DNA from: Clostridiales bacterium
GTDB lineage: Bacteria > Acidobacteriota > Aminicenantia > Aminicenantales > UBA8522
DNA: 64,000 nt
NCBI GenBank assembly: GCA_029907205.1
Contig: JARYMI010000016.1
Span: 959 to 64,958 of the forward strand
Direction of reading: 5' to 3'
Positions 1 through 64,000 of the stretch are shown here, piece after piece. Numbering within the stretch: position 1 is the stretch's first letter; every line of letters starts with the position of its first letter. A program made the translations under genes and the position numbers. The notes under the pieces are model-generated. The model saw only the letters and a list, made by a program, of their open reading frames with translations, was not told the DNA's origin and ran no database searches.

Positions 1-2
1 TC

Positions 3-221
3 GGGTATTTCGACAACGCTCTGGCCAAAATTTTTTCTCTGGCTTTGTTAAGAGAAGCGAAAGTCATCGCTTATACCTATTACCCAAAAAGACAGACCAA
101 CCTTTATGCCTCTACCCTCGGCAGTACGGCGCTATTCGATGAAAAACACATCGAAGATTTGCTCCCCACCCTGAAGAGCGGTTTCTACTATCTCTGGCTG
201 CCCCAATTCGCCAGCGATTGA
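3..221 (+). CDS. 3' fragment of a gene running off the window edge, unknown product. Its stop codon abuts the first repeat end.
   Basis: Frame 3 is open from the window start to TGA at 219-221 (72 codons). No recognisable motif. Confidence 0.3.
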   Translation, partial: GYFDNALAKIFSLALLREAKVIAYTYYPKRQTNLYASTLGSTALFDEKHIEDLLPTLKSGFYYLWLPQFASD

Positions 222-248
222 AAATTGGGGACAGCATACGTAACCACC
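221..248 (+). repeat. TIR-like repeat end, left orientation (aaaattggggacagcatacgtaaccacc)
   Basis: Matches the consensus shared with 9025-9050, 18418-18446, 22321-22351 and 12998-13024. Its inverted partner is at 2066-2093. Confidence 0.75.
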
Positions 249-482
249 TTAATTTCTCTTATTCTCTTGGCTGGATAACGCCCGCGATATATTAAGAACG
301 TTATATTAAAAAAAGGTCGACGCCCATTTTTCTTGACACGCGAGAAGAGGCAGGGATAGAATTTTCCTCCGAGTGATAAGACGTCGACTGTGCGAGTCTC
401 TTAAGAAAGACGCTAAATCTGTTATCATTTCCCGTACAGTCTCAATCCAATTTCGATATAACTACTCCGGGGAGGGGAAGTT

Positions 483-2030
483 ATGCGAACCCATGCTAAG
501 CATGACCGTTGCTGTAGAGCCGTTTACTGGGTTTTGCTTTTTTTTCTGACTTTAAGCGCGATCGCGTGCGCGAAGGCGGTAGAGGAGAAAAAGCTGAGGA
601 TTGCCGTGGCCACGTTTTCCCACGAAACCTGCACCTTCTGTCCCGACTCCACGACTGTTGAAGATTGGGAGTATTATGGGCCGCCCACGCGCGACATCAT
701 CAAGGCCGACAGCGGCTACATCGGCGGGTTTAGGGCAGCCTGCGAAGAATACGGCGACGTCGATCTCGTCGGGATTCTTTCCCCCCGTGGTTCCCGCGGC
801 GGCTCGTCGGGGAGCTGGATCACCCGGGAAGCTTTCGACAAATACGCCGGCCTCATCGTCGAAGACCTGAAGAAACAGGGTCCTTTTGACGGCGTCTTTC
901 TGGCTCTCCACGGCGCTATGGCCGTCAGTGGCATCCCAAAGCCCGAAGCAGAGCTGGCGCGCCGGGTGAGGGAGGCCGTGGGCAATGTTCCCATCATGAT
1001 CACCTTTGACCTCCATGCGAACGAAGACGAGGAGATCGCTGAAGCGGCTGATGCTGTCTTCATCATCAAGCGATACCCTCACTACGACACGACTCTAACC
1101 GGAGAGACTGCCGCGAGAGTGATGATCCAGACCCTGCGCGGCAGGTACAAGCCTACGATGGCGGTCAGAAAGCCGGGGGTCATCACGCCCAGCGTTTTTC
1201 AGGGCACGGGGACTTCGCCAGCCATGGAGATCATGGAGAGGGCTCGCATCTGGGAATGCGAGCATCCGGGGGCTCATGTCTCGGTCGCCTTCGGTTTTGC
1301 CTATGCGGATGTCCCGGACGCAGGCGCTGCGGTCGTCGTCGTCACCAATAATGACCAAGCTCTGGCCGAAAGGATCGCAGACGACATGTCCGATTACATC
1401 TGGCGGCTCAGGCATATGTTTGCCGGGAAAAAGCTTCCCCAGACGGAAGAGGGAGTAAAGCTGGCTATTACTGCAGCCCAAGAAGGAAAGACACCGGTTA
1501 TTGTCGCTGACCACAGCGACAGGACAGGCGGCTCGACGTATATCCTTGAAGAGCTCATTCGTCAAGGTGCCAGGAATTTCTGCGTCGCCACGCTGCGCGA
1601 TGAGAGGGCTCTCAAAGAAATCAAGGCGCGCTATAAGATGGGAGATCCCGTGTCTATCGCCGTTGGCGGGTGGACGGACAAATTCGCCGGCAAGCCAATA
1701 AAAATTGATGGCAAAATAGAATTCCTTGGCCAACTCGGCCGCGAAACCATAGCCGTCATCCTGTTTGGCGCCAACAACCGCGTCATCCTGACTCCTCAGC
1801 TCATGCAGGTCACTGACACGAGCATATTCGAGGTCCTTGGCCTCGACGCCAAAGCTCTGGATATCATCGTTCTCAAGTCACGCGTCCACTTCCGGAGAGG
1901 CTTTGCCGACACAGGCCTGGCTGGAGCCATCATCGAAGTCGACGCGCCAGGCTGGGGGCCGGCCGACCTAACCGTGCTCCCCTACCAAAACATCCCCAAG
2001 GATATCTACCCTGTTTATAAGAAAGACTGA
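483..2030 (+). CDS. M81-family metallopeptidase, microcystinase MlrC-like (DUF1485 N-terminus), secreted
   Basis: N-terminal signal-like hydrophobic segment. The RIAVATFSHETCTF motif is typical of the MlrC/DUF1485 N-domain. 515 aa. Good RBS (ggagggg) upstream of ATG. Confidence 0.65.
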   Translation: MRTHAKHDRCCRAVYWVLLFFLTLSAIACAKAVEEKKLRIAVATFSHETCTFCPDSTTVEDWEYYGPPTRDIIKADSGYIGGFRAACEEYGDVDLVGILSPRGSRGGSSGSWITREAFDKYAGLIVEDLKKQGPFDGVFLALHGAMAVSGIPKPEAELARRVREAVGNVPIMITFDLHANEDEEIAEAADAVFIIKRYPHYDTTLTGETAARVMIQTLRGRYKPTMAVRKPGVITPSVFQGTGTSPAMEIMERARIWECEHPGAHVSVAFGFAYADVPDAGAAVVVVTNNDQALAERIADDMSDYIWRLRHMFAGKKLPQTEEGVKLAITAAQEGKTPVIVADHSDRTGGSTYILEELIRQGARNFCVATLRDERALKEIKARYKMGDPVSIAVGGWTDKFAGKPIKIDGKIEFLGQLGRETIAVILFGANNRVILTPQLMQVTDTSIFEVLGLDAKALDIIVLKSRVHFRRGFADTGLAGAIIEVDAPGWGPADLTVLPYQNIPKDIYPVYKKD

Positions 2031-2065
2031 CCGTGCCCGCTCTTCGGTAATAAAATGGAGTTTAG

Positions 2066-2093
2066 TGCATTACGTATGGCGTCCCCATTTTAA
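2066..2093 (-). repeat. TIR-like repeat end, right orientation (reverse complement taaaatggggacgccatacgtaatgcac)
   Basis: Inverted copy of the 221-248 repeat. It contains the outward ATG at 2076 followed by GCGTCCCCA and then a stop, a vestigial version of the MASPIL start seen at 22468. Confidence 0.7.
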
Positions 2094-2105
2094 AGAGGAG
2101 GAAGG

Positions 2106-3650
2106 ATGAAACAAGTGCAAAAGAAAAGAAACAGAGGTTTTTGGGCTCTTGTTTTTTTGCTCGTATTGACGCTCCTTCTGCCGTCATTGAGTGCGGTTGA
2201 GAAGGCCAAAAAAATTGAAAAAGAAAAGAAATTTGTCCTCGACTGGCTGAGCCAGCCGGAGACGGTAGAAAAATTCGGGCAAATCTCAGACGCCATCTGG
2301 TCCTACGCCGAGCTCGGCCTCCAGGAATTCCGGTCCTCCAAGCTTCTGGCTGACACGCTCGAGCAGGCCGGCTTCAAGGTAGAGCGTGGACTGGCTGGAA
2401 TGCCCACGTGCTTCGTGGCTTCCTACGGCTCTGAGAAGCCTGTCATCGGCATCCTGGGTGAATTCGATGCTCTGCCCATGCTCTCCCAGAAAGGCCGGGT
2501 CCCGCGCCAGGACCCGCTCGTGGATGGCGCTCCCGGGCACGGCTGCGGACATAACGCGATGGGTACCGCCGCGGCTGCGGCCGCCATCGCCGTTAAGGAA
2601 ACGATCGAGAAATTCGGGCTCAAGGGAACGGTCAAGATGTTCGGCTCTCCGGCCGAGGAGACGCTCATCAGCCGTCCCTTCATGGTCAGGGCAGGTCTTT
2701 TTAACGACGTCGATGTCGTCATCGACAACCACAGCAGCAGCGATTTCGGGACGGATTACGGCGTCAGCGGGAACGCCCTTTTTTCCGCAATTTTCACCTT
2801 CAAGGGCAAGACTTCCCACGGCGCATCAGCCTGGGCTGGAAGGAGCGCCCTCGACGCAGTGGAAATCATGAATATTTCGACCAACTATCTCAGGGAACAT
2901 CTTAACCTCGCCCACCGCCTCCACTATGTCATCATCGAGGGCGGCGAAGCGCCCAACGTCGTCCCGGACAGAGCCAGCGTCTGGTATTACGTGCGGAACA
3001 GCGACGATCGCGTCGAGGAAACGTACGAGAAGGTCCTCAACTGCGCCAAGGCGGCAGCCCTGGCAACGGGGACGGAACTTCAAAAAATCAGGGTTCTGAG
3101 CGCCGTCCATCAGCGTCATGCCAACAAGGCGCTGGCCGAGCTCTTCCAGAAGAATATCGACCTCGTGGGAATGCCAGGGTGGACCGAGGAAGAGCATGCT
3201 TTTGCCAAGACCCTGCAAAAAGAGCTCGGTGAAGAAGAAAAAGGGATGCCCACAGACCTCAGGCCGCTCCGCGAGCCCTGGCCTGTATCCATAGGCGGAG
3301 GCTCCTCGGATGTGGGCGATGTCTCTCTCGTTGCGCCTTTAGCCACAATCAGGTTCCCTGGCCAGGTGCCCGGCGGTATCGGCCATCACTGGTCTTCTGT
3401 GGCTTCGAACTTCGGCTCGACAGCCTGGAAGGGGCTCAACGCGGGGGCCAAGGCCATGGCTGCTTCGGCCGTCGACCTCTTGACAAAGCCCAAGGAGCTC
3501 AAGAGAATTCGGGATGAGTTTGAAGCTTATGCGAAAGAGCATCCCTACAAACCTTTCCTGCCGGCCGATGCCCAGCCGCCGCTCGACCTGAACGAAGAGC
3601 TGATGAAGAAATGGCGCCCGATGCTCGAGCAAATCTTTAATAAAGATTAA
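2106..3650 (+). CDS. M20-family amidohydrolase/peptidase (AbgB-like, M20D), secreted
   Basis: Signal peptide. GHGCGHN and a long Ala-run metal-binding region typical of M20D amidohydrolases. Strong RBS aagaggagg upstream. 514 aa. Confidence 0.7.
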   Translation: MKQVQKKRNRGFWALVFLLVLTLLLPSLSAVEKAKKIEKEKKFVLDWLSQPETVEKFGQISDAIWSYAELGLQEFRSSKLLADTLEQAGFKVERGLAGMPTCFVASYGSEKPVIGILGEFDALPMLSQKGRVPRQDPLVDGAPGHGCGHNAMGTAAAAAAIAVKETIEKFGLKGTVKMFGSPAEETLISRPFMVRAGLFNDVDVVIDNHSSSDFGTDYGVSGNALFSAIFTFKGKTSHGASAWAGRSALDAVEIMNISTNYLREHLNLAHRLHYVIIEGGEAPNVVPDRASVWYYVRNSDDRVEETYEKVLNCAKAAALATGTELQKIRVLSAVHQRHANKALAELFQKNIDLVGMPGWTEEEHAFAKTLQKELGEEEKGMPTDLRPLREPWPVSIGGGSSDVGDVSLVAPLATIRFPGQVPGGIGHHWSSVASNFGSTAWKGLNAGAKAMAASAVDLLTKPKELKRIRDEFEAYAKEHPYKPFLPADAQPPLDLNEELMKKWRPMLEQIFNKD

Positions 3651-3788
3651 GCTCCCGACAGCGGCACTTTTCCGCCAGTGCGGCAGCACGATCTTCTCAT
3701 GACCAAGAATGTATGAAAATTTTTTGCCACGGACTTCAAAATTATATGTGACTGAAGATGCGATTTCTAATACAGTTCTTATGTTGGC

Positions 3789-5168
3789 TCAGAATCGAAG
3801 GATGAGTTTTGTCGTCGTGAAAAAGATCAAAAGACCGGTGATATCGACGATTGTGGTCAGCGCGGGGCTGGCCACTACAGCGGGGTCAAACTTGAGCCTG
3901 GCTGCGGCCAGCGGCAAGACGGCTCCTATCAGGGTAGAGCTTATCACTTGAAGAGCGAGCGCAATGCTTACGGCTAGGGCCACTGTCCAGAGCGAAATGG
4001 CCCCCGGCATGGCGGATTTCCCGCTGAAGATAAGAACCCGGCTGAAGGCGACCGCTGCCAGCAAAAGGCCGAGCAGAAGGGAAACCTGAATCTCTTTGAA
4101 AACGACTCTTAGAGCATCTTTCCCGGAAACTTCTTTCAGAGCCAGGGCGCGGACAACGAGAGTGGCTGACTGGCTTCCCGTGTTACCGCCCGTATCGGCG
4201 AGCATGGGCATGAACGTGGCCAGAATAGCGAACTGAAGGAGCAGCCCTTCAAAGCTCTGAACGATGTAGCCCGAGACAAACCCGAGCAGAGCCAAAGCTA
4301 AGATCCACAGCGATCTGTTTCTGAAATGATCCCAGGCTGAAGTTCTCAGGTAAGCTCGGGCTTCGTGGCGCCCGGCGATGGCCATGAACTTCTCCATGTC
4401 CTCGGTGTGCTCCTGGGTGACGATGTCGAAAGCATCATCATGGGTGATAATCCCGACGAGCGTTCTTTGACTGTTGACAACGGGCAAGGCGATGAGATCG
4501 TATTTCTGGATTTTCCGCGCTGCTTCTTCCTGGTCATCCGTCACCCAGGCAAAGGCAACATCCTTATTCATGATGTCGCGGATGCGAGCTTCGGGCCGCG
4601 CCAGAATGAGGTCTTTCAGAGAAATAAACCCGAGCAGTTCACGCTTCTGGTCTATCACATAGGCATAGTAGATTGTTTCCTTGTCCGGCGCCTCGAGACG
4701 CAGTTTCGCGATGGCATCGCCAGCCGTTAATTCTGGCGTGAGAGTCGCGTACTCTGAAGTCATGACAGCTCCGGCCGTGCCCTCCGGATAGGAAGCAAGC
4801 CTTCTTATGTCTTCTCTTTCCGCTTGAGCCAGGGCCGGAAGGATCGTCTCCTGTTTTTCTTTGGGCATATTCTTGAACAAATCAACCCTGTCGTCTGATG
4901 ACATGTCTGCAAACAGCCGGGCTAAGTCGTCGCGCTTCATAACCTCGGTCATGTCGACCTGAATATCTCTCTCCAGATGGCTGAAAATTTCAGATTGCAG
5001 AGGGTGTGGAGCTTGGCGCAAAACTTCCCAGGCTTCTCGGGGAGTCAGCGCCGAAATAAAATCGGCGATGACGCTGGGATGCCCCGACTGACAGAAAAGG
5101 CGCAGCTCCTCAGTATTCCCTGTGGCAATGGCTTCTCGCAGTTCCGGGACGAGGAGGGATATTTTCAC
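3789..5168 (-). CDS. mgtE: Magnesium transporter MgtE
   Basis: N-terminal MgtE_N region, tandem CBS-like region and a 5-TM C-terminal domain with the GNTGSQSATL-type motif. 459 aa. Confidence 0.85.
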   Translation of the reverse strand: MKISLLVPELREAIATGNTEELRLFCQSGHPSVIADFISALTPREAWEVLRQAPHPLQSEIFSHLERDIQVDMTEVMKRDDLARLFADMSSDDRVDLFKNMPKEKQETILPALAQAEREDIRRLASYPEGTAGAVMTSEYATLTPELTAGDAIAKLRLEAPDKETIYYAYVIDQKRELLGFISLKDLILARPEARIRDIMNKDVAFAWVTDDQEEAARKIQKYDLIALPVVNSQRTLVGIITHDDAFDIVTQEHTEDMEKFMAIAGRHEARAYLRTSAWDHFRNRSLWILALALLGFVSGYIVQSFEGLLLQFAILATFMPMLADTGGNTGSQSATLVVRALALKEVSGKDALRVVFKEIQVSLLLGLLLAAVAFSRVLIFSGKSAMPGAISLWTVALAVSIALALQVISSTLIGAVLPLAAARLKFDPAVVASPALTTIVDITGLLIFFTTTKLILRF

Positions 5169-5661
5169 GGCTCACCTCCCTTGGACTGCTCCGGGCTCGC
5201 AGCCGGGAGTGAACCGAAAGGTCAAGCGGCCTGAAAGTTATACCGGTTCACGCCGCTGGCTGCTGCGCACAGCCGTTGCAGCCCGCCTGGTCTTATCCAC
5301 AGCATCAAAAGCCGCCGCTCAGGCGATTTGAAGCACCATGGACTATCAGAATCACTCATGATCGCTCATCCGTTAGCATGAGTTTCTTATACATCTTGTC
5401 CTTTGTTCCGTCAAGAGAAAAAGCCGAGAAAAAGTTGACTGCGGGGCACAATTCTTACCATAGGTCAAGAGCCGACGGTCTCTCACCTGATCGCTGAGCC
5501 AGCTCAGCAGAAGATGAACTTGTCGGATTCTGGTAGAGCTATTTGGCCTAATTGACATTAACCCTCAGCGACACGGAAAAGATGACTTGCTTCGGCTGTC
5601 CATCAACTTTGACAGGAGCTTGATTTGAAGGCAATCTTGATTAAAAATAGATAACGAAAAA

Positions 5662-6606
5662 GTGCTTTCAGGTCCAGAGAGGAGATCAGCCATGCTGAGA
5701 AGATACGAGATTATCAACAACAAGATCGAGGAGACCGCGAACGACAAGAGCCCGATCATGATGTTCATCAACCCCGACGACAAGGAGAAACGTCAGCTCA
5801 TCGATCAATACGGGGTAGACGAGCACACGCTCGCTTCTGCCCTTGACCCTGATGAGCTCGCCCGGCTCGAATGCGAACCCAATCATATCGCTCTCGTCTT
5901 CAAACGCCCCAAGAATTATTCCGGGAAAGACCAACTTCTTTTCAAAGCCTCAACCCTGGGCATTTTTTTCTTTGGCGATTTTCTGATCATCGTCATGGGC
6001 GAAGACACGAATCTTTTCGAAGGAAAGCCCTTCGTCAAGGTGGGTTCGCCCCGCGAGGTCCTGCTCAAGCTCATCTACCGGTCGATCTTCCATTTTCTCG
6101 AGCACCTCAAGGTCATCAACATGATCTCGGACGAAGTGGAACAGAAGATCAACCGGGCCATGGAAAACCGCTTCCTGATCAACCTGTTCACTCTGCAGAA
6201 GAGCCTTGTTTACTACCAGAACGCCATCCATGCCAACGGCGTGCTCATCGAGAAGATCCGGCACAACTCTTCGAGGATCGGGTTCACGACCGAGGAGATT
6301 GAACTTCTCGAAGACATCCTCATCGAGAACAGCCAGTGCTATCGCCAGGCGGAGGTCTATTCCAACATCCTGGCCAGCTTGATGGACGCCCGGGCTTCGA
6401 TCGTCAGCAACAACATCAACGTCCTGGTCAAAACCCTGAACATCATCACAATCGCTATCATGGTGCCGACTCTCGTCGTCTCGGCTTTCTCGATGAACGT
6501 CCGGATCCCGCTGTCAGAGCTTTACTCGGCCTTCTGGATCATCTTGGGGATGGGAGGGTTGGCGATGGTCGGGTTTCTCCTCTTCTGGAAACTCCGCAAG
6601 TGGTGA
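5662..6606 (+). CDS. CorA-family divalent cation transporter (variant FSMN instead of YGMN motif)
   Basis: Long cytosolic N-domain plus two C-terminal TM helices with an SMNV motif between them where canonical CorA has GMN. 314 aa. Confidence 0.6.
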   Translation: MLSGPERRSAMLRRYEIINNKIEETANDKSPIMMFINPDDKEKRQLIDQYGVDEHTLASALDPDELARLECEPNHIALVFKRPKNYSGKDQLLFKASTLGIFFFGDFLIIVMGEDTNLFEGKPFVKVGSPREVLLKLIYRSIFHFLEHLKVINMISDEVEQKINRAMENRFLINLFTLQKSLVYYQNAIHANGVLIEKIRHNSSRIGFTTEEIELLEDILIENSQCYRQAEVYSNILASLMDARASIVSNNINVLVKTLNIITIAIMVPTLVVSAFSMNVRIPLSELYSAFWIILGMGGLAMVGFLLFWKLRKW

Positions 6607-6637
6607 TGCCGGTGGGGCTCAAGTTCCTCCCTAAAAA

Positions 6638-7138
6638 ATGCCGCTTTTAATGAAATGGCTCTTGCTTTTGTCATGCCTGGCGATCCTCTCCCTGGCCCTG
6701 AATTTTTTGAGCTACCGCCTGCTCAAGAAACGGATCCTAAAGAAACGGAAGTGGGATCTCAACATCTGTTGCGGCAAGACGGATGGCGGAGGCATTAACG
6801 CGGATATTATCCATCACACGAAGTTACCCCGTTTTGTTCTGATCGACTCTATCTATTCTTTGCCTTTTAAGGACCATCAGTTCGAGACCGTTCTCTGTTC
6901 GCACACTCTTGAGCACGTGGAAGATCCAGTCGGCTTTTACAAGGAACTGACCCGGGTTGGGAAGCAGATCACGATCGTTCTTCCGCCCCTTTGGGACTTT
7001 GCCGGGGTTCTTAATGTTTTCGAGCATCGCTGGATTTTTTTGACCCTTAAAAAAGTGCACACCCGTCTCCCAGCCCATGTCCGCCTGCCCCTCTCCAGAA
7101 CCGTCCAGCGCATCTTGAGACAGCGGATTCGCGCCTAA
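6638..7138 (+). CDS. Class I SAM-dependent methyltransferase domain protein (Methyltransf_11-like) with N-terminal TM segment
   Basis: NICCGKTDGGGINADI (SAM-binding glycine loop) and LEHVEDP motif. 166 aa. Confidence 0.45.
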   Translation: MPLLMKWLLLLSCLAILSLALNFLSYRLLKKRILKKRKWDLNICCGKTDGGGINADIIHHTKLPRFVLIDSIYSLPFKDHQFETVLCSHTLEHVEDPVGFYKELTRVGKQITIVLPPLWDFAGVLNVFEHRWIFLTLKKVHTRLPAHVRLPLSRTVQRILRQRIRA

Positions 7139-7250
7139 TCTAACCTGACGGGCTTGACTGCCCAAAGATTGGCCATCCCTAACCAGGGCATAACCGCCGT
7201 GCGGGCCGTGACCAAGAAGAAATGAAAGTGAAGGCATACAGGAAAGTTCT

Positions 7251-8375
7251 TTAACGGGAAGAGCGGAAGGCCAACCGTTCATATTCTTCAATAACGACCC
7301 GGTTCGCTGTCTCCCAATCTCTGCCTTTAATTTTCTGAAGTCCCGTGTTTTTTGTCCGGTTATAGAGCGTCTCGTCCGTCAATAGCCTCTGGCACTCATG
7401 AAAAAATGAAAAGCTATTCCTAGACTGGGCAACAAGGCCACCGCCCGTTTGGTTGATGATTTCTTGACATCCTCCCTGGTCCGAGACAACCGCTGGCACA
7501 CCAGAAGCGATGGCTTCCTGGATGACATTGCCAAAAGTCTCCGTGGTCGAAGGAAAGAGGAGGATATCTGCGCTGGCATAAGCGACCGAAAGATCCTCGC
7601 CAGTGAGATAGCCGGGGAAAACAGCGTCGGGCATGCGTTTTTTCAGCTCCTCTTCAAGGGGACCTCGGCCCAAGAGGACAAACACCGGCGAAGGGTTCGT
7701 TCCCTTTTTGAACAGATCGTAGACCTGAATAAAAACCTGGAGCCCTTTAAACCAGGCAAACCGGCCGCTGTAGAGGATAACTTTTTTTCTCTTGGCTCCC
7801 CACCTTCGGCGAAGGGATTCGCTGCGGAAAGATGGACTGAAGCGTCCTTCCGACAGCCCGCGTGACCATATGAGAGCCGCTTGAATGCCGTGTCTGGCCA
7901 GCTTGGAGGCGCTGTCCTTGCTGGGCACCAGCAGACTGTCAGCGCTGTTATAGAACCAGCGGAGAATCGGCCACCACGGCCGGCTCAAGTACCAGATGTT
8001 CTGTTCTTCAAGATAAGAGGTAAAATCAGTGTGATAGGAAATGACCAAGGGGATACGCTTGAGCTTGGCGTAACCTGATAGGCAAGTCCCGACGGCGTCG
8101 GGCACGGTCAGGTGAATCAGGTCAGGCTTGAATATCCTGATTTGCCGGAACAGGCTTGGTCCGGGGAGGGCAAATTTGTAGTCTGGATAGAAAGGAAGGG
8201 AGACAGCAGGAACTCTAAACACCAAGACTCCGGGCAACGTTGACGGTTGCCTGGAAAAAGACCAGACCGCAACTTCGTCCCGGCGTTTACGCAGAGACCG
8301 AATCAACTCGAATAACGTTTTTGTGGCGCCATCGAAGTCCTGAACAAAAAGACCCGCGTAGATTGCAACTCTCAT
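7251..8375 (-). CDS. Glycosyltransferase family 4 (group 1 GT)
   Basis: GT-B fold signature in the C-terminal half (FPSTTETFGNVIQEAIASGVPAV, an E-x7-E-like region). 374 aa. Confidence 0.7.
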   Translation of the reverse strand: MRVAIYAGLFVQDFDGATKTLFELIRSLRKRRDEVAVWSFSRQPSTLPGVLVFRVPAVSLPFYPDYKFALPGPSLFRQIRIFKPDLIHLTVPDAVGTCLSGYAKLKRIPLVISYHTDFTSYLEEQNIWYLSRPWWPILRWFYNSADSLLVPSKDSASKLARHGIQAALIWSRGLSEGRFSPSFRSESLRRRWGAKRKKVILYSGRFAWFKGLQVFIQVYDLFKKGTNPSPVFVLLGRGPLEEELKKRMPDAVFPGYLTGEDLSVAYASADILLFPSTTETFGNVIQEAIASGVPAVVSDQGGCQEIINQTGGGLVAQSRNSFSFFHECQRLLTDETLYNRTKNTGLQKIKGRDWETANRVVIEEYERLAFRSSR

Positions 8376-8467
8376 CCTTTTGCTGAATAAAGAATAAGAA
8401 ATGAGCCGATGGATGTCAAGAGAATTGTGGCGAATCTAACGGATCTAAAAGGTCCCGAACTGCCGTT

Positions 8468-8875
8468 TCAGGTTGCGAGCTTTGCCTCGATGGTAAAATC
8501 GGGCGGCCTCAGGATGTGGGCTTTCACTGTGCACTGATCCACAGCCCGAATGATGGCATTCCTGTATTTATTGGGAAACTCCGGCGGAAGCAGAAGCTCG
8601 ATCGAAATTTTGTCGATCATCTTGGTCTCGGCGTTCTTTTCTGTCCTCAAAACAACGGTCGCTTCATCAATGGGAATTCCCCTTTCCCGGCAGAAAGCGA
8701 GGACATAGTAGCCAGCGCAAGTGGCGATGGAAGCCAGAAAGAGGTCGAACGGCGCCGGTGCCGTCTCTTCGCCGCCCTGGTAGATGGGCTGGTCAGTCTT
8801 GATAACAAATCCTTTGCATTCTGCGTCAACCTTCAGGCCTCCTGGGAAAGAAACCTTGATCTCTCTATCGCTCAT
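8468..8875 (-). CDS. OsmC/Ohr family peroxiredoxin-like protein
   Basis: 135 aa. Conserved Cys pair spaced as in OsmC (ATCAGYY ... C). Typical length and pattern. Confidence 0.65.
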   Translation of the reverse strand: MSDREIKVSFPGGLKVDAECKGFVIKTDQPIYQGGEETAPAPFDLFLASIATCAGYYVLAFCRERGIPIDEATVVLRTEKNAETKMIDKISIELLLPPEFPNKYRNAIIRAVDQCTVKAHILRPPDFTIEAKLAT

Positions 8876-8995
8876 TCGTTACTCCTTGATAAGGGTCTTC
8901 TCATACAAAACAAATTCGCCCTCTTAACCTACTAACTCTATCGAAATAGTATAAATTTTTCAACCTCAAATAGAGCAAATCAGGGAAAGCTTATC

Positions 8996-9050
8996 AATAA
9001 TAATTGGGTAATAATTGGGGTAATAATTGGGGACAGCTTACATAATTACC
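8996..9050 (+). repeat. Tandem 11-bp microrepeat (gtaataattgg x3) merging into a TIR-like repeat end (left orientation)
   Basis: taattgggtaataattggggtaataattggggacagcttacataattacc. The last 26 bp match the repeat-end consensus. Confidence 0.75.
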
Positions 9051-9160
9051 CTATTTTTTTCAAACGCCGTTTCTTTGTATTATAATTCTCTCTTTCCTGA
9101 TAAAGGAAAAAAATGGAACCCGCAGCCTGTCGAAGAAAGCGTGCCGGGAGGGAGAAATCA

Positions 9161-9700
9161 ATGGCCAGGGCAAACGACTTAGAAGAAATGTTCCGCAAAC
9201 ACGGCTTCACCGATTTCCGCTGGCTTGACCCAAACGAGATCGTGGTCGCGCAGTGGGCCCGGATGAAGTGCCTTTATGGGTGCAACGAGTACGGAAAGAC
9301 AGCTTCCTGCCCGCCCAACGTCCCTTCTGTCGCAGAGTGCGAACGCTTTTTCCGGGAATACCGTCGAGCTGTCGTGTTCCATTTCGAAAAGAAAGTCGCC
9401 AAGCCGGAGGACCGGTTCGCCTGGACGCGAAAAACAAACCTCAAGCTCCTCAAGCTCGAGCAGGAGGTTTTCATATCGGGGTATGAAAAGGCCTTCCTTC
9501 TTTTCATGGATAGCTGCAACATCTGCGCCGAGTGCACCGGGAAGCGCGAGACCTGCAAGCAGCCGAAAATGGCTCGGCCGACGCCCGAGGCCATGGCCGT
9601 CGATGTCTTCGCGACGATTAAACAGATCGGCTATCCGATCGAGGTCCTTTCGAGCTATGAGCAGCCGATGAACCGCTATGCCTTCCTGCTTATAGAATAG
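9161..9700 (+). CDS. DUF2284-like predicted metal-binding protein (Cys-rich)
   Basis: CLYGCNEYGKTASCPP plus a second CxxC cluster. Start moved to the ATG at 9161, which has a gggaggga RBS. About 179 aa. Confidence 0.45.
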   Translation: MARANDLEEMFRKHGFTDFRWLDPNEIVVAQWARMKCLYGCNEYGKTASCPPNVPSVAECERFFREYRRAVVFHFEKKVAKPEDRFAWTRKTNLKLLKLEQEVFISGYEKAFLLFMDSCNICAECTGKRETCKQPKMARPTPEAMAVDVFATIKQIGYPIEVLSSYEQPMNRYAFLLIE

Positions 9701-9888
9701 GCAACGCCGGTCACGCCGGTTCTCCTCCTTGGCAATGAGAATGTCCGTGACCCCGGTATTTATCTCCTCCTAGACTTCGCCCCGGGGCGAGAAATAGACC
9801 ATGTCCATCTCATCGCCAGCTCCGAAACGCCCGAAGCTCTTATCATCCTAAAAATAAAAAAGTAAGAAAACCGGCTGCCGCAGATTAA

Positions 9889-9931
9889 GTGAATTACGTA
9901 TGCTGTCCCCCTGAATGCTGAATGCTGAATG
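9889..9931 (-). repeat. TIR-like repeat end (right orientation) followed by tandem 7-bp repeat (ctgaatg x3)
   Basis: gtgaattacgtatgctgtcccc is the reverse complement of the consensus left end. It pairs with 9025-9050 to bracket the DUF2284 gene. Confidence 0.75.
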
Positions 9932-10019
9932 TCTCTTGACACTCCGGATAAAAATAGGCTAAGGTTGGGTGCGATCTTCAGCGGCGGGTTGCTCTCGTCC
10001 CCCAAGAAGGAGGACTGCA

Positions 10020-10492
10020 TGAAAAAAGCTTTGAAAATCCTGGTTTTCATTTTGTTGTGCGAGCTGGCGGGTATCATCGGCTCCGTTTTTACGACGCCTT
10101 CGATCCCCGGGTGGTACGCAGGACTGTCCAAACCGCCGTTCAACCCGCCCAACTGGGTGTTTGCGCCGGTCTGGACTATCCTTTACGCCCTGATGGGACT
10201 CTCCGCTTATCTCGTTTTTGAAAAAGGCCCGGGGAGAAGCGACGTCAGGAAAGCCCTGGCGGTTTTCGCCGGGCAGCTTGTCCTCAACGCGCTCTGGTCG
10301 ATCGTCTTCTTTGGGGCGCACATGATCCTCGGCGCCGTCGTCGTCATCATCCTTTTATGGGGAATGATTCTCGCGTCGATCCTGCTGTTCTCGAAGATTT
10401 CCAGGGCGGCGGCGTATCTGCTCATTCCCTATATGATGTGGGTCAGCTTCGCGACGATCCTGAATATTTCCCTATACGTTCTCAACCGTTGA
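10020..10492 (+). CDS. tspO: TspO/MBR family tryptophan-rich sensory protein
   Basis: 157 aa, five hydrophobic helices, Trp-rich motifs (PGWYAGL, PPNWVFAPVWTILY). Start at the internal ATG with an aaggagg RBS. Confidence 0.8.
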
Positions 10493-10499
10493 GCCGCTG

Positions 10500-11135
10500 T
10501 CAGAGCGGCAGGTTCATCCGTTTCAGCAGTTCCTGGAATCGCGGCTCATCACGGAGAGCATCGTATTCCCCGCCGTGCACGCGGATCCACGGCAATACGG
10601 GAACACGGTCCCGGTAGCAGGCTTCCAGCAGGTCGAGCGCCTTGCTTTTCTCTCCGAGGGCGGCGTAAATCTGCGCTGTAAACCAGGCTCGCGACGCGTC
10701 CATGTGTTCGGCGATATCCAGCGCCTCCTGTCTCCGCCCGGCGTAGGCCAGCGGCTCCGCCAGGTCGATCTCCACAGCCTCGTGGAGATACTTTAATCCC
10801 CGGTCGATATTCTCCTCGGTGTACTGCGTTATATGATAGATCCCTCTGAGATAAGCCTCATACACCGCAGGGTTCACCTTGCGGGGTGACGAAAAGCGGG
10901 TCTGCTGCTCGGGCGTCAGCAGGACTTTGACTTCCCGCGCCACGCCCTAAACGACCTCGCTTTGCACGCGCAGCAACCGCGCTCCTGCGGCGGAGTCCGC
11001 CAGGGCGCCGGCCCGGTTAACCTTGAGGGCTACGGGACGGTCGAGCTGGATATCGCGCGCCTTCCAGACCTCGCCCATTCCGCCTTCGCCGAGTTTATCG
11101 AGGATCAGGTACTGAGCGATGGTCCGGCCGATCAC
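10500..11135 (-). pseudogene. Remnant of a Ser/Thr protein kinase-TPR gene: kinase N-terminus (62 aa, GxGxxG) and C-terminal TPR tail (147 aa), with the whole middle deleted and the frame shifted
   Basis: ORF 10947-11135 encodes [12 protein letters not shown]...VALKV (glycine loop plus VAIK-like lysine) and then stops. ORF 10500-10943 encodes a TPR-like tail ending RFQELLKRMNLPL, typical of kinase-TPR C-termini. The two are 4 bp apart in different frames. Confidence 0.7.
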
Positions 11136-11341
11136 AGCTTGCCGCCTCCGGACGGGCCACAGAACCGCCCGTCGTCCTGAGAATTCTTTATGATGGAGTG
11201 TCCGAGCGCCAATTTCGCCTCAAATCATCGACGGGAATGATAAATCGGGGCCTCACGGATGTCAAATTGAGCTGAAAGGTGCTTCATTTTGTGAATGAGT
11301 CAAGCTAAGAAAGAACCGGTCGCCGATTAAGATAGGAATGC

Positions 11342-12826
11342 TTATTCCTCGGCGAACGCATCCTTGAGGAGCTGGCTCTGCCGGCTGAAGGCCACCCGCG
11401 GGCTCCTGGTTTCCTTCATCAGCGAGATTTCCTGGGTGACGAGGCGGGCGATGTGCATCGTCTGCGCTGCGGCTTTGCGCGACTCCCTCTGGAAGAGAGG
11501 ATGATCGCGGTTGATATAGACGACATTTCCCTCAGAGAAGCATTCCGGCCCGAGCGGGCCAAAAAAATCGAGGCAGACCGAAACGCTCTCGGTTCCCATC
11601 CGCATCCTCCGGACGATGGCGTTCGGGGTGACTCTTTTGACCAGAGGATGGCGCTTCTTCTTTCTTTTTGGCAACCCCTCCGCCTCCTTCCCCGCCTTCG
11701 CCTCTCGGGGCTTGACTTCTGCTTCTTTTAGGGCCTTGCCTTTAGCTCCGATAACGGCGCCGCTTCCGGCCTCCCCCGGTTCGCCATACTCAATCGGGCC
11801 GAAGGGCGAGAGGTCAGGGTTGCGGGCCAGTGCTTTATGAATGCGCTCGAGGGCCTCGTTGACGGCCCGGCTCGCACGGCGCTGCTCGCTCCGGTCAGCT
11901 TCCTTGCCCAGGGCTTTCCCGATGACACCGACGACTTTTTCCATGATCTTGAGGAATTCCTGGTACTCGCCGGAATCGACGATAAAGCCCGACCGGTCGG
12001 AGGTGATGGGAAGGAAATCGGCGTTGATTTCTCCTTTGACCCGGGCTACCGCCTTTCCCCATGTTTCCATGCCGAAGAGGTCTTTTATCACCGTCGCGCC
12101 CCTGACTTTTATCTCGATACCCAGGTCCTTGAAGTCGGCGGCCGACTTCGGGGTGATGACGATTTCTCCGGTGACGGGGCCATACTTTGTGCCTTCAAGA
12201 AGCGGGATCCTGCGACCGATGATGCTCCGGGGGTAGAGGCGCCTGCCGTTGACGTAAACGGTAAATTCCGGAGCCTTGAGGGGAACGCTTTCCATGAGCT
12301 TCCTCTCCACGTCCTCGACGAGAAACGACTTCGAAAGCCCTGAGAGGATGACGCTCGTTCCATCGCCCCGCCGGGGGTCGGGCGCGAGAATCTCACAGGG
12401 GATATGCCATTCGTCTTTTGCTTCCTCCCAGGCTTTCTTGTCGAAAACAACCCGGGCGGCAAAATCCCTGTGCTGGGTGATGAGCTCGAAACGCGAGGCA
12501 GCAGCGAGGGAAGCGAATTTCCCGATGCCGAACTGGCCGATCCGGAGGCGTCCGAACCGGGGCGAGCGGGAATGGACGACCTTCTCGTCCGACCCGATGA
12601 TAAAATATTGTTTCAGGCCGGCGAGGTCCATGCCCGTGCCGTTGTCGCTGACGGTTATCCGAGCGGGCGAGATTTCGACGCGCACCTCTGTGGCGTCGGC
12701 GTCGTAGGCGTTGTTCACGAGCTCGCGGAGGAGCTCGACGCTTTCCGCGTAGAGGCGCTCGCCAATCGAGACGATGTGGCGCTTGTCGACGGTTACTTCG
12801 AGGCTTTTTTTCTCTTTAACGTCCAT
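11342..12826 (-). CDS. GHKL-superfamily ATPase (Hsp90/MORC-like HATPase_c_3 N-domain) protein, function unknown
   Basis: N-box ELVNNAYDADATEV, G1 box SDNGTGM, G2 box IGQFGIGKF. Basic KRKKKRHPLVKR segment. 494 aa. Confidence 0.6.
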   Translation of the reverse strand: MDVKEKKSLEVTVDKRHIVSIGERLYAESVELLRELVNNAYDADATEVRVEISPARITVSDNGTGMDLAGLKQYFIIGSDEKVVHSRSPRFGRLRIGQFGIGKFASLAAASRFELITQHRDFAARVVFDKKAWEEAKDEWHIPCEILAPDPRRGDGTSVILSGLSKSFLVEDVERKLMESVPLKAPEFTVYVNGRRLYPRSIIGRRIPLLEGTKYGPVTGEIVITPKSAADFKDLGIEIKVRGATVIKDLFGMETWGKAVARVKGEINADFLPITSDRSGFIVDSGEYQEFLKIMEKVVGVIGKALGKEADRSEQRRASRAVNEALERIHKALARNPDLSPFGPIEYGEPGEAGSGAVIGAKGKALKEAEVKPREAKAGKEAEGLPKRKKKRHPLVKRVTPNAIVRRMRMGTESVSVCLDFFGPLGPECFSEGNVVYINRDHPLFQRESRKAAAQTMHIARLVTQEISLMKETRSPRVAFSRQSQLLKDAFAEE

Positions 12827-12997
12827 GACGAACCTTCCCTCTGATCCGATCGCGGGGCTGACGCTCCTTCATCCCGGGACCGGAGCGCCTCAATGATATA
12901 AAATAGCAGGAGATATTTCAACGCCGATCGCAGGGGGAGCATATACAAATCGCCTGTGTTTCTGATACATTATATGAACAAAATCCATGAGTAAAGT

Positions 12998-13088
12998 AAA
13001 AGTGGGGAGAGCATACTCATTTACCTTATTTTTTGGAGAAATTGTGGAGAAATAGGGTAAACGAGTATGCTGTACCCAATTTTGAAGG
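12998..13088. mobile_element. Roughly 90-bp miniature inverted-repeat element (both TIR-like ends, about 30 bp of internal sequence)
   Basis: Left end aaagtggggagagcatactcatttacc (12998-13024). Right end ggtaaacgagtatgctgtacccaattttgaagg (13056-13088), which is the reverse complement of a diverged left end. Confidence 0.65.
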
Positions 13089-14251
13089 CGGCGGCGCTGC
13101 TCCTGGCGAGCGCTCTGTTCTTTTCCCCGCTTCCTCTTTCCTCCCAGGTGTTCGATTTTCATGGCCTCGTTTCCGGCTGGGCCACAGTTTCGGGCGAAAA
13201 AGGCACACCCTTCCAGGCCGGCCTCCGCTGGCTGCCCGCTTTCTCGCTCGTCAAAACCCTTCGCGGCGAAAGCCTCCTGGACGCTGAATTATCCGTAAAC
13301 GCCCGGGGCTCGGTTAACATCCACAGCAGCGATGACATCCGCACGGACGGGAAGATTAGGCTCTACCGCGGCCAGGCCAGGTTTTCCTCGCCCCGGTTCG
13401 AGGCGAGGCTAGGTTTACAGAAAATTAGCTTCGGCTCGGCTGCTTTTCTGCGTCCGCTCATGTGGTTCGACCGCCTCGACCCGAGGGACCCGCTGCAAAT
13501 CACAGACGGCGTCTATGGCCTGCTCCTTCGGTATTATTTTCTCAACAATGCAAACGTCTGGCTGTGGGGACTCTACGGAAACGAGGACCCGAAAGGATGG
13601 GAGTTCCTTCCGACCGCGACAAAACGGCCCGAGCTGGGAGGACGTATCCAGACGCCGCTGGGCAAGGGAGAGCTTGCCCTGAGCTATCACCACCGCCGGG
13701 CCACTGTAGCAGAAAGAGAGTTATTATCACCACCACCACAACTTTCTTCTTCCTTTGCGTCCTCGAACTCAACTGCGATTCCCGAGAACCGCTATGCCCT
13801 CGACGGCAAATGGGACTTCGGCGTGGGCGTCTGGTTCGAGGCCGTCGTCATCCGTCAGCACAACGAACGTCTCCCTTATGCCCGGCAAAGGTCTTTTGTC
13901 ATCGGCGTGGATTACACTTTCGGCCTCGGAAACGGCCTCCATGTCCTCTGGGAATACTTCGAGTACACTTCCGGCGCAAACACCTGGAGCGGCGGGCAGC
14001 AGGCCCGGTTCCTTGCCGTCTCGCTCGCCCACCCCATCGGAATCCTCGACAACCTGACCGGAATCCTCTATTATGACAGAGAGAATCGTGACGTCTACAC
14101 CTTTTTCCGCTGGCAGAGGACGTACGACCGCTGGAACTTCCACCTGATGGCCTTCTGGAATCCTAAGCGCTTTCAAATCTACGGGACCGAGGCCGGCGCC
14201 AACATGTTTGCCGGAAAGGGCATCCAGGTGATGGCCGTCTTCCACTATTGA
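13067..14251 (+). CDS. Putative outer-membrane beta-barrel protein (signal peptide, C-terminal aromatic residue). Its start codon lies inside the repeat end.
   Basis: 394 aa. N-terminal MLYPILKAAALLLASALFF signal-like sequence. Alternating beta-strand pattern, ends VFHY. The first 7 codons are encoded by the repeat. Confidence 0.5.
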   Translation: MLYPILKAAALLLASALFFSPLPLSSQVFDFHGLVSGWATVSGEKGTPFQAGLRWLPAFSLVKTLRGESLLDAELSVNARGSVNIHSSDDIRTDGKIRLYRGQARFSSPRFEARLGLQKISFGSAAFLRPLMWFDRLDPRDPLQITDGVYGLLLRYYFLNNANVWLWGLYGNEDPKGWEFLPTATKRPELGGRIQTPLGKGELALSYHHRRATVAERELLSPPPQLSSSFASSNSTAIPENRYALDGKWDFGVGVWFEAVVIRQHNERLPYARQRSFVIGVDYTFGLGNGLHVLWEYFEYTSGANTWSGGQQARFLAVSLAHPIGILDNLTGILYYDRENRDVYTFFRWQRTYDRWNFHLMAFWNPKRFQIYGTEAGANMFAGKGIQVMAVFHY

Positions 14252-14270
14252 AATGGAAGGTGAACGCAAG

Positions 14271-15110
14271 ATGGAAAACGCGGCTTTGATCCAGACTAAG
14301 GACCTCGTGAAAATCTACCCGATGGGGAGCCATGAGCTCGTCGCTCTCAACAACGTGAACCTGGATTTCAAGAAAGGCGAGTTCGCCGGCCTCGTGGGAC
14401 CGAGCGGCTCTGGAAAAACGACGCTCCTCAACATCGTCGGCTCGCTCGACTCCCCTACCCGGGGAAGCGCCATCGTCATGGGAAAAAAAGTCGAGGAGCT
14501 TAGCCACAAACAGGCTGCCCGCCTCCGCAATTCGCACATCGGGTTCATCTTCCAGACGTTTAACCTCCTGCCCGTCTACACGGTCTTCGAGAATGTCGAG
14601 TTCCCGCTCCTTCTTCTCGGGTTTTCACCGGCCGAACGCAAACGCCTGGTCATGGAAGCTCTCGATTGGGTGAGGCTGGCTGATAGAGCCAGATCCAGGC
14701 CGGCTCAGCTTTCCGGCGGCGAGAGCCAGCGTGTGGCCATCGCCCGGGCCATCGTCAAGAAACCAGCCATCATCTTAGCCGACGAGCCCACGGCCAACCT
14801 CGACGCCGAGAACTCCCACAACGTCCTCCAGATTATGGAAGAGCTGAACCAAGAGACCGGAACAACCTTCATTTTCGCTACCCATGACGAAAAGGTGATC
14901 AGCTATCTGCGAAGGAAGATCACTCTGATCGACGGCAGGGTGGTCCGGGACGAGGTTATGACGCCAGAGCGCCAGCCTGAGGCAAAAGCTCAAGCCCAAG
15001 CGCAGGCGCAGGCGCAGGCTAAGCCCTCCCCGGGGCGGACCGAACAGGCTGAAGAGACAGGAGGACCGGGAGGGACGGGAACGAGAGGAGGGTCAGGAGG
15101 ACGGCGATGA
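14271..15110 (+). CDS. ABC transporter ATP-binding protein (LolD/MacB/FtsE-type) with Ala-Gln repeat and Gly-rich C-terminal tail
   Basis: Walker A GPSGSGKTT, signature LSGGESQRV, Walker B IILADEPT. Start placed at the ATG with a ggaaggtga RBS. Confidence 0.85.
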   Translation: MENAALIQTKDLVKIYPMGSHELVALNNVNLDFKKGEFAGLVGPSGSGKTTLLNIVGSLDSPTRGSAIVMGKKVEELSHKQAARLRNSHIGFIFQTFNLLPVYTVFENVEFPLLLLGFSPAERKRLVMEALDWVRLADRARSRPAQLSGGESQRVAIARAIVKKPAIILADEPTANLDAENSHNVLQIMEELNQETGTTFIFATHDEKVISYLRRKITLIDGRVVRDEVMTPERQPEAKAQAQAQAQAQAKPSPGRTEQAEETGGPGGTGTRGGSGGRR

Positions 15111-16291
15111 AGATTCTCTTCAAGCTGGCTCTCAGGAACCTGCTGGGCGCAGGGCTTCGAACCTGGCTCAACATCGCTGTCCTCTCCTTCGCTTTCGTGG
15201 CCATCATCTGGACCCAGGGTTTTTACCGGGGAATGAGCCGGCAGGCGATTCAAGCGTTGACCGACGCAGAGTACGGGGGTGGTCAGTACTGGCATGAACA
15301 ATACGACCCTTTTAACCCGCTGACACTCGACGATGCCCATGGACGTGTGCCGGAACCTTTACAGAAGCTCATCGAGGAGCGCAAGGCTACGGCTGTTCTT
15401 ATCATCCAGGGAACGCTCTATCCCCATGGCCGGTTCCTGCCTGTAACGGTCAGAGGAATCGACCCTGCTCAGGGAGTCCTCCTCTTTCCTTCGGAATTCT
15501 TGGAGACTGGTGACGGGAACGACGCAGAAATCCCCGCGATCATCGGGAGCCGCATGGCCCGGTCGACCGGCCTCAAGGTCGGCGACACCGTGACCCTGCG
15601 CTGGCGGGACGCGCGAGGCGCCTTCGATGCCCGCAATATCCGCATCGTCCAGGTCATGAGCACGACCGTCCAGTCCATCGACCAGGGGCAAATCTGGCTA
15701 TCCCTCGACACTCTCCGCTCGCTCGCCGGTATGGAGGGGGAAGCTACCCTAATTACGCTGGCAAAAGGAACACCTTTCTTGGAGGAAATCCCGGGCTGGT
15801 CCTACAAGAGCCCGGACGTACTGCTCAAGGACATTCATGACCTCGTCCGGAGCAAGACGCTCGGCGCGACGATTCTCTATATTATCCTCATCCTCCTGGC
15901 CATGCTGGCCATCTTTGACACCCAGGTGCTGTCCATCTTCCGCCGGAGAAAAGAAATGGGAACCTTGATGGCCATGGGCATGACCCGGCTGAAAATCATC
16001 CAGCTTTTCACCATCGAGGGCGCCTTGCATTCGGTGCTTGCGGCCCTTGTCGCGGCTGTCTACGGGATTCCCCTGCTCACGCTTTCTGCCCGGAGCGGGT
16101 GGGCCATGCCCCAGGCCGTAGATAGCTACGGGTATGCCATCGGCGAGAGAATCTTTCCCGTTTACAGCGCCGGGCTGGTCATTGGGACGACGGTCCTGGT
16201 CATGTTAGTCACGACTGTGGTCAGTTTCCTCCCGACGCGAAAGATATCCCGGCTCAAGCCCACCGACGCTTTGCGCGGGAGGATGCCATGA
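15107..16291 (+). CDS. ABC transporter permease, FtsX/LolC-like (4 TM plus large periplasmic loop)
   Basis: N-terminal TM, long periplasmic domain, C-terminal 3-TM FtsX-like block. Translationally coupled to the upstream ATPase. Confidence 0.7.
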   Translation: MKILFKLALRNLLGAGLRTWLNIAVLSFAFVAIIWTQGFYRGMSRQAIQALTDAEYGGGQYWHEQYDPFNPLTLDDAHGRVPEPLQKLIEERKATAVLIIQGTLYPHGRFLPVTVRGIDPAQGVLLFPSEFLETGDGNDAEIPAIIGSRMARSTGLKVGDTVTLRWRDARGAFDARNIRIVQVMSTTVQSIDQGQIWLSLDTLRSLAGMEGEATLITLAKGTPFLEEIPGWSYKSPDVLLKDIHDLVRSKTLGATILYIILILLAMLAIFDTQVLSIFRRRKEMGTLMAMGMTRLKIIQLFTIEGALHSVLAALVAAVYGIPLLTLSARSGWAMPQAVDSYGYAIGERIFPVYSAGLVIGTTVLVMLVTTVVSFLPTRKISRLKPTDALRGRMP

Positions 16292-17565
16292 TCAAGTTCC
16301 TCCTTAAGGGCATTCTCCGCGACCGTTCCCGGAGCCTTTTTCCCTTTCTGACCGTGACTATCGGCGTGATGCTCACCGTCTTTCTCTATTGCTATATCAA
16401 GGGTGCGGAGAGCAATTTCATCGAATCAAGTGCCCGTTTCTCCACAGGCCATGTGAAAATCATGTCCCGCGCTTATGCCGCCGAGGCTGACCAGATTCCC
16501 AATGACCTGGCTTATGTTGGCGTCGAATCCCTGCTCCTCGAGCTGAGGCAGGAGTTTCCGGATATGGTCTGGACTCCGAGAATCCGGTTTGGCGGGCTTT
16601 TAGACATCCCGGACGAAGCCGGGGAGACGCGCTCGCAGGGCACGGTGGCCGGGCTGGCCGTTGACCTTTTCGGGAGCGATAGCCCCGAGCGTCTCATCAT
16701 CAACATCGAGAAGGCCGTGGTGAGCGGGCATCTTCCGCGAAAACAGGGGGAAATCCTCATCAGTGCCGACCTCGCCACGACTCTCGATGTGCGGCCGGGA
16801 GACACAGCGACACTCATCGGCTCGACGATGCACGGCAGCATGGCCATAACGAATTTCACGGTCGCCGGCACAATCCGGTTCGGCGTCACGGCCATGGACC
16901 GGGGCGCCGTCCTGGCCGATATCCACGATATCCAGGAAGCCCTTGACATGGAGGATGCGGCCGGTGAAATCCTGGGGTTTTACAGAGGTTTTATTTATAA
17001 GGATAAGGACGCTGAAGATATGGCCAGCCGGTTCAATGCTCGGCACCACGGGCAGGGGGAGAGCGACGAATTCCTCCCGGTCATGGTGACGCTCAAGAAC
17101 CAGAGCGGCCTTGCCGACCTTCTGGCCATGATGGGGATGTTCTCGTCGGTCGTCGTCCTCATCTTCGTCGCCGCGATGTCCATCGTCCTCTGGAACGCCG
17201 GCCTGATGGGCTCGCTCCGGAGATACGGCGAGATCGGCGTGCGGCTGGCCATGGGCGAGGACAAGGGCCATCTCTACCGTTCCCTGATCGCCGAATCCAT
17301 GCTGATCGCCGTTTTCGGAACGATCGCCGGCACGACCGTGGGCGTGGCCATCGCCTACTACATCCAGGTCCACGGCATTGACATCAGTTCGTTCATGAAG
17401 AGCTCCTCCCTGATGGTCACCGATGTCCTGAGGGCCCAGGTGACGCCGGTGAGCTTCGTCATCGGGTTTCTTCCGGGCCTTGGCGCGACTTTCATCGGCA
17501 CCTCTATCTCAGGAATCGGCATCTACAGGCGGAAGACATCGACCCTGATGAAGGAGCTCGAATGA
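16288..17565 (+). CDS. ABC transporter permease, FtsX/LolE-like (second permease)
   Basis: Same architecture as the previous gene. Start overlaps the previous stop (ATGA). Confidence 0.7.
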   Translation: MIKFLLKGILRDRSRSLFPFLTVTIGVMLTVFLYCYIKGAESNFIESSARFSTGHVKIMSRAYAAEADQIPNDLAYVGVESLLLELRQEFPDMVWTPRIRFGGLLDIPDEAGETRSQGTVAGLAVDLFGSDSPERLIINIEKAVVSGHLPRKQGEILISADLATTLDVRPGDTATLIGSTMHGSMAITNFTVAGTIRFGVTAMDRGAVLADIHDIQEALDMEDAAGEILGFYRGFIYKDKDAEDMASRFNARHHGQGESDEFLPVMVTLKNQSGLADLLAMMGMFSSVVVLIFVAAMSIVLWNAGLMGSLRRYGEIGVRLAMGEDKGHLYRSLIAESMLIAVFGTIAGTTVGVAIAYYIQVHGIDISSFMKSSSLMVTDVLRAQVTPVSFVIGFLPGLGATFIGTSISGIGIYRRKTSTLMKELE

Positions 17566-18416
17566 TGAATCAAGGCAGGAAAAAGGCCGCTCTTGCGGAA
17601 AGGGCTAACTTTATTATTTCTATATTATTTATATATTCTATAGGAATTATAGGAAAATTGGAATCAAGCTTTTGCCTGGTTCTGGAAGGAGAGTCGGCGG
17701 CAGGGAGCAGGCAAACCTCCCTGGATAGCCAGCAAACCCCTTCGGGCGAGTGGATCTTGGGCCGCGTCGATGAAAACATCATCTCGGGGAATAAAATCAT
17801 TGCCTCTCGCATGATCATCCACGGCCGACGCGGGAGCCGCTCTATCGAGGCGAAATCGTGGATACAGGGCGAAGACAAGGCCTTCACGGAGTACCTGGCG
17901 CCAGCCCAGGAGCGGGGAACGAAGATGCTCAAGCTCGGCGACCAGTTATGGACCTACTCGCCCTCGACCGACCGGACCATCCTCATATCGGGCCACATGC
18001 TGCGGCAGTCGGTCATGGGATCAGACCTTTCCTACGAGGACATGATGGAAGAACGGAGGCTCCTCAAAATGTACGAGGCAGCGGTCATCGGTGAAGAAAC
18101 CGTGCTCGACTCTACCTGCTGGGTGTTAGAGCTTAGGGCGAAGACGCCGGACGTCGCCTATCCCTCGAGGAAAATCTGGGTGGATAAGGAGCGGTTCGTC
18201 GTCCTCAGGGAAGAGCGCTATGCCAGGAGCGGCACGCTCCTCAAGACGACCGAAGTCAAGAGCATCGTCAAGGCCCAGGGGCGATGGATTCCAGAGAGGG
18301 TCGTCTACAAGGACGCGCTCAAGGCCGGAGACGGGACGGAATTCATCGTGGATGCGATCGAGTTCGACGCCTCCATCCCTGATTATCTTTTCACCAAGGC
18401 CTCCTTGCGGAAATGA
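17562..18416 (+). CDS. LolA-like outer-membrane lipoprotein-sorting/carrier family protein
   Basis: Follows the two FtsX-like permeases. Periplasmic beta-rich roughly 250 aa body resembling LolA/DUF4292-like proteins. The exact start is uncertain because of an AT-rich N-terminal region. Confidence 0.45.
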   Translation: MMNQGRKKAALAERANFIISILFIYSIGIIGKLESSFCLVLEGESAAGSRQTSLDSQQTPSGEWILGRVDENIISGNKIIASRMIIHGRRGSRSIEAKSWIQGEDKAFTEYLAPAQERGTKMLKLGDQLWTYSPSTDRTILISGHMLRQSVMGSDLSYEDMMEERRLLKMYEAAVIGEETVLDSTCWVLELRAKTPDVAYPSRKIWVDKERFVVLREERYARSGTLLKTTEVKSIVKAQGRWIPERVVYKDALKAGDGTEFIVDAIEFDASIPDYLFTKASLRK

Positions 18417-18417
18417 C

Positions 18418-18546
18418 CAATTGGGGGACAGCATACGTAATTACCAAAATTCCGGTAGCGGAATCCAACAAAAGGCAGGCACCGCCAAAAAGACGCCGGT
18501 GCTTGCTTCAACTGATCAACAGATCGGCAGTCTGCGGCGAAAAAAA
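18418..18546 (+). repeat. Partial copy of the miniature element: left TIR-like end plus conserved internal sequence, no right end
   Basis: ccaattgggggacagcatacgtaattacc followed by ...aagacgccggtgcttgcttcaactgatcaacagatcggcagtctgcggcg. This is about 90% identical to the internal part of 22321-22488. Confidence 0.8.
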
Positions 18547-21500
18547 ATGAAAAAGAGGCTGAAGAAGGCTTTCCTCGTCCTAGGAAGCATCCTGCTGTTT
18601 TTCCTGCTGGTCATCGTCATCGCTTCCCTGCTTTTTTTCTACCGGAAGCCCCTCATCAAGAGAATCGTAGAAAAACAGGTTGAAAAGCAGACGGGAATCC
18701 GTGTCGCCGTTGGAACTCTGGATTATTGGCTGTTTCCGCTGAGGATTGAAGCTGGCTCAGTCATGTTCAAAACGAAACTAGAAGAAACAGAAGTCGATGT
18801 TTTTGTCGGGAGGCTTATACTCAGAGGCGATATCCATCGCATCAGGAAAAAGGCGAGACCCTATTTTGAATCAATCGAGGCGGAGGGCGTCCGGATTATC
18901 TCTTATGTGGGGAAGGCCCGAAAAAAGATCGCCGTCGAAGACATCCTCCATGGCTTATCTTCAGGGATGAGCTACGTCAGAAAAATAGGCCTTAGAAACT
19001 CCTCTTTTAAGTTCATTTTTTCCAAACAAGAACTATCTTTTCAAGAAGTGGAGATCACTCTGTCATCATCCTGGAATCAAGAATCTATTGCCTATACCCT
19101 GCTCTGCCAGAAGGCCCAGGGAATTTTTCAATCCAAATCAGCTCAATTCCAAAACGCGATTCAGGCGTCCGGGACCCTGTTCCCCGGGGAAAAACCGGCC
19201 ATAAAGGGCGGGTTTGTTTTCACATCGAACCGTCTCGCTTACGCTGCCAAAGAAGAATATTTCGAAAAAATCACCGTGAATTTTGATGGAGCATTCGACT
19301 GGAGCAAAGAGGAATTTATCTTTCAATCGCTACAGGTCGAAATCCCGTCCTTCACGAGCCTCACGGGATCCCTTGATATTATTCTCAAAGACGAGTTGAC
19401 CTTTTCCATTCGCCCCCGGCTCCAAGTTGAAGACCTCGGCCGATTTTATCACCTAGTTAAAGACCGTTTGCCCCGGGAGTTCGAGGGGCTGGAGCTTCAA
19501 GGCAGCGCACTTTTTGAAGGAGAGGCCCGCATAAAGCCTCCAGATCCCGGGAAAAAGCTAAGCCTCAGCGGGCTGGTTGTGCTGAACCCTTCCCGTATCA
19601 AATTTCGGACCGCCGAATATCAACTTGACTGTCCCGTTTCAGGGGATTTCAGGATCGCCAGATTCCCGGACGATCCTGAGATATCCGGCCGCCTGAAGAT
19701 TTCCGATGGCTCTTTAGCTGGAAAAGCTGTGGAAGCCCATGGAATAGGACTCGATATTCCCTTTGTTTATGACCATAAAGAATCAATACTCAACATCGCG
19801 AGTTTAAAAGCCGGCGCTTTTCGCCTGGATATTCCTTACACGAAAATAAAAACAAACACTCCTAGGTTTTTTGGGCAGGGATTTCTGGATCTTAAGAAAA
19901 AGAGGCTCCATATTTTGCGGGCAAATGTCGAGGTGGACCCTTTCCCGGTGTTTTACATCAAAGCGCAGGCCGGTCTCAGCCCTCAGGATGCCAAGTCGTT
20001 TTCCGTTAAGAGTTCACAAATCAGCTTCCAGTCAGTGATGGATTTTTTCTCTTTCGCCGTTCCAAAGAAAGTCATGGATTGGGAACCTGACGGGCGGTTG
20101 AACGTTCAAATCGAAGCTCGCCATCCTTCCGGAGAAAAGGAAAAGGGCTGGCACGTAGCGGCAGAACTTGAATCCCTCGACGTGAAATTCCATGACCCTT
20201 CCTTCACGGCGGCCGGAGAAGCTCTCCGCGCGAAGCTTACCCTGGAGGGAACCCTCCGTCGTCCTTTGAAAGAAATTCTGTTCAGGGCAAGGATGGAGCT
20301 TTACCGGGGGGAATCTCTCTGGAAGGACTTTTATGTGGACTGGAGCAGGATGCCTCTTCAGAGTACTGTGATCGGCCGGTTTGACATTCCGCAGAAAAAA
20401 CTGACAGACTTCTCCCTGGGACTGGCCATTCCTGGTTTCGGCGAGATTGATGCAACAGGCCGGCTCGATTTACAGGAACCCCGTTTCGCTGATCTAAAAG
20501 TCACGGCCTCAGCGTTTCAACTCGCCGCTCTGTCCGCTTTCTTCAACCAGAGAAGAGCAGCCGGCCAAACGCAGGGGGAATGGAAAGGCGAGGCGGAGAG
20601 CCGCGTCAATGCCAGGTTCGATAAAAACGCTCTCTCCATCCTTGGATTTCTCAGGGTGAAGGATACGTCATGGACCGATGAAGCCAGGAATTTGGCAATA
20701 CAGGGAATAGAGGCGCATCTCCCTGTGCATTACGATTCTAAACCCAGATACGGAGAGGCGGATATCCCTTCTCCGGAAGACGGATATCTCCATGTGCAAA
20801 AAATTCGTGCTCCCTATCTGGACCTGTCGTCGCTGAGGCTGGACATCAAAGGCAGAAGAAACGGCTACTCGATCCAGCCTTTCGCGCTCGAGATATTCGG
20901 CGAGGAGGCCAGGGTGGGCGAGATATCTATCGAGTACCGGTCCAACCCGTCGGATTTTAAGGCTCTGACTTCGTTTTCCTGGATGGACGGAGATCTTTCC
21001 CAGGCTCCGTTTTCCTCCCGGGATTTCCAGCTCGAAGGAAAGTTATCCCTGGATCTTCCTCGTGTCGCAATCTCGCCGGACCTCGTGTCGACCGAGGGCG
21101 TAGCCAGGGCAAACGCATTCGGAGGAACGATCGCCATCAAAAACATCCAGATGGAAAGACCGTTCACCAAAAACAGGACGATTTCCTGCGATGTCGCGTT
21201 AGCGGAACTGGACCTTGAAAAAATCACGGATTCGATCCCGTTCGGCCGCGTCACGGGAATCATCAACGGAGAAATCCAGGACCTTGCCCTGTCCTACGGG
21301 CAGCCCGAACGCTTTGACATCCGTATCGAATCGGAAAGGAGAAAGGGAGTTCAGCAGAGATTCAGCGTGAAGGCCACAGACGATCTGACCATTCTCGGCA
21401 CGGGCGAAAGAACGGCCTTGTCTTCCCGGAGCGGATGGACCCGATTCGTCCGAGAATTCAGATATGACAAAATCGGGATCGCGTGTTCCTTGAAAAACGA

Positions 21501-21669
21501 CATCTTCTCTCTTCAGGGAACGATCTGGAGGAACGGAGTCGAATATCTCGTCAGAGGAACCGGCCTTTTCGCCATTAACGTGGTGAACAAACAGGCCCGG
21601 AATCAAATCCGTTTCAAGGATATGCTGAACCGGCTCCAGAGAATAGGCCAATCAAAACAATCCCCATGA
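18547..21669 (+). CDS. ydbH: AsmA-family/YdbH-like large inner-membrane-anchored protein (putative inter-membrane lipid transport)
   Basis: N-terminal signal-anchor MKKRLKKAFLVLGSILLFFLLVIV, then about 1000 aa of beta-rich sequence. It lies immediately upstream of a YnbE/YdbL-like gene, as in the E. coli ydbH-ynbE-ydbL operon. The ORF-track start at 18220 reads through the repeat and is rejected. Confidence 0.6.
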   Translation: MKKRLKKAFLVLGSILLFFLLVIVIASLLFFYRKPLIKRIVEKQVEKQTGIRVAVGTLDYWLFPLRIEAGSVMFKTKLEETEVDVFVGRLILRGDIHRIRKKARPYFESIEAEGVRIISYVGKARKKIAVEDILHGLSSGMSYVRKIGLRNSSFKFIFSKQELSFQEVEITLSSSWNQESIAYTLLCQKAQGIFQSKSAQFQNAIQASGTLFPGEKPAIKGGFVFTSNRLAYAAKEEYFEKITVNFDGAFDWSKEEFIFQSLQVEIPSFTSLTGSLDIILKDELTFSIRPRLQVEDLGRFYHLVKDRLPREFEGLELQGSALFEGEARIKPPDPGKKLSLSGLVVLNPSRIKFRTAEYQLDCPVSGDFRIARFPDDPEISGRLKISDGSLAGKAVEAHGIGLDIPFVYDHKESILNIASLKAGAFRLDIPYTKIKTNTPRFFGQGFLDLKKKRLHILRANVEVDPFPVFYIKAQAGLSPQDAKSFSVKSSQISFQSVMDFFSFAVPKKVMDWEPDGRLNVQIEARHPSGEKEKGWHVAAELESLDVKFHDPSFTAAGEALRAKLTLEGTLRRPLKEILFRARMELYRGESLWKDFYVDWSRMPLQSTVIGRFDIPQKKLTDFSLGLAIPGFGEIDATGRLDLQEPRFADLKVTASAFQLAALSAFFNQRRAAGQTQGEWKGEAESRVNARFDKNALSILGFLRVKDTSWTDEARNLAIQGIEAHLPVHYDSKPRYGEADIPSPEDGYLHVQKIRAPYLDLSSLRLDIKGRRNGYSIQPFALEIFGEEARVGEISIEYRSNPSDFKALTSFSWMDGDLSQAPFSSRDFQLEGKLSLDLPRVAISPDLVSTEGVARANAFGGTIAIKNIQMERPFTKNRTISCDVALAELDLEKITDSIPFGRVTGIINGEIQDLALSYGQPERFDIRIESERRKGVQQRFSVKATDDLTILGTGERTALSSRSGWTRFVREFRYDKIGIACSLKNDIFSLQGTIWRNGVEYLVRGTGLFAINVVNKQARNQIRFKDMLNRLQRIGQSKQSP

Positions 21670-21736
21670 CCGGGTTCCGTGATTTTGCTATACTAATAAA
21701 ATGAGAAAAATGAGCTTTTCAGGAAGGGAGGTCGCC

Positions 21737-22312
21737 ATGCGAAAATTTTCGCCTGTGTTCACAATTTTCATCATCCTGTTTGTTCTGGCCATTGCCTGCG
21801 TGACCATCAACATCTATTTTCCTGAGGCGGCCGTGCAAAAAACGGCGGAGGAGATCGTGGACGAGGTGAGAAAATCCGGGCAGGAAGGCAAAAAAAAGGA
21901 GGAAAAGAGTGTGAGCCAATCCGCCTTCTCTCTCATTCCCGCTGTGTATGCACAGGAAGAGGAAACGGTCTCCACCCCGAAAATCCGCGCCCTGAAGCAA
22001 TCCCTGAAGGACAAAGAACCCCTCCTCAAGCCCTTCTTCGATCAGGGCCATATCGGAGAAGCCAACAACGGGATGATCCAGATCCGCAGCGAGGAGGGCC
22101 TCTCCCTGAAGGATAAAGCGGAATTGAGGCGCCTGACGAAAGAAGTAAACAGCGAAAGGGAAACTCTGTACGCGGAGGTTGCCAAAGCGTTAAACATCGA
22201 AGAAAGCCAGGTTCCGAGGATACAGAAAATATTCGCCAGACGCTGGATCGAAAACAGCCCTCCCGGCTGGTGGATTCAAAACGATGACGGAGAATGGATC
22301 AGGAAACAATAA
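21737..22312 (+). CDS. Fused YnbE-like lipoprotein N-region plus YdbL (DUF1318) C-domain
   Basis: N-terminus LAIACVTINIYF resembles the YnbE lipoprotein core. C-terminus ...ENSPPGWWIQNDDGEWIRKQ matches the DUF1318/YdbL C-terminal signature. RBS gaagggagg present. Confidence 0.55.
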   Translation: MRKFSPVFTIFIILFVLAIACVTINIYFPEAAVQKTAEEIVDEVRKSGQEGKKKEEKSVSQSAFSLIPAVYAQEEETVSTPKIRALKQSLKDKEPLLKPFFDQGHIGEANNGMIQIRSEEGLSLKDKAELRRLTKEVNSERETLYAEVAKALNIEESQVPRIQKIFARRWIENSPPGWWIQNDDGEWIRKQ

Positions 22313-22320
22313 ACCTTCCA

Positions 22321-22488
22321 AATTGATCGGGTGACAGCATACATAATTACCAAATTTCCAAAAGAGAGATTCAACAAACGGTGGGCATCGCCAAGAAGAC
22401 GCCGGTGCTTGCTTCGACTGATCAACAGATCGGCAGTCTGCGGCGCAAAAAATTAAGGTAATTATGTATGGCGTCCCCAATTTTGAGG
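22321..22488. mobile_element. Complete roughly 168-bp miniature inverted-repeat element (MITE-like) with about 30-bp TIRs
   Basis: Left end aattgatcgggtgacagcatacataattacc (22321-22351). Right end ggtaattatgtatggcgtccccaattttgagg (22457-22488) is its reverse complement. The internal roughly 105 bp is shared with 18447-18546. Confidence 0.85.
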
Positions 22489-23889
22489 CGATTTTTCAAG
22501 CCCGGAAACATCATGGTCGACCGGGACGGCCAGGCGCGGATCATGGATTTCGGGATCGCCCGCTCGCTCAAGGGCAAGGGCATCACCGGTGCCGGAATGA
22601 TGATCGGGACGCCGGAATACATGTCGCCCGAGCAGGTCGAGGGCAAGGAGGTCGACGAGCGGTCGGACATCTATTCTCTCGGCGTCATTCTTTATGAAAT
22701 GGTGGCGGGGCGGGTGCCGTTCGAAGGCGAAACTCCTTTCACGGTCGGCGTGAAACACAAGAGCGAAGTTCCCCGGCCGCCCAAAGAGCTCAACGTCCAG
22801 ATTCCCGAGAGCCTCAACCAGGTGGTTTTGAAATGCCTGGAAAAAGACAAAGATAGGCGGTATCAAAGCGCCACAGAACTGAAAGGGGAATTAGGGCTGA
22901 TCGCAGAGGGAATGCCGGCTGCGGCGAAAGCGATTCCAAAGAGGAAGGCATTCACGTCCAGAGAAATTACAGTAACCGTGGGAGTGAAAAAGCTCGTCGT
23001 TCCCGCAGTCGCTCTCGTCGCCCTTGTTGTTCTGGCCGCCGTCCTCTGGCGTATCATCCCGAAAAGGAAGGCGTTGCCAATCCCAACGGACAGACCTTCT
23101 ATCGCCGTCATGTATTTCAAAAACAACGCGGGCGATTCGGGGCTCAACCACTGGCAGACCATGCTACCCAACCTGCTCGTCACCGACCTCACCCAATCGA
23201 GGTTCATTCGCGTCCTGAGCGAGGACAGACTCGGTCAAACCGTATGGGTGAGAGGCTTACTGATCGGTTTATCTTACCTTGAGCGAACTTCAGGACGTCC
23301 GGAAGCCGCCCTGGTAGAGCTGGATAAAGCCTGGACCAGCGCGGTCGCGGAAGACAGCTTGTGGGATCAAAGAGATATTCTGCTCAGTCAGGGGCTGGCG
23401 CATCTGGCGATGAAATCCATACGCCAAGCCCAAGATGTGACCGCCAAGCTGGAGGCGGCGGTCGCCCAGGCGCCCAACAAAAAACTCATCTGGTACTCTC
23501 ACTATCTGATGGGGATGATCGAGCTGGAAAAAAAGAACTATGCCAGGGCTATTGAACTGTTCAAGCTGGGATTGCCTTTGTTGGACGCGGATTCAGGAAA
23601 TCGCCTTTTATTTGCTGACGCAACGGGCACGGCCTTTTATGAATCGGGTGATCTCAACAGCGCTCGGCAGGAGTATCAGAGAATCATTTCTATGAATATC
23701 GGCAGGTTTGATTACGGCGACATCTATGCCAAAGCCCATTACCAACTTGGAAAAATCAGCGAACAGCAAGGAAAAAAGGCCGAGGCCGGAGAGCATTACC
23801 GGAAATTCCTTTTCCTCTGGAAGGATGCCGACTCCGGCCTGCCCGAAGTCGAGGACGCTCGCAAATCGCTGGCTCGTCTTCAGCCGTGA
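22468..23889 (+). pseudogene. 5'-truncated Hanks-type Ser/Thr kinase with TM segment and TPR domain. The ATP-binding lobe is missing and the first 7 codons come from the repeat end. Possibly expressed as a dead pseudokinase.
   Basis: The ORF begins MASPILR (repeat-encoded). It then runs FKPGNIMV...DFGIA...TPEYMSPE, which are kinase subdomains VIb to VIII. The glycine loop, VAIK lysine, alphaC glutamate and HRD are absent. A TM helix and TPR-like repeats follow. Confidence 0.7.
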
Positions 23890-24782
23890 CCGTCTCGCCT
23901 TATCACCCTTTTCGATCGGAAAAAGCCAGGCAGCGCTTTCTGGGGGTATATCAGCAGGGGGCGGAAAAATGGCCGGTGCCCTCGACCACCAGGATGGTTG
24001 AGACTTCTTTTGGCCAGACTTTTGTCAGGGTGAGCGGACCTCCGGATGCTCCTCCCCTCGTGCTGCTCCACGGCATTGACGGCAATTCGCTTCAGTGGAT
24101 CCCGAATATCAAAGCTTTATCCGGTTATTTCAGGGCCTACGCCGTTGACGGCATCTATGATTGCGGCCTGAGTGTCTATGCGCGTTTCTTTGAAGGTCCG
24201 GAAGACTTTACAAGCTGGCTTGATGAGTTGTTCGATGCTCTTGAGCTCAAAAATAAAATCCGTCTGGTTGGGCTTTCTTACGGCGGCTGGCAGGCCATCC
24301 ATTATGCCCTTCGCTTTCCCCAAAGGCTCGGTAAACTTGTGCTCCTGGCGCCAGCGGGAACGGTCCTGCCGATCCGTCTCATATGGCTCGTCAGAGCTGC
24401 TTTCTGCGCCATTCCCGTTCGTTACTTCGCCAGGAGTTTTATTTACTGGATTCTCCAGGATGCCGTGAGAAAAGATGAAACCACCCGGAAAATGGTCGAT
24501 GAATGGGTGGAATTTTCTTATGCGGCCATGAGGAGCTTCAAACCCAGGCGCCTGGTCAATCCGGCTGTTCTCAAAGACGAAGAATTGCGAAGTCTCAGAG
24601 TGCCGGCCCTCTTTTTGGTCGGTGAAAACGAGAAGCTTTATTCTGCCCGAAAAGCGATCAGGCGCCTCAATCGAGTAGCTCCCCAGATTAAGACAGAGCT
24701 CATTCCCGGCGCCGGCCACGACCTCACCATTGCCCGGGCGGAAATGGTCAACAGAAAAATCCTGGAGTTCCTCCTATCTTAG
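23886..24782 (+). CDS. Alpha/beta-fold hydrolase
   Basis: HG oxyanion motif (LLHGIDG), nucleophile elbow GLSYGG, C-terminal GAGHD His region. 298 aa. Confidence 0.7.
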   Translation: MTVSPYHPFRSEKARQRFLGVYQQGAEKWPVPSTTRMVETSFGQTFVRVSGPPDAPPLVLLHGIDGNSLQWIPNIKALSGYFRAYAVDGIYDCGLSVYARFFEGPEDFTSWLDELFDALELKNKIRLVGLSYGGWQAIHYALRFPQRLGKLVLLAPAGTVLPIRLIWLVRAAFCAIPVRYFARSFIYWILQDAVRKDETTRKMVDEWVEFSYAAMRSFKPRRLVNPAVLKDEELRSLRVPALFLVGENEKLYSARKAIRRLNRVAPQIKTELIPGAGHDLTIARAEMVNRKILEFLLS

Positions 24783-24803
24783 AAGCTCTGGGCAATCTTT
24801 TCC

Positions 24804-27800
24804 CTACTTCTTGACGCGGACCGGAAAGGGAGGCCGCCGAAGCTTTGGCGGCGGGTTCTTCTTGAGCAGGTCCATGACGACCTCGATCGCTTTCTCGAGT
24901 TGAGGATCGCGGCCGGCTATCATGTCAGCGGGCGTAATCTCCACCTCGATATCCGGCGGAACTCCCTCGTTCTCCACCACCCAGCCGTCTTCTGTCCAGA
25001 TGGCCAGGTTCGGTGCGGTCACCACTCCTCCATCCATGAGCACGGGGAATCCAAGCGTCCCAACCAACCCTCCCCACGTGCGCTTCCCGATAAGCGGGCC
25101 GAGGCCGAACTTGCGGAACATCCAGGGCAGCAAGTCTCCTCCCGAGCCGGCAGTCTCGTTGATAAGCATGACTTTCGGCCCCTGGATGGATGCACTCGGC
25201 GTTTTCAAATCAGCGCCGTAACGCATGGCCCACATGGAGATATAGGGCTTTCGCAGGTGGTCGATGTAGTAATCCGCCACCTGGCCGCCGCCGTTATGCC
25301 TCTCGTCGACGATGATGGCATCCTTGTGGGCCTGGGGGAAGAAATAGCGCTTGAAGTACACATGGCCTAAGGTCGACGTGTTTGGGACATAGACATAGGC
25401 GACGCGCCCTCCTGTCGCCTCCTCGACTTTCCTAAGGTTTCCCTCGACCCAGTCCCTGTTTCGTAGAGCGGCCTCGTTGGCGATGGGCACAACCTCAACG
25501 GTTCTTGAACCTGTGCCGTCCGGTGCAGGTCCGACGGTGATTTCTATTATTTTTTCAGCCGTGTTCTCGAGGGCGCTGAAGAGGTTCACAGGCGGCCGCA
25601 GATCCTTGCCGTTAACGGCGAGGAGATATTCCCCTGCCTTGACATCCACTCCAGGCTCAGTCAGGGGCGAACGGAGCTCGGGATTCCAGTTCAGCCCTCC
25701 ATAGACTTTCTTGAACCGATAGCGGCCGTTGGCGATTTCGTAATCGGCGCCAAGAAGCCCAACCGGCACGCTCTTCGGCTCAGCGAAGGAATCTCCTCCG
25801 CCGACCCGGTGATGGCCAACCGCGAGCTCGCTACACATCCACTGAATAAGCCTGTTGAGGTCGCTCCGGCAGGAAAGATGGGGCAAAAACTCAGCATATT
25901 TTTCCTTCATGGCTTTCCAGTTGCAGCCGTGCATGTTGGGATCGTAAAAATAATCGCGGTTTATGCGCCAGGCCTCATGGAAAATTTGCGGCCACTCCAC
26001 TCGGGGGTTAATCTTGACTTCAATACTATCGACGTTAATTTTACCCTGTCCGGACTGGATTTTCCCCGAAAGCGCAACTATCCCCCAGGTTTCCCTCGAG
26101 ACATAGAGCATCTTCTTCTTGTCTGCAGAGAGAATGTACCCGTTGATGCCTTCCATCACAATTTCATCCTTGCGCGTCTTCAGGTCGAATTTATGCAGCT
26201 TTGCACCTTCTGCTCCCGGCCCAAAAGCGCTGATGGCCCGGGGGGGATATTCTAAATAATAAACATGACCAGACTCGCCAACCTGAAGGTTGCGGTAACT
26301 CCCTGCGCTCACGGGAATGGCCACAATCCTCTGATTGATCCCTTCAAAATCAATGGAAACGGCCTCTTCTTTTTTCTTTGCCGGCGCTGGCTCGGTTTTT
26401 GCCTCTTTCCCAACCTGCGCGGCTTTTTCTTCTCTGGCCTTTTCTTTGTTGGCTTTTTCCTCGATGATTCCCTTCTCTTCATCGCTTTCCTTGGCCAGAG
26501 GGTTGGGCAGATCTTTCTTCAGGACAGCCATGTAGAGAGAGTTCGTCAGGGTCATGTCGGCATTCGACATATCAAACCATTGTTTCACCGGGCCAGCGTC
26601 GGTCGAAGAGAAAAAGTAGAGGTATTTACCGCCCGGGTCAAACACAGGCTCGCTGACCTCGCTCAACCCGTCCGTGACAGCGAAAGACTTATCTTTCTCG
26701 AGAGAATAAACATAAACCTTCTGGATGTAGGCCTGGGTGTTGAGGGTGTAAACAATCCATCTGGAATCGGGCGCCCAGGAGGAATAGACGCTGCGAATTC
26801 GCGTCGGGCCGTAAAGATATTCGGAGCCAATCTTTTTAGAAACGCCAGTTTTCAGGTCAATCCAATAAAGGCTCCAGGAATTGTCGGCATAGGAGATTTT
26901 CTGGCTATCGGGAGACCAGACAGGGGCATCATAAAAACCGGCACCGCTGAGCTTATATTTTTTCACTTCTCCCTTGCCGTCTTGACTGCGCACGTGGAGC
27001 TCGTACTCCCCGGATTCATCGGAAAAATAGGCGATGGCTTTCCCGTCCGGAGACCATGCCGGAGAGCGCTCATGGACGCCAGGGGTCAAGGTGATGTTCC
27101 GGAAATCGCCCTTTTCGGCGGGAAGCGTGATGATCTCGCCGCGGAACTCGAAAACCGCTCTCGCGCCCGTGGGAGAGATGGAAGCATTTCGGATATAGCG
27201 AGCGCCTTTGACGAACCTTTCGCGGATCTCGAGGAGGTCAGCGGCCACGCCGATCGTAAGCCTGGAGCTTTTTTGCGCCTGCGGGTCGAAGATATGGAGG
27301 TATCCTCCCTGTTCGTAGATGATTTTTCCGGCGCCGCAGGAAGCGCTGACGATGGGGAAATCTTCGTGGCGCGTGAGCTGCTGGATCCTCTTCGTTTTCG
27401 TATCATAAGAGAAAAGGTTGAACTCTCCGTTCCGGTCTGACCTGAAATAAATCTTGTCTCCGATCCACATCGGGTTGACATCGTTTGAGCGTCCTTCGGG
27501 CTGAGGAATTTCTTCGACGCTGTGGTCACGCCGGTTATAGATCAAGATAGTCGATGCCTGGCCGCCGCGGTAATTTTTCCACTGGACAAAGGCATCGGCC
27601 AGGGGGTTATAGGCGATCCGTGTTCCATCTGGCGAATAGGCCGCCCGAAAGACATAGGGAATTTCAAGCTGCTCGGGGAAGCCTCCCTCGACAGGAACCG
27701 TGAAAAGATGATTCCATGCTCGGGTGAAGGCATAGCGGGCCGAGGTAAAAAGAACAGATTTCCCATCGGGCGTGAACCCCTGAACCATATCAGGATAGGG

Positions 27801-28136
27801 ATGCCAGGTGAGCCGCCTGGGAATGCCCCCTTCAGCGGAAAGGATGTAAACATCCGTGTTTCCCTCGTACTGGGCGCTGAAGGCAATCCATTTTCCATCC
27901 GGGGAGAAAACCGGGTTGGATTCCAGGCCAAGGTCGGATGTCAGCTTGCGGGGGTTTTTCCCGTCTGTGTCCGCCGTCCAGAGGTCGCCGGCATAGGCAA
28001 AGGCAATCGCCGTTGCGCTTAGGGCCGGCTGGCTCAAAAACACCGTGTCCTTTGTATCGATGGCTGGAAGGAAAAGAGTGGCGGATAAGAACATGGTTGA
28101 GAAGAAAGCGAAAAACGAAAGAATTCTGGACTTCAT
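24804..28136 (-). CDS. Tricorn protease homolog (S41B): TolB-like beta-propellers, PDZ and S41 peptidase domain, secreted
   Basis: About 1110 aa. N-terminal signal. Repeated SP[DA]G(KR)xIAF propeller motifs. C-terminal S41 region with an RNGGG-type motif. Start set at MKSRIL, which has an aaggagg RBS. Confidence 0.8.
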   Translation of the reverse strand: MKSRILSFFAFFSTMFLSATLFLPAIDTKDTVFLSQPALSATAIAFAYAGDLWTADTDGKNPRKLTSDLGLESNPVFSPDGKWIAFSAQYEGNTDVYILSAEGGIPRRLTWHPYPDMVQGFTPDGKSVLFTSARYAFTRAWNHLFTVPVEGGFPEQLEIPYVFRAAYSPDGTRIAYNPLADAFVQWKNYRGGQASTILIYNRRDHSVEEIPQPEGRSNDVNPMWIGDKIYFRSDRNGEFNLFSYDTKTKRIQQLTRHEDFPIVSASCGAGKIIYEQGGYLHIFDPQAQKSSRLTIGVAADLLEIRERFVKGARYIRNASISPTGARAVFEFRGEIITLPAEKGDFRNITLTPGVHERSPAWSPDGKAIAYFSDESGEYELHVRSQDGKGEVKKYKLSGAGFYDAPVWSPDSQKISYADNSWSLYWIDLKTGVSKKIGSEYLYGPTRIRSVYSSWAPDSRWIVYTLNTQAYIQKVYVYSLEKDKSFAVTDGLSEVSEPVFDPGGKYLYFFSSTDAGPVKQWFDMSNADMTLTNSLYMAVLKKDLPNPLAKESDEEKGIIEEKANKEKAREEKAAQVGKEAKTEPAPAKKKEEAVSIDFEGINQRIVAIPVSAGSYRNLQVGESGHVYYLEYPPRAISAFGPGAEGAKLHKFDLKTRKDEIVMEGINGYILSADKKKMLYVSRETWGIVALSGKIQSGQGKINVDSIEVKINPRVEWPQIFHEAWRINRDYFYDPNMHGCNWKAMKEKYAEFLPHLSCRSDLNRLIQWMCSELAVGHHRVGGGDSFAEPKSVPVGLLGADYEIANGRYRFKKVYGGLNWNPELRSPLTEPGVDVKAGEYLLAVNGKDLRPPVNLFSALENTAEKIIEITVGPAPDGTGSRTVEVVPIANEAALRNRDWVEGNLRKVEEATGGRVAYVYVPNTSTLGHVYFKRYFFPQAHKDAIIVDERHNGGGQVADYYIDHLRKPYISMWAMRYGADLKTPSASIQGPKVMLINETAGSGGDLLPWMFRKFGLGPLIGKRTWGGLVGTLGFPVLMDGGVVTAPNLAIWTEDGWVVENEGVPPDIEVEITPADMIAGRDPQLEKAIEVVMDLLKKNPPPKLRRPPFPVRVKK

Positions 28137-28494
28137 GCCAGCCTCCTTAAGAAAAATTTGTGTTAAACATACACATATGCCTCCAATTATATGCATATTA
28201 CGGTTTATGTCCACAAAGCGTTTGCCCTCAAATTTGCCGATAACGATTAGGCGTCAGTAAAAACGGCTTGGCTTTTAAAAGAATTCAGATGGTCCTAACA
28301 TATACTGCGAAATATATAAAGATTGATTCCGGATATATGGGGCAATTGGTGGAGTGGCCGGAATTTGAGCGGCTATGGGCATCACTCAAGGGCTTCAAAT
28401 AATCGTTCCAAAGAGACCGGTAAAAATCCTTCGAAAGCAAGGGATGGGCCGGCGCTTCCTGACACAAATGGGACAAATCAAATAAAGAGGGAGG

Positions 28495-28824
28495 TTAGCT
28501 CCGGCAGACCAACCCGTTCTTCTGGCATTTAATGACGGTCGGAGCTGATATCGAACAGGCGGCGGTATCCGTGTCGGCAAAAAGGATTTGGACAACATGC
28601 GTGCCGGCTGAAAGCGTCCATTCCTTGGTGCTTCCGGCCCCGACAATGCCATAGTTAATGCCGTTGATTATAATTTTGTAAGCCCTTCCTGATTGCGACT
28701 GGTTTTCGACATAAAAAATTCCCGTATTGTTTTTTTCACATTCTTCCATCAAGGCCTCGCAGGCCGGCATTAGGGCTAAGGAGATAAAAATCGATACGAG
28801 AAATATGGCGTTTTCTTTCTTCAT
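28495..28824 (-). CDS. Small secreted Cys-containing protein, unknown function
   Basis: MKKENAIFLVSIFISLALMPAC signal peptide. 109 aa. No recognisable domain. Confidence 0.4.
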   Translation of the reverse strand: MKKENAIFLVSIFISLALMPACEALMEECEKNNTGIFYVENQSQSGRAYKIIINGINYGIVGAGSTKEWTLSAGTHVVQILFADTDTAACSISAPTVIKCQKNGLVCRS

Positions 28825-29004
28825 GGTCGACACCTCGGCTCTCAATAAAAATGCTTATTTGCAATGATGATGATTTTGCGACAGCGAGTCAATCACCCCA
28901 TGGGGGGATTTTGAAGGTGATTTTTCTCCCCCGCCCCCTAATCAGAAGGATATCCATGAACCTAAGAAGAGGTTAATGATCGCCTTGAAACAGGAAGGTC
29001 TCGG

Positions 29005-29427
29005 TTAGAAGCGGCCGGTGGAGCCGAACCCGCCCTCCCCGCGGGTCGTTTCGTCTAACTCTTCCACCTCGACGACCTCCACTGTCACGACCGGCTGGAT
29101 GAGCATCTGGGCGATCTTCATCCCTCTCTGGATGGCGAAGGGCTCGCCGCCGAGGTTCGCCATGACGACGCGGACTTCTCCCCTGTATCCAGCATCGACG
29201 ACTCCAGCCAGGCGGTGGACGCCCCGCAGGGAGAGACCGCTCTTGTCCCAGATGAGGCCGACATAGCCCTCCGGGATGGCCATCTTGATCCCCGTCGGGA
29301 TCGCCTTCACTTCTCCCGCCCCGATCACATCATCAACCGCAGAAAAGAGATCGAGCCCCGCGTCCCCCGGGTGATGATAGATAGGCAGCCTCGCTTCTGG
29401 AGTTATTTTGTTTATTTTAAGTTTCAT
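29005..29427 (-). CDS. dut: dUTP diphosphatase
   Basis: AGLDL, GLIWDKSGL and R-x-GGFGSTG dUTPase motifs. 140 aa. Confidence 0.9.
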   Translation of the reverse strand: MKLKINKITPEARLPIYHHPGDAGLDLFSAVDDVIGAGEVKAIPTGIKMAIPEGYVGLIWDKSGLSLRGVHRLAGVVDAGYRGEVRVVMANLGGEPFAIQRGMKIAQMLIQPVVTVEVVEVEELDETTRGEGGFGSTGRF

Positions 29428-29479
29428 GGCATGAATCCCCTAAACTCTTATAACCTGATGTATTCGCAAATTATCCCAG

Positions 29480-29517
29480 AAAGCTGCTCCCTCTCCCCGA
29501 CCCTCTCCTATATAGGG
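29480..29517 (+). terminator. GC-rich hairpin plus T8 run (intrinsic-terminator-like) between dut and nrdG
   Basis: ccctctcc-tatata-gggagaggg followed by gattttttttctc. Confidence 0.45.
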
Positions 29518-29558
29518 AGAGGGGATTTTTTTTCTCTCATTTCGTGAACAGTTCAGGT

Positions 29559-30257
29559 CTAGACCCCTTCGACCCGGACTTCGCCAAAATACGGCTTTAT
29601 AATTTTAGTCATTCTATCGATTTCATCAATTTCATAGGGTTTAACGTGGAGATAGTTCCGGTCAATCGGGTTCTTCGTTGAAAACTGCTGGATCTGGAAG
29701 GTCTTCGCCCCCTTGAGCATCGCCGCAATCTCGACGAGGTCCTCTTCTCCGACGAGGCCGGGCACGACCGTCGTCCTGAACATGTAAGGCAGGCCAGAAG
29801 TCCTGATAATCTCGATACTCCGAGCGATCTTCTCTTCCATTCCAGCGGCGCGCACAACCTGAGCATACCGCCTCAGCGGCGCCTTGATATCCATGGCCAG
29901 GTAGTCCACCAGTTTCTTTCCGATGAGTTCTTCCAGCCGCTCCGGGAACGAGCCGTTCGTGTCCACTTTAACAAGAAGATTGCGGTCTTTGATCACCCGG
30001 CAGAGGACCTCGAGGTCTTCCTGGAGGAGCGGCTCACCGCCGCTGAGGCAGACAGCTTCAAGCCAGCCACGCCGCGAATCGAGATGGCTCACGAAATAAT
30101 CGAGCGGCATTGTCGGGAGCGATTCTGGCCGCAGGACAAGGTCAGCGTTGTGGCAATAGGGACAGCGAAAATTGCACCCGGCCAGAAAAACGGTTGAGGA
30201 GATAAACCCCGGGTAATCAAGCGGAGCGAACTTTTCTAAACCCTTAATTTCAACCAA
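29559..30257 (-). CDS. nrdG: Anaerobic ribonucleoside-triphosphate reductase activating protein (radical SAM)
   Basis: CNFRCPYCHN radical-SAM cluster motif. 232 aa. Adjacent to nrdD. Confidence 0.85.
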   Translation of the reverse strand: MVEIKGLEKFAPLDYPGFISSTVFLAGCNFRCPYCHNADLVLRPESLPTMPLDYFVSHLDSRRGWLEAVCLSGGEPLLQEDLEVLCRVIKDRNLLVKVDTNGSFPERLEELIGKKLVDYLAMDIKAPLRRYAQVVRAAGMEEKIARSIEIIRTSGLPYMFRTTVVPGLVGEEDLVEIAAMLKGAKTFQIQQFSTKNPIDRNYLHVKPYEIDEIDRMTKIIKPYFGEVRVEGV

Positions 30258-30502
30258 GAGTCGAGCTCCAGGTGGTCGTTGAAGATGCCGAGCACCTTTC
30301 CGTCCTCGCGCAGGACAAAGACCGGGATGACGATCGCTCCCTTCTCATCGCGCTTGATCTGGCCGAGGAATTCCCTTATCCGCAGCTTGCTCTCTTTCTG
30401 GGCCAAGCTGAGTTCCTGGCCTCCGAGTTTGGTCTCCTTCAGGTAATTCTTGAAGGCGTCGCACCTATCGCAATTCGGGTACGTGAAAAGGAGATAGTCC
30501 AT
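30236..30502 (-). CDS. Glutaredoxin-like small redox protein (NrdH-like)
   Basis: 88 aa. YPNCDRC CxxC active site near the N-terminus. Located between nrdD and nrdG. Confidence 0.6.
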   Translation of the reverse strand: MDYLLFTYPNCDRCDAFKNYLKETKLGGQELSLAQKESKLRIREFLGQIKRDEKGAIVIPVFVLREDGKVLGIFNDHLELDSWLKLRV

Positions 30503-30505
30503 GGC

Positions 30506-32581
30506 TCAGAAAAGCTTCTCGTAAGGAGTTCTGTCCCTAAACTCTTGCTGCTTGCCGTCGTTCCAGGTCCGCACGGGCCGGAGATAGCCGACAATCCTTG
30601 AGTAGACCTCTGTCTGCGACCCGCACTTCGGGCAGGAGGGATGCCGGCCCCTGAGGTAGCCGTGGTTGTCGCAGACGGAAAAAGTCGGTGTGATGCTGAA
30701 GTACGGAATCTTGGTCTCGGCAATCTTTCGCACGAGCTTGCGGCAGGTCTCGCGGTCGATCGACTCCGGCAAGAACGTGTGGAAGATCGTTCCGCCCGTG
30801 TAAAGACACTGAATGTCCTGCTGGTGCCGGATGGCCTCGAAGACATCGCGGGTGGCGTCGACATTGAGCTGAGTGGAGTTCGTGAGATAGGGGTACTTGT
30901 CCGTCCCGGCCGTGATGATATTCTTGTATTTTTCCCGGTCCAGGCGGGCCAAGCGGTAGGACGTGCTCTCGGCAGGCGTGGCCTCGAGGTTGTAGAGGTT
31001 TCCGGTCTCTTCCTGAAACTTCTGGAGCACTCCTTTCATAAAGGTCAGCGTCTCGATGGCGAATTCCTTGCCCTCCGGCGTTCCGACCCCTTTGCCCAGG
31101 AAGTTCAGGCAGGCCTCGTGCATCCCGCAGACGCCGATTGTCGAGAAATGGTTGTCGAAGTGTCCGAGATAGACCATCGTGTAGGGAATGAGGCCTTTAG
31201 CCAGCATGCTGTTAACTACTTCCCGCTTCGTCTCCAGGGATTCCTTGGCCAAGACCATGAGCTCACGCAGCTTGGAGAAAAATTCCTCCCTCGAGTTCGC
31301 TTCGTAACCGACCCGGTTGAGGTTGATCGTGACGACCCCGATCGACCCCGTCGAATCCCCCGGCCCCCAGATGTTTCCCGGCCGCCGCAGAAGCTCTCGT
31401 TGGTCGAGGTTGAGGCGGCAGCACATCGCCCGGATGTCGCCCGGGTTCAGGTTTGTCCCGATGTAATTCTGGAAATAGGGAATCCCGTACTTGGCTGTCG
31501 CCTCGAAAAGCAAATCGGCGATGGGCGAATCCCAGGCGAAATCCCTGGAGATGTTGTACGTCGGGATGGGAAAGGTGAAAACGCGGCCCTTCTGGTCTCC
31601 CTCGATCATCAGCTCCAGGAAGGACCGGTTGATCATGTCGATTTCTTCCTGATAATCGCCGTATGTTGAGTCGAGCTCCACGCCCCCGACAACAACGCGC
31701 TTGTCCTTCATATCCTCCGGCACGGTCAGGTCAAAGGTCAGGTTGGAGAACGGCGTCTGCCACCCCCAGCGCGACGGGACGTTGAGCCCGAAGATGAGCT
31801 TCTGGACATCTTGCTTGACTCTGTCATAATCGAGCTTATCGGCCCGGACAAACGGCGCCAAGAGCGTGTCAACCGAGGAGAAGGCCTGGGCGCCGGCGAA
31901 TTCTCCCTGCATCGTGCCGATGAAATTGACCATGTGGAGAGTGGCCGTTTCTAAATGTTTAGCCGGGTAGGAGTGCACCTGATTGGGGACATGGCCAAAC
32001 CCTTTGCGGAGGAGTTTCTCAAGCGACCAGCCGGCGCAGTAGCCGACAATCGGGTAAGAAAGGTCATGGAGGTGGAATTCTCCTTCGAGATGCGCTTTCT
32101 TGATTCTCTCGGAATAGAGCTGGTTGAGAGCAAAATTGGACAGGACCTCGCCCGAGACGCGAGCGTTGAGCCCTGAAAAGCTCATCACGCCTTCGTTGCT
32201 GTTCTCCCTGATTTTCCAGTCTACGTCGTTGATGTAATCCTTGATCAACCGCTCGAGGTTGATCCCTGTTTTCTTGGCCTCGCGGATGGATTTGTGCCTC
32301 TCGCGGTAGAGGATGTAGGATTTGGCCACCTCGTGGTAACCCTGTTTCATCAGCACCATTTCCACGATGTCCTGGATCTGTTCGACCGAAGGGATTGTGT
32401 AGCCTCCGAACTTGTCTTCGAGCATGAACGTCGCGATATCCGAGACGGTCTTGGCGGCAGCGCGGTCTGTTATGCCGTTTGCCTCCATCGCTTTATAGAC
32501 GGCATTGGTTATCTTATCCTGGACGAAATCGACGACGGTCCCGTCTCTTTTTTTGATCCTGGAAACACCCCGGGTCATCAA
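30506..32581 (-). CDS. nrdD: Anaerobic ribonucleoside-triphosphate reductase (class III RNR)
   Basis: N-terminal ATP-cone. C-terminal CPKCGS zinc ribbon and RIVGYLRP glycyl-radical motif. 691 aa. Confidence 0.9.
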   Translation of the reverse strand: MMTRGVSRIKKRDGTVVDFVQDKITNAVYKAMEANGITDRAAAKTVSDIATFMLEDKFGGYTIPSVEQIQDIVEMVLMKQGYHEVAKSYILYRERHKSIREAKKTGINLERLIKDYINDVDWKIRENSNEGVMSFSGLNARVSGEVLSNFALNQLYSERIKKAHLEGEFHLHDLSYPIVGYCAGWSLEKLLRKGFGHVPNQVHSYPAKHLETATLHMVNFIGTMQGEFAGAQAFSSVDTLLAPFVRADKLDYDRVKQDVQKLIFGLNVPSRWGWQTPFSNLTFDLTVPEDMKDKRVVVGGVELDSTYGDYQEEIDMINRSFLELMIEGDQKGRVFTFPIPTYNISRDFAWDSPIADLLFEATAKYGIPYFQNYIGTNLNPGDIRAMCCRLNLDQRELLRRPGNIWGPGDSTGSIGVVTINLNRVGYEANSREEFFSKLRELMVLAKESLETKREVVNSMLAKGLIPYTMVYLGHFDNHFSTIGVCGMHEACLNFLGKGVGTPEGKEFAIETLTFMKGVLQKFQEETGNLYNLEATPAESTSYRLARLDREKYKNIITAGTDKYPYLTNSTQLNVDATRDVFEAIRHQQDIQCLYTGGTIFHTFLPESIDRETCRKLVRKIAETKIPYFSITPTFSVCDNHGYLRGRHPSCPKCGSQTEVYSRIVGYLRPVRTWNDGKQQEFRDRTPYEKLF

Positions 32582-32815
32582 GCGCCTCCTTTCCTCTCTC
32601 CAAATAGCGGAAACCGGTCAAGAAACCATCAATATGAATGCCATATCTTGTATAAGTTGATGGTTCTTTCTACAAAATATTGTATTTTGCGCCAGAAAAT
32701 TTACTCCCAATTTTGGAGCTTGTCAAGGGGTTAGGGCGACTTTTTTTGCTTTTTTTTGAAAAAATTTTTGTCTATGCTATCTACGGATGAAAAAAGCCTG
32801 AAAAAGAGGTCCCGA

Positions 32816-33211
32816 ATGAAAAGATTAGACATCTCAACTTCTGCGAAAGAAGCCTTTATCGACATCACGGCCAAGGTGGATGAGGAAATCCGGAAGGCGC
32901 GAATTGAGGCGGGCGTCTGTCTTATCTATGTCCCTCACACTACGGCAGCGGTGACGATCAACGAGAACGCCGACCCGACAGTGAGGCAGGATTTGTTGAC
33001 GGTCCTGCGGAAAGCGGTTCCCGATTCGCTTCCTTACGCCCATACAGAGGGGAATTCTCCGGCCCATGTCAAGGCCAGCCTGGTCGGCTCCTCGGTTGCC
33101 GTCATCATTGAGGCCGGGGGGATTGCTCTCGGGACTTGGCAGGGCATTTTTTTCTGCGAATTTGACGGCCCGCGCCGGCGCCAGGTCTATCTCAAAATCA
33201 TCCCCTGTTGA
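32816..33211 (+). CDS. YjbQ/UPF0047 family protein
   Basis: 131 aa from the internal ATG (aagagg RBS). Motifs VPHTTAAVTINEN and HVKASLVG are typical of YjbQ. Confidence 0.65.
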   Translation: MKRLDISTSAKEAFIDITAKVDEEIRKARIEAGVCLIYVPHTTAAVTINENADPTVRQDLLTVLRKAVPDSLPYAHTEGNSPAHVKASLVGSSVAVIIEAGGIALGTWQGIFFCEFDGPRRRQVYLKIIPC

Positions 33212-33216
33212 GCTTT

Positions 33217-33822
33217 TTAAAAGGTAAGACCAAGAGCGCGGAGCTCTTTTTCCAAGTCAGTGCGGGGTTGGTAGAGGATAGTCTTGAAGCCGAGATTTGC
33301 GGCTGCCCGGATATTTTCTTCCATGTCGTCAATAAAAACACAGGCCGAAGCCTCGGCCCCGGCACTTTTGAGCGCCTCCTGGTAGATTCTCGGATGAGGT
33401 TTCATTACGCCCACTTCGAAGGAAAGGACGTAAGCATCAAAAATGAGGATCTCGGGGAAATTATCCTTGATGAAACTGAACCGGACGACGTCTGTGTTTG
33501 AGAGAAGGACAAGCCGGTATTTTCCCCTGAGCTTTTTATAGAGCTCAAGAACTGGCGGGTTGAGCCAGAAGACGTCTGTGTAGGCGGCGAAAAAATCCTC
33601 GTAGTTTACTGATGCATTAAGCTCAGCAGTGGCACGGTCATAGAACTGCTGCGGCGTTATTCTCCCCGTATCGAAAAGTTCAATCATCTCTGCCCGGCGG
33701 TGGACGACTTCCCTGATCTTTTCCTCGGAGAGAGAACAGGTGGCCGCGATTTTCCGGAAGAAAATTGCGTTATCGAACCAGAGAACGACTTTGCCAAGGT
33801 CAGAGATGATTGTCCGGATCAT
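33217..33822 (-). CDS. HAD-superfamily hydrolase (subfamily IA-like)
   Basis: N-terminal DLGKV (DxG/D-type motif I), later LLSNT and a C-terminal DD motif. 201 aa. Confidence 0.6.
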   Translation of the reverse strand: MIRTIISDLGKVVLWFDNAIFFRKIAATCSLSEEKIREVVHRRAEMIELFDTGRITPQQFYDRATAELNASVNYEDFFAAYTDVFWLNPPVLELYKKLRGKYRLVLLSNTDVVRFSFIKDNFPEILIFDAYVLSFEVGVMKPHPRIYQEALKSAGAEASACVFIDDMEENIRAAANLGFKTILYQPRTDLEKELRALGLTF

Positions 33823-33837
33823 CAGAGACGCCTTCGA

Positions 33838-35145
33838 TCACGACGCTTGAGCCAGCCTTGTCGGGAGTTCTATTCCCGTGCCCTCCTTCCTGGCTGCTCG
33901 CTTAAGGAGCAGGGAGAAGATGAGGCCCATGAAGCCGAGCAAAGCGAACATCAGGATGGTGTTCGTGTAATCGCCGTCAGCCAGGTCAGTCAGCCGGCCT
34001 GCCAGCCAGTTGAACAGGGTCAGCCCGACATTTTGGATCAAGGTCATCAGCCCGAAGGCTGTTCCCAGCCGCTTTTCCTCGACCATAATCGGGATCGCCG
34101 GCCACATGGCCGCAGGGACAAGGGAGAAAGAAATCCCGAGCACAACCATGGCCGCCGCGGGCGCAAAATGGGTCAGGCCCAGGGAAAGATGAACAGGCAC
34201 TAAAATTAGCGAGCCTAAGATCATCATCGTTGCCCGCCTGCCTATTTTATCGGCCAAAAACCCGAACACGGGCGTAAAAACCATCGAGCCGGAGATGACG
34301 AGCGAAGTATAGAACCCGCCCTTGACCGCGCTGAACCCGAACTTTGTCTGGAGGAACACGGTCGAGAACGCTGTAAACGGGAAGATGGCCGAGTAGAAGG
34401 TCATGCACAGGAGGGAGACAAACCAGAAGGAGGGCTTGAACCGGAAGACATCCCGCAAGACAAATTTATCCTCTCCTGCGGCGGCTTTTTCCTTCATAAA
34501 ATATTTTTCGTTCGCCCTGTCAAGGCCAGAATAGATAAAAAAGAGAGCAAAACTGACGAACATGATGATGGAGGAAACCCAGATGGCCAGCCGCCAGGAA
34601 CCACTCCACTCCTGAATCCTGGCCGCGGAATTGAGAGCGGCGAACGTTCCCAGACGGGCGACGGTCAGATTAAGGCCGAAGGCAAGAGCCAGCTCTTTTC
34701 CCCTGAACCACTTGGAAAGAACCTTGCTCTGGGTGATGATGAGCGACTCGGAGCCGAGTCCATAGATTAGCCTACCGACAAGCATCATCGAAAATGCTTG
34801 GCTCGCGGCGGTCAGAAAAACGCCCGCTGCGCAGAGGGCAGCAAACAAGGTCCCTGCTTTTCGGATGCCAATCTTGTCTAACAGGATGCCGCCGATAAGG
34901 ACCATGATGAAATTGGGCAGGTAATAGAAACTGAACAGAAGCCCATACTGAGCCCGCGTGATGTTCATCCCCTTCATGATGAAATCGGCAATCGGGCTCA
35001 CAGCATCGTACGCATAATAGGCGCCAAAAATGACCAGGCCCATGATGAGCAGGACAATCCACCGAAGCCTGTAAACTGTTTCCTTTGTTTCTTCGGGCAT
35101 GCTCATGTCATCCGTCCATTTAAGGATCCATAATGCGATTTTCAC
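33838..35145 (-). CDS. MFS transporter (12 TM)
   Basis: About 12 hydrophobic helices. MFS-like G-x3-D-(R/K)-x-G-R motif (FLADKIGRR). The start may be at an internal ATG. Confidence 0.65.
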   Translation of the reverse strand: MKIALWILKWTDDMSMPEETKETVYRLRWIVLLIMGLVIFGAYYAYDAVSPIADFIMKGMNITRAQYGLLFSFYYLPNFIMVLIGGILLDKIGIRKAGTLFAALCAAGVFLTAASQAFSMMLVGRLIYGLGSESLIITQSKVLSKWFRGKELALAFGLNLTVARLGTFAALNSAARIQEWSGSWRLAIWVSSIIMFVSFALFFIYSGLDRANEKYFMKEKAAAGEDKFVLRDVFRFKPSFWFVSLLCMTFYSAIFPFTAFSTVFLQTKFGFSAVKGGFYTSLVISGSMVFTPVFGFLADKIGRRATMMILGSLILVPVHLSLGLTHFAPAAAMVVLGISFSLVPAAMWPAIPIMVEEKRLGTAFGLMTLIQNVGLTLFNWLAGRLTDLADGDYTNTILMFALLGFMGLIFSLLLKRAARKEGTGIELPTRLAQAS

Positions 35146-35373
35146 AATGGGCGCTGGATGCCGCCCAAAAGCCCCCGTAGCGGAGGGGGGACCCGTCGGC
35201 TTCTCCGACGGGGGGAACCGACGGGACTGGTTCCCCGGGGGCCGGGGGCCGAGGGTGGCATCCGGTGCCCATTAGACTCACACGGACAGAACGGTTGCGC
35301 CGTCCATTTTGTTCTCGCAATGTCCTTGAAAATTATGATAATACTATCCCGATGTCAAGAATTTTCACGATAT

Positions 35374-35560
35374 GAGAGCATCTCAAATTCTGTGATGGAT
35401 AAATAATTTGAAAGAACGGGTGTCACGGCGCGTCCCCGTCCGTCCTCGCTCCACCCATCCCCCGTGGGGGAACCCCTTACGCTGCGGGCGTTGCGGGGCT
35501 GACGCCGTGCCACCCCTTCTTTCATAGCCCATCAAATTATCACAGAATTTGAGATGCATC
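35374..35560. repeat. 187-bp unit bounded by a perfect 19-bp inverted repeat (GCATCTCAAATTCTGTGAT) enclosing a GC-rich hairpin-rich core. Possible second MITE family or looped operator pair.
   Basis: Arm 1 at 35374-35398. Arm 2 (reverse complement) at 35529-35560. The core 35415-35520 is much more GC-rich than its flanks. Confidence 0.5.
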
Positions 35561-35610
35561 TTTATGATATCAGTGAGACTTCGCAAGCAGGTCATGAAAG
35601 GAGGATAATC

Positions 35611-37317
35611 GTGAAAGTTTTGTCGAGAAACAAAGGATTCTCATCTATCCGGTTTATCCTGACGCTCGCCGGGTTCATCACCCTGGTCGTCGGAGGGGCA
35701 CTGGCGTTGTATTTTACTAAAGGAAAAACGATCACGACTCAGGATATTGCTTCTGCAGAGAAAATCATCAACCTCCGCTTCACCCAGAAAGAAAGAAAAA
35801 TGATGCGGGAAAACCTCAGGGAGAACGCGTCTGATTATGCCAAGCTGCGGGATGTCAGCCTGGCAAACAGCGTGCCGCCTGCTCTCACCTTCAACCCTGT
35901 AGTCCCCGGTTTGATTCTTAAAAAGGACATAAAAGATAGAACGGCTATCACCCTTCATGAAAACCCGACTATCGAACGGCCAGCCGACCTCGAGGACCTG
36001 GCTTTTTATCCGGTCACAGCCCTGGCTCAGCTCATCCGGTCGGGCCATGTCAGCTCTACCGAACTTACCAAAATGTATCTCCGCAGGCTTAAAAAGTACG
36101 GGCCCCGGTTGGAATGTGTTGTTACGCTGACAGAAGACCTGGCGCTCGAGCAAGCGAAAAAAGCCGACGAAGAGATCGCCGCGGGCCGCTACCGCGGCCC
36201 GCTCCACGGCATTCCCTGGGGGGCAAAGGACCTTCTATCCACCAAGGGAATCAAAACGACCTGGGGCGCCCGGCCTTACAAAGATCAGGTCATTGATGAG
36301 GACGCGACTGTGGTCAAACGCCTGGAGGAAGCGGGCGCGGTGCTCGTTGCCAAGCTGAGCATGGGAGCTTTGGCCTGGGGGGATGTCTGGTTCGGCGGAA
36401 AAACCAAAAACCCTTGGAATTATGAGGAAGGGTCGAGCGGCTCGTCGGCCGGCTCAGCCGCAGCCACGGCTGCCGGGCTTGTCGGGTTTGCTATCGGCAC
36501 AGAGACGTGGGGGTCGATCGTCTCTCCCTCAACGCGCTGCGGCGTCACTGGACTGCGGCCGACCTATGGCCGCGTCAGCCGCACAGGAGCCATGGCTCTG
36601 AGCTGGAGCATGGACAAGATCGGCCCGATCTGCCGCTCGGTTGAGGACTGCGCCTTGGTGTTTGAGGCCATTCATGGACCGGACGGCCAGGACCTCACCG
36701 TCGTTGACTTCCCTTTCTTTTGGGACCCAACGCTCGACTTGAAGACAATCCGGGTCGGCTATTTGAAGAAGGCTTTCGAGAGAGACTACCCGACCAAGAA
36801 AAATGATGAGGCTTCTCTCGACCTCATCCGCGGCCTTGGCGTTGAGCTTCTCCCGTTCGAGCTTCCTGAAAACCTGCCTGTCGATTCTCTGGCCTTTATC
36901 TTAAACGCTGAGGCGGCCGCCGCTTTTGATGAGCTGACCAGGTCCAACCGCGATGATTTGCTTGTGCGTCAGGTCCGGAACGCCTGGCCGAATGTCTTCA
37001 GGCAGGCCAGATTCATTCCCGCGGTTGAATACATCCAGGCCAACAGAATCCGGACCCTCCTCATGAAGGAAATGGCCAAAAGGATGGCCGCAATCGACGT
37101 CTATATCGCTCCCTCATTTGGCAGCAACAATCTCCTCTTCACCAACCTGACCGGCCATCCAGCGGTGGTCGTGCCCAACGGCTTCAATGAGAAGGGCTCG
37201 CCAACGAGCCTATCTTTTATCGGTAACCTCTACGAGGAAGCCAAAGCCCTCCGACTGGCCCTGGCCTTCCAGCAAGCGACTGATTTTCACCTGAAACATC
37301 CTGAGCTTAAAGAGTGA
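35611..37317 (+). CDS. Amidase-signature family amidase with N-terminal membrane anchor
   Basis: GGSSGGSAAATAAG amidase signature and catalytic Ser/Lys context. GTG start with an aaaggagg RBS. About 568 aa. Confidence 0.8.
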   Translation: MKVLSRNKGFSSIRFILTLAGFITLVVGGALALYFTKGKTITTQDIASAEKIINLRFTQKERKMMRENLRENASDYAKLRDVSLANSVPPALTFNPVVPGLILKKDIKDRTAITLHENPTIERPADLEDLAFYPVTALAQLIRSGHVSSTELTKMYLRRLKKYGPRLECVVTLTEDLALEQAKKADEEIAAGRYRGPLHGIPWGAKDLLSTKGIKTTWGARPYKDQVIDEDATVVKRLEEAGAVLVAKLSMGALAWGDVWFGGKTKNPWNYEEGSSGSSAGSAAATAAGLVGFAIGTETWGSIVSPSTRCGVTGLRPTYGRVSRTGAMALSWSMDKIGPICRSVEDCALVFEAIHGPDGQDLTVVDFPFFWDPTLDLKTIRVGYLKKAFERDYPTKKNDEASLDLIRGLGVELLPFELPENLPVDSLAFILNAEAAAAFDELTRSNRDDLLVRQVRNAWPNVFRQARFIPAVEYIQANRIRTLLMKEMAKRMAAIDVYIAPSFGSNNLLFTNLTGHPAVVVPNGFNEKGSPTSLSFIGNLYEEAKALRLALAFQQATDFHLKHPELKE

Positions 37318-37377
37318 AGGTTCATGATTAGCCCGTTTTTCCGCGGGGGCGGGGCTTATAGATCAGCCGGCTCTTAT

Positions 37378-37800
37378 CTAAAGCTTTTCCCTTATGCCAG
37401 CGGCCTTAGCCGAAACTCCCAAGTCGGGGACACTTATGATGCCATCCTTCGTGTCGACTCCGACTTTGAATTCCGCCCTGACCAGCCTCGCCACGCCGTC
37501 CGGAGGAGTCGGCGATCTGAACTCGAAGCTTAGGTTTTCCCCATCATAAACGATCTCAGAAACAGGAACATCGGTAAAGTAGCCCTGGGATTCGCTGATT
37601 GTTCCCTCGAGAGTTCCGTTCACGTTCCTCAGGTTCAGAGTGAGATAGAAGTACTCCCCGTCAGCATCAATCTCAATCTTCCAAGCGCCGATGATTTTGC
37701 CGTAATCCGGAGCCTGCTGCACCCCCTGCGAAAAAGAAAAACACATTGAGAGGAAGAAGATGAAGGCGACCAGAAAGGGGAAACGACGTTTGTTCATCAA
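37378..37800 (-). CDS. Secreted hypothetical protein (lipocalin-like size)
   Basis: Signal peptide MMNKRRFPFLVAFIFFLSMCFS. 140 aa. No motif recognised. Confidence 0.4.
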   Translation of the reverse strand: MMNKRRFPFLVAFIFFLSMCFSFSQGVQQAPDYGKIIGAWKIEIDADGEYFYLTLNLRNVNGTLEGTISESQGYFTDVPVSEIVYDGENLSFEFRSPTPPDGVARLVRAEFKVGVDTKDGIISVPDLGVSAKAAGIREKL

Positions 37801-38043
37801 AACCTCCTGTTTCGCAGCCGTTTCTCAAACAGCTTTTTTTATATTTTAAGGTTGTATTATCTCCGATGGCAAGCCTCTCATACAAGAAAATTTTTTCGAT
37901 CTGCCCACGCCATAACCTTCTATCTTGGATACGAAAAAACGAGCCGAAGGGTTGCCCGACTTCCCGTTTTGTCCATAGGCAAGACCTCTTGTTGACATCA
38001 TTTCCTCCTTGACAAGGCCAGGAGAGATTTTAGAAGATTCGAA

Positions 38044-39738
38044 ATGATGAGAACGGCAATCGTCGGCCAAGATAAAGAAGACCTCGCCGAAGCCCTCGCG
38101 GATCTTTCTAAAAAAAGGGTTATTGAGCGCATCTGGAAAAAAGACTGGACGGTCTGGAAAAATGAGCCGGAGGAGATAGCCAACCGCATGGGCTGGCTCA
38201 CCTGTCCACAAGAAGCCTGCAAAGCACTTCCCGGGATTGGTCGTTTCGTCCAAGAAGTAAAGCGAGACGGCTACACCAACGCTCTTCTCCTGGGGATGGG
38301 CGGCTCCAGCCTGGCGCCGCTTGTCTTGAGCTCAACCTTTAAAACAAAGCCGGGCTATCTCGACCTCATAGTCCTCGATTCGACCGTGCCAGCCGCAGTC
38401 CTGGGGGTTAGGCGCAGGCTAAACCCAGCCAAGACGTTGTTCATTGTCTCCTCAAAATCGGGCACCACGGTAGAGACAATGTCCCTGTTCAATCTTTTCT
38501 GGAACTGGACAGCCGAATGCCTGGGAAAGGCCAGAACCGGCGAGCATTTCATCGCCATTACTGACGAAGGCACCCCGCTGGCCGAGGAGGCCCGCCGGCT
38601 TCGCTTCCGGTCTCTTTTTTTAGGCGATCCGGAAATCGGGGGCCGCTTCTCGGCTCTCTCCTTGTTTGGGCTTATCCCCGGCTCCCTTAAAGGCATTAAC
38701 ATTCCCCTGATTCTGAAGTCAGCCGGGGAGATGGCTCAAAGATGCCGGCAAACAGCAGACCTTAAGGCCAACCCCGGCGCTTGTCTGGGCGCAGTCTTAG
38801 GGGTCATGGCGAAAAAAGGGAGAGACAAGACTACGTTCTTTCTCTCGCCCAGGCTCGCTTCTCTCGGCGCCTGGCTCGAGCAGCTCATCGCCGAGAGCAC
38901 AGGCAAAGAAGGCAAGGGAATTGTTCCTGTCGAAGGAGAACCTATCGGCCCGAGCGATGTTTATGGGCCTGACCGCTTCTTTATTTCCATCCGGCTGAGA
39001 GGAGATATCTCGAACGAAAACGCTCTGCGACAACTGAAAAGAGCCGGGTTCCCAGCGCTTTCTCTGAATGTCCCTTCGGCCGGCCATCTCGGCGGACAGT
39101 TTTTCCTCTGGGAGTTTGCCACAGCCGTGGCCGGGCACATTCTTGGCATCAACCCCTTCAATCAGCCAGACGTGGACTTGACCAAAAAGAAAACACAGGG
39201 GTTCCTCGAAACCTATCGCAAAAAGGGAATCCTTCCTGAAGAAAAGCTCCGGATTCTGGATGATGGCATCTGTCTGTTTTCAGAGGCCAGGGTTTCAACT
39301 CTAGCCGAAGGGATGAAAAACTTCCTTGGTCAGGCCCGGCCAGGTGATTATATCGGCATCCAGGCTTTTCTCTCTCCCGAGCCCTTGACAACGCTGGCCC
39401 TTCAAAAACTGAGGGCTCTCTTGCGGGAAAAGACCCGTCTGGCCGTGACTCTGGGCTATGGGCCCCGTTTTCTTCACTCCACTGGACAGCTCCACAAGGG
39501 AGACTCAGGAAGAGGCCTTTTTATTCAGATCACATCCCCAGCTTTTGAAGATATCCCCATTCCTGATGGGCCTGGCTCTCTCCGTTCTTCGTTAAGCTTT
39601 GGAGTGCTCTGTGCTTCTCAGGCCAGGGGAGATCATGAAGCCCTCAAGTCTGCCGGCCGCCGCATCATGCGCATTGAGCTGAGCCAAGAGGTGGGCACGG
39701 GACTCACGGCGATTCTTTCAGCCGTTCAAGAAAAATGA
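38044..39738 (+). CDS. pgi: Glucose-6-phosphate isomerase
   Basis: LLGMGGSSLAP phosphate-binding motif and overall PGI SIS-domain pattern. 564 aa. Confidence 0.7.
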   Translation: MMRTAIVGQDKEDLAEALADLSKKRVIERIWKKDWTVWKNEPEEIANRMGWLTCPQEACKALPGIGRFVQEVKRDGYTNALLLGMGGSSLAPLVLSSTFKTKPGYLDLIVLDSTVPAAVLGVRRRLNPAKTLFIVSSKSGTTVETMSLFNLFWNWTAECLGKARTGEHFIAITDEGTPLAEEARRLRFRSLFLGDPEIGGRFSALSLFGLIPGSLKGINIPLILKSAGEMAQRCRQTADLKANPGACLGAVLGVMAKKGRDKTTFFLSPRLASLGAWLEQLIAESTGKEGKGIVPVEGEPIGPSDVYGPDRFFISIRLRGDISNENALRQLKRAGFPALSLNVPSAGHLGGQFFLWEFATAVAGHILGINPFNQPDVDLTKKKTQGFLETYRKKGILPEEKLRILDDGICLFSEARVSTLAEGMKNFLGQARPGDYIGIQAFLSPEPLTTLALQKLRALLREKTRLAVTLGYGPRFLHSTGQLHKGDSGRGLFIQITSPAFEDIPIPDGPGSLRSSLSFGVLCASQARGDHEALKSAGRRIMRIELSQEVGTGLTAILSAVQEK

Positions 39739-39770
39739 AGACGCCTTTGACGCCGGTCTAAGGTCTGATC

Positions 39771-40517
39771 TTAATAAAGCCCAGCGAACAGAAGATCGGC
39801 GTGAAAAAGCTCGCGGGTTTGGCGGCGAGTCTTTAGGTCCACTGTTTGTTTGATGTCGATATAGAACCAGAATTTATCAAAAAGCCTCAGTTTCATAAGA
39901 TAATATCGCGCAAAATCTGTCGCCGAATCGACAAGAATCTTCCCCACTTCTTTCTGCTTATCATCAAAAACAACGATGGAATACTTTTCAGCGCCCCCTG
40001 GCGAGGTTGCCTTCTCCAACTTTCCAAAGACTTTGGCTTTTCCTTTGCCTTCCCATTCTTCGCTCTTATTAAAAGCTGTGATCTTCAGGGCCTGGAAATT
40101 AGCTCGTTCATTAAGGTCAAGATGGTCTTCCAATACGGGCTCTTCTCCCCGTGTAAAAATAGTGCTGTACTGGCCGCCTTCTTTCATCTCGATCGTGTCG
40201 GCGATGAGCACAGAAGGTTCATCCTTGAAGAGCGACCCCTTGACTCTGACTTCTTTCCCAACCAAGTAGCCGGCGTCCTGGCCCTGGATTTTTCCCTGGA
40301 CGACGATGTCAAACCCTTTGGCCGGAGGAAGATAGAAGTATTTCCCAAGCCCGACTTTGACTATCCCTTCAAACTCCGGGACTCCTCCTGTGTCAGCATG
40401 AGGCGTTTTTTGAGCAGCGTGTTCCTGAGCTTCTCGGGCGAGAGCCATTCCGGCTGTGGCCACAAAAAAGACGAGTGCATAAACGGCGAACCTCGAAAGC
40501 TTATCTCTGAAAATCAT
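39771..40517 (-). CDS. Secreted hypothetical protein
   Basis: Signal peptide. 248 aa. No motif recognised. Confidence 0.4.
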   Translation of the reverse strand: MIFRDKLSRFAVYALVFFVATAGMALAREAQEHAAQKTPHADTGGVPEFEGIVKVGLGKYFYLPPAKGFDIVVQGKIQGQDAGYLVGKEVRVKGSLFKDEPSVLIADTIEMKEGGQYSTIFTRGEEPVLEDHLDLNERANFQALKITAFNKSEEWEGKGKAKVFGKLEKATSPGGAEKYSIVVFDDKQKEVGKILVDSATDFARYYLMKLRLFDKFWFYIDIKQTVDLKTRRQTRELFHADLLFAGLY

Positions 40518-40626
40518 CGCTCATACCTCCAATCTTGAATCAGACGGCAGAATTCATCAAAAGAGGATATTTTATACCACCATGGAAGGCAAAAGTAAAG
40601 TAGAAAATTGTCGCAACAGGCCGGGG

Positions 40627-42474
40627 TCAGTTATCTTTCTTGACCACCCTGCCAGAGGATGAACGAGAAGAGGAAGACGTGTTGGGGGCGGACCTTGCCG
40701 GCGCCGGCGAACTGGATGGAGACCGGGAGAAAGACGGCGAGGACCTCGGAGCGCTTCGGGGAGCGGAAAAGGAGGAAGGAGCAGAATAGGACCGGGAGAT
40801 AGAATAGCTGGATTTTGAGGATGAAGAAGGGGAATTTCGCAGAGAAGTGCTTTCCCGCCTCCAGGTGGAGGAGAACGAAGGTGATTGCGGCCTGTCCTCC
40901 CTGGGCCGGTTGCTTCCGAACGATGACACGTCCGGAGAAGACCCCTTGGATAGCCCGGGCCTTGAGATAACGGGGTTTGAAGAGTATGCCTTCGGTTCCA
41001 TCCGGTTTGGAGAAGAAGTTCTGCCTCGCAGAGAAGAAGTTCTCGGCGAAGCGGACGGATATCCTCCCACACTCCGGCTCTCCGAGAGATTCCTCGAAAC
41101 GCTTTTTGTTGATGGCTCAACCCGGCCTGTCCTGGCTGTCGGCCGATCCTTGTCTCCCGCCGGACTCTTGAGGGTTCTCACGACTGAACCCCGGCTTATG
41201 GCGTCCGAAGCCTTACCCGTCAGCCCGGCTTGAGGACGCGAAAAGCTTTTTACTCCGGATGAACCGGCCAGAGAAGAGCGGCTGATGGTCGGTTTGATAT
41301 CAGGCTGCCGCTCCTGAAGCGTTATCTGCCCGAGGCGTGAAGCTTCCACCCGGCTCAGAGCGACATGAGACACATTCGGAGATTGCAACTGGCTCTTGCG
41401 AACGACTGTTAGCGCCCGGGAGTGGGCTGGATAATAAGAATGGTGATAACGGTCATAAAAATAGTTGTTGACGATGACAACCGGCCGATTGTACCAGCTC
41501 AGCGGACACCAGCCGATATAGTCATGCCCCCAATACCAGTGCACCCAGGCAGGACCCCAATGGCGGGTGGGAATCCAGTACCAGCCCAGGCCAAGCCTCC
41601 AATGCCACCTTCCGTAATGATAGACGCACCAGCCCCAGGGCTCATAAGAAACCCAGGTCCATCCAAAAACTGGGTACCAGACCCATCTCCCATAATAATA
41701 GGGCCTCCAGTAGGAATCGACAATATAAGGCACCCAGACATACCCGTAAGGCCTTTCGTACACCCAACGGCCATGAGTGTCGAGCTCATACTCGTACTCA
41801 TCAAGTTCAGAGGGAAGATACCGCCTGGAGGCGTACTGCCTGATCAAGGAATCACGCTCTTCATTCCAGTAGTGGAAGTTATCCCTCAACGAAGACAGGA
41901 GTCTCTGCGTGCCCAACTGCCCGGAGGAAGCGACAAGGCTTTCCCGGCTTCCTACCAACCGGGAGCCGCTCTCGCCAGCGGCTTCAGCCGACCCTTCCAC
42001 CACCGCGATTTCTGTCCCGCCGCCAGGCCGCACATCAAACCGATAGAGCCCCTCTTCAAGAATGTAGAACGATGCATCCGGGGTGTGAACTTCAAAAACC
42101 TTTTCTTCTTCAAGGAAACTGATCCGGAGATAGACATTGCCGTCCAAAAGATGCAGCCGCACGCGGTTGTCTCCTTCTCTCGGCAAGACGGCAAATTCAA
42201 CTTGGGTTCTGTCATCAAGGCGGAGATAGTTCTTTTTGGCAAAATGGACCTCTGCCCGCCCGGCTTGAGTGGCCAGCTTGTCCCCTTCGACAACAACCAG
42301 GTTGACGATGCCCTCCTCCGTGCCCATCTCATTCGCCCTCTCGACAACAACGTCGCCTTTGACAAAAGAAAGGCGGGCAATACCGTACCTGTCGTATCCT
42401 TCTTCATCATCGGCCTGGACGATAAAGGGTAAGAAAAGAACCAGGCCTGCGATGATCATGGCTCTTTTTCTCAT
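40627..42474 (-). CDS. FecR-domain protein with Trp/Tyr-rich repeat segment and about 230-aa Ser/Arg/Pro-rich disordered tail
   Basis: Signal peptide, FecR-like beta domain (VEGSAEAAG...). Then YVWVPY...WGWCVYHYGRWHW aromatic repeats. The tail is dominated by S, R and P. Confidence 0.5.
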   Translation of the reverse strand: MRKRAMIIAGLVLFLPFIVQADDEEGYDRYGIARLSFVKGDVVVERANEMGTEEGIVNLVVVEGDKLATQAGRAEVHFAKKNYLRLDDRTQVEFAVLPREGDNRVRLHLLDGNVYLRISFLEEEKVFEVHTPDASFYILEEGLYRFDVRPGGGTEIAVVEGSAEAAGESGSRLVGSRESLVASSGQLGTQRLLSSLRDNFHYWNEERDSLIRQYASRRYLPSELDEYEYELDTHGRWVYERPYGYVWVPYIVDSYWRPYYYGRWVWYPVFGWTWVSYEPWGWCVYHYGRWHWRLGLGWYWIPTRHWGPAWVHWYWGHDYIGWCPLSWYNRPVVIVNNYFYDRYHHSYYPAHSRALTVVRKSQLQSPNVSHVALSRVEASRLGQITLQERQPDIKPTISRSSLAGSSGVKSFSRPQAGLTGKASDAISRGSVVRTLKSPAGDKDRPTARTGRVEPSTKSVSRNLSESRSVGGYPSASPRTSSLRGRTSSPNRMEPKAYSSNPVISRPGLSKGSSPDVSSFGSNRPREDRPQSPSFSSTWRRESTSLRNSPSSSSKSSYSISRSYSAPSSFSAPRSAPRSSPSFSRSPSSSPAPARSAPNTSSSSRSSSGRVVKKDN

Positions 42475-42639
42475 CTCTTGTCTCCTTCCCGAAACATCTT
42501 AGAGCAAATCTCATGCCAACTGATTTGCCCTGAAGGAACCTGAATGATCGGAGCCGGGTGTCCAGGATAAAGGACACTTGATAATGAAGAGGGTCAAATA
42601 ATGATGGCCGGAAATGAGTGAACGGCCGAAGCCGCTGGA

Positions 42640-42690
42640 TAAGCAAAAAAGAGGGGTTCGATTTCTCAAACCCCTCGTCCGGTTGATTTT
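42640..42690 (-). terminator. Intrinsic terminator downstream of the cpxP/spy-like gene
   Basis: Minus strand: gaggggtttgagaaatcgaacccctc followed by ttttttgc. Confidence 0.55.
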
Positions 42691-42708
42691 TCTTTGTTTA
42701 CTGGAGTT

Positions 42709-43248
42709 TTACCACCACCACCGATCTCTCAGACGAGGGCGTAGTGGACCTCTTCCCCAAAAAGGATGCGGACTCAAGCCAGGCCTGCCGCCGCCTCTGC
42801 CAAAGAAGGCGCCTGGCCTCATTTCTCTCATGTGGGCCATTCGCGCTCTGAGCTTAGCCAGTTTTTCCTGTTGTTCTGGGGTAAAGATTTTTTTTATTTC
42901 AGCCTGGTGTTTAAAAGAGCTCTTTAGCCGCCCGGCTCTCAACTTGAACATCTCGTCGATAAGAGCGTCTATCTTTTTTTCATTGGCCTGGGGGTTCTTT
43001 CTCAGTTCTCTCAGCTCAGTCCGGAATTTTTCCATCTGGTCAAGGAAAGCCTTTCTTTCTTCCTGCCTGGCCTTCCGGAATTCTTCGAGTTTAGCCTTCT
43101 GGTCTGGAGTCAAATCCAGGTATTCCTCCCAAAATGGCCTCAATGTCCGCTCCGGATCCCGGGCTGGTTGGCCCAAAGCCAAAGAGGGGCCGAAAGCGAT
43201 GAGGGCAGCTAACAAAATCAGCCCCAAGAGCACCGATGACTTCTTCAT
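42709..43248 (-). CDS. Spy/CpxP-family periplasmic chaperone-like protein (LTxxQ motif)
   Basis: Signal peptide. Repeated LTPDQKAKLEEF / FTPEQQEKL LTxxQ motifs. Start at MKKSS with a GGAGG RBS. Confidence 0.65.
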   Translation of the reverse strand: MKKSSVLLGLILLAALIAFGPSLALGQPARDPERTLRPFWEEYLDLTPDQKAKLEEFRKARQEERKAFLDQMEKFRTELRELRKNPQANEKKIDALIDEMFKLRAGRLKSSFKHQAEIKKIFTPEQQEKLAKLRARMAHMREMRPGAFFGRGGGRPGLSPHPFWGRGPLRPRLRDRWWW

Positions 43249-43314
43249 GACAAACCTCCTGTCGTTTTCTTCACTATCATTAGACAACGATCTGGGGCAA
43301 ATCTTGGCCCCAGC

Positions 43315-44385
43315 TCAAATTTCTTGCCGGCTGAAGGATTTCGCATCCCAACTGACCAAACCTCGTTGAGACAGGGACGTCAGAAGAGGTTTTATCCCTT
43401 TACCCAGAGACAATATCTCCCGGAGCATTTGTCTTCTGCATCCATCGTCGGCAGGGCCCAGGATCGTCAGTGAGCCCCCCCTCCCGCCAGCGCCGTTAAC
43501 TTTCCAGCCTGATGCCTTGTGCCTTTTGGCCACTTTGATGATGGCATCCGCTTCCCGCGAAATGAGCTGCGGCAGCAACGCTCTCTGGCATTCGTTGTTC
43601 TCAATCATGACTTCGCCGTAAGAATCCAGGTTTCCGGCCAGCAAGCTGGCTTTGGCTCTGGAAGGCAGCTCTTTCATTTTTTCCAGGGTTCTCCGCTCAG
43701 GCCCTCCCCTCTTGAGCCTGGCAATAACCTTCTTGTGGATAGCTGATGAGAGATGAGGCTTCCCCAGGTAGATCAGGCAAAGGCGCCGGTCAAGCTCGTC
43801 CCACATCCGTGCCTGGAGGGAAATTCTTTCCACCCGCGTCTGAGGGTATTCAGGAATGTGGATAAAACAGATGCCTCCGAAAGCAGCGCAAACCTGGTCC
43901 TGAACGCCGCTCTGCATGTTGAGGTCTTCTGTCTCTACCCGATGGGCCAGGGAGGCGATCTTCTGAAGCGAAATTTTTCTGTTGCTGAGGAAGAGCAACC
44001 CACCGAGCAAGGCAACAGAGACCGAGGCAGACGTTCCTGTGGAGATTCCAGCCGGAACGGGCGAAAAGACGCTGATCTCGCACTTGAGGTGGGGCGGAGG
44101 AGGAACCCTGGCGATGATGTGCTGGAGAAGAGGGTGCGGGGAAGAAGGTTGGCTCGGATTGACCCAAAAACTCTGGCCGTAATTTTCTGCGTGGAGGAGA
44201 ACGTTTTTCTTGCTTTTTTCTCTGTTCTCATAGACTTTGATCTGCGCCTCAACCGCAGGCGCCACAGCCAGGTTAAGGACCCATCCGTCCCCGGCAAACC
44301 ATGTGTCTGTCCAGCCGCCGATGTCATTGATGCGGAGCGGAGCCCGACTGCGGATAAGCCTGAGGCAGCGCTCGGCTGTCCTCAT
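43315..44385 (-). CDS. GHMP-family sugar kinase
   Basis: PAGISTGTSASVSVALLGG GHMP ATP-binding motif. 356 aa. Directly upstream of the sugar ABC transporter. Confidence 0.6.
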   Translation of the reverse strand: MRTAERCLRLIRSRAPLRINDIGGWTDTWFAGDGWVLNLAVAPAVEAQIKVYENREKSKKNVLLHAENYGQSFWVNPSQPSSPHPLLQHIIARVPPPPHLKCEISVFSPVPAGISTGTSASVSVALLGGLLFLSNRKISLQKIASLAHRVETEDLNMQSGVQDQVCAAFGGICFIHIPEYPQTRVERISLQARMWDELDRRLCLIYLGKPHLSSAIHKKVIARLKRGGPERRTLEKMKELPSRAKASLLAGNLDSYGEVMIENNECQRALLPQLISREADAIIKVAKRHKASGWKVNGAGGRGGSLTILGPADDGCRRQMLREILSLGKGIKPLLTSLSQRGLVSWDAKSFSRQEI

Positions 44386-44404
44386 TGTTTTTTCTTTCTC
44401 CAGC

Positions 44405-45397
44405 TCAGGTCTCCCGGCGGTAACGGATCTGGTCGAGGCTTACCGCCACGATAATGATAAACCCGATGATGATTTCCTGGATGTAGTTGGGCCAGCCCAT
44501 CATCGTGCTGCCGTTGCGGAGAAAGGCCATGATGAAGACGCCGATCATCGAGCCCAAGATGCTTCCCTGCCCTCCGCTCAGGCTGCCTCCGCCGATGACA
44601 ACCGCCGCAATGATATCAAGCTCAAGGCCCACAGCCACAGTCGGATCACCCACGGTCAGCCTGGAAAACTGCATGACGCCGCTCATCCCGCAAAAAAGCC
44701 CGGCCAAGCCATAGATAATGACCTTCGTCCTCCTGGTCCGGATGCCGCACAACCTGGCCGCCGCCTCATTGGAGCCGATGGCGAAGACGTGGCGCCCGAA
44801 CATTGTGAAGCGCAGGACAACGGCCATGGCCGCTGCCAGAAGAATCATCAGCCATATTCCTGGCGCCATGAGCAGCCAAGGAGGTTGCGGGCTGCGCGCC
44901 ATGAGATCATTGACCCAGGTAATGGGAGCATCGATCTTCTGATTTTCAGCCAGCCATTTGGCGGCGCCCCGGGCAATGCCCAACATGCCCAGAGTGATAA
45001 TAAAAGGCACCAGCCGCAACGAAGTGATCAGGCTTCCATTAATCAGCCCGATCGCGCTTCCTGTCAGCATCCCGCCGAGGACGCCAAGCCACGGCGGCAG
45101 CCCGGCGTTGATGATGAAAGCAACAATACAGCTCGAAAGAGCAATGTTCGAGGCCACCGAAAGGTCAATCCCGCCGCTGATGATCACGAACGTCATGCCC
45201 AGCGCTGCCAGGGCCACGATCACCGATTGCGTGGCCACGCTTTTAAAGTTGCCGGCCCTGAGGAAACGATCCTGGACTTCTGGCACGAGCGAAAAGATGA
45301 GGATGACGAGAAGGAGCCCGAGAAAAGGCGCCACGATGTTGGCCACAAACCTGAATCTGCTGCTGGTCTTCGTTGTTTGATCAGTCATATCCTTCAT
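44405..45397 (-). CDS. Sugar ABC transporter permease (RbsC-like)
   Basis: About 10 TM helices, branched-chain/ribose permease pattern. 330 aa. Confidence 0.75.
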   Translation of the reverse strand: MKDMTDQTTKTSSRFRFVANIVAPFLGLLLVILIFSLVPEVQDRFLRAGNFKSVATQSVIVALAALGMTFVIISGGIDLSVASNIALSSCIVAFIINAGLPPWLGVLGGMLTGSAIGLINGSLITSLRLVPFIITLGMLGIARGAAKWLAENQKIDAPITWVNDLMARSPQPPWLLMAPGIWLMILLAAAMAVVLRFTMFGRHVFAIGSNEAAARLCGIRTRRTKVIIYGLAGLFCGMSGVMQFSRLTVGDPTVAVGLELDIIAAVVIGGGSLSGGQGSILGSMIGVFIMAFLRNGSTMMGWPNYIQEIIIGFIIIVAVSLDQIRYRRET

Positions 45398-45404
45398 CTA
45401 AAAT

Positions 45405-46919
45405 CTAATGCAGGCCGGCCGAGGTCCTGCCCGTGGTTGTGGCCGCGGTGAGGCTTTGCTCATTCCATTCAGACACCGGCCTCACCTCCGCCAACTGTCC
45501 ACGGTAGAAGACGGCGATCCGGTCACAAACGCCCAGGAGTTCAGGCAGGTAAGAGCTCACAAACAGGATGGCCTTCCCCTGAGCAGCTAGCTCGGCCATC
45601 CACTGGTAAACCTGGAGCTTGCTGAGGATATCGATGCCCCGCGTCGGCTCATCCAACAACAGAACCTTGGCCTCTTGATGCAATAGCCGAGCCAGCGCGA
45701 CTTTCTGCTGGTTTCCGCCCGAGAGAGTCAGGATGGACTGGCCCGGACTCTGAGCTTTTATTTTCATCCTCTGAATCCATCTCTCTACCTCTTTGTTGCG
45801 CAGTCCGAGCCGCAGAAATCCGAAGCGGGAATAGGGCGCAAGACGGCTGAGCGTGATGTTGTCCGCAACGGACTGGCCTGGGGATAGACCCTCTCCTTGC
45901 CTGTCTTCGCTCAGGAAGCCGATGCCGTGATCAATTCTCAGCCGGGGCCCCGTCAGGGCAATCTCCTCTTTTCCGATTCTTAGGACTCCTTCATGACAGG
46001 CGTCGAGCCCAAAAAGGGCGCGCAGGAACTCCGTCCTCCCGGAGCCAACGAGGCCCGCCAGGCCGAGTATTTCGCCATGATGGAGAGAGAGGCTGACCTC
46101 GGCTTGCATGCGTTTTCCCCTCAGCCTGAAAGCGGCCAAGGCGACGGGCCCAACCTCATGAGGAAGACGCGGAAACACCTCTCTAACCTTCTTCCCGACC
46201 ATCAGCTGAATGATCCCGTCCAGGGATATTTCCTCCATCTGTCCCGACCCGACATTCTTCCCGTCTCGCAGGACGGAGAACCGATCAGCCACTTGCTGAA
46301 CCTCTTCCAGAAAATGGCTGATATAGACGATGCTGACGCCCTGGCCCTTGAGCTGTTTGATGAGCCTAAAAAGCCGGTGCCTGTCCTCCCCAGAAAGTGA
46401 GCTCGTCGGCTCGTCCATGATGAGGATTTTAGCCTTCTCGAGAAGCGCCCGGGAAATCTCCACAATCTGGCGAGCGGCCACACTCAACCTCCTGACCGGG
46501 ACATCGGGGGCGATCTCAGGATGAGAAACCAGGCGGAGCACCTCACAGGCTTTTTGCCTCATTTTTTTGCGGCGCAGGAAGCCGCAGGCCTTCCACTCCT
46601 GGCCCAACATGATATTCTCCTCAACCGTCATGTGAGGAGCAAGGTTGAGTTCCTGGTAGATGACCGAAATGCCCATCTTTCGGCCTTCGAGGGGGCTGGC
46701 CGGCGAATATTTAGCTCCTTCGAGGTTCATCGTTCCTCTCGTGGGTCTTATGGCTCCGCTCATGATTTTGATGAGAGTGCTCTTGCCAGCGCCGTTTTCT
46801 CCTAACAGGGCATGGACCTCTCCCCTTTTGAGGTCAAAATGGACATCGTCAAGCGCACGGGTGGCGCCAAAAGACTTGCTGATGCCTTTCATGGAGAGCA
46901 GCGGCCGTGTTTGGTTCAT
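45405..46919 (-). CDS. Sugar ABC transporter ATP-binding protein, duplicated ABC domains (RbsA-like)
   Basis: Two Walker A / signature / Walker B sets (GENGAGKST ... LSGGNQQKVALA ...). 504 aa. Confidence 0.85.
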   Translation of the reverse strand: MNQTRPLLSMKGISKSFGATRALDDVHFDLKRGEVHALLGENGAGKSTLIKIMSGAIRPTRGTMNLEGAKYSPASPLEGRKMGISVIYQELNLAPHMTVEENIMLGQEWKACGFLRRKKMRQKACEVLRLVSHPEIAPDVPVRRLSVAARQIVEISRALLEKAKILIMDEPTSSLSGEDRHRLFRLIKQLKGQGVSIVYISHFLEEVQQVADRFSVLRDGKNVGSGQMEEISLDGIIQLMVGKKVREVFPRLPHEVGPVALAAFRLRGKRMQAEVSLSLHHGEILGLAGLVGSGRTEFLRALFGLDACHEGVLRIGKEEIALTGPRLRIDHGIGFLSEDRQGEGLSPGQSVADNITLSRLAPYSRFGFLRLGLRNKEVERWIQRMKIKAQSPGQSILTLSGGNQQKVALARLLHQEAKVLLLDEPTRGIDILSKLQVYQWMAELAAQGKAILFVSSYLPELLGVCDRIAVFYRGQLAEVRPVSEWNEQSLTAATTTGRTSAGLH

Positions 46920-46922
46920 GAT

Positions 46923-47924
46923 TCAAACATCGGGATAGGCGGAAAAATCAGGAAGAAGAAGCGTCTTGATCTCCGGGTCATCCATGTTTTCCCGCGTGAC
47001 GAGATAGACTCCGGTGTCAATAATCGGGTCAATCGGCAGGCCTTTAAGGTGGAGCACCATCTGCTTAACTCCCAAGTATGCCATTTTTACAGGATTCTGG
47101 AGAATGAGCCCGGAGATCTGCCCTTCCCGAAGCGCCTGGACAAGCTTGGGAGAGCTGTCAAACCCGACAAAGACGATCCTCCCGGCGCGTCCGCTCTCTT
47201 GAAGCGCCCGAAGCATTCCGAATGTGCTGGATTCATTGGGACAGAAGATGCCATCGACGTCGGGAAACCGGCCCAAAAGGTTCTCGGCAAGTTGATAAGC
47301 GCTCTCAGTCGTGGCTCCGGCATATTGGTCATGAACAAGCAAAGAAATGGCTGGCGATTCCCGCTTAATCGTCTCGAAGAATCCTTCCTCTCTCTGCGTG
47401 GTCGAAGCAGATCCCACCTGGTAGCGGATGAGGAAGACTTTTCCCTTGCCATCGAGCAATTCAATGATCCTCCGGGCAGCGATCACGCCCCCCTTGTGAT
47501 TGTCCGTCGCCACATAACTGATATAATCGCTGCCTTGAAGACCGGAATCAATGATCACGACGGGGATTTTTTCCCTGACAGCGTCACGGACAGGCCGGCA
47601 GAGAGCTCGATCGTCCAGCGGGGCCAGGACAATCCCGTCGACTCCGCGGCTGATAAAGTCCTCGACAACCGTGATCTGTTGGGCCCGGTCGTCCTCCTTC
47701 TGGGGTCCTTTCCAGATCACCTCAACGCCGAACTCCCGCGCGGCCATCAAAGCTCCCATATGGATGGATTTCCAGAATTCGTGGGTTGTTCCTTTCGGGA
47801 TGACCGCGATCCGGAGTCTTTTGGGCTTCTCTCCGCCGGAAGACTGCTCAGGCTTTCCTTTGCAGCCTGGTTGAAGGATAAGAAAAAGCAGAAGAGTAAA
47901 GGTGAGAATCAAGTTTTGTATCAC
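46923..47924 (-). CDS. Periplasmic sugar-binding lipoprotein (RbsB-like, type I PBP)
   Basis: Signal peptide with lipobox-like LQPGC. Periplasmic binding protein fold pattern. 333 aa. Confidence 0.75.
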   Translation of the reverse strand: MIQNLILTFTLLLFLILQPGCKGKPEQSSGGEKPKRLRIAVIPKGTTHEFWKSIHMGALMAAREFGVEVIWKGPQKEDDRAQQITVVEDFISRGVDGIVLAPLDDRALCRPVRDAVREKIPVVIIDSGLQGSDYISYVATDNHKGGVIAARRIIELLDGKGKVFLIRYQVGSASTTQREEGFFETIKRESPAISLLVHDQYAGATTESAYQLAENLLGRFPDVDGIFCPNESSTFGMLRALQESGRAGRIVFVGFDSSPKLVQALREGQISGLILQNPVKMAYLGVKQMVLHLKGLPIDPIIDTGVYLVTRENMDDPEIKTLLLPDFSAYPDV

Positions 47925-48035
47925 GCTTAGAATATACAGATAAGCAAAAGCTCAGTCAATTTGGAGGGATATTTTAACCAAGAAAACGGGGACGGACCTT
48001 CGCTGAGGACTGTCCCCTAGAACACTGACGAGTTT

Positions 48036-48233
48036 TTAGGCTTTCTTCAGGATGGGCATTCCCGTCTTGGCCGTCTCGATGACTTTGAAGCCGGCCGGGA
48101 CGGAGTCAAGGGCGCCGGGTCTGATGTCGCGAGCGAAATAATAGATGACTTGTTTCCTGCCGCCCTTCAGAGTGACGGTTCGAGAGTGCAGAAAGTACTT
48201 CACCCCTTTTTTGTTGGTGAATTCGTAAGCCAT
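48036..48233 (-). CDS. Small basic hypothetical protein (65 aa)
   Basis: Start at MAYEFTNKKG with a GGAGG RBS. No motif recognised. Confidence 0.35.
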   Translation of the reverse strand: MAYEFTNKKGVKYFLHSRTVTLKGGRKQVIYYFARDIRPGALDSVPAGFKVIETAKTGMPILKKA

Positions 48234-48326
48234 AAATAACCTCCTATGAATCCGCCTTTCCTCGATCTTGACAAAGTATTTATAAAAAAAAAGAACCTCT
48301 GTCAAGCTCAATTTATTTTTTTCTTT

Positions 48327-48755
48327 TCAAGAAATAATAAGGTCTTCCCGGCCCAGTTGCCGCAAAATCCGCGGGTAGAGGTCGAACACCGGCTTGAGGA
48401 ACGGCACGATCTTAGTTGCGAGGGCAATATTACCATCGGCGCTGACCTTGCCACCAAACAACGCCTGGATGACATTGGCTTTGCCCAACCAAAACTCATG
48501 GTTGAAGTCGGCCGAACTCATGAGCGTCAGGTCCGGTTTCACTCCCGTCTCGCCCAGAGTGAAAGAAAAATACTTTCCCGCCGGCGGCACATCCCGGCAG
48601 TTGATCGTCATCAGGCCGTCAGGGTCGTGAACCTGGAAACGGACGATGAGTTTTGACTTATGGAAGTCGGGACCAATGGCCGGGTTTGAAGCGATAGCCT
48701 CGAAAAAAGAACGAAAGATATCAAACATCTCCTCCTGACTTTTGAAATACGGCAT
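48327..48755 (-). CDS. SCP2 sterol-carrier-like domain protein
   Basis: About 142 aa. A hydrophobic-tunnel pattern and KANVIQALFGGK-like motif typical of SCP-2. aaggagg RBS. Confidence 0.5.
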   Translation of the reverse strand: MPYFKSQEEMFDIFRSFFEAIASNPAIGPDFHKSKLIVRFQVHDPDGLMTINCRDVPPAGKYFSFTLGETGVKPDLTLMSSADFNHEFWLGKANVIQALFGGKVSADGNIALATKIVPFLKPVFDLYPRILRQLGREDLIIS

Positions 48756-48777
48756 CACCGTCCTCCTTATCGGCCTC

Positions 48778-49059
48778 TCAGTGGATGAACCCGACCGAAG
48801 GCGGAAGATCGGCCGGAATAATGGGGCCAAAATTTTCCTCATACCTCCTGACGTTGGCCTGGAGAGCTTCCATGAATCTCTTGGCGTGAGCGGGGCTCAG
48901 GATGGTCCGTGAGACGAGCTTGCCCATCGGGCCATCCGGAAAGATGAACGCAAAATCAAAAATGAATTCTTCTTTTGTGTGGCGGATGGCCGCCAAGTTG
49001 GAATAGTGGCCTAAAGCAATGTGCTCGTCCACTTTGATGTCGATTTTCTTTTCCTCCAT
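48778..49059 (-). CDS. DUF3467-like small protein
   Basis: 93 aa. The HYSNLAAIRHTKEEFIFDF pattern resembles DUF3467. Confidence 0.4.
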   Translation of the reverse strand: MEEKKIDIKVDEHIALGHYSNLAAIRHTKEEFIFDFAFIFPDGPMGKLVSRTILSPAHAKRFMEALQANVRRYEENFGPIIPADLPPSVGFIH

Positions 49060-49186
49060 CTCGCCTCCTCTCTTCGAGAATTGCCCTTATTTTCGCTGAA
49101 TTCAGGGGGAATTTCAACATAAATAAAATTTTAAAAAAAAATAAAAAAAAACTTTACTTTTGCATTTTGAGTGGTATAATAAAAGT

Positions 49187-49226
49187 GGCTTTCTTGCGCG
49201 GGCTGGAGAAAGCCCCCACCTTTTTG
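49187..49226. terminator. Hairpin with T/A-rich tails, usable as a terminator on the minus strand for the 49459-50319 gene and possibly on the plus strand
   Basis: ggctttct-tgcgcgggctgg-agaaagcc followed by cccacctttttgg (plus strand) or preceded by ttttatt (minus strand). Confidence 0.45.
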
Positions 49227-49458
49227 GTTCCCATCATCAACCCCCCTTTTGCTGACAACAGCCCGCACCTCTTCTGCCCATTTATCCGCTCCACGCATCA
49301 TCATTCCGCAACAGGGAAGTTCGAAGATCGAGAGTCGAGGAAAAAGAAAAAATAAGAAGAGGGGCTAACGGGAGGGAAAGCACAAGCCGTTGCAGAGAGA
49401 GAGAAAGAGAAAGAAAGAGAAAGAGAATAAATAAAGAGAATGAAGTTCCAGGAGTGCT

Positions 49459-50319
49459 TCAGGTGATTGGATCGCCTTCCGGGTATTTGGCGACGACTTC
49501 GACCGGAACTTCGAAGACTTTGCCCCAGCCCCCGAAACGCTGGACAACTTGCGGGCTGGTCAGCCCTCTTTTTTTCCCGTTCTCGATAAGATACACGGGC
49601 CGGTTGGGACGGTTGCTCTGCTCGATGATCAACCAGCCCTCAAACGTCAGGTCGATCATCTGTCCTTCTTCCATTTTTTCGAGCGTGTCATTGGACACTT
49701 CAACAAGATACTTCCAGGGGTCCTTTCCTCTTTTGAGGTCATAGTTGTAACGGAAAAGACTTTCAAGATCTTTAAAAGCTCGACGGACGTATTGACCCGG
49801 CCCCCGGCGCTCGATCATGTAGACGGCGTCTCTCCGTCCCTTTACATATCTCTGATGGAGATAAGCAAGGTTATCGGACATCGGCCACTTCGAGAACTCA
49901 GCGTCCATGGCGTTGAGAAGTCGTCGGCAAGCAGAGAGTTCATAAGGCATCACCTCCGCCTTTCTCATGGAGCTTTCGAGGTCCTGGAAGGCGCGAGTGA
50001 GGTAGAAAAAAGCGTTGTAGAGGTTTGTCCTCAGGAATCCAGCCCGATAATAATCGGACCTCTCCTCTGTCAGCCGCAAAAAGAGCCGGCAGGAGGCCAG
50101 AAAGGCCTCCGATTTAAAAAGGACTGCCTGTTCCTCATCGGAAATGGCATTGTTCCAGCCTTTGAAATGGCCAAAGCTCGTCTCAGCCAGGAACGAAGCC
50201 TGCTTTTCGAGTTCAAGAGCCAGGCCGTAGATTTGCTGTCTTCGATCGGCCCTGCCGGCTGAGAAAACTGTCAAGATAAAAATAATAAAAATGATTGGTT
50301 TGAGACCGTTCCTTTTCAT
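49459..50319 (-). CDS. Secreted/periplasmic hypothetical protein
   Basis: Start at MKRNGLKPIIFIIFILTVF with a GGAGG RBS. 287 aa. No motif recognised. Confidence 0.4.
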   Translation of the reverse strand: MKRNGLKPIIFIIFILTVFSAGRADRRQQIYGLALELEKQASFLAETSFGHFKGWNNAISDEEQAVLFKSEAFLASCRLFLRLTEERSDYYRAGFLRTNLYNAFFYLTRAFQDLESSMRKAEVMPYELSACRRLLNAMDAEFSKWPMSDNLAYLHQRYVKGRRDAVYMIERRGPGQYVRRAFKDLESLFRYNYDLKRGKDPWKYLVEVSNDTLEKMEEGQMIDLTFEGWLIIEQSNRPNRPVYLIENGKKRGLTSPQVVQRFGGWGKVFEVPVEVVAKYPEGDPIT

Positions 50320-50455
50320 CTTGACCTCCGGCTTTTCATGTCCTAAGTTATCTTTGTCCGGGCCGAAAGTCAACTAGGCATATTCGCCGCTCGTCAACCT
50401 TGACGGAAAAACTTGGCGGTGCTAAATTGGCGGAAAACAAAACAGAAGGGAGAGA

Positions 50456-50920
50456 TTGGATATGGACAAAACGAGAAGCTTGGCCAAGAGATACCAAAGA
50501 ATCCACGCCCAGCTCGCTGAGCTCTTTCTCAAGACGAAGAACAAAACCTCTCGTCTGGCCAGCATCGCCGCTCTCCTCCACCACAAAATGCCGCACTTCT
50601 TCTGGACCGGCTTCTACCTCCTCAGCGAAGGCGAGCTTGTTGTCGGGCCCTACCAGGGTTCCCTGGCCTGCCCGGTCCTTGAAAAACACAAAGGCGTCTG
50701 CTGGGCAGGCATTCTGCGTCGGCAGCCAGTCATCGTTCCCGATGTCCATCAATTCCCCGGACACATCGCCTGCGACAGCCGCTCCAACTCTGAGATTGTC
50801 ATCCCTCTGTTCGACGAAAAAGGCGAGGTCTGGGGGGTCCTGGACGTCGACAGCCGCGCCTTTGACGCTTTCACAGAAATTGATAGAGAATGGCTCGAGA
50901 AAATCGTTGCGTTGATTTAG
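50456..50920 (+). CDS. GAF-domain protein (free methionine-(R)-sulfoxide reductase-like)
   Basis: 154 aa. GAF fold pattern with a conserved Cys and HFFWTGFY, ACDSRSNSEIVIPL motifs, as in fRMsr/YebR. Confidence 0.6.
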   Translation: MDMDKTRSLAKRYQRIHAQLAELFLKTKNKTSRLASIAALLHHKMPHFFWTGFYLLSEGELVVGPYQGSLACPVLEKHKGVCWAGILRRQPVIVPDVHQFPGHIACDSRSNSEIVIPLFDEKGEVWGVLDVDSRAFDAFTEIDREWLEKIVALI

Positions 50921-50941
50921 CGGGCCTTACCGTTCAGCTTC

Positions 50942-52414
50942 TCACTCGGTATAGTATTTAATCACCCGGCGGACAGCCTCCTCGCAGACCTTGCAGAAGG
51001 GCTTGGCTCCTTTCGTGAACATCAAACAATCAACGGCCGGACGGTAAAGCCCCCAGGACGAATACCCAGCGCCTTCCATGGCACCGACCATCCCCGAGAA
51101 CCTGCTCCGGCGGAGAAACTCATCCACTTTGTTGGCCTGTTCCCGCGACAGTTTCTCGGACTCCTCCACGAGCCTTTCCACGTCGGCTAGCGGCGCTCCG
51201 GCTCTCTTCATGACCGCGATTCTCGTGTTGATCTCTGCGCGGATCTTCTGGTAGGCGCCGTCCATCCTGTCGAACTCTTCTTTCTCCCAGGGCGTGGGAA
51301 TCTCGATCTCCGGCGTGAGCAAGTCTTTCCACTTGAGGTTCTTGGGGTCAAGGAGGGCGGTGATGTTCGGCTCGAGCGGCTCGACCCCCTTCGGGTAGAA
51401 TTCGTTATAGGCAACCTCCGACGTGTAGTACTCGTCGGCCAGACCGGCGAACGAATGGCCAAATTCATGGAGGAAGAGATACTCATACCACTGATTGTCT
51501 GTGGTAAAAGTGCAGAAGAGGTTATAAATCCCGCCGCCGCCGTAACGCCTGTGATTGACCATGATGACAAGGGCGTCATAAGGAACATGAGCGGCGATGT
51601 TGCGCAAACTCTTGTTATCTTCTGTCAGGACATAGCGTTCAGAGCCGAGGGAATCAAAAGAGGCGCTCACGGCTGTGTTCTTATAGCTCCCGTGACTCGG
51701 CTCATCGCAACCGCTTTCAGCCGATGGTTTGAAAACACAAGAGAGGTTGAAAAGGTCGGGCCGGCTTTTATAAGGCTCCAGGCTGAAGAAGACCTCGGTA
51801 AAGCGTTTCAAGTCTGCAAGGAGTTTTTTCTCCTCGGCCGCCGTGTAACCCTCAGCGACGAAAGCGATGTCGACTTTCTCATGCGGGTCGCCGCTCTTAA
51901 GAACCCGAAGGACTTTCACCCCAGCGACGAGTGATTCCCTGTTGATGAAGATGTCAGCAGGGTCTATCTCGGCGCGAAAGATGGGCTGGAGAATATTCTC
52001 CCTGTTTCGTAACTCGACCGTAAAAATGATTTTGTTCTTGGGATACGGGATGAGGGCAGACTCATGGTACGTCCTTTTAACTCCGCGCAGCGCCATGTCC
52101 GTTGTCTTGTATTCTCCGAAATAGCTGTCAAAGCCCCGAGAAAAAATGAGCTCACCCGAGGCGGCATCGTACACTTTGACGCAATAGCGGCCGAGGTCAA
52201 AGGGATCAAGAAGGTTCTTGAGGCTCCCCGGCCAAACGCCTTGATCGTAAACCTGGTCGAGTGTGATAAACTCCTCTTTGGCGTCTCCACCGTGAAAGGT
52301 GTCTATGCGCATTGTCCGGTCGATAAAATATTTATCAAAGTCGACGGGAGACGCGGTGGCGAGAATTCCCGAAAAGATCAATATGAGAATAAAAAAAAGA
52401 AAACGCCTGGGCAT
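50942..52414 (-). CDS. M64-family (IgA-peptidase-like) zinc metallopeptidase, secreted
   Basis: Signal peptide. HEFGHSFAGLADEYY zinc-binding motif characteristic of peptidase M64. Start at the internal ATG with a GGAGG RBS. Confidence 0.7.
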   Translation of the reverse strand: MPRRFLFFILILIFSGILATASPVDFDKYFIDRTMRIDTFHGGDAKEEFITLDQVYDQGVWPGSLKNLLDPFDLGRYCVKVYDAASGELIFSRGFDSYFGEYKTTDMALRGVKRTYHESALIPYPKNKIIFTVELRNRENILQPIFRAEIDPADIFINRESLVAGVKVLRVLKSGDPHEKVDIAFVAEGYTAAEEKKLLADLKRFTEVFFSLEPYKSRPDLFNLSCVFKPSAESGCDEPSHGSYKNTAVSASFDSLGSERYVLTEDNKSLRNIAAHVPYDALVIMVNHRRYGGGGIYNLFCTFTTDNQWYEYLFLHEFGHSFAGLADEYYTSEVAYNEFYPKGVEPLEPNITALLDPKNLKWKDLLTPEIEIPTPWEKEEFDRMDGAYQKIRAEINTRIAVMKRAGAPLADVERLVEESEKLSREQANKVDEFLRRSRFSGMVGAMEGAGYSSWGLYRPAVDCLMFTKGAKPFCKVCEEAVRRVIKYYTE

Positions 52415-52440
52415 GGTCAAACCTCCTGTTTTGCTCCGTG

Positions 52441-53298
52441 TCAATTCTTTCGAGACCCCCGACCCTTCTGGACCATCTTTCCGGCCGTTTCCTTGATGAT
52501 CTTAACGGCTGCGGCCGCTGTGATCCCGGAGGGATCGCGCGTCGGGTTGAGCTCAACGACGTCCATCCCGACAAGATTTGCCTTTAAAGAATGGATGATG
52601 TCAACGGCCTGGCGTGTCGTCAGGCCTCCGGGCTCGTGATGGGAGACGCCTGGCGCAAAGGCCGGGTCGAGGGCGTCCAAATCAAAGGAGATATAAAGGG
52701 GATTCCGGAAACTCAAGACCGGCCCGCCTTCAAGGTCTTTCATCTCGATCATTCGGACACCATGACGGCTGGCCACAGCCCGCTGGTCTGAAGTGGCGGC
52801 CCTGACGCCAACCTGGACGAGTTCCTTGGCCAACCCCTCTTCCATGATTCGGGCAAAAGGGCAGGCGTGGGAATAGCGATCACCGTAAAGCTCTTCATAC
52901 AGGTCCGGATGGGCGTCAAAATGGAGGAGGGAGAGGGCAGAAAATTTTTTTGCCAGAGCTCTCACAACAGGATATGTGACGGAATGGTCACCTCCCAAGA
53001 TAATCGGCCTGGCTTTTTTCCCGACTACTTCCAAAACCGCGGCTTCAATTCGGCTGAAGGTCTTATCCACGTCGCCGGACGTATCCACATCACCCCAATC
53101 GACGAGCACCGCCTCCTTCTCAAGGTTGACGCCCAGTTCAGTGAACGGGTTAAGAGCTCTCCCTGTTGAAGCCGCCCGGATGGCTGCCGGCCCCAGAGCT
53201 GCTCCCCTGAGGAAGCAGGATTTTTCGTCAAAAGGAACCCCGATGATGGCAAGATCATAATCACGGCTTTTTTTGATGGCTCCACCGAAATCAGTCAT
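52441..53298 (-). CDS. Arginase/agmatinase-family ureohydrolase
   Basis: GGDHS, DAHPD and SFDLDALDP manganese-binding motifs. 285 aa. Translationally coupled to the flanking genes. Confidence 0.8.
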   Translation of the reverse strand: MTDFGGAIKKSRDYDLAIIGVPFDEKSCFLRGAALGPAAIRAASTGRALNPFTELGVNLEKEAVLVDWGDVDTSGDVDKTFSRIEAAVLEVVGKKARPIILGGDHSVTYPVVRALAKKFSALSLLHFDAHPDLYEELYGDRYSHACPFARIMEEGLAKELVQVGVRAATSDQRAVASRHGVRMIEMKDLEGGPVLSFRNPLYISFDLDALDPAFAPGVSHHEPGGLTTRQAVDIIHSLKANLVGMDVVELNPTRDPSGITAAAAVKIIKETAGKMVQKGRGSRKN

Positions 53299-53313
53299 GT
53301 CGGGCCTCCTCAG

Positions 53314-54561
53314 TCAGGAAACTGTCAAGATGGCAGCCGCAAAGCTGACAGCTGACGCCGTCGCTTCTTCTCGCCAGAATTCATAATCAAGAACCTGGCC
53401 CCGGGATTCTGGGAAAATTTCGAGAAGCGAGGCCAGGGTCCCGAGCCCGCAGACGTTGTACCTGTCTCTGACCCTCCGCGATTCAGCCCATAGAGCTTCA
53501 ACATCCCCGCGGCTGAGAGCCTCGAGGAGGGCATGGTCGTGCTGTTTAGCCTCAAGGAGGAGGGACATCGCCCTTTCCCGGTGGCCAAACTTTGGGCCGA
53601 TGTGGGAAAAATCGACGCCAGCGACAAAAAGAGAGTCATGTTTATTTTCATCCCAGCAGGCCCTCATCTCTTCCAAAAACCGGGCCACGTCGTTGATTTG
53701 GGAAGGGCGGGAAACACGTTCAACGTCTGCGGCGAAAGAGCCGCACAGGATGGGGACGAGAGAGAAGGATGTGCCGTAAAGGTGCTGGAGAAAAACGAGC
53801 TGGAACTCGAGAGAATGCTCCCGACGGTGGGAAATGTCGTAAGGGGCCACAGCGCGGTTGCCCGCTTTTTTAAGTTTGTTGACAACATCGCGGTCTGTCT
53901 TCGTTCGTCCAAGGGGCGTCTCGTAGTCTTTCTCCGTTAGAGAGAAATACCCTTCATCCAGGCTATGACCGGTGCCCAAAAGGAAAACCCGGCGGGGAGA
54001 GACATCCCTGATCGCCCGGTAGGCTTTGGCGTAGACTCTTTTTCCAACCTCAAAGTCGATGTGCGGAGCGATCAGAGCACAGATGCGGCCGGGAGGAGTC
54101 CCAGGGACGGCATCATCTCCCCCCGAAAAAAAGAAAGATTCAAGATAATGGGACAGCTCGCGGGGGTTGGCCGGATAAGAATGGCCCGCGTGGGATGCTT
54201 CCCTGACTTCGAGCCGGACATATTCCTCGAGAAGCCGTTCCTTTTCCTTCTGGTACTGCCAACTCTGCAGAAGAAAGGAGGCTTCCAGCTCAGCAACGAT
54301 CCTTTCGATGTGCCCGCAGTCAACGAGCATCCCCCGCTTCAGCCGGACGAACTCTACCTGGATATCCCGTACCGTCCTCTGACCGTCGATGAGTCCGAGT
54401 AGACTCAGCGCATCGCCCTGGAGTATGACGGGGTCACGGATCAACCCCAGGTGGTCCCTCACTAACAGAGCTTTTTCTCCCCGGTAGGACGTGGGAATGA
54501 CTTCCAGGTCCGTCCTCAGCCGCGGGATTGGGCTATCTTCTTTCATTTGGCTCGGAAACAA
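53314..54561 (-). CDS. PqqD-like peptide-binding (RRE) N-domain fused to a MEMO1/AmmeMemoRadiSam-B-like domain
   Basis: Residues 30-120 align to PqqD (LQGDALSLLGLIDGQRTVRDI resembles the PqqD LNETAAAILELVDGRRDV). Then the SHAGHSYP Memo HAG motif and a Memo-like body. TTG or ATG start 5 codons apart. Confidence 0.55.
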   Translation of the reverse strand: MFPSQMKEDSPIPRLRTDLEVIPTSYRGEKALLVRDHLGLIRDPVILQGDALSLLGLIDGQRTVRDIQVEFVRLKRGMLVDCGHIERIVAELEASFLLQSWQYQKEKERLLEEYVRLEVREASHAGHSYPANPRELSHYLESFFFSGGDDAVPGTPPGRICALIAPHIDFEVGKRVYAKAYRAIRDVSPRRVFLLGTGHSLDEGYFSLTEKDYETPLGRTKTDRDVVNKLKKAGNRAVAPYDISHRREHSLEFQLVFLQHLYGTSFSLVPILCGSFAADVERVSRPSQINDVARFLEEMRACWDENKHDSLFVAGVDFSHIGPKFGHRERAMSLLLEAKQHDHALLEALSRGDVEALWAESRRVRDRYNVCGLGTLASLLEIFPESRGQVLDYEFWREEATASAVSFAAAILTVS

Positions 54562-54781
54562 TAATAGCCTTCATTAAGTACATTTTTTTGGCCAAAAATG
54601 CAATATCAGGGAGGTCTTAAAAAAATGGCCTCCTTGATTCATTGTCTTGATTCAAGAAGGCCATCGAAAGGAGGGTGGGGGTGGGGGGAGAGAGGGATCT
54701 TAGCCCCCTCTCCTTTTTCACAACCTCGGCTACGCCTTGGATGAGAAAAACTCGAGCCTTTGAGGCTGCGACAACGTCATC

Positions 54782-54799
54782 CTGTCACACGCGTGACAG
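54782..54799. promoter_or_regulatory. 18-bp near-perfect palindrome CTGTCACACGCGTGACAG in the divergent intergenic region (candidate operator)
   Basis: 17 of 18 positions are self-complementary. It lies between the divergently oriented Memo-like operon and the ferritin-like gene. Confidence 0.45.
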
Positions 54800-54947
54800 C
54801 GGCGCAATCCCCTTTAAGGATGGTTTTGGGGGTGATCTTTCCTCCCCTCCTCTCCTCCCCATTCAGGCGCAGGCTCAAGCCCTTGATGGCTTTTCTTTTT
54901 CTGAGAAATGATTATAATCTGAGAGAAAAACACCACAAGGAGGACCC

Positions 54948-55928
54948 GTGGAAAAACTAAAAACAGTCAAGACGCAGCCGGACGCCCTAAGGCTGCTCAA
55001 CATTGCCCTGGAGCATGAATGGGCGGTGAGTTTCGAATACACCATCCACGCCTATTCCATGCCAAAAGGGGAATTTTTCTACGATGACCCGGTCATGAAA
55101 CTCAAGACTGACGCGAGGGCTCAGACAATCCAGATCGGCATCGACGAGATGTACCATGCCCTCCAGCTTGGCATTGTCATCACTCAACTGGGAGGGACCC
55201 CTTCATTCAAGACGGACAAAGTCATCCGCTATCCTAAGATCATCGAAAACCTCCGGCGGGACAAGATGACAGAAGACCTCGTCACCGACCTCTACCAGTC
55301 CGCCGAATGGGAAGAGGGCGCTTTCCCCAAGATTCAGAACATGGTCCTCAACATTTCTTACGACGAGGTGCGCCACTCGCGCCAGTTCGAGACGATGATC
55401 AGGACGATGGAAGAGGAGGGGTCGACTGAAGCCCTCTGCTTCAAAGAAACCCCGGATGCCGCCGCCAGAGAGGATGTCCGGCTTCTCCACGACATCACCC
55501 GTATGGAAAACGAGCTCATGCACCGCTACCTCAAGTACGTCATCCTTTTTAGCGAGCACCAGGACCTCAGCCAGCGGCTGTTCAAGAACTCGATCAACCA
55601 TATGCGGCACTGGGACAAGAACTCGGGCATCCTTGTCAAGCTGGGCAGCGTCATCCAGATTGAGAACGCGGTCAGGGACACTGACGGAGTCGAAAAAAGC
55701 ACGGACCCGATGCCATCGTTCTACCCGGGAGAGGACCGGCTGTCCGCCCTTGAAACGCTCATCCCGGCCGAGGAGAAGCTCATTGCCGCCTACGAAAGAC
55801 TTCTCAACCTGCTGCCGCCCGGAGAAATCAGGGATCAGATCGGCCTTCACCTTGGGCTGAACAGGGAGCATCTCTTCACCCAGGAATGGCTGCTCACAAA
55901 TGCCCGAAAGATTAAAGGGCTTCGCTGA
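54948..55928 (+). CDS. Ferritin-like superfamily di-iron protein
   Basis: Paired E...ExxH motifs (LEHEWAVSFEY, IDEMYHALQ, RMENELMHRYL, INHMRHW). 326 aa. Confidence 0.5.
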   Translation: MEKLKTVKTQPDALRLLNIALEHEWAVSFEYTIHAYSMPKGEFFYDDPVMKLKTDARAQTIQIGIDEMYHALQLGIVITQLGGTPSFKTDKVIRYPKIIENLRRDKMTEDLVTDLYQSAEWEEGAFPKIQNMVLNISYDEVRHSRQFETMIRTMEEEGSTEALCFKETPDAAAREDVRLLHDITRMENELMHRYLKYVILFSEHQDLSQRLFKNSINHMRHWDKNSGILVKLGSVIQIENAVRDTDGVEKSTDPMPSFYPGEDRLSALETLIPAEEKLIAAYERLLNLLPPGEIRDQIGLHLGLNREHLFTQEWLLTNARKIKGLR

Positions 55929-56003
55929 TAAGGTGGCCTCTGCGGCGGCCAGGAGGAGGATCGGCGGTTACGGAGAGGAACTTAGGTCATCGGAGGATGA
56001 ACC

Positions 56004-56564
56004 ATGAAAAACATAAGAACCCAGCTTAAGCGCTTTCAGTATTTCTACCCTTACACCGTGGCACTGGTGGGAGCTTCAGTCGGGGGCCAGGTCAACTTCA
56101 TGAGTTGCGCCTGGCACACAGCTCTCTCTTTCGACCCGCCGCTTTTCGGCGTTTTAGTCTCCCGCAAACGCTTCTCTCACGGGATCATCTCCAAGGCAAG
56201 AGAGTTCACAGTGAACTTTCTCAGCTTCGAGAGGGTAAAGCTGTCCGCCCAGATGGGCCGAAAATCAGGCCATGACCTGGACAAGGTCAAGGAGTTCAAG
56301 CTTCGCCTGGCACGCTCGAAGGTCATTCAATCTCCAATCGTGGAGGAGGCTTACGTTTCTTTTGAATGCCGGCTGGCTGAAGTGCGGGCTTACGGCGACC
56401 ATGACCTTTTTGTCGGTGAGGTTCTGGCTGTTCATGAGGAGCCCGGCTGTTTCAACGCCGAAGGGATTCTCAACCCGGGAAAGGTCCGGCCGCTTCTTTA
56501 CCTGGGAAGCGATTTTTACCTCACCGTCGACCAGGACACACTCAAGCACGTATTGCCAGACTAA
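56004..56564 (+). CDS. Flavin reductase-like FMN-binding protein
   Basis: VNFMSCAWHTALSFDPP motif of the flavin-reductase split-barrel family. 186 aa. Confidence 0.7.
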   Translation: MKNIRTQLKRFQYFYPYTVALVGASVGGQVNFMSCAWHTALSFDPPLFGVLVSRKRFSHGIISKAREFTVNFLSFERVKLSAQMGRKSGHDLDKVKEFKLRLARSKVIQSPIVEEAYVSFECRLAEVRAYGDHDLFVGEVLAVHEEPGCFNAEGILNPGKVRPLLYLGSDFYLTVDQDTLKHVLPD

Positions 56565-56621
56565 AATGGTCAAGAGCTTTTTTTCTAACCTTCGTTTCGC
56601 TATACTAATAAAGAAATTCTG

Positions 56622-57539
56622 ATGGCCGCTGTCCTCAAAGTTGAAAACCTCCACAAGTCCTTCAAGGTGGGGTTCATCCCCAAAAAGCGGGAAATCCTGA
56701 AGGGCATTTCTTTTTCGGTCGAGGCGGGGGAGATTTTCGGCTATCTCGGCCCCAACGGCGCCGGCAAAACCACCACTCTGAAGTGCACGCTTGGGTTGAT
56801 TTTCCCGGATCAGGGCCAAATCGAAATCTTCGGCCATTCCCACCTTTCCCTTGAGGCCAAAGAGCGCATCGGCTACCTGCCGGAAAGCCCTTATTTTTAT
56901 GAATACCTCACTGGGGGGGAGTTTCTTGATTTCTATGCCCGTCTTTTTCTGTTAGGAAAAAAAGAAAAGGAAGAAAGGATCCGAAGCCTCCTCCGGCTTG
57001 TGGGGCTGGAGCGGGCGGCCCGCCTCCAGCTCCGCAAATTCTCCCGCGGCATGCTCCAAAGAATCGGACTGGCCCAGGCGCTTATCAACGACCCTGAGCT
57101 TGTTTTTCTCGATGAGCCGTTGGGCGGCCTCGACCCTCTCGGCCGGAAAGAGCTCAGGGATATCATCATTCGCTTAAAACGAGAGGGGAAAACGATCTTC
57201 CTATGCTCCCATATCCTCCAGGACATCGAGATGATCTGCGACCGGGTGGCCATCCTTGTCGGCGGCCGGGTCATCAGCCAGGGAGCGCTTGAGGCCCTTG
57301 TCTCGGAAAAAATCCTTTACACCGAGGTCACTCTGTCTGGCCTCTCTGAATCCGACCTCGAGGGCTTAGGCGAGCCGGTCTCCTCTCATGGCGACAGGAT
57401 AATGCTCAAAGTTTTTCAGGAGGATAACATCGAGCGCCTGGTGGCTCTTGTTCAAGATAAGAAGGCGAGAATCCATTCTCTTGTCCCCCGGACAGAAACT
57501 CTTGAAGATATTTTTGTCGAAATGGTGAGACAGGGATGA
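56622..57539 (+). CDS. ABC transporter ATP-binding protein (ABC-2 type)
   Basis: Walker A GPNGAGKTT, LSGGMLQRIGLAQAL-like signature, Walker B LVFLDEP. 305 aa. Confidence 0.85.
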   Translation: MAAVLKVENLHKSFKVGFIPKKREILKGISFSVEAGEIFGYLGPNGAGKTTTLKCTLGLIFPDQGQIEIFGHSHLSLEAKERIGYLPESPYFYEYLTGGEFLDFYARLFLLGKKEKEERIRSLLRLVGLERAARLQLRKFSRGMLQRIGLAQALINDPELVFLDEPLGGLDPLGRKELRDIIIRLKREGKTIFLCSHILQDIEMICDRVAILVGGRVISQGALEALVSEKILYTEVTLSGLSESDLEGLGEPVSSHGDRIMLKVFQEDNIERLVALVQDKKARIHSLVPRTETLEDIFVEMVRQG

Positions 57540-58300
57540 AAATCAAAGCGATCGCGCTCAACACGTTTAAGGAGGCGATCCGGGACCGCATCCTCTATCT
57601 CCTTTTCTTTTTTGCCGCCGTTTCCGTCATTTTTTCCCGGGTGCTGGCTGTCCTGACTGTCGGCGACCGGGTTAAGATCGTCAAGGATGTCGGCCTGGCC
57701 TCGATCTCTCTTTTCGGCGTCTTGATGGCCGTTATGATCGGCACGGGCCTGGTCTATAAGGAAATCGACAAAAAGACGATCTACACCCTTATTTCGAAGC
57801 CCATCCGCCGCTTCGAGTTTCTCTTGGGAAAATTCTTTGGCTTGGTCTTGACCCTGCTCATCATGACGTCCCTCATGAGCTTGATATTCCTCCTCACGGT
57901 CTTTTTTCACACCTTTAAGATTGAAGCCGGGCTTCTCTTGGCCGTCCTGTTTATTTTTATCGAGCTCATCCTCATCACGGCGGTGGCTATTCTCTTCTCC
58001 TGTTTCTCGACCCCGATCCTGAGCTCTCTTTTTTCCCTGTCTTTCTTTCTCATCGGGCATTTCTCCTGGAGCCTCGAAACTCTCATCCAGAAGACCAAGT
58101 CAGCGCCGCTGAAGCTCTTCATCCAGGCGCTCTATGCCCTCCTCCCAGACCTGGAGAATTTCAATTTCAAGACAGAAGTCGTCTACGGGTTGACGGTCCT
58201 TCCAAAATATTACCTTTTTTCCGCCCTCTACGGCCTGGCCTACACGGCTTTCATCCTGACGCTGGCCGTCCTCATCTTCAAGAGAAGGGATTTCGTCTGA
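57536..58300 (+). CDS. ABC-2 family transporter permease
   Basis: 6 TM helices, 254 aa. Start overlaps the upstream stop. Confidence 0.7.
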   Translation: MKIKAIALNTFKEAIRDRILYLLFFFAAVSVIFSRVLAVLTVGDRVKIVKDVGLASISLFGVLMAVMIGTGLVYKEIDKKTIYTLISKPIRRFEFLLGKFFGLVLTLLIMTSLMSLIFLLTVFFHTFKIEAGLLLAVLFIFIELILITAVAILFSCFSTPILSSLFSLSFFLIGHFSWSLETLIQKTKSAPLKLFIQALYALLPDLENFNFKTEVVYGLTVLPKYYLFSALYGLAYTAFILTLAVLIFKRRDFV

Positions 58301-59169
58301 TGCCCGTGAGAGCCGTATCGGCCCGCCGAAAGAGTTTCTCTGCAATCTTTATCTTTTTCTTCGCCGTCCTCTTGTTGGGCGGCATCATTGCGCTCAAGAT
58401 CGAAGTGGACAGGATTCCCCGGAAGAAAATCCCCGGCGCTTCCATCATCTACATTCCCTCCGGCAAGTACATGAAATACGCGACGTTCGGCTACTCCTCA
58501 GTCGTCGCAGACCTCGTCTATCTCTGGGCCATCCAGTATTACAGCACGCTCACCATTGTCGACCGGTATCAGAACCTCGAGCACATCTTCTCCATCATCG
58601 CGGAGCTCGACCCGCGCTACAAGGACCCGTACGAAGTCGGCGCCCTCATCGCGATATACGAAGCCAAGGATCTCGAACTTGGCTTAAGAATTCTGGACAT
58701 GGGCCTGGCCAAGAACCCGGGTGAGTGGATTTTCCCGTTCCAGGCCGGGCACTACGCTCAGCTGGCCAAGGACTTCGAGCTGGCCCGCAAGTATTACGAG
58801 AAAGCGATGAAAATCCCCGGTGCGCCCGACATCGCAAAAAGGCTCTATGCGGCGGCCAGCTTCAGGACAATGGACCTCAAAGCGTCCTGGGAAACCTGGC
58901 AGGAAATCTATGCGACCGCCACAGACCAGCGCGTCAAGGACATCGCCCTGAGGCATCTTTACCGTGTGAAATCGGCCATAGACATCGCCCTCCTCGAAGA
59001 AGCGATTGCCAGGTTCAAAGAGCGGTACGGCCGCAACCCTGAGGAACTAAAAGAGCTCGTGCGGGCGCGATTTCTGCCGTCCTTGCCCAAGGATCTGGAC
59101 GGAAAAGATTACGTCTACGACAAGGAGAAAGGAGAGCCAAGCGCTCCCACAATCTGGTGGAAAAAGTAA
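58300..59169 (+). CDS. Membrane-anchored helical-repeat (TPR-like) protein, unknown function
   Basis: N-terminal TM, then an all-alpha repeat region. ATGA overlap with the permease. Confidence 0.4.
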   Translation: MPVRAVSARRKSFSAIFIFFFAVLLLGGIIALKIEVDRIPRKKIPGASIIYIPSGKYMKYATFGYSSVVADLVYLWAIQYYSTLTIVDRYQNLEHIFSIIAELDPRYKDPYEVGALIAIYEAKDLELGLRILDMGLAKNPGEWIFPFQAGHYAQLAKDFELARKYYEKAMKIPGAPDIAKRLYAAASFRTMDLKASWETWQEIYATATDQRVKDIALRHLYRVKSAIDIALLEEAIARFKERYGRNPEELKELVRARFLPSLPKDLDGKDYVYDKEKGEPSAPTIWWKK

Positions 59170-59921
59170 TCATTATCCTATTCGGTTTAGCCTGGGGAAG
59201 CTTCCTCAACGTCGTCATCTATCGTCTTCCCCGCGGGCAGAGCCTCGTCCGGCCTCCTTCTTCCTGCCCCCGCTGCGGAAAAAGAATCAAAGCGCGCGAC
59301 AACATCCCCGTTCTTTCGTTCCTCCTTCTTAGGGGCAAGTGCCGGTCCTGCGGGGCGCGGATCTCTCTTGTTTACCCGGTGGTCGAAATCCTGACGGCGC
59401 TTTGCTTGCTTCTTCTCTACTATCAGCATTCGCTGAGCCTCCATTTTTTTGCGTCCTGCTTCTTTGCAAGTGCCCTTATCGTTCTCGGTTTTATCGATTA
59501 CTTCCACCAGATCCTTCCCGACGAGATCACTCTCCCGGGACTCGTGTTGGCTGTCCTCTACGCTTTCTTCCGGCCTGATCTGAGCCTGCGACAGGGGCTC
59601 ATCGGCGCGGTCGCCGGGGCATCTTTCTTGCTCCTCATCTACGCAGCCTACTATTTCCTCAGGAAAAAAGAAGGCCTGGGCATGGGCGACGTGACTATGA
59701 TGCTCTTTGTCGGCGCTTATTTAGGCTGGCTAAAGGCTTTCCTGACACTTATCCTGGCCTCTCTCGCGGGAGCGGTCGTCGGACTATTCCTTCTGTATTT
59801 CCGCAAAAAAGACCTCCACTACGCCCTTCCTTTCGGAACATTCCTCGCGCCGGCGGCCTTTTTCTCGCTTGTCTGGGGCGAAAGGCTTATCGCCGCCTAC
59901 CTCAGCCTTTTCCGACAGTAG
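59157..59921 (+). CDS. pilD: Prepilin peptidase (A24 family)
   Basis: N-terminal tetra-Cys motif CPRCG...CRSCG. Multi-TM body with conserved Asp residues. 254 aa. Confidence 0.8.
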   Translation: MEKVIIILFGLAWGSFLNVVIYRLPRGQSLVRPPSSCPRCGKRIKARDNIPVLSFLLLRGKCRSCGARISLVYPVVEILTALCLLLLYYQHSLSLHFFASCFFASALIVLGFIDYFHQILPDEITLPGLVLAVLYAFFRPDLSLRQGLIGAVAGASFLLLIYAAYYFLRKKEGLGMGDVTMMLFVGAYLGWLKAFLTLILASLAGAVVGLFLLYFRKKDLHYALPFGTFLAPAAFFSLVWGERLIAAYLSLFRQ

Positions 59922-59985
59922 CCACCAACGACGGGGCCGGTCCTCTTTTGAGGACCGTTCACGGATTTGAATTTTCCCCCTGACT

Positions 59986-61824
59986 GTGATAATTGACAGA
60001 AGACAGGGTCTGCAGATGTCTCAAGGAAGGACCGCGAGCCAGATCATCTTGGTCGTTTTCCTCCTTTCTCTGGGCTCTTCCCTTTTTATCAACCTCCCTG
60101 TCATCCATCAGCACTTCCTGTTCTCCGACCAGGCCGTTTATTACGCCATGACTCAGAGCATCGCCCACGACGGAGACTTGGAGTACACGAAAAAAGACCT
60201 CATCCGGTATTATGAAGATTTCATGGCCGGACCTCAGGGCATTTTCCTGAAAAAAGCCTCAAACGGCAAGCTCTTCTACGCCAAATCCTGGGCTTACTCG
60301 CTGTTCGCCGCTCCCTTTGTCAGGGTTTTCGGGTATAACGGCTTCCTCGTCTTTCATTCCCTCCTTTTTCTCCTCATCCTGCTCATGGGGTATGCCTACC
60401 TGTCGCTTTCCAACTCCCCGGTTTCCTCAATCGTCTACCTTCTCTCCTTTCTTTTCGCCTCTGTGGCCGGCGTTTATTTTCTCTGGATCACCCCTGATTT
60501 TTTCAACCTGGCCCTGGTCTTCGCCATTATTTTTCTCTGGCTCTACAAGATTAAACACGGCGAACTGCCGCCCGAGGAAAGGAGCCCCGTCCGCTCGGAT
60601 AATATCTTCCTGCGCTCCTGGACCGACTATGCGGCGGCGATTCTCATCGGTGTTGCGACTTTCTCCAAGCCGCCAAACATCGTCCTTATGGCTCCGCTCG
60701 TCGTTTTCGCCTTTGTTAGGAAAAGAATTGTCAAGGCGCTCGTCCTGAGCCTGGTTTTTGTCCTCACTCTCAGCCTCTTCTTCGGGATGAATTATCTCCT
60801 GACGTCCGAATGGAATTATCAGGGCGGCGAGCGAAAGACTTTTTTCTTCACTTTCCCTTTAGAAAGGAATGAATTCACTTTTGACAACCTGGGCCATACA
60901 ATGACCTCCGAGGGCTATTTCCAGGAGTTTCTGTTGCCGCCCCAGTTCATTTTCTTTAACATCTTCTACTATTTCTTCGGCCGGTACACGGGACTGACCT
61001 GGTATTTTTTTCCTGCTGTCCTGGCCCTTATTCTTTTCTTTTCTTCCTCTAGGCGTAGGCTCTGCGACTGGCTTGTCCTAGCCACGGCAGCGGGAGGCAT
61101 TCTGATTTACATCGTCTTCATGCCCGACAACTACAGCGGAGGCGGCGGCTCTCTGGCCAACCGCTATTTCCTCAACATCTACCCGCTTTTCCTCTTCCTT
61201 CCGCCCGGGGGAAAAAAACGCCGGGACATCATCCTCATCTGGGTCATGGCGGCTATTTTCATCTCGCAGATCCTTGTCAGCCCCTTCCGCTCTTCGGCTC
61301 AGCCAGCCACCCACGCCAAGAGGTTTCCGTTCAAAGCCCTGCCCGTAGAGATGACCCTGGTCAATAACCTCCCCACCAACACGAACCCGGATGCCTTTCG
61401 CGTGCACATCTGGCCGGATAAGCCTCAGCCGGCCAGGGAATTCCTCCACTTCCTGGACGACAACTTCTACCCCAGGCTTGAACCCACGGGCATCTGGACG
61501 CGGGGCGCAAAAACCTGCGAGCTGATCCTGAAAACCTATTATCCCCTTCGGGAAATAGGCGTCCGCGTGCTCAACAACCCGAGAGCCAACAACGAGATCA
61601 CAGTCAGGGTAGAGGGGCAAACCAAGAAGGTCGTCCTCCAGCCCATGCAGCGGGCAACGCTCAGCTTTCCCGTTGGGAACGGGTTTAAGGTTGAAGAACG
61701 TTACAACTACCGGATTAAAATCAAGGCAGCCAAAGGTTCCATCCCCTATTATGAAGACCAGGCCAGCAAGGAGAGGCGGTATTTGGGCGTCTTCTTTGAG
61801 CTCAACCTTGTCCCCAGAGAATAA
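59986..61824 (+). CDS. Polytopic membrane protein, possible GT-C-type glycosyltransferase
   Basis: About 10 TM helices in the N-terminal 420 aa plus a soluble roughly 190-aa C-domain. No definitive motif. Confidence 0.35.
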   Translation: MIIDRRQGLQMSQGRTASQIILVVFLLSLGSSLFINLPVIHQHFLFSDQAVYYAMTQSIAHDGDLEYTKKDLIRYYEDFMAGPQGIFLKKASNGKLFYAKSWAYSLFAAPFVRVFGYNGFLVFHSLLFLLILLMGYAYLSLSNSPVSSIVYLLSFLFASVAGVYFLWITPDFFNLALVFAIIFLWLYKIKHGELPPEERSPVRSDNIFLRSWTDYAAAILIGVATFSKPPNIVLMAPLVVFAFVRKRIVKALVLSLVFVLTLSLFFGMNYLLTSEWNYQGGERKTFFFTFPLERNEFTFDNLGHTMTSEGYFQEFLLPPQFIFFNIFYYFFGRYTGLTWYFFPAVLALILFFSSSRRRLCDWLVLATAAGGILIYIVFMPDNYSGGGGSLANRYFLNIYPLFLFLPPGGKKRRDIILIWVMAAIFISQILVSPFRSSAQPATHAKRFPFKALPVEMTLVNNLPTNTNPDAFRVHIWPDKPQPAREFLHFLDDNFYPRLEPTGIWTRGAKTCELILKTYYPLREIGVRVLNNPRANNEITVRVEGQTKKVVLQPMQRATLSFPVGNGFKVEERYNYRIKIKAAKGSIPYYEDQASKERRYLGVFFELNLVPRE

Positions 61825-63722
61825 TGTGCGGCATCTGCGGCATCGCCACAACTTCAAAGGCCGAGGCGGTATCCCCCGCTGTTTTGACATCGATGTGCCG
61901 GACGATTGTCCACCGCGGCCCTGACGATGAGGGAATTTATAAGGAAGAAACAGCGGGCCTGGCCGCCCGGCGGCTGAGCATCATCGACCTTGCCGGCGGC
62001 CATCAACCCCTGGCCAACGAGGACCGGACAATCTGGATCGCCCATAACGGCGAGGTGTACAATTTCCCGCAGTTGCGGGAGGCGCTGGCCGGACGCGGCC
62101 ACGTCTTCCGGACCCGCACAGATACAGAGACGATCGTCCACAGCTACGAAGAATGGGGTGAAGAATTTGTCCATAAGCTCAGGGGCATGTTCGCTTTTGC
62201 TATCTGGGACGGCCGAGAACGAAAGCTTCTTTTAGTGAGGGACAGGCTTGGCGTCAAACCCCTCTATTACACTCTCCTGGGCGACGGGACTCTCGTTTTC
62301 GGCTCAGAGCTCAAAGCCGTCATCGCCCATCCTCAGGTGCAAAGGGCCCTTGAGCCGAAAGCTCTGGACTTGTACCTGACTCTCGAGTACGTGCCGGCGC
62401 CTTTCAGCATGTTCAAAGACATCCACAAGCTTCCGGCCGGAAGCATCCTTGTTTACAAAGAAGGCCAGGCCGAAATCAAGAGCTATTGGGATGTTGTGGC
62501 GGCGCTGCCTAAAAAACGGGAGGTCACGGAAAAAGAGCTGCCGGCCATCATGGATGAGCTCTACGCTCTTCTCAAGGAATCGGTCCATCTGAGGCTCATC
62601 AGCGACGTGCCGCTGGGCGCTTTCCTGAGCGGCGGGATTGACTCCTCGACCATCGTCGGGCTGATGAGAGAGCTCGGCGCCTCGCCGCTCAAGACATTCT
62701 CCATCGGGTTTGAAGAGGTTTCCTATAACGAGCTTAAATATGCCCGCCGGGTCGCCGAAAGATTCGCCACCGACCACGAGGAATTCATCCTCGAGCCTCA
62801 GGCGCTTGAACTCACCGAGAAGCTCATCCGTCATTTAGATGAGCCGTTCGGCGATTTCTCCATCTTCCCCACCTATCTGGTCAGCCAGATGGCCCGCTCC
62901 CGGGTGAAGGTCATCCTCTCTGGAGACGGAGGGGACGAAGTCTTCGGCGGTTACGAACATTATCAAGCGCAAAAAATCGCCGGCTCTAAGGCTGTTAAAA
63001 CAGCCGGGCGCCCCCTCTCTCGCTTGATCAACACCTTCCCGCCCTCGAGCAAGAAAAAAGGTTTCTGGAATAAGCTCCAGAGATACCTCCTTGGGCTCGA
63101 ACAGGACCCAAGGCTCAGGCATTTACGGTGGATGACCTTCCTCTCCTCCCGGGACAAGGGCAGACTCTACACGGACGACTTGAAAACTCGATTGGGCGGG
63201 CTGGAAGAGATGACTGAGCTTTCCCCGTTTCGCGAAATTTTTGCCGCACTTCCCTCCTTCGACCCGATAAACGGGGAGCTTTATCTTGACCTCAAGACCT
63301 ACCTGGCTGACGACATCATGGTCAAAGTGGACAGGATGAGCATGGCCGCCTCCCTTGAAGCCAGAGAGCCTCTTTTAGACCATAAACTCGTCGAGTTTGC
63401 TTTCAGCCTGCCGGGCGGGCTCAAGCTCAACGGGCTCAAAACGAAATGGGTATTCAAGAAAACAATGGAGAGGCTTCTCCCGCGGGAGAATATCTACCGG
63501 CCCAAGGAGGGGTTCAGCATCCCGATCAAGCACTGGCTACGGCACGAGCTCAAGGATATGCTTCTCGACTATCTGAGCGAAAAGAGAATCAAGGAGCAAG
63601 GTCTGTTCAACTATGGCCCCGTCAAGAAAATGATCGACGGCCACCTCACCGGACGGAAAAACTGGAGTCACCAGCTCTGGGCTCTCCTCGTCTTTGAAGT
63701 CTGGCGCGAGAATTACCTGTAA
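61824..63722 (+). CDS. asnB: Asparagine synthetase (glutamine-hydrolysing)
   Basis: MCGICGI Ntn-amidotransferase start and SGGIDSS PP-loop motif. 632 aa. Confidence 0.85.
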   Translation: MCGICGIATTSKAEAVSPAVLTSMCRTIVHRGPDDEGIYKEETAGLAARRLSIIDLAGGHQPLANEDRTIWIAHNGEVYNFPQLREALAGRGHVFRTRTDTETIVHSYEEWGEEFVHKLRGMFAFAIWDGRERKLLLVRDRLGVKPLYYTLLGDGTLVFGSELKAVIAHPQVQRALEPKALDLYLTLEYVPAPFSMFKDIHKLPAGSILVYKEGQAEIKSYWDVVAALPKKREVTEKELPAIMDELYALLKESVHLRLISDVPLGAFLSGGIDSSTIVGLMRELGASPLKTFSIGFEEVSYNELKYARRVAERFATDHEEFILEPQALELTEKLIRHLDEPFGDFSIFPTYLVSQMARSRVKVILSGDGGDEVFGGYEHYQAQKIAGSKAVKTAGRPLSRLINTFPPSSKKKGFWNKLQRYLLGLEQDPRLRHLRWMTFLSSRDKGRLYTDDLKTRLGGLEEMTELSPFREIFAALPSFDPINGELYLDLKTYLADDIMVKVDRMSMAASLEAREPLLDHKLVEFAFSLPGGLKLNGLKTKWVFKKTMERLLPRENIYRPKEGFSIPIKHWLRHELKDMLLDYLSEKRIKEQGLFNYGPVKKMIDGHLTGRKNWSHQLWALLVFEVWRENYL

Positions 63723-64000
63723 AACAGTCTTCAGTTGAAGAAGCCATGCTTCGCCGGGTTTTAGGTTTCAAGATATAAACAAACACCGAGCACCCGACGG
63801 GTCCTGTCTCGGTTCACCCCCGGCGAACGCTCGCGATCGACACTGTTGATTTCTGTTTCAAAGAGTCTGCGGCATCAAGCGCTCGGTCCGGCGGGGGGCC
63901 CCCGAACCGTGCCACCCATCGGGCGCTTCCGTTGAGAGATTTGATCATTATCCTTTGCCTTTCTTGGAGGAGCTGATTTTCTCGATGACAAGAACTTCCT

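Follow-up and report, generated by a model that had tools for sequence, protein, structure and literature searches.

Memo proteins are conserved from bacteria to humans and, to our knowledge, no substrate, metal or chemistry is known for their bacterial members. The closest described relatives of the protein discussed here are human MEMO1 (PDB 3bcz, 7kq8, 7l5c) and bacterial/archaeal AmmeMemoRadiSam protein B (TIGR04336) and, on the side of its N-terminal extension, discrete and fused RREs such as PqqD. Fusions of an RRE to a Memo domain (PF01875) are named in PMC12710340 (mSystems, Nov 2025), whose supplement holds the RRE-Finder model "RREFam044 Memo_RRE"; that paper defines the RRE by a β-β-β-α-α-α order and gives the Memo_RRE class one sentence and an HMM, without substrate, gene context or chemistry. 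Some RiPP pathways include peptide arginases (PMC10028609, PMC12703449), and OspR of the landornamide pathway (PDB 8BRP) is defined by an additional dimerisation domain, Ser170-Ser234, and by low identity to conventional enzymes (PMC10028609).

The window, by which we mean the whole 64,000-nt stretch of Aminicenantia DNA that was analysed, carries on its minus strand three co-directional genes that encode an RRE–Memo fusion, a ureohydrolase and an M64 metallopeptidase (Table 1). All three had been recognized in the initial annotation, and they stand as minus-strand ORFs with Pfam matches to Memo (E 6e-44), Arginase (E 9e-77), and M64_N and Peptidase_M64 (E 9e-38 and 3e-91). The 4-bp overlaps that had been read between them do not stand. 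From the Memo stop codon (53316-53314) to the ureohydrolase ATG there is a 15-nt spacer containing a GAGGAGG Shine-Dalgarno sequence, and upstream of that ATG no other in-frame start is possible; genes 2 and 3 overlap only if M64 is started at TTG 52444. It is likely that M64 starts instead at ATG 52414, which leaves a spacer of about 26 nt with AGGAGG 7 nt before the start codon; in a 91%-identical relative, gene calls give spacers of 16 and 26 nt and a 490-aa M64 with the equivalent start. Spacing is tight, no terminator was found between the three genes, and we regard memo, agm (the ureohydrolase gene) and M64 as probably forming one three-gene transcription unit. Alignment A4, covering the interval from the upstream terminator to the start codon, holds a conserved ATTGCnTTTTT ... 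GTAnTnAAT block; the TTGCAT/TACTTA site scores under the consensus-scan threshold and might, as a candidate promoter read from the sequence, drive the unit. An ABC-2 transporter operon is encoded divergently, about 2 kb from the three-gene unit.

Table 1. Features of the locus, with positions in the window or residues of the RRE–Memo protein
Feature	Position	Strand	Basis or detail
Operator and sigma-70-type promoter of the non-coding unit	54773..54836	(-)	Position matrix, alignment A5
Small-RNA-like transcript or 5' leader	54619..54772	(-)	CM R1, pairing, fold z-score
Weak promoter-like site of the three-gene unit	54575..54603	(-)	TTGCAT, 17 nt, TACTTA; position conserved in related loci
RRE–Memo fusion gene	53314..54546	(-)	410 aa, ATG 54546
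Predicted RRE domain	Residues ~8-95, nt 54262-54525	(-)	AlphaFold model and Foldseek
Predicted linker helix of the RRE–Memo protein	Residues 96-112	(-)	AlphaFold model
Memo domain	Residues 114-410, nt 53317-54207	(-)	Pfam, TIGR04336, Foldseek
Ureohydrolase gene, predicted agmatinase/plant-arginase type	52441..53298	(-)	285 aa, ATG 53298
M64 zinc metallopeptidase gene	50942..52414	(-)	490 aa, ATG 52414

An N-terminal extension of about 112 aa precedes the Memo domain in the first protein. Its AlphaFold (AF2) models, with a pLDDT of 92-93, run from three strands through three helices into a linker helix, and DSSP places these elements at E15-21, E24-30, E40-43, H44-50, H59-69 and H77-89 (pLDDT 92.8), which is the winged helix-turn-helix order of an RRE. 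When the domain is compared with the PDB by Foldseek, the first five ranks are all RREs (PqqD 5sxy, ThcOx, TbiB1 twice and PqqD 3g2b), and the top match has a probability of 1.0, a TM-score of 0.53/0.61 and 24% identity over 97 columns; given the small size of the domain, the E-values reach only 0.015-0.35. PqqD (5sxy, 3g2b), TbiB1 (5v1v), ThcOx (5lq4) and PaaA (5ff5), which lead the fold matches with identities of 16-24%, have the same βββ-ααα winged helix. By sequence, a Pfam search leaves the N terminus of the window protein with no match even at E<=10, and among 30 family members Pfam PqqD (PF05402) picks up two, at a best E of 0.0057 that does not pass the cut-off. Together with the PaaA RRE (E 0.09) Pfam PqqD is the best, though weak, sequence match, so that neither the Pfam nor the PaaA comparison gave a significant match to PqqD or another RRE model. 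The PqqD-like N terminus that had been claimed therefore holds at the level of topology and fold, and falls below threshold at the level of sequence; the predicted structure makes it a winged helix of RRE/PqqD type, joined to a Memo domain. Its charged residues R11, D13, R30/D31 and R60/D61 are very highly conserved, and could equally mark an interdomain or partner-protein contact.

The Memo domain opens with ASHAGHSYP (residues 116-124), and its assignment is secure: PF01875 matches residues 121-410 with 150.7 bits against a cut-off of 27, TIGR04336 (NCBIfam) gives 114 bits against a cut-off of 26, both cut-offs being curated, and Foldseek returns MEMO1 (7kq8) at TM 0.80 and then LigB-type dioxygenases. 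H162, H194, D312, H315 and C366 are invariant in 36 homologues and align with the MEMO1 motifs PHAG, GPSH, DFCH and CG, at positions that we take to be the metal-ligand residues of MEMO1; the first of these motifs reads PHID here. The alignment predicts that the Memo domain of the fusion keeps an intact His/His/Asp/His/Cys metal site. With the same fold and conserved metal motifs, the protein differs from MEMO1 and from AmmeMemoRadiSam protein B in its additional 112-aa RRE and linker.

RRE–Memo is a widespread and already catalogued fusion family. The homologue search gave more than 1000 sequence matches, and the N-terminal domain is carried by at least 849 clusters at 50% identity from several phyla, the full-length members of which are all Memo fusions of 390-440 aa (the short ones are contig-end fragments). 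The fusion occurs at no fewer than 489 genome loci in Aminicenantes, Desulfobacterota, Planctomycetota, Acidobacteriota and other groups, with metagenome loci counted without dereplication. The extension is hence, to a large degree, a standard part of many Memo proteins, and the view that the fusion had not been described gives way to the Memo_RRE model of PMC12710340. By architecture and predicted fold the protein belongs to this class, having the same N-terminal βββ-ααα RRE and Memo-like domain and no difference in kind; in the class as here, the RRE is detectable mainly through structure and not through sequence.

Linkage of memo, agm and M64 is confined to the class Aminicenantia and is labile, each gene being dispensable at the locus. 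Within the class, memo has an arginase-family gene immediately after it in 34 of about 42 genome loci, and in some loci the ORFs touch or overlap, with a 4-nt overlap in two loci (L005, L029) and a 1-nt spacer in four (L021, L023-L025); a functional link between memo and agm may therefore exist within Aminicenantia. Among loci with enough downstream sequence, and with presence judged at the locus only, the gene order is memo-agm-M64 in 22, agm-M64 in 12, memo-agm in 7, memo-M64 in 5, agm alone in 4 and memo without either in 2. Outside the class, comparison of neighbourhoods finds the fusion gene next to unrelated housekeeping genes (SDF symporter, class-V aminotransferase, TilS, HDAC, mannitol dehydrogenase, LOG, FolC-like ligase, M24 peptidase), with flanking gaps often below 10 nt and hence often no space for a precursor gene. 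The earlier remark that no precursor is obvious is borne out well beyond the window: in 75 loci no conserved small ORF lies within 2 kb of the fusion, except for frames across the non-coding element described below, and no nearby-encoded precursor for the RRE was found. A RiPP gene cluster, in which precursor and enzymes co-occur across taxa, was not recovered, the enzyme set being confined to one class; in this the locus differs from those of PqqD and of discrete or fused RREs, with their adjacent precursor peptides or RiPP-type gene clusters, and it differs also in having a Memo domain as the fusion partner.

The product of the second gene is predicted to be a canonical small-molecule ureohydrolase of the agmatinase/plant-arginase type. 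It scores 212 bits with the agmatinase model TIGR01230 (equivalog cut-off 174.3), is colinear with it over 11-272 of 275, and shows in translation the binuclear-metal motifs ILGGDHS, HFDAHPD and SFDLDALDP, which conform to the patterns GGDHS, DAHxD and SxDxDxxDP. Plant arginases are its best PDB matches (6vss and 6vsu, E 2e-64), followed by agmatinases (about 1e-40), and its similarity to agmatinase SpeB and plant arginase (ARGAH-type; 6vss, 6vsu, 7lol, 1wog) extends over the full length. The arginase fold and binuclear metal site are common to this enzyme and OspR, but OspR has its additional dimerisation domain. An OspR-type peptide arginase was considered and rejected, a 285-aa protein colinear with TIGR01230 having no room for a domain of about 65 aa; the OspR structure is absent among the 60 best PDB matches of the ureohydrolase, and the role in peptide modification first suggested for it is not borne out.

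The third gene product matches PF16217 (M64_N) with 129 bits and PF09471 (Peptidase_M64) with 306 bits, carries the zinc motif HEFGH, and finds Bacteroides M64-like proteins in the PDB (4df9, E 7e-83; 3p1v, E 3e-76). An N-terminal hydrophobic segment, MPRRFLFFILILIFSGILATA, was read by eye as signal-like, and the enzyme is predicted to be secreted. In its two domains, its HEXXH motif and its putative export signal it resembles peptidase family M64 (IgA peptidase, Clostridium ramosum type).

We posit, as a fairly probable account, that the locus encodes an enzyme of the catalogued RRE–Memo family, with agm and M64 as ordinary co-located but non-obligatory neighbours, no local precursor, and a separate element upstream. 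Gene 1 would then encode an RRE fused to a MEMO1-type metal-binding domain of LigB/extradiol-dioxygenase fold, in which the RRE would engage a stretch of some peptide or protein whose gene lies elsewhere in the genome, and present it to the Memo metal site for a metal-dependent, probably redox, modification. Gene 2 would provide a ureohydrolase of Mn type that works in the cytoplasm on free agmatine or arginine, and gene 3 an exported M64 metallopeptidase, both of them probably co-transcribed with gene 1 in Aminicenantia without being obligatory partners. The initial annotation had gone further and seen a peptide-modification system in the three genes. In a RiPP-like pathway of this kind, RRE–Memo would modify a leader-bearing precursor encoded elsewhere or unrecognised, the arginase-fold enzyme would convert peptidyl-Arg to Orn, and M64 would, once exported, cut off the leader. 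In favour of it, the RRE fold is real, the genes lie close together in one direction, no terminator was found between them, the memo-agm-M64 order recurs in Aminicenantia, a divergent ABC-2 transporter operon lies close by, and peptide arginases do occur in such pathways. The linkage is however labile and limited to one class, the fusion stands alone in other phyla, the precursor search was null and the ORF proposed as precursor is non-coding. Moreover, the ureohydrolase is canonical, nearest to free-substrate enzymes and without an OspR-type domain, M64 would act outside the cytoplasm whereas neither of the two remaining enzymes carries a signal peptide, and the nearby operon is a housekeeping mix (prepilin peptidase and a true AsnB with an MCGI N terminus). 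A three-enzyme RiPP pathway at this locus is thus weakly suggested, and as a full account we hold it quite unlikely.

It is also conceivable, if rather unlikely, that the RRE-like domain no longer binds peptides and serves in oligomerisation, regulation or docking, with the Memo domain acting on a small molecule and, in Aminicenantia, joining the ureohydrolase in the metabolism of arginine, agmatine or polyamines. This would accommodate the lack of an adjacent precursor anywhere and the invariance of R11, D31 and G34 across phyla, which fits a constant ligand or interface, in a domain far better conserved than is usual for an RRE. It would also suit the position of agm directly after memo in most Aminicenantia loci, an HDAC/acetylpolyamine-amidohydrolase-type gene 8 nt ahead of memo in one Desulfobacterota locus, and a fold shared with small-molecule extradiol dioxygenases. 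Yet the agm linkage is missing outside one class and often broken inside it, the N-terminal domain keeps the full βββ-ααα topology and is matched best by leader-binding RREs, and we know of no Memo protein with a small-molecule activity. Still less can be said for a canonical AmmeMemoRadiSam B component working with an AMMECR1-like protein and a radical SAM enzyme, which we consider very improbable: the TIGR04336 score and the database name of the homologues, "AmmeMemoRadiSam system protein B", speak for it, but TIGR04336 covers only residues 115-389, so that the name ignores the RRE extension, and AMMECR1 and radical SAM families are absent within about 10 kb in the window and in a close relative, as well as among the recurrent neighbours in 75 loci.

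Returning to the catalogued-family account, we note that the fusion of an RRE to a Memo enzyme offers the clearest hint so far of peptides or proteins as the targets of at least this branch, and that the analysis adds gene context to a fusion so far only named in the literature. The family is large, phylogenetically broad, nearly always encoded without a precursor and not tied to the Aminicenantia neighbours, and the search for its substrate hence shifts away from neighbouring genes toward the proteome, through pull-downs or co-folding, while the appealing but weak label of a "new RiPP pathway" is kept from spreading. On a bolder extension, unlikely in our judgement, RRE–Memo would be a metalloenzyme that is guided by a leader or tail and puts a novel post-translational modification on some conserved peptide or protein, whose gene would lie apart from that of the enzyme. 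The arginase-fold enzyme and M64 could then have been recruited to the RRE–Memo pathway in Aminicenantia. Separately, the upstream element could on this extension be a new regulatory RNA that controls the locus, either in cis as a leader or as an sRNA.

The 39-codon ORF and the hairpin with a T-run noticed upstream of the three genes both exist, and belong to a separate conserved unit made of a promoter and a small-RNA-like element. The plus-strand ORF is antisense to this non-coding element and is not conserved as coding sequence; as a precursor or coding sequence it was rejected because stop codons interrupt its frame in L001, the closest relative, and in other relatives. The element consists of a near-invariant core, AGGCnnnGCCrAGGUUGUGAAAAGG, a GC-rich hairpin, CCCUCCUUUC, and a terminator hairpin with U7, the minus-strand stem of which lies at 54662-54627 and the T7 at 54625-54619. 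Covariance model R1 scores it at 149 bits and recovers it from 30 related genome loci. Pairing extends to 90.7% of cells, compared with 46-53% in slid controls, 11 base pairs show compensatory change, and the fold z-score is -4.3. No Rfam family matches this conserved, regulated element, which is hereby flagged. Upstream of the element lie a conserved operator inverted repeat, TCACC (54835-54831) ... GG(T)GA, and a promoter with a -35 hexamer TTGCGC (54807-54802; family consensus TTGACC) and a -10 hexamer CAGGAT (54784-54779), separated by a gapless 17-nt spacer that is fixed in length and not conserved in sequence, with TG ahead of the -10. In the position matrix (77/82 non-redundant sequences), the TTG is present in 100%, the TG in 86/84%, and A2 and T6 of the -10 in 95% each.

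We find that the fusion of an RRE (RiPP recognition element, a PqqD-like winged helix) to a Memo domain, encoded here by gene 1 (memo), is widely distributed and autonomous, that the set it forms with an arginase-family ureohydrolase (gene 2, agm) and an M64 metallopeptidase (gene 3) is labile, that a precursor gene is absent, and that the fusion has been described before. It belongs to a known, uncharacterised kind, and we see the main value of the analysis in the negative gene-context result and in a conserved RNA-like element upstream of memo.

The three genes are co-directional and tightly packed, and no convincing terminator separates them in a consensus promoter/terminator scan, which was uninformative at this locus. 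The initial annotation had them overlapping by 4 bp each. The spacer between genes 1 and 2 is in fact 15 nt, the ATG of gene 2 being preceded by GAGGAGG, and a 4-nt overlap of genes 2 and 3 requires TTG 52444 as the start of gene 3. ATG 52414, 7 nt behind AGGAGG, appears to be the better start; its counterpart is the called start in a relative of 91% identity, whose two spacers are 16 and 26 nt. The predicted domain assignments are unambiguous: gene 1 matches Memo in Pfam and exceeds the cut-off of TIGR04336, gene 2 falls in the Arginase family and scores 212 bits against the TIGR01230 agmatinase model (cut-off 174), and gene 3 carries M64_N and Peptidase_M64. The gene 1 product is identical to the NCBI MAG protein P0001; a look-up of contigs by its exact sequence gave no match.

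Features of the memo locus, its surroundings and the second operator copy (window coordinates)
Feature	Position	Strand	Remarks
Three ORFs	50942-54561	minus	
Gene 1, RRE–Memo	ATG 54546 to TGA 53316-53314	minus	410 aa; most likely start
Gene 2, ureohydrolase	53298-52441	minus	285 aa; ATG is the earliest possible start in frame
GAF-domain protein	50456-50920	plus	154 aa; convergent with the M64 gene
304-aa protein (gene p304)	49459-50373	minus	N-terminal signal-like segment; no Pfam family
Conserved non-coding unit	54619-54836	minus	also in related loci L001-L029 and L081-L200
Predicted transcription start	near 54772		transcript about 95-155 nt
Second hairpin with U7	54662-54619		
Second copy of the unit	28865-28930	minus	operator and -35 part only; AAATCACC ... 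GGGGTGATTGACT, 17 nt, CATCAT
Small putative lipoprotein ORF	28495-28845		MKKENAIFLVSIFISLALMPAC...
Divergent operon	54948-63722	plus	326-aa ferritin-like protein (weak Pfam matches), flavin reductase, ABC-2 transporter (ATPase and permease), 289-aa protein, A24 prepilin peptidase, 612-aa protein, AsnB

The proposal that a PqqD-like domain is fused to Memo stands at the level of fold, while sequence similarity stays below threshold. Residues 1-112 gave zero Pfam matches, not even in a separate scan at E ≤ 10. AlphaFold2 modelled the isolated N-terminal domain with a pLDDT of 92.8 (29 homologues) and the whole protein with a pLDDT of 92 (36 homologues), and the predicted N-terminal topology runs from three strands through three helices to a linker helix. 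Foldseek ranks 1-5 against the PDB were all RRE proteins, headed by M. extorquens PqqD (5sxy; probability 1.0, TM 0.53/0.61, 24% identity over 97 columns) and otherwise comprising ThcOx, TbiB1 with leader peptide (twice) and X. campestris PqqD. The sequence evidence agrees with this in direction but is sub-threshold: the narrower N-terminal profile (A2) matched the PaaA RRE alone among PDB sequences, at a sub-threshold E of 0.09, a profile of more diverse N-termini (A3) returned chance-level PDB matches only (top, DNA polymerase IV, E 0.055), and PF05402 PqqD, the commonest Pfam match among 30 diverse members, was nevertheless found in just two of them, with a sub-threshold best E of 0.0057. 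The remainder of the protein superposes on MEMO1 (TM 0.80), with LigB-type extradiol dioxygenases next, and the invariant residues H162, H194, D312, H315 and C366 align with the MEMO1 metal-site motifs. The AlphaFold2 and Foldseek results, the weak sequence matches and the MEMO1 superposition together show that in the gene 1 product an RRE-fold domain is joined to a Memo domain whose metal site is intact. The extension is kept in all 120 of the 120 best homologues, each of about 410 aa.

The initial annotation was aware of no description of this fusion. "Memo-like proteins (PF01875)" are, however, already named among RRE fusions "unprecedented in RiPPs" by the Mitchell laboratory (mSystems, Nov 2025; PMC12710340), whose supplement contains the RRE-Finder model RREFam044, "Memo_RRE", reported without substrate, gene context or chemistry. 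Scanning a single genome for each GTDB species gave at least 489 loci that encode relatives; the best 80 of these, retrieved for comparison, all carry the N-terminal extension and come from Aminicenantes, Desulfobacterota, Planctomycetota, Acidobacteriota, Fermentibacteria and Deferrimicrobiaceae, with one bin labelled archaeon. A profile of the extension alone matched 849 clusters among 1.84 billion representative proteins, 160 of them at E ≤ 1e-10. The short matches were contig-end fragments reaching the Memo start motif, and every full-length match was a Memo fusion of 390-440 aa, so that this RRE subfamily is essentially exclusive to Memo. A rare three-part architecture is seen in one relative of 595 aa (P0172), whose additional C-terminal region of about 190 aa contains a G-rich segment, GLPGSGRRT, that by eye suggests a P-loop.

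The initial annotation proposed the three genes as a candidate peptide-modification system, in which RRE–Memo, ureohydrolase and M64 peptidase would act as one pathway. Several lineages have memo and agm ORFs that share 4 nt or are separated by 1 nt, which counts for some coupling. Yet the gene orders tell of a labile association. A search anchored on the invariant core of the non-coding element upstream retrieved 120 metagenome loci (not dereplicated). Six metagenome loci that contain the 23-nt core alone are probably chance matches. As first gene 3' of the element, 67 loci have memo, 29 the arginase-family gene and one the gene for the 304-aa protein. Where at least 4.2 kb of downstream sequence was available, the order was memo-agm-M64 (with or without p304) in 22 loci, agm-M64 in 12, memo-agm (with or without p304) in seven, memo-M64-p304 in five, agm alone in four, and memo without agm or M64 in two. 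Given these six gene orders, memo, agm and M64 are each dispensable at this position; the absent genes may sit elsewhere in the same genomes.

Comparison across taxa bears on the same proposal. Only in Aminicenantia-type loci is memo followed by arginase-family and M64 genes, within a synteny of ABC-2 transporter, flavin reductase, ferritin-like protein, Memo, agm, M64, GAF protein and 304-aa secreted protein. In other phyla the fusion adjoins unrelated genes, among them those for a sodium:dicarboxylate symporter, class-V aminotransferase, TilS, HDAC-type amidohydrolase, mannitol dehydrogenase, LOG, FolC-like ligase, methionine aminopeptidase and CDP-alcohol transferase, and there it is often separated from its neighbours by 4-8 nt or overlaps them, so that no space is left for a precursor gene. 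A small-ORF search beside the fusion in 75 loci brought up no conserved precursor: the only recurrent small ORFs within 2 kb of memo were frames across the conserved non-coding element, on both strands, and unrelated small proteins lay 2-3 kb off in three loci each.

The gene 2 ureohydrolase has complete metal motifs (GGDHS, DAHPD and SFDLDALDP), and among solved structures plant arginases come closest (E 2e-64), with bacterial agmatinases, guanidinobutyrase and proclavaminate amidinohydrolase next. What sets the peptide arginase OspR apart is an additional dimerisation domain (Ser170-Ser234), together with its low identity to conventional enzymes (PMC10028609). In contrast, the gene 2 product is without such an insertion, and because it is also only 285 aa long and colinear with the TIGR01230 equivalog model, it is best read as a putative free-substrate agmatinase or arginase. 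The M64 protein, whose close structural relatives are Bacteroides M64-like structures, has a HEFGH motif and, by eye, an N-terminal hydrophobic export signal, and would act outside the cytoplasm; the Memo and ureohydrolase proteins, unlike it, are without signal sequence. A three-enzyme RiPP pathway is possible but weakly supported, and we regard it as improbable. We posit instead that the RRE would dock a peptide or protein encoded elsewhere, that the Memo domain would carry out its metal-dependent modification, and that the neighbouring enzymes would serve arginine/agmatine and peptide catabolism.

An element whose nucleotide sequence is conserved sits in the 400-nt spacer that separates memo from the ferritin-like gene. 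It persists among genomes whose Memo proteins are only 50-65% identical, and more than 130 Aminicenantia loci have it directly on the 5' side of memo, agm or the gene for the 304-aa protein. It matched no Rfam family at gathering or E-value thresholds. Its folding beats that of shuffled sequences (z = -4.3), its consensus structure is 90.7% paired against 46-53% in slid controls, and 11 pairs covary, mostly within a GC-rich hairpin. A covariance model built on the element matched 30 Aminicenantia genome loci, oriented as memo in 29 and inverted in one (L014), and also found the partial copy elsewhere in the window. A reading in which a single structured RNA, perhaps a riboswitch, spans the entire element, with a UCACC/GGUGA stem and a long-range P1, was dropped for the 5' half, because its gapless columns fit a TTGACC-N17-TGn-nAnnAT promoter and an inverted-repeat operator; these columns and the partial copy together lead to a promoter/operator reading. 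The 5' half is better read as a candidate operator (TCACC and GGTGA about 18 nt apart, with a direct repeat) that overlaps a predicted extended -10 sigma-70 promoter. In the latter, all sequences share the TTG of the consensus TTGACC (100%), the sequence of the 17-nt spacer shows no conservation, 86/84% keep the TG, and the -10 (nAnnaT) keeps its A and its T in 95% each.

The predicted transcript comprises a near-invariant core, AGGCnnnGCCrAGGUUGUGAAAAGG, and the covarying hairpin. In agm-first genomes this hairpin runs directly into a U-run, after which come a TATAAT-like element and the ribosome-binding site of agm; in the group of the window it is followed by CCCUCCUUUC and the second hairpin, which is the hairpin with a T-run reported initially. 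The 39-codon ORF reported initially is antisense to the predicted transcript, is interrupted by in-frame stops in the nearest relative (L001) and many others, and is "conserved" only opposite the invariant core, and is, on sequence comparison, not a precursor gene. The RNA could be an independent sRNA, as its own terminator, the promoter-like site that follows and the single inverted case would favour, or it could be an attenuating leader, in keeping with its position, always immediately 5' of the first gene and ending in a terminator. The partial copy lies upstream of the putative lipoprotein gene, and the two operator copies in the window suggest a regulon under one transcription factor. A second motif match, at 60879, falls within coding sequence and was set aside as chance.

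The long divergent operon, with overlaps of 1-4 nt, is housekeeping in character, and across Aminicenantia its ferritin-like protein and flavin reductase remain paired. A lasso-peptide-like context (an ABC transporter and an Asn-synthase homologue lie within 9 kb) was rejected: the homologue is a true AsnB rather than a lasso cyclase, given its MCGI start and full GATase domains, and the operon includes the prepilin peptidase. On the other side, the gene for the 304-aa protein is syntenic in many Aminicenantia loci, where it lies downstream of M64, and sometimes directly follows the RNA-like element, and the sequence pattern of the GAF-domain protein may resemble that of free methionine-(R)-sulfoxide reductase. 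Among Desulfobacterota, the TilS gene ends 4 nt ahead of, or overlaps, the RRE–Memo start in L040 and L047, a coupling found in some members of the phylum (cluster 27, five loci), and in L037 the HDAC-type amidohydrolase gene stops 8 nt ahead of that start. P0001 carries the label "MAG: Clostridiales bacterium", and several MAGs that share the synteny (L002, L005 and others) the label "uncultured Eubacteriales bacterium"; the nearest relatives and the entire synteny block are Candidatus Aminicenantes, and these labels look wrong.
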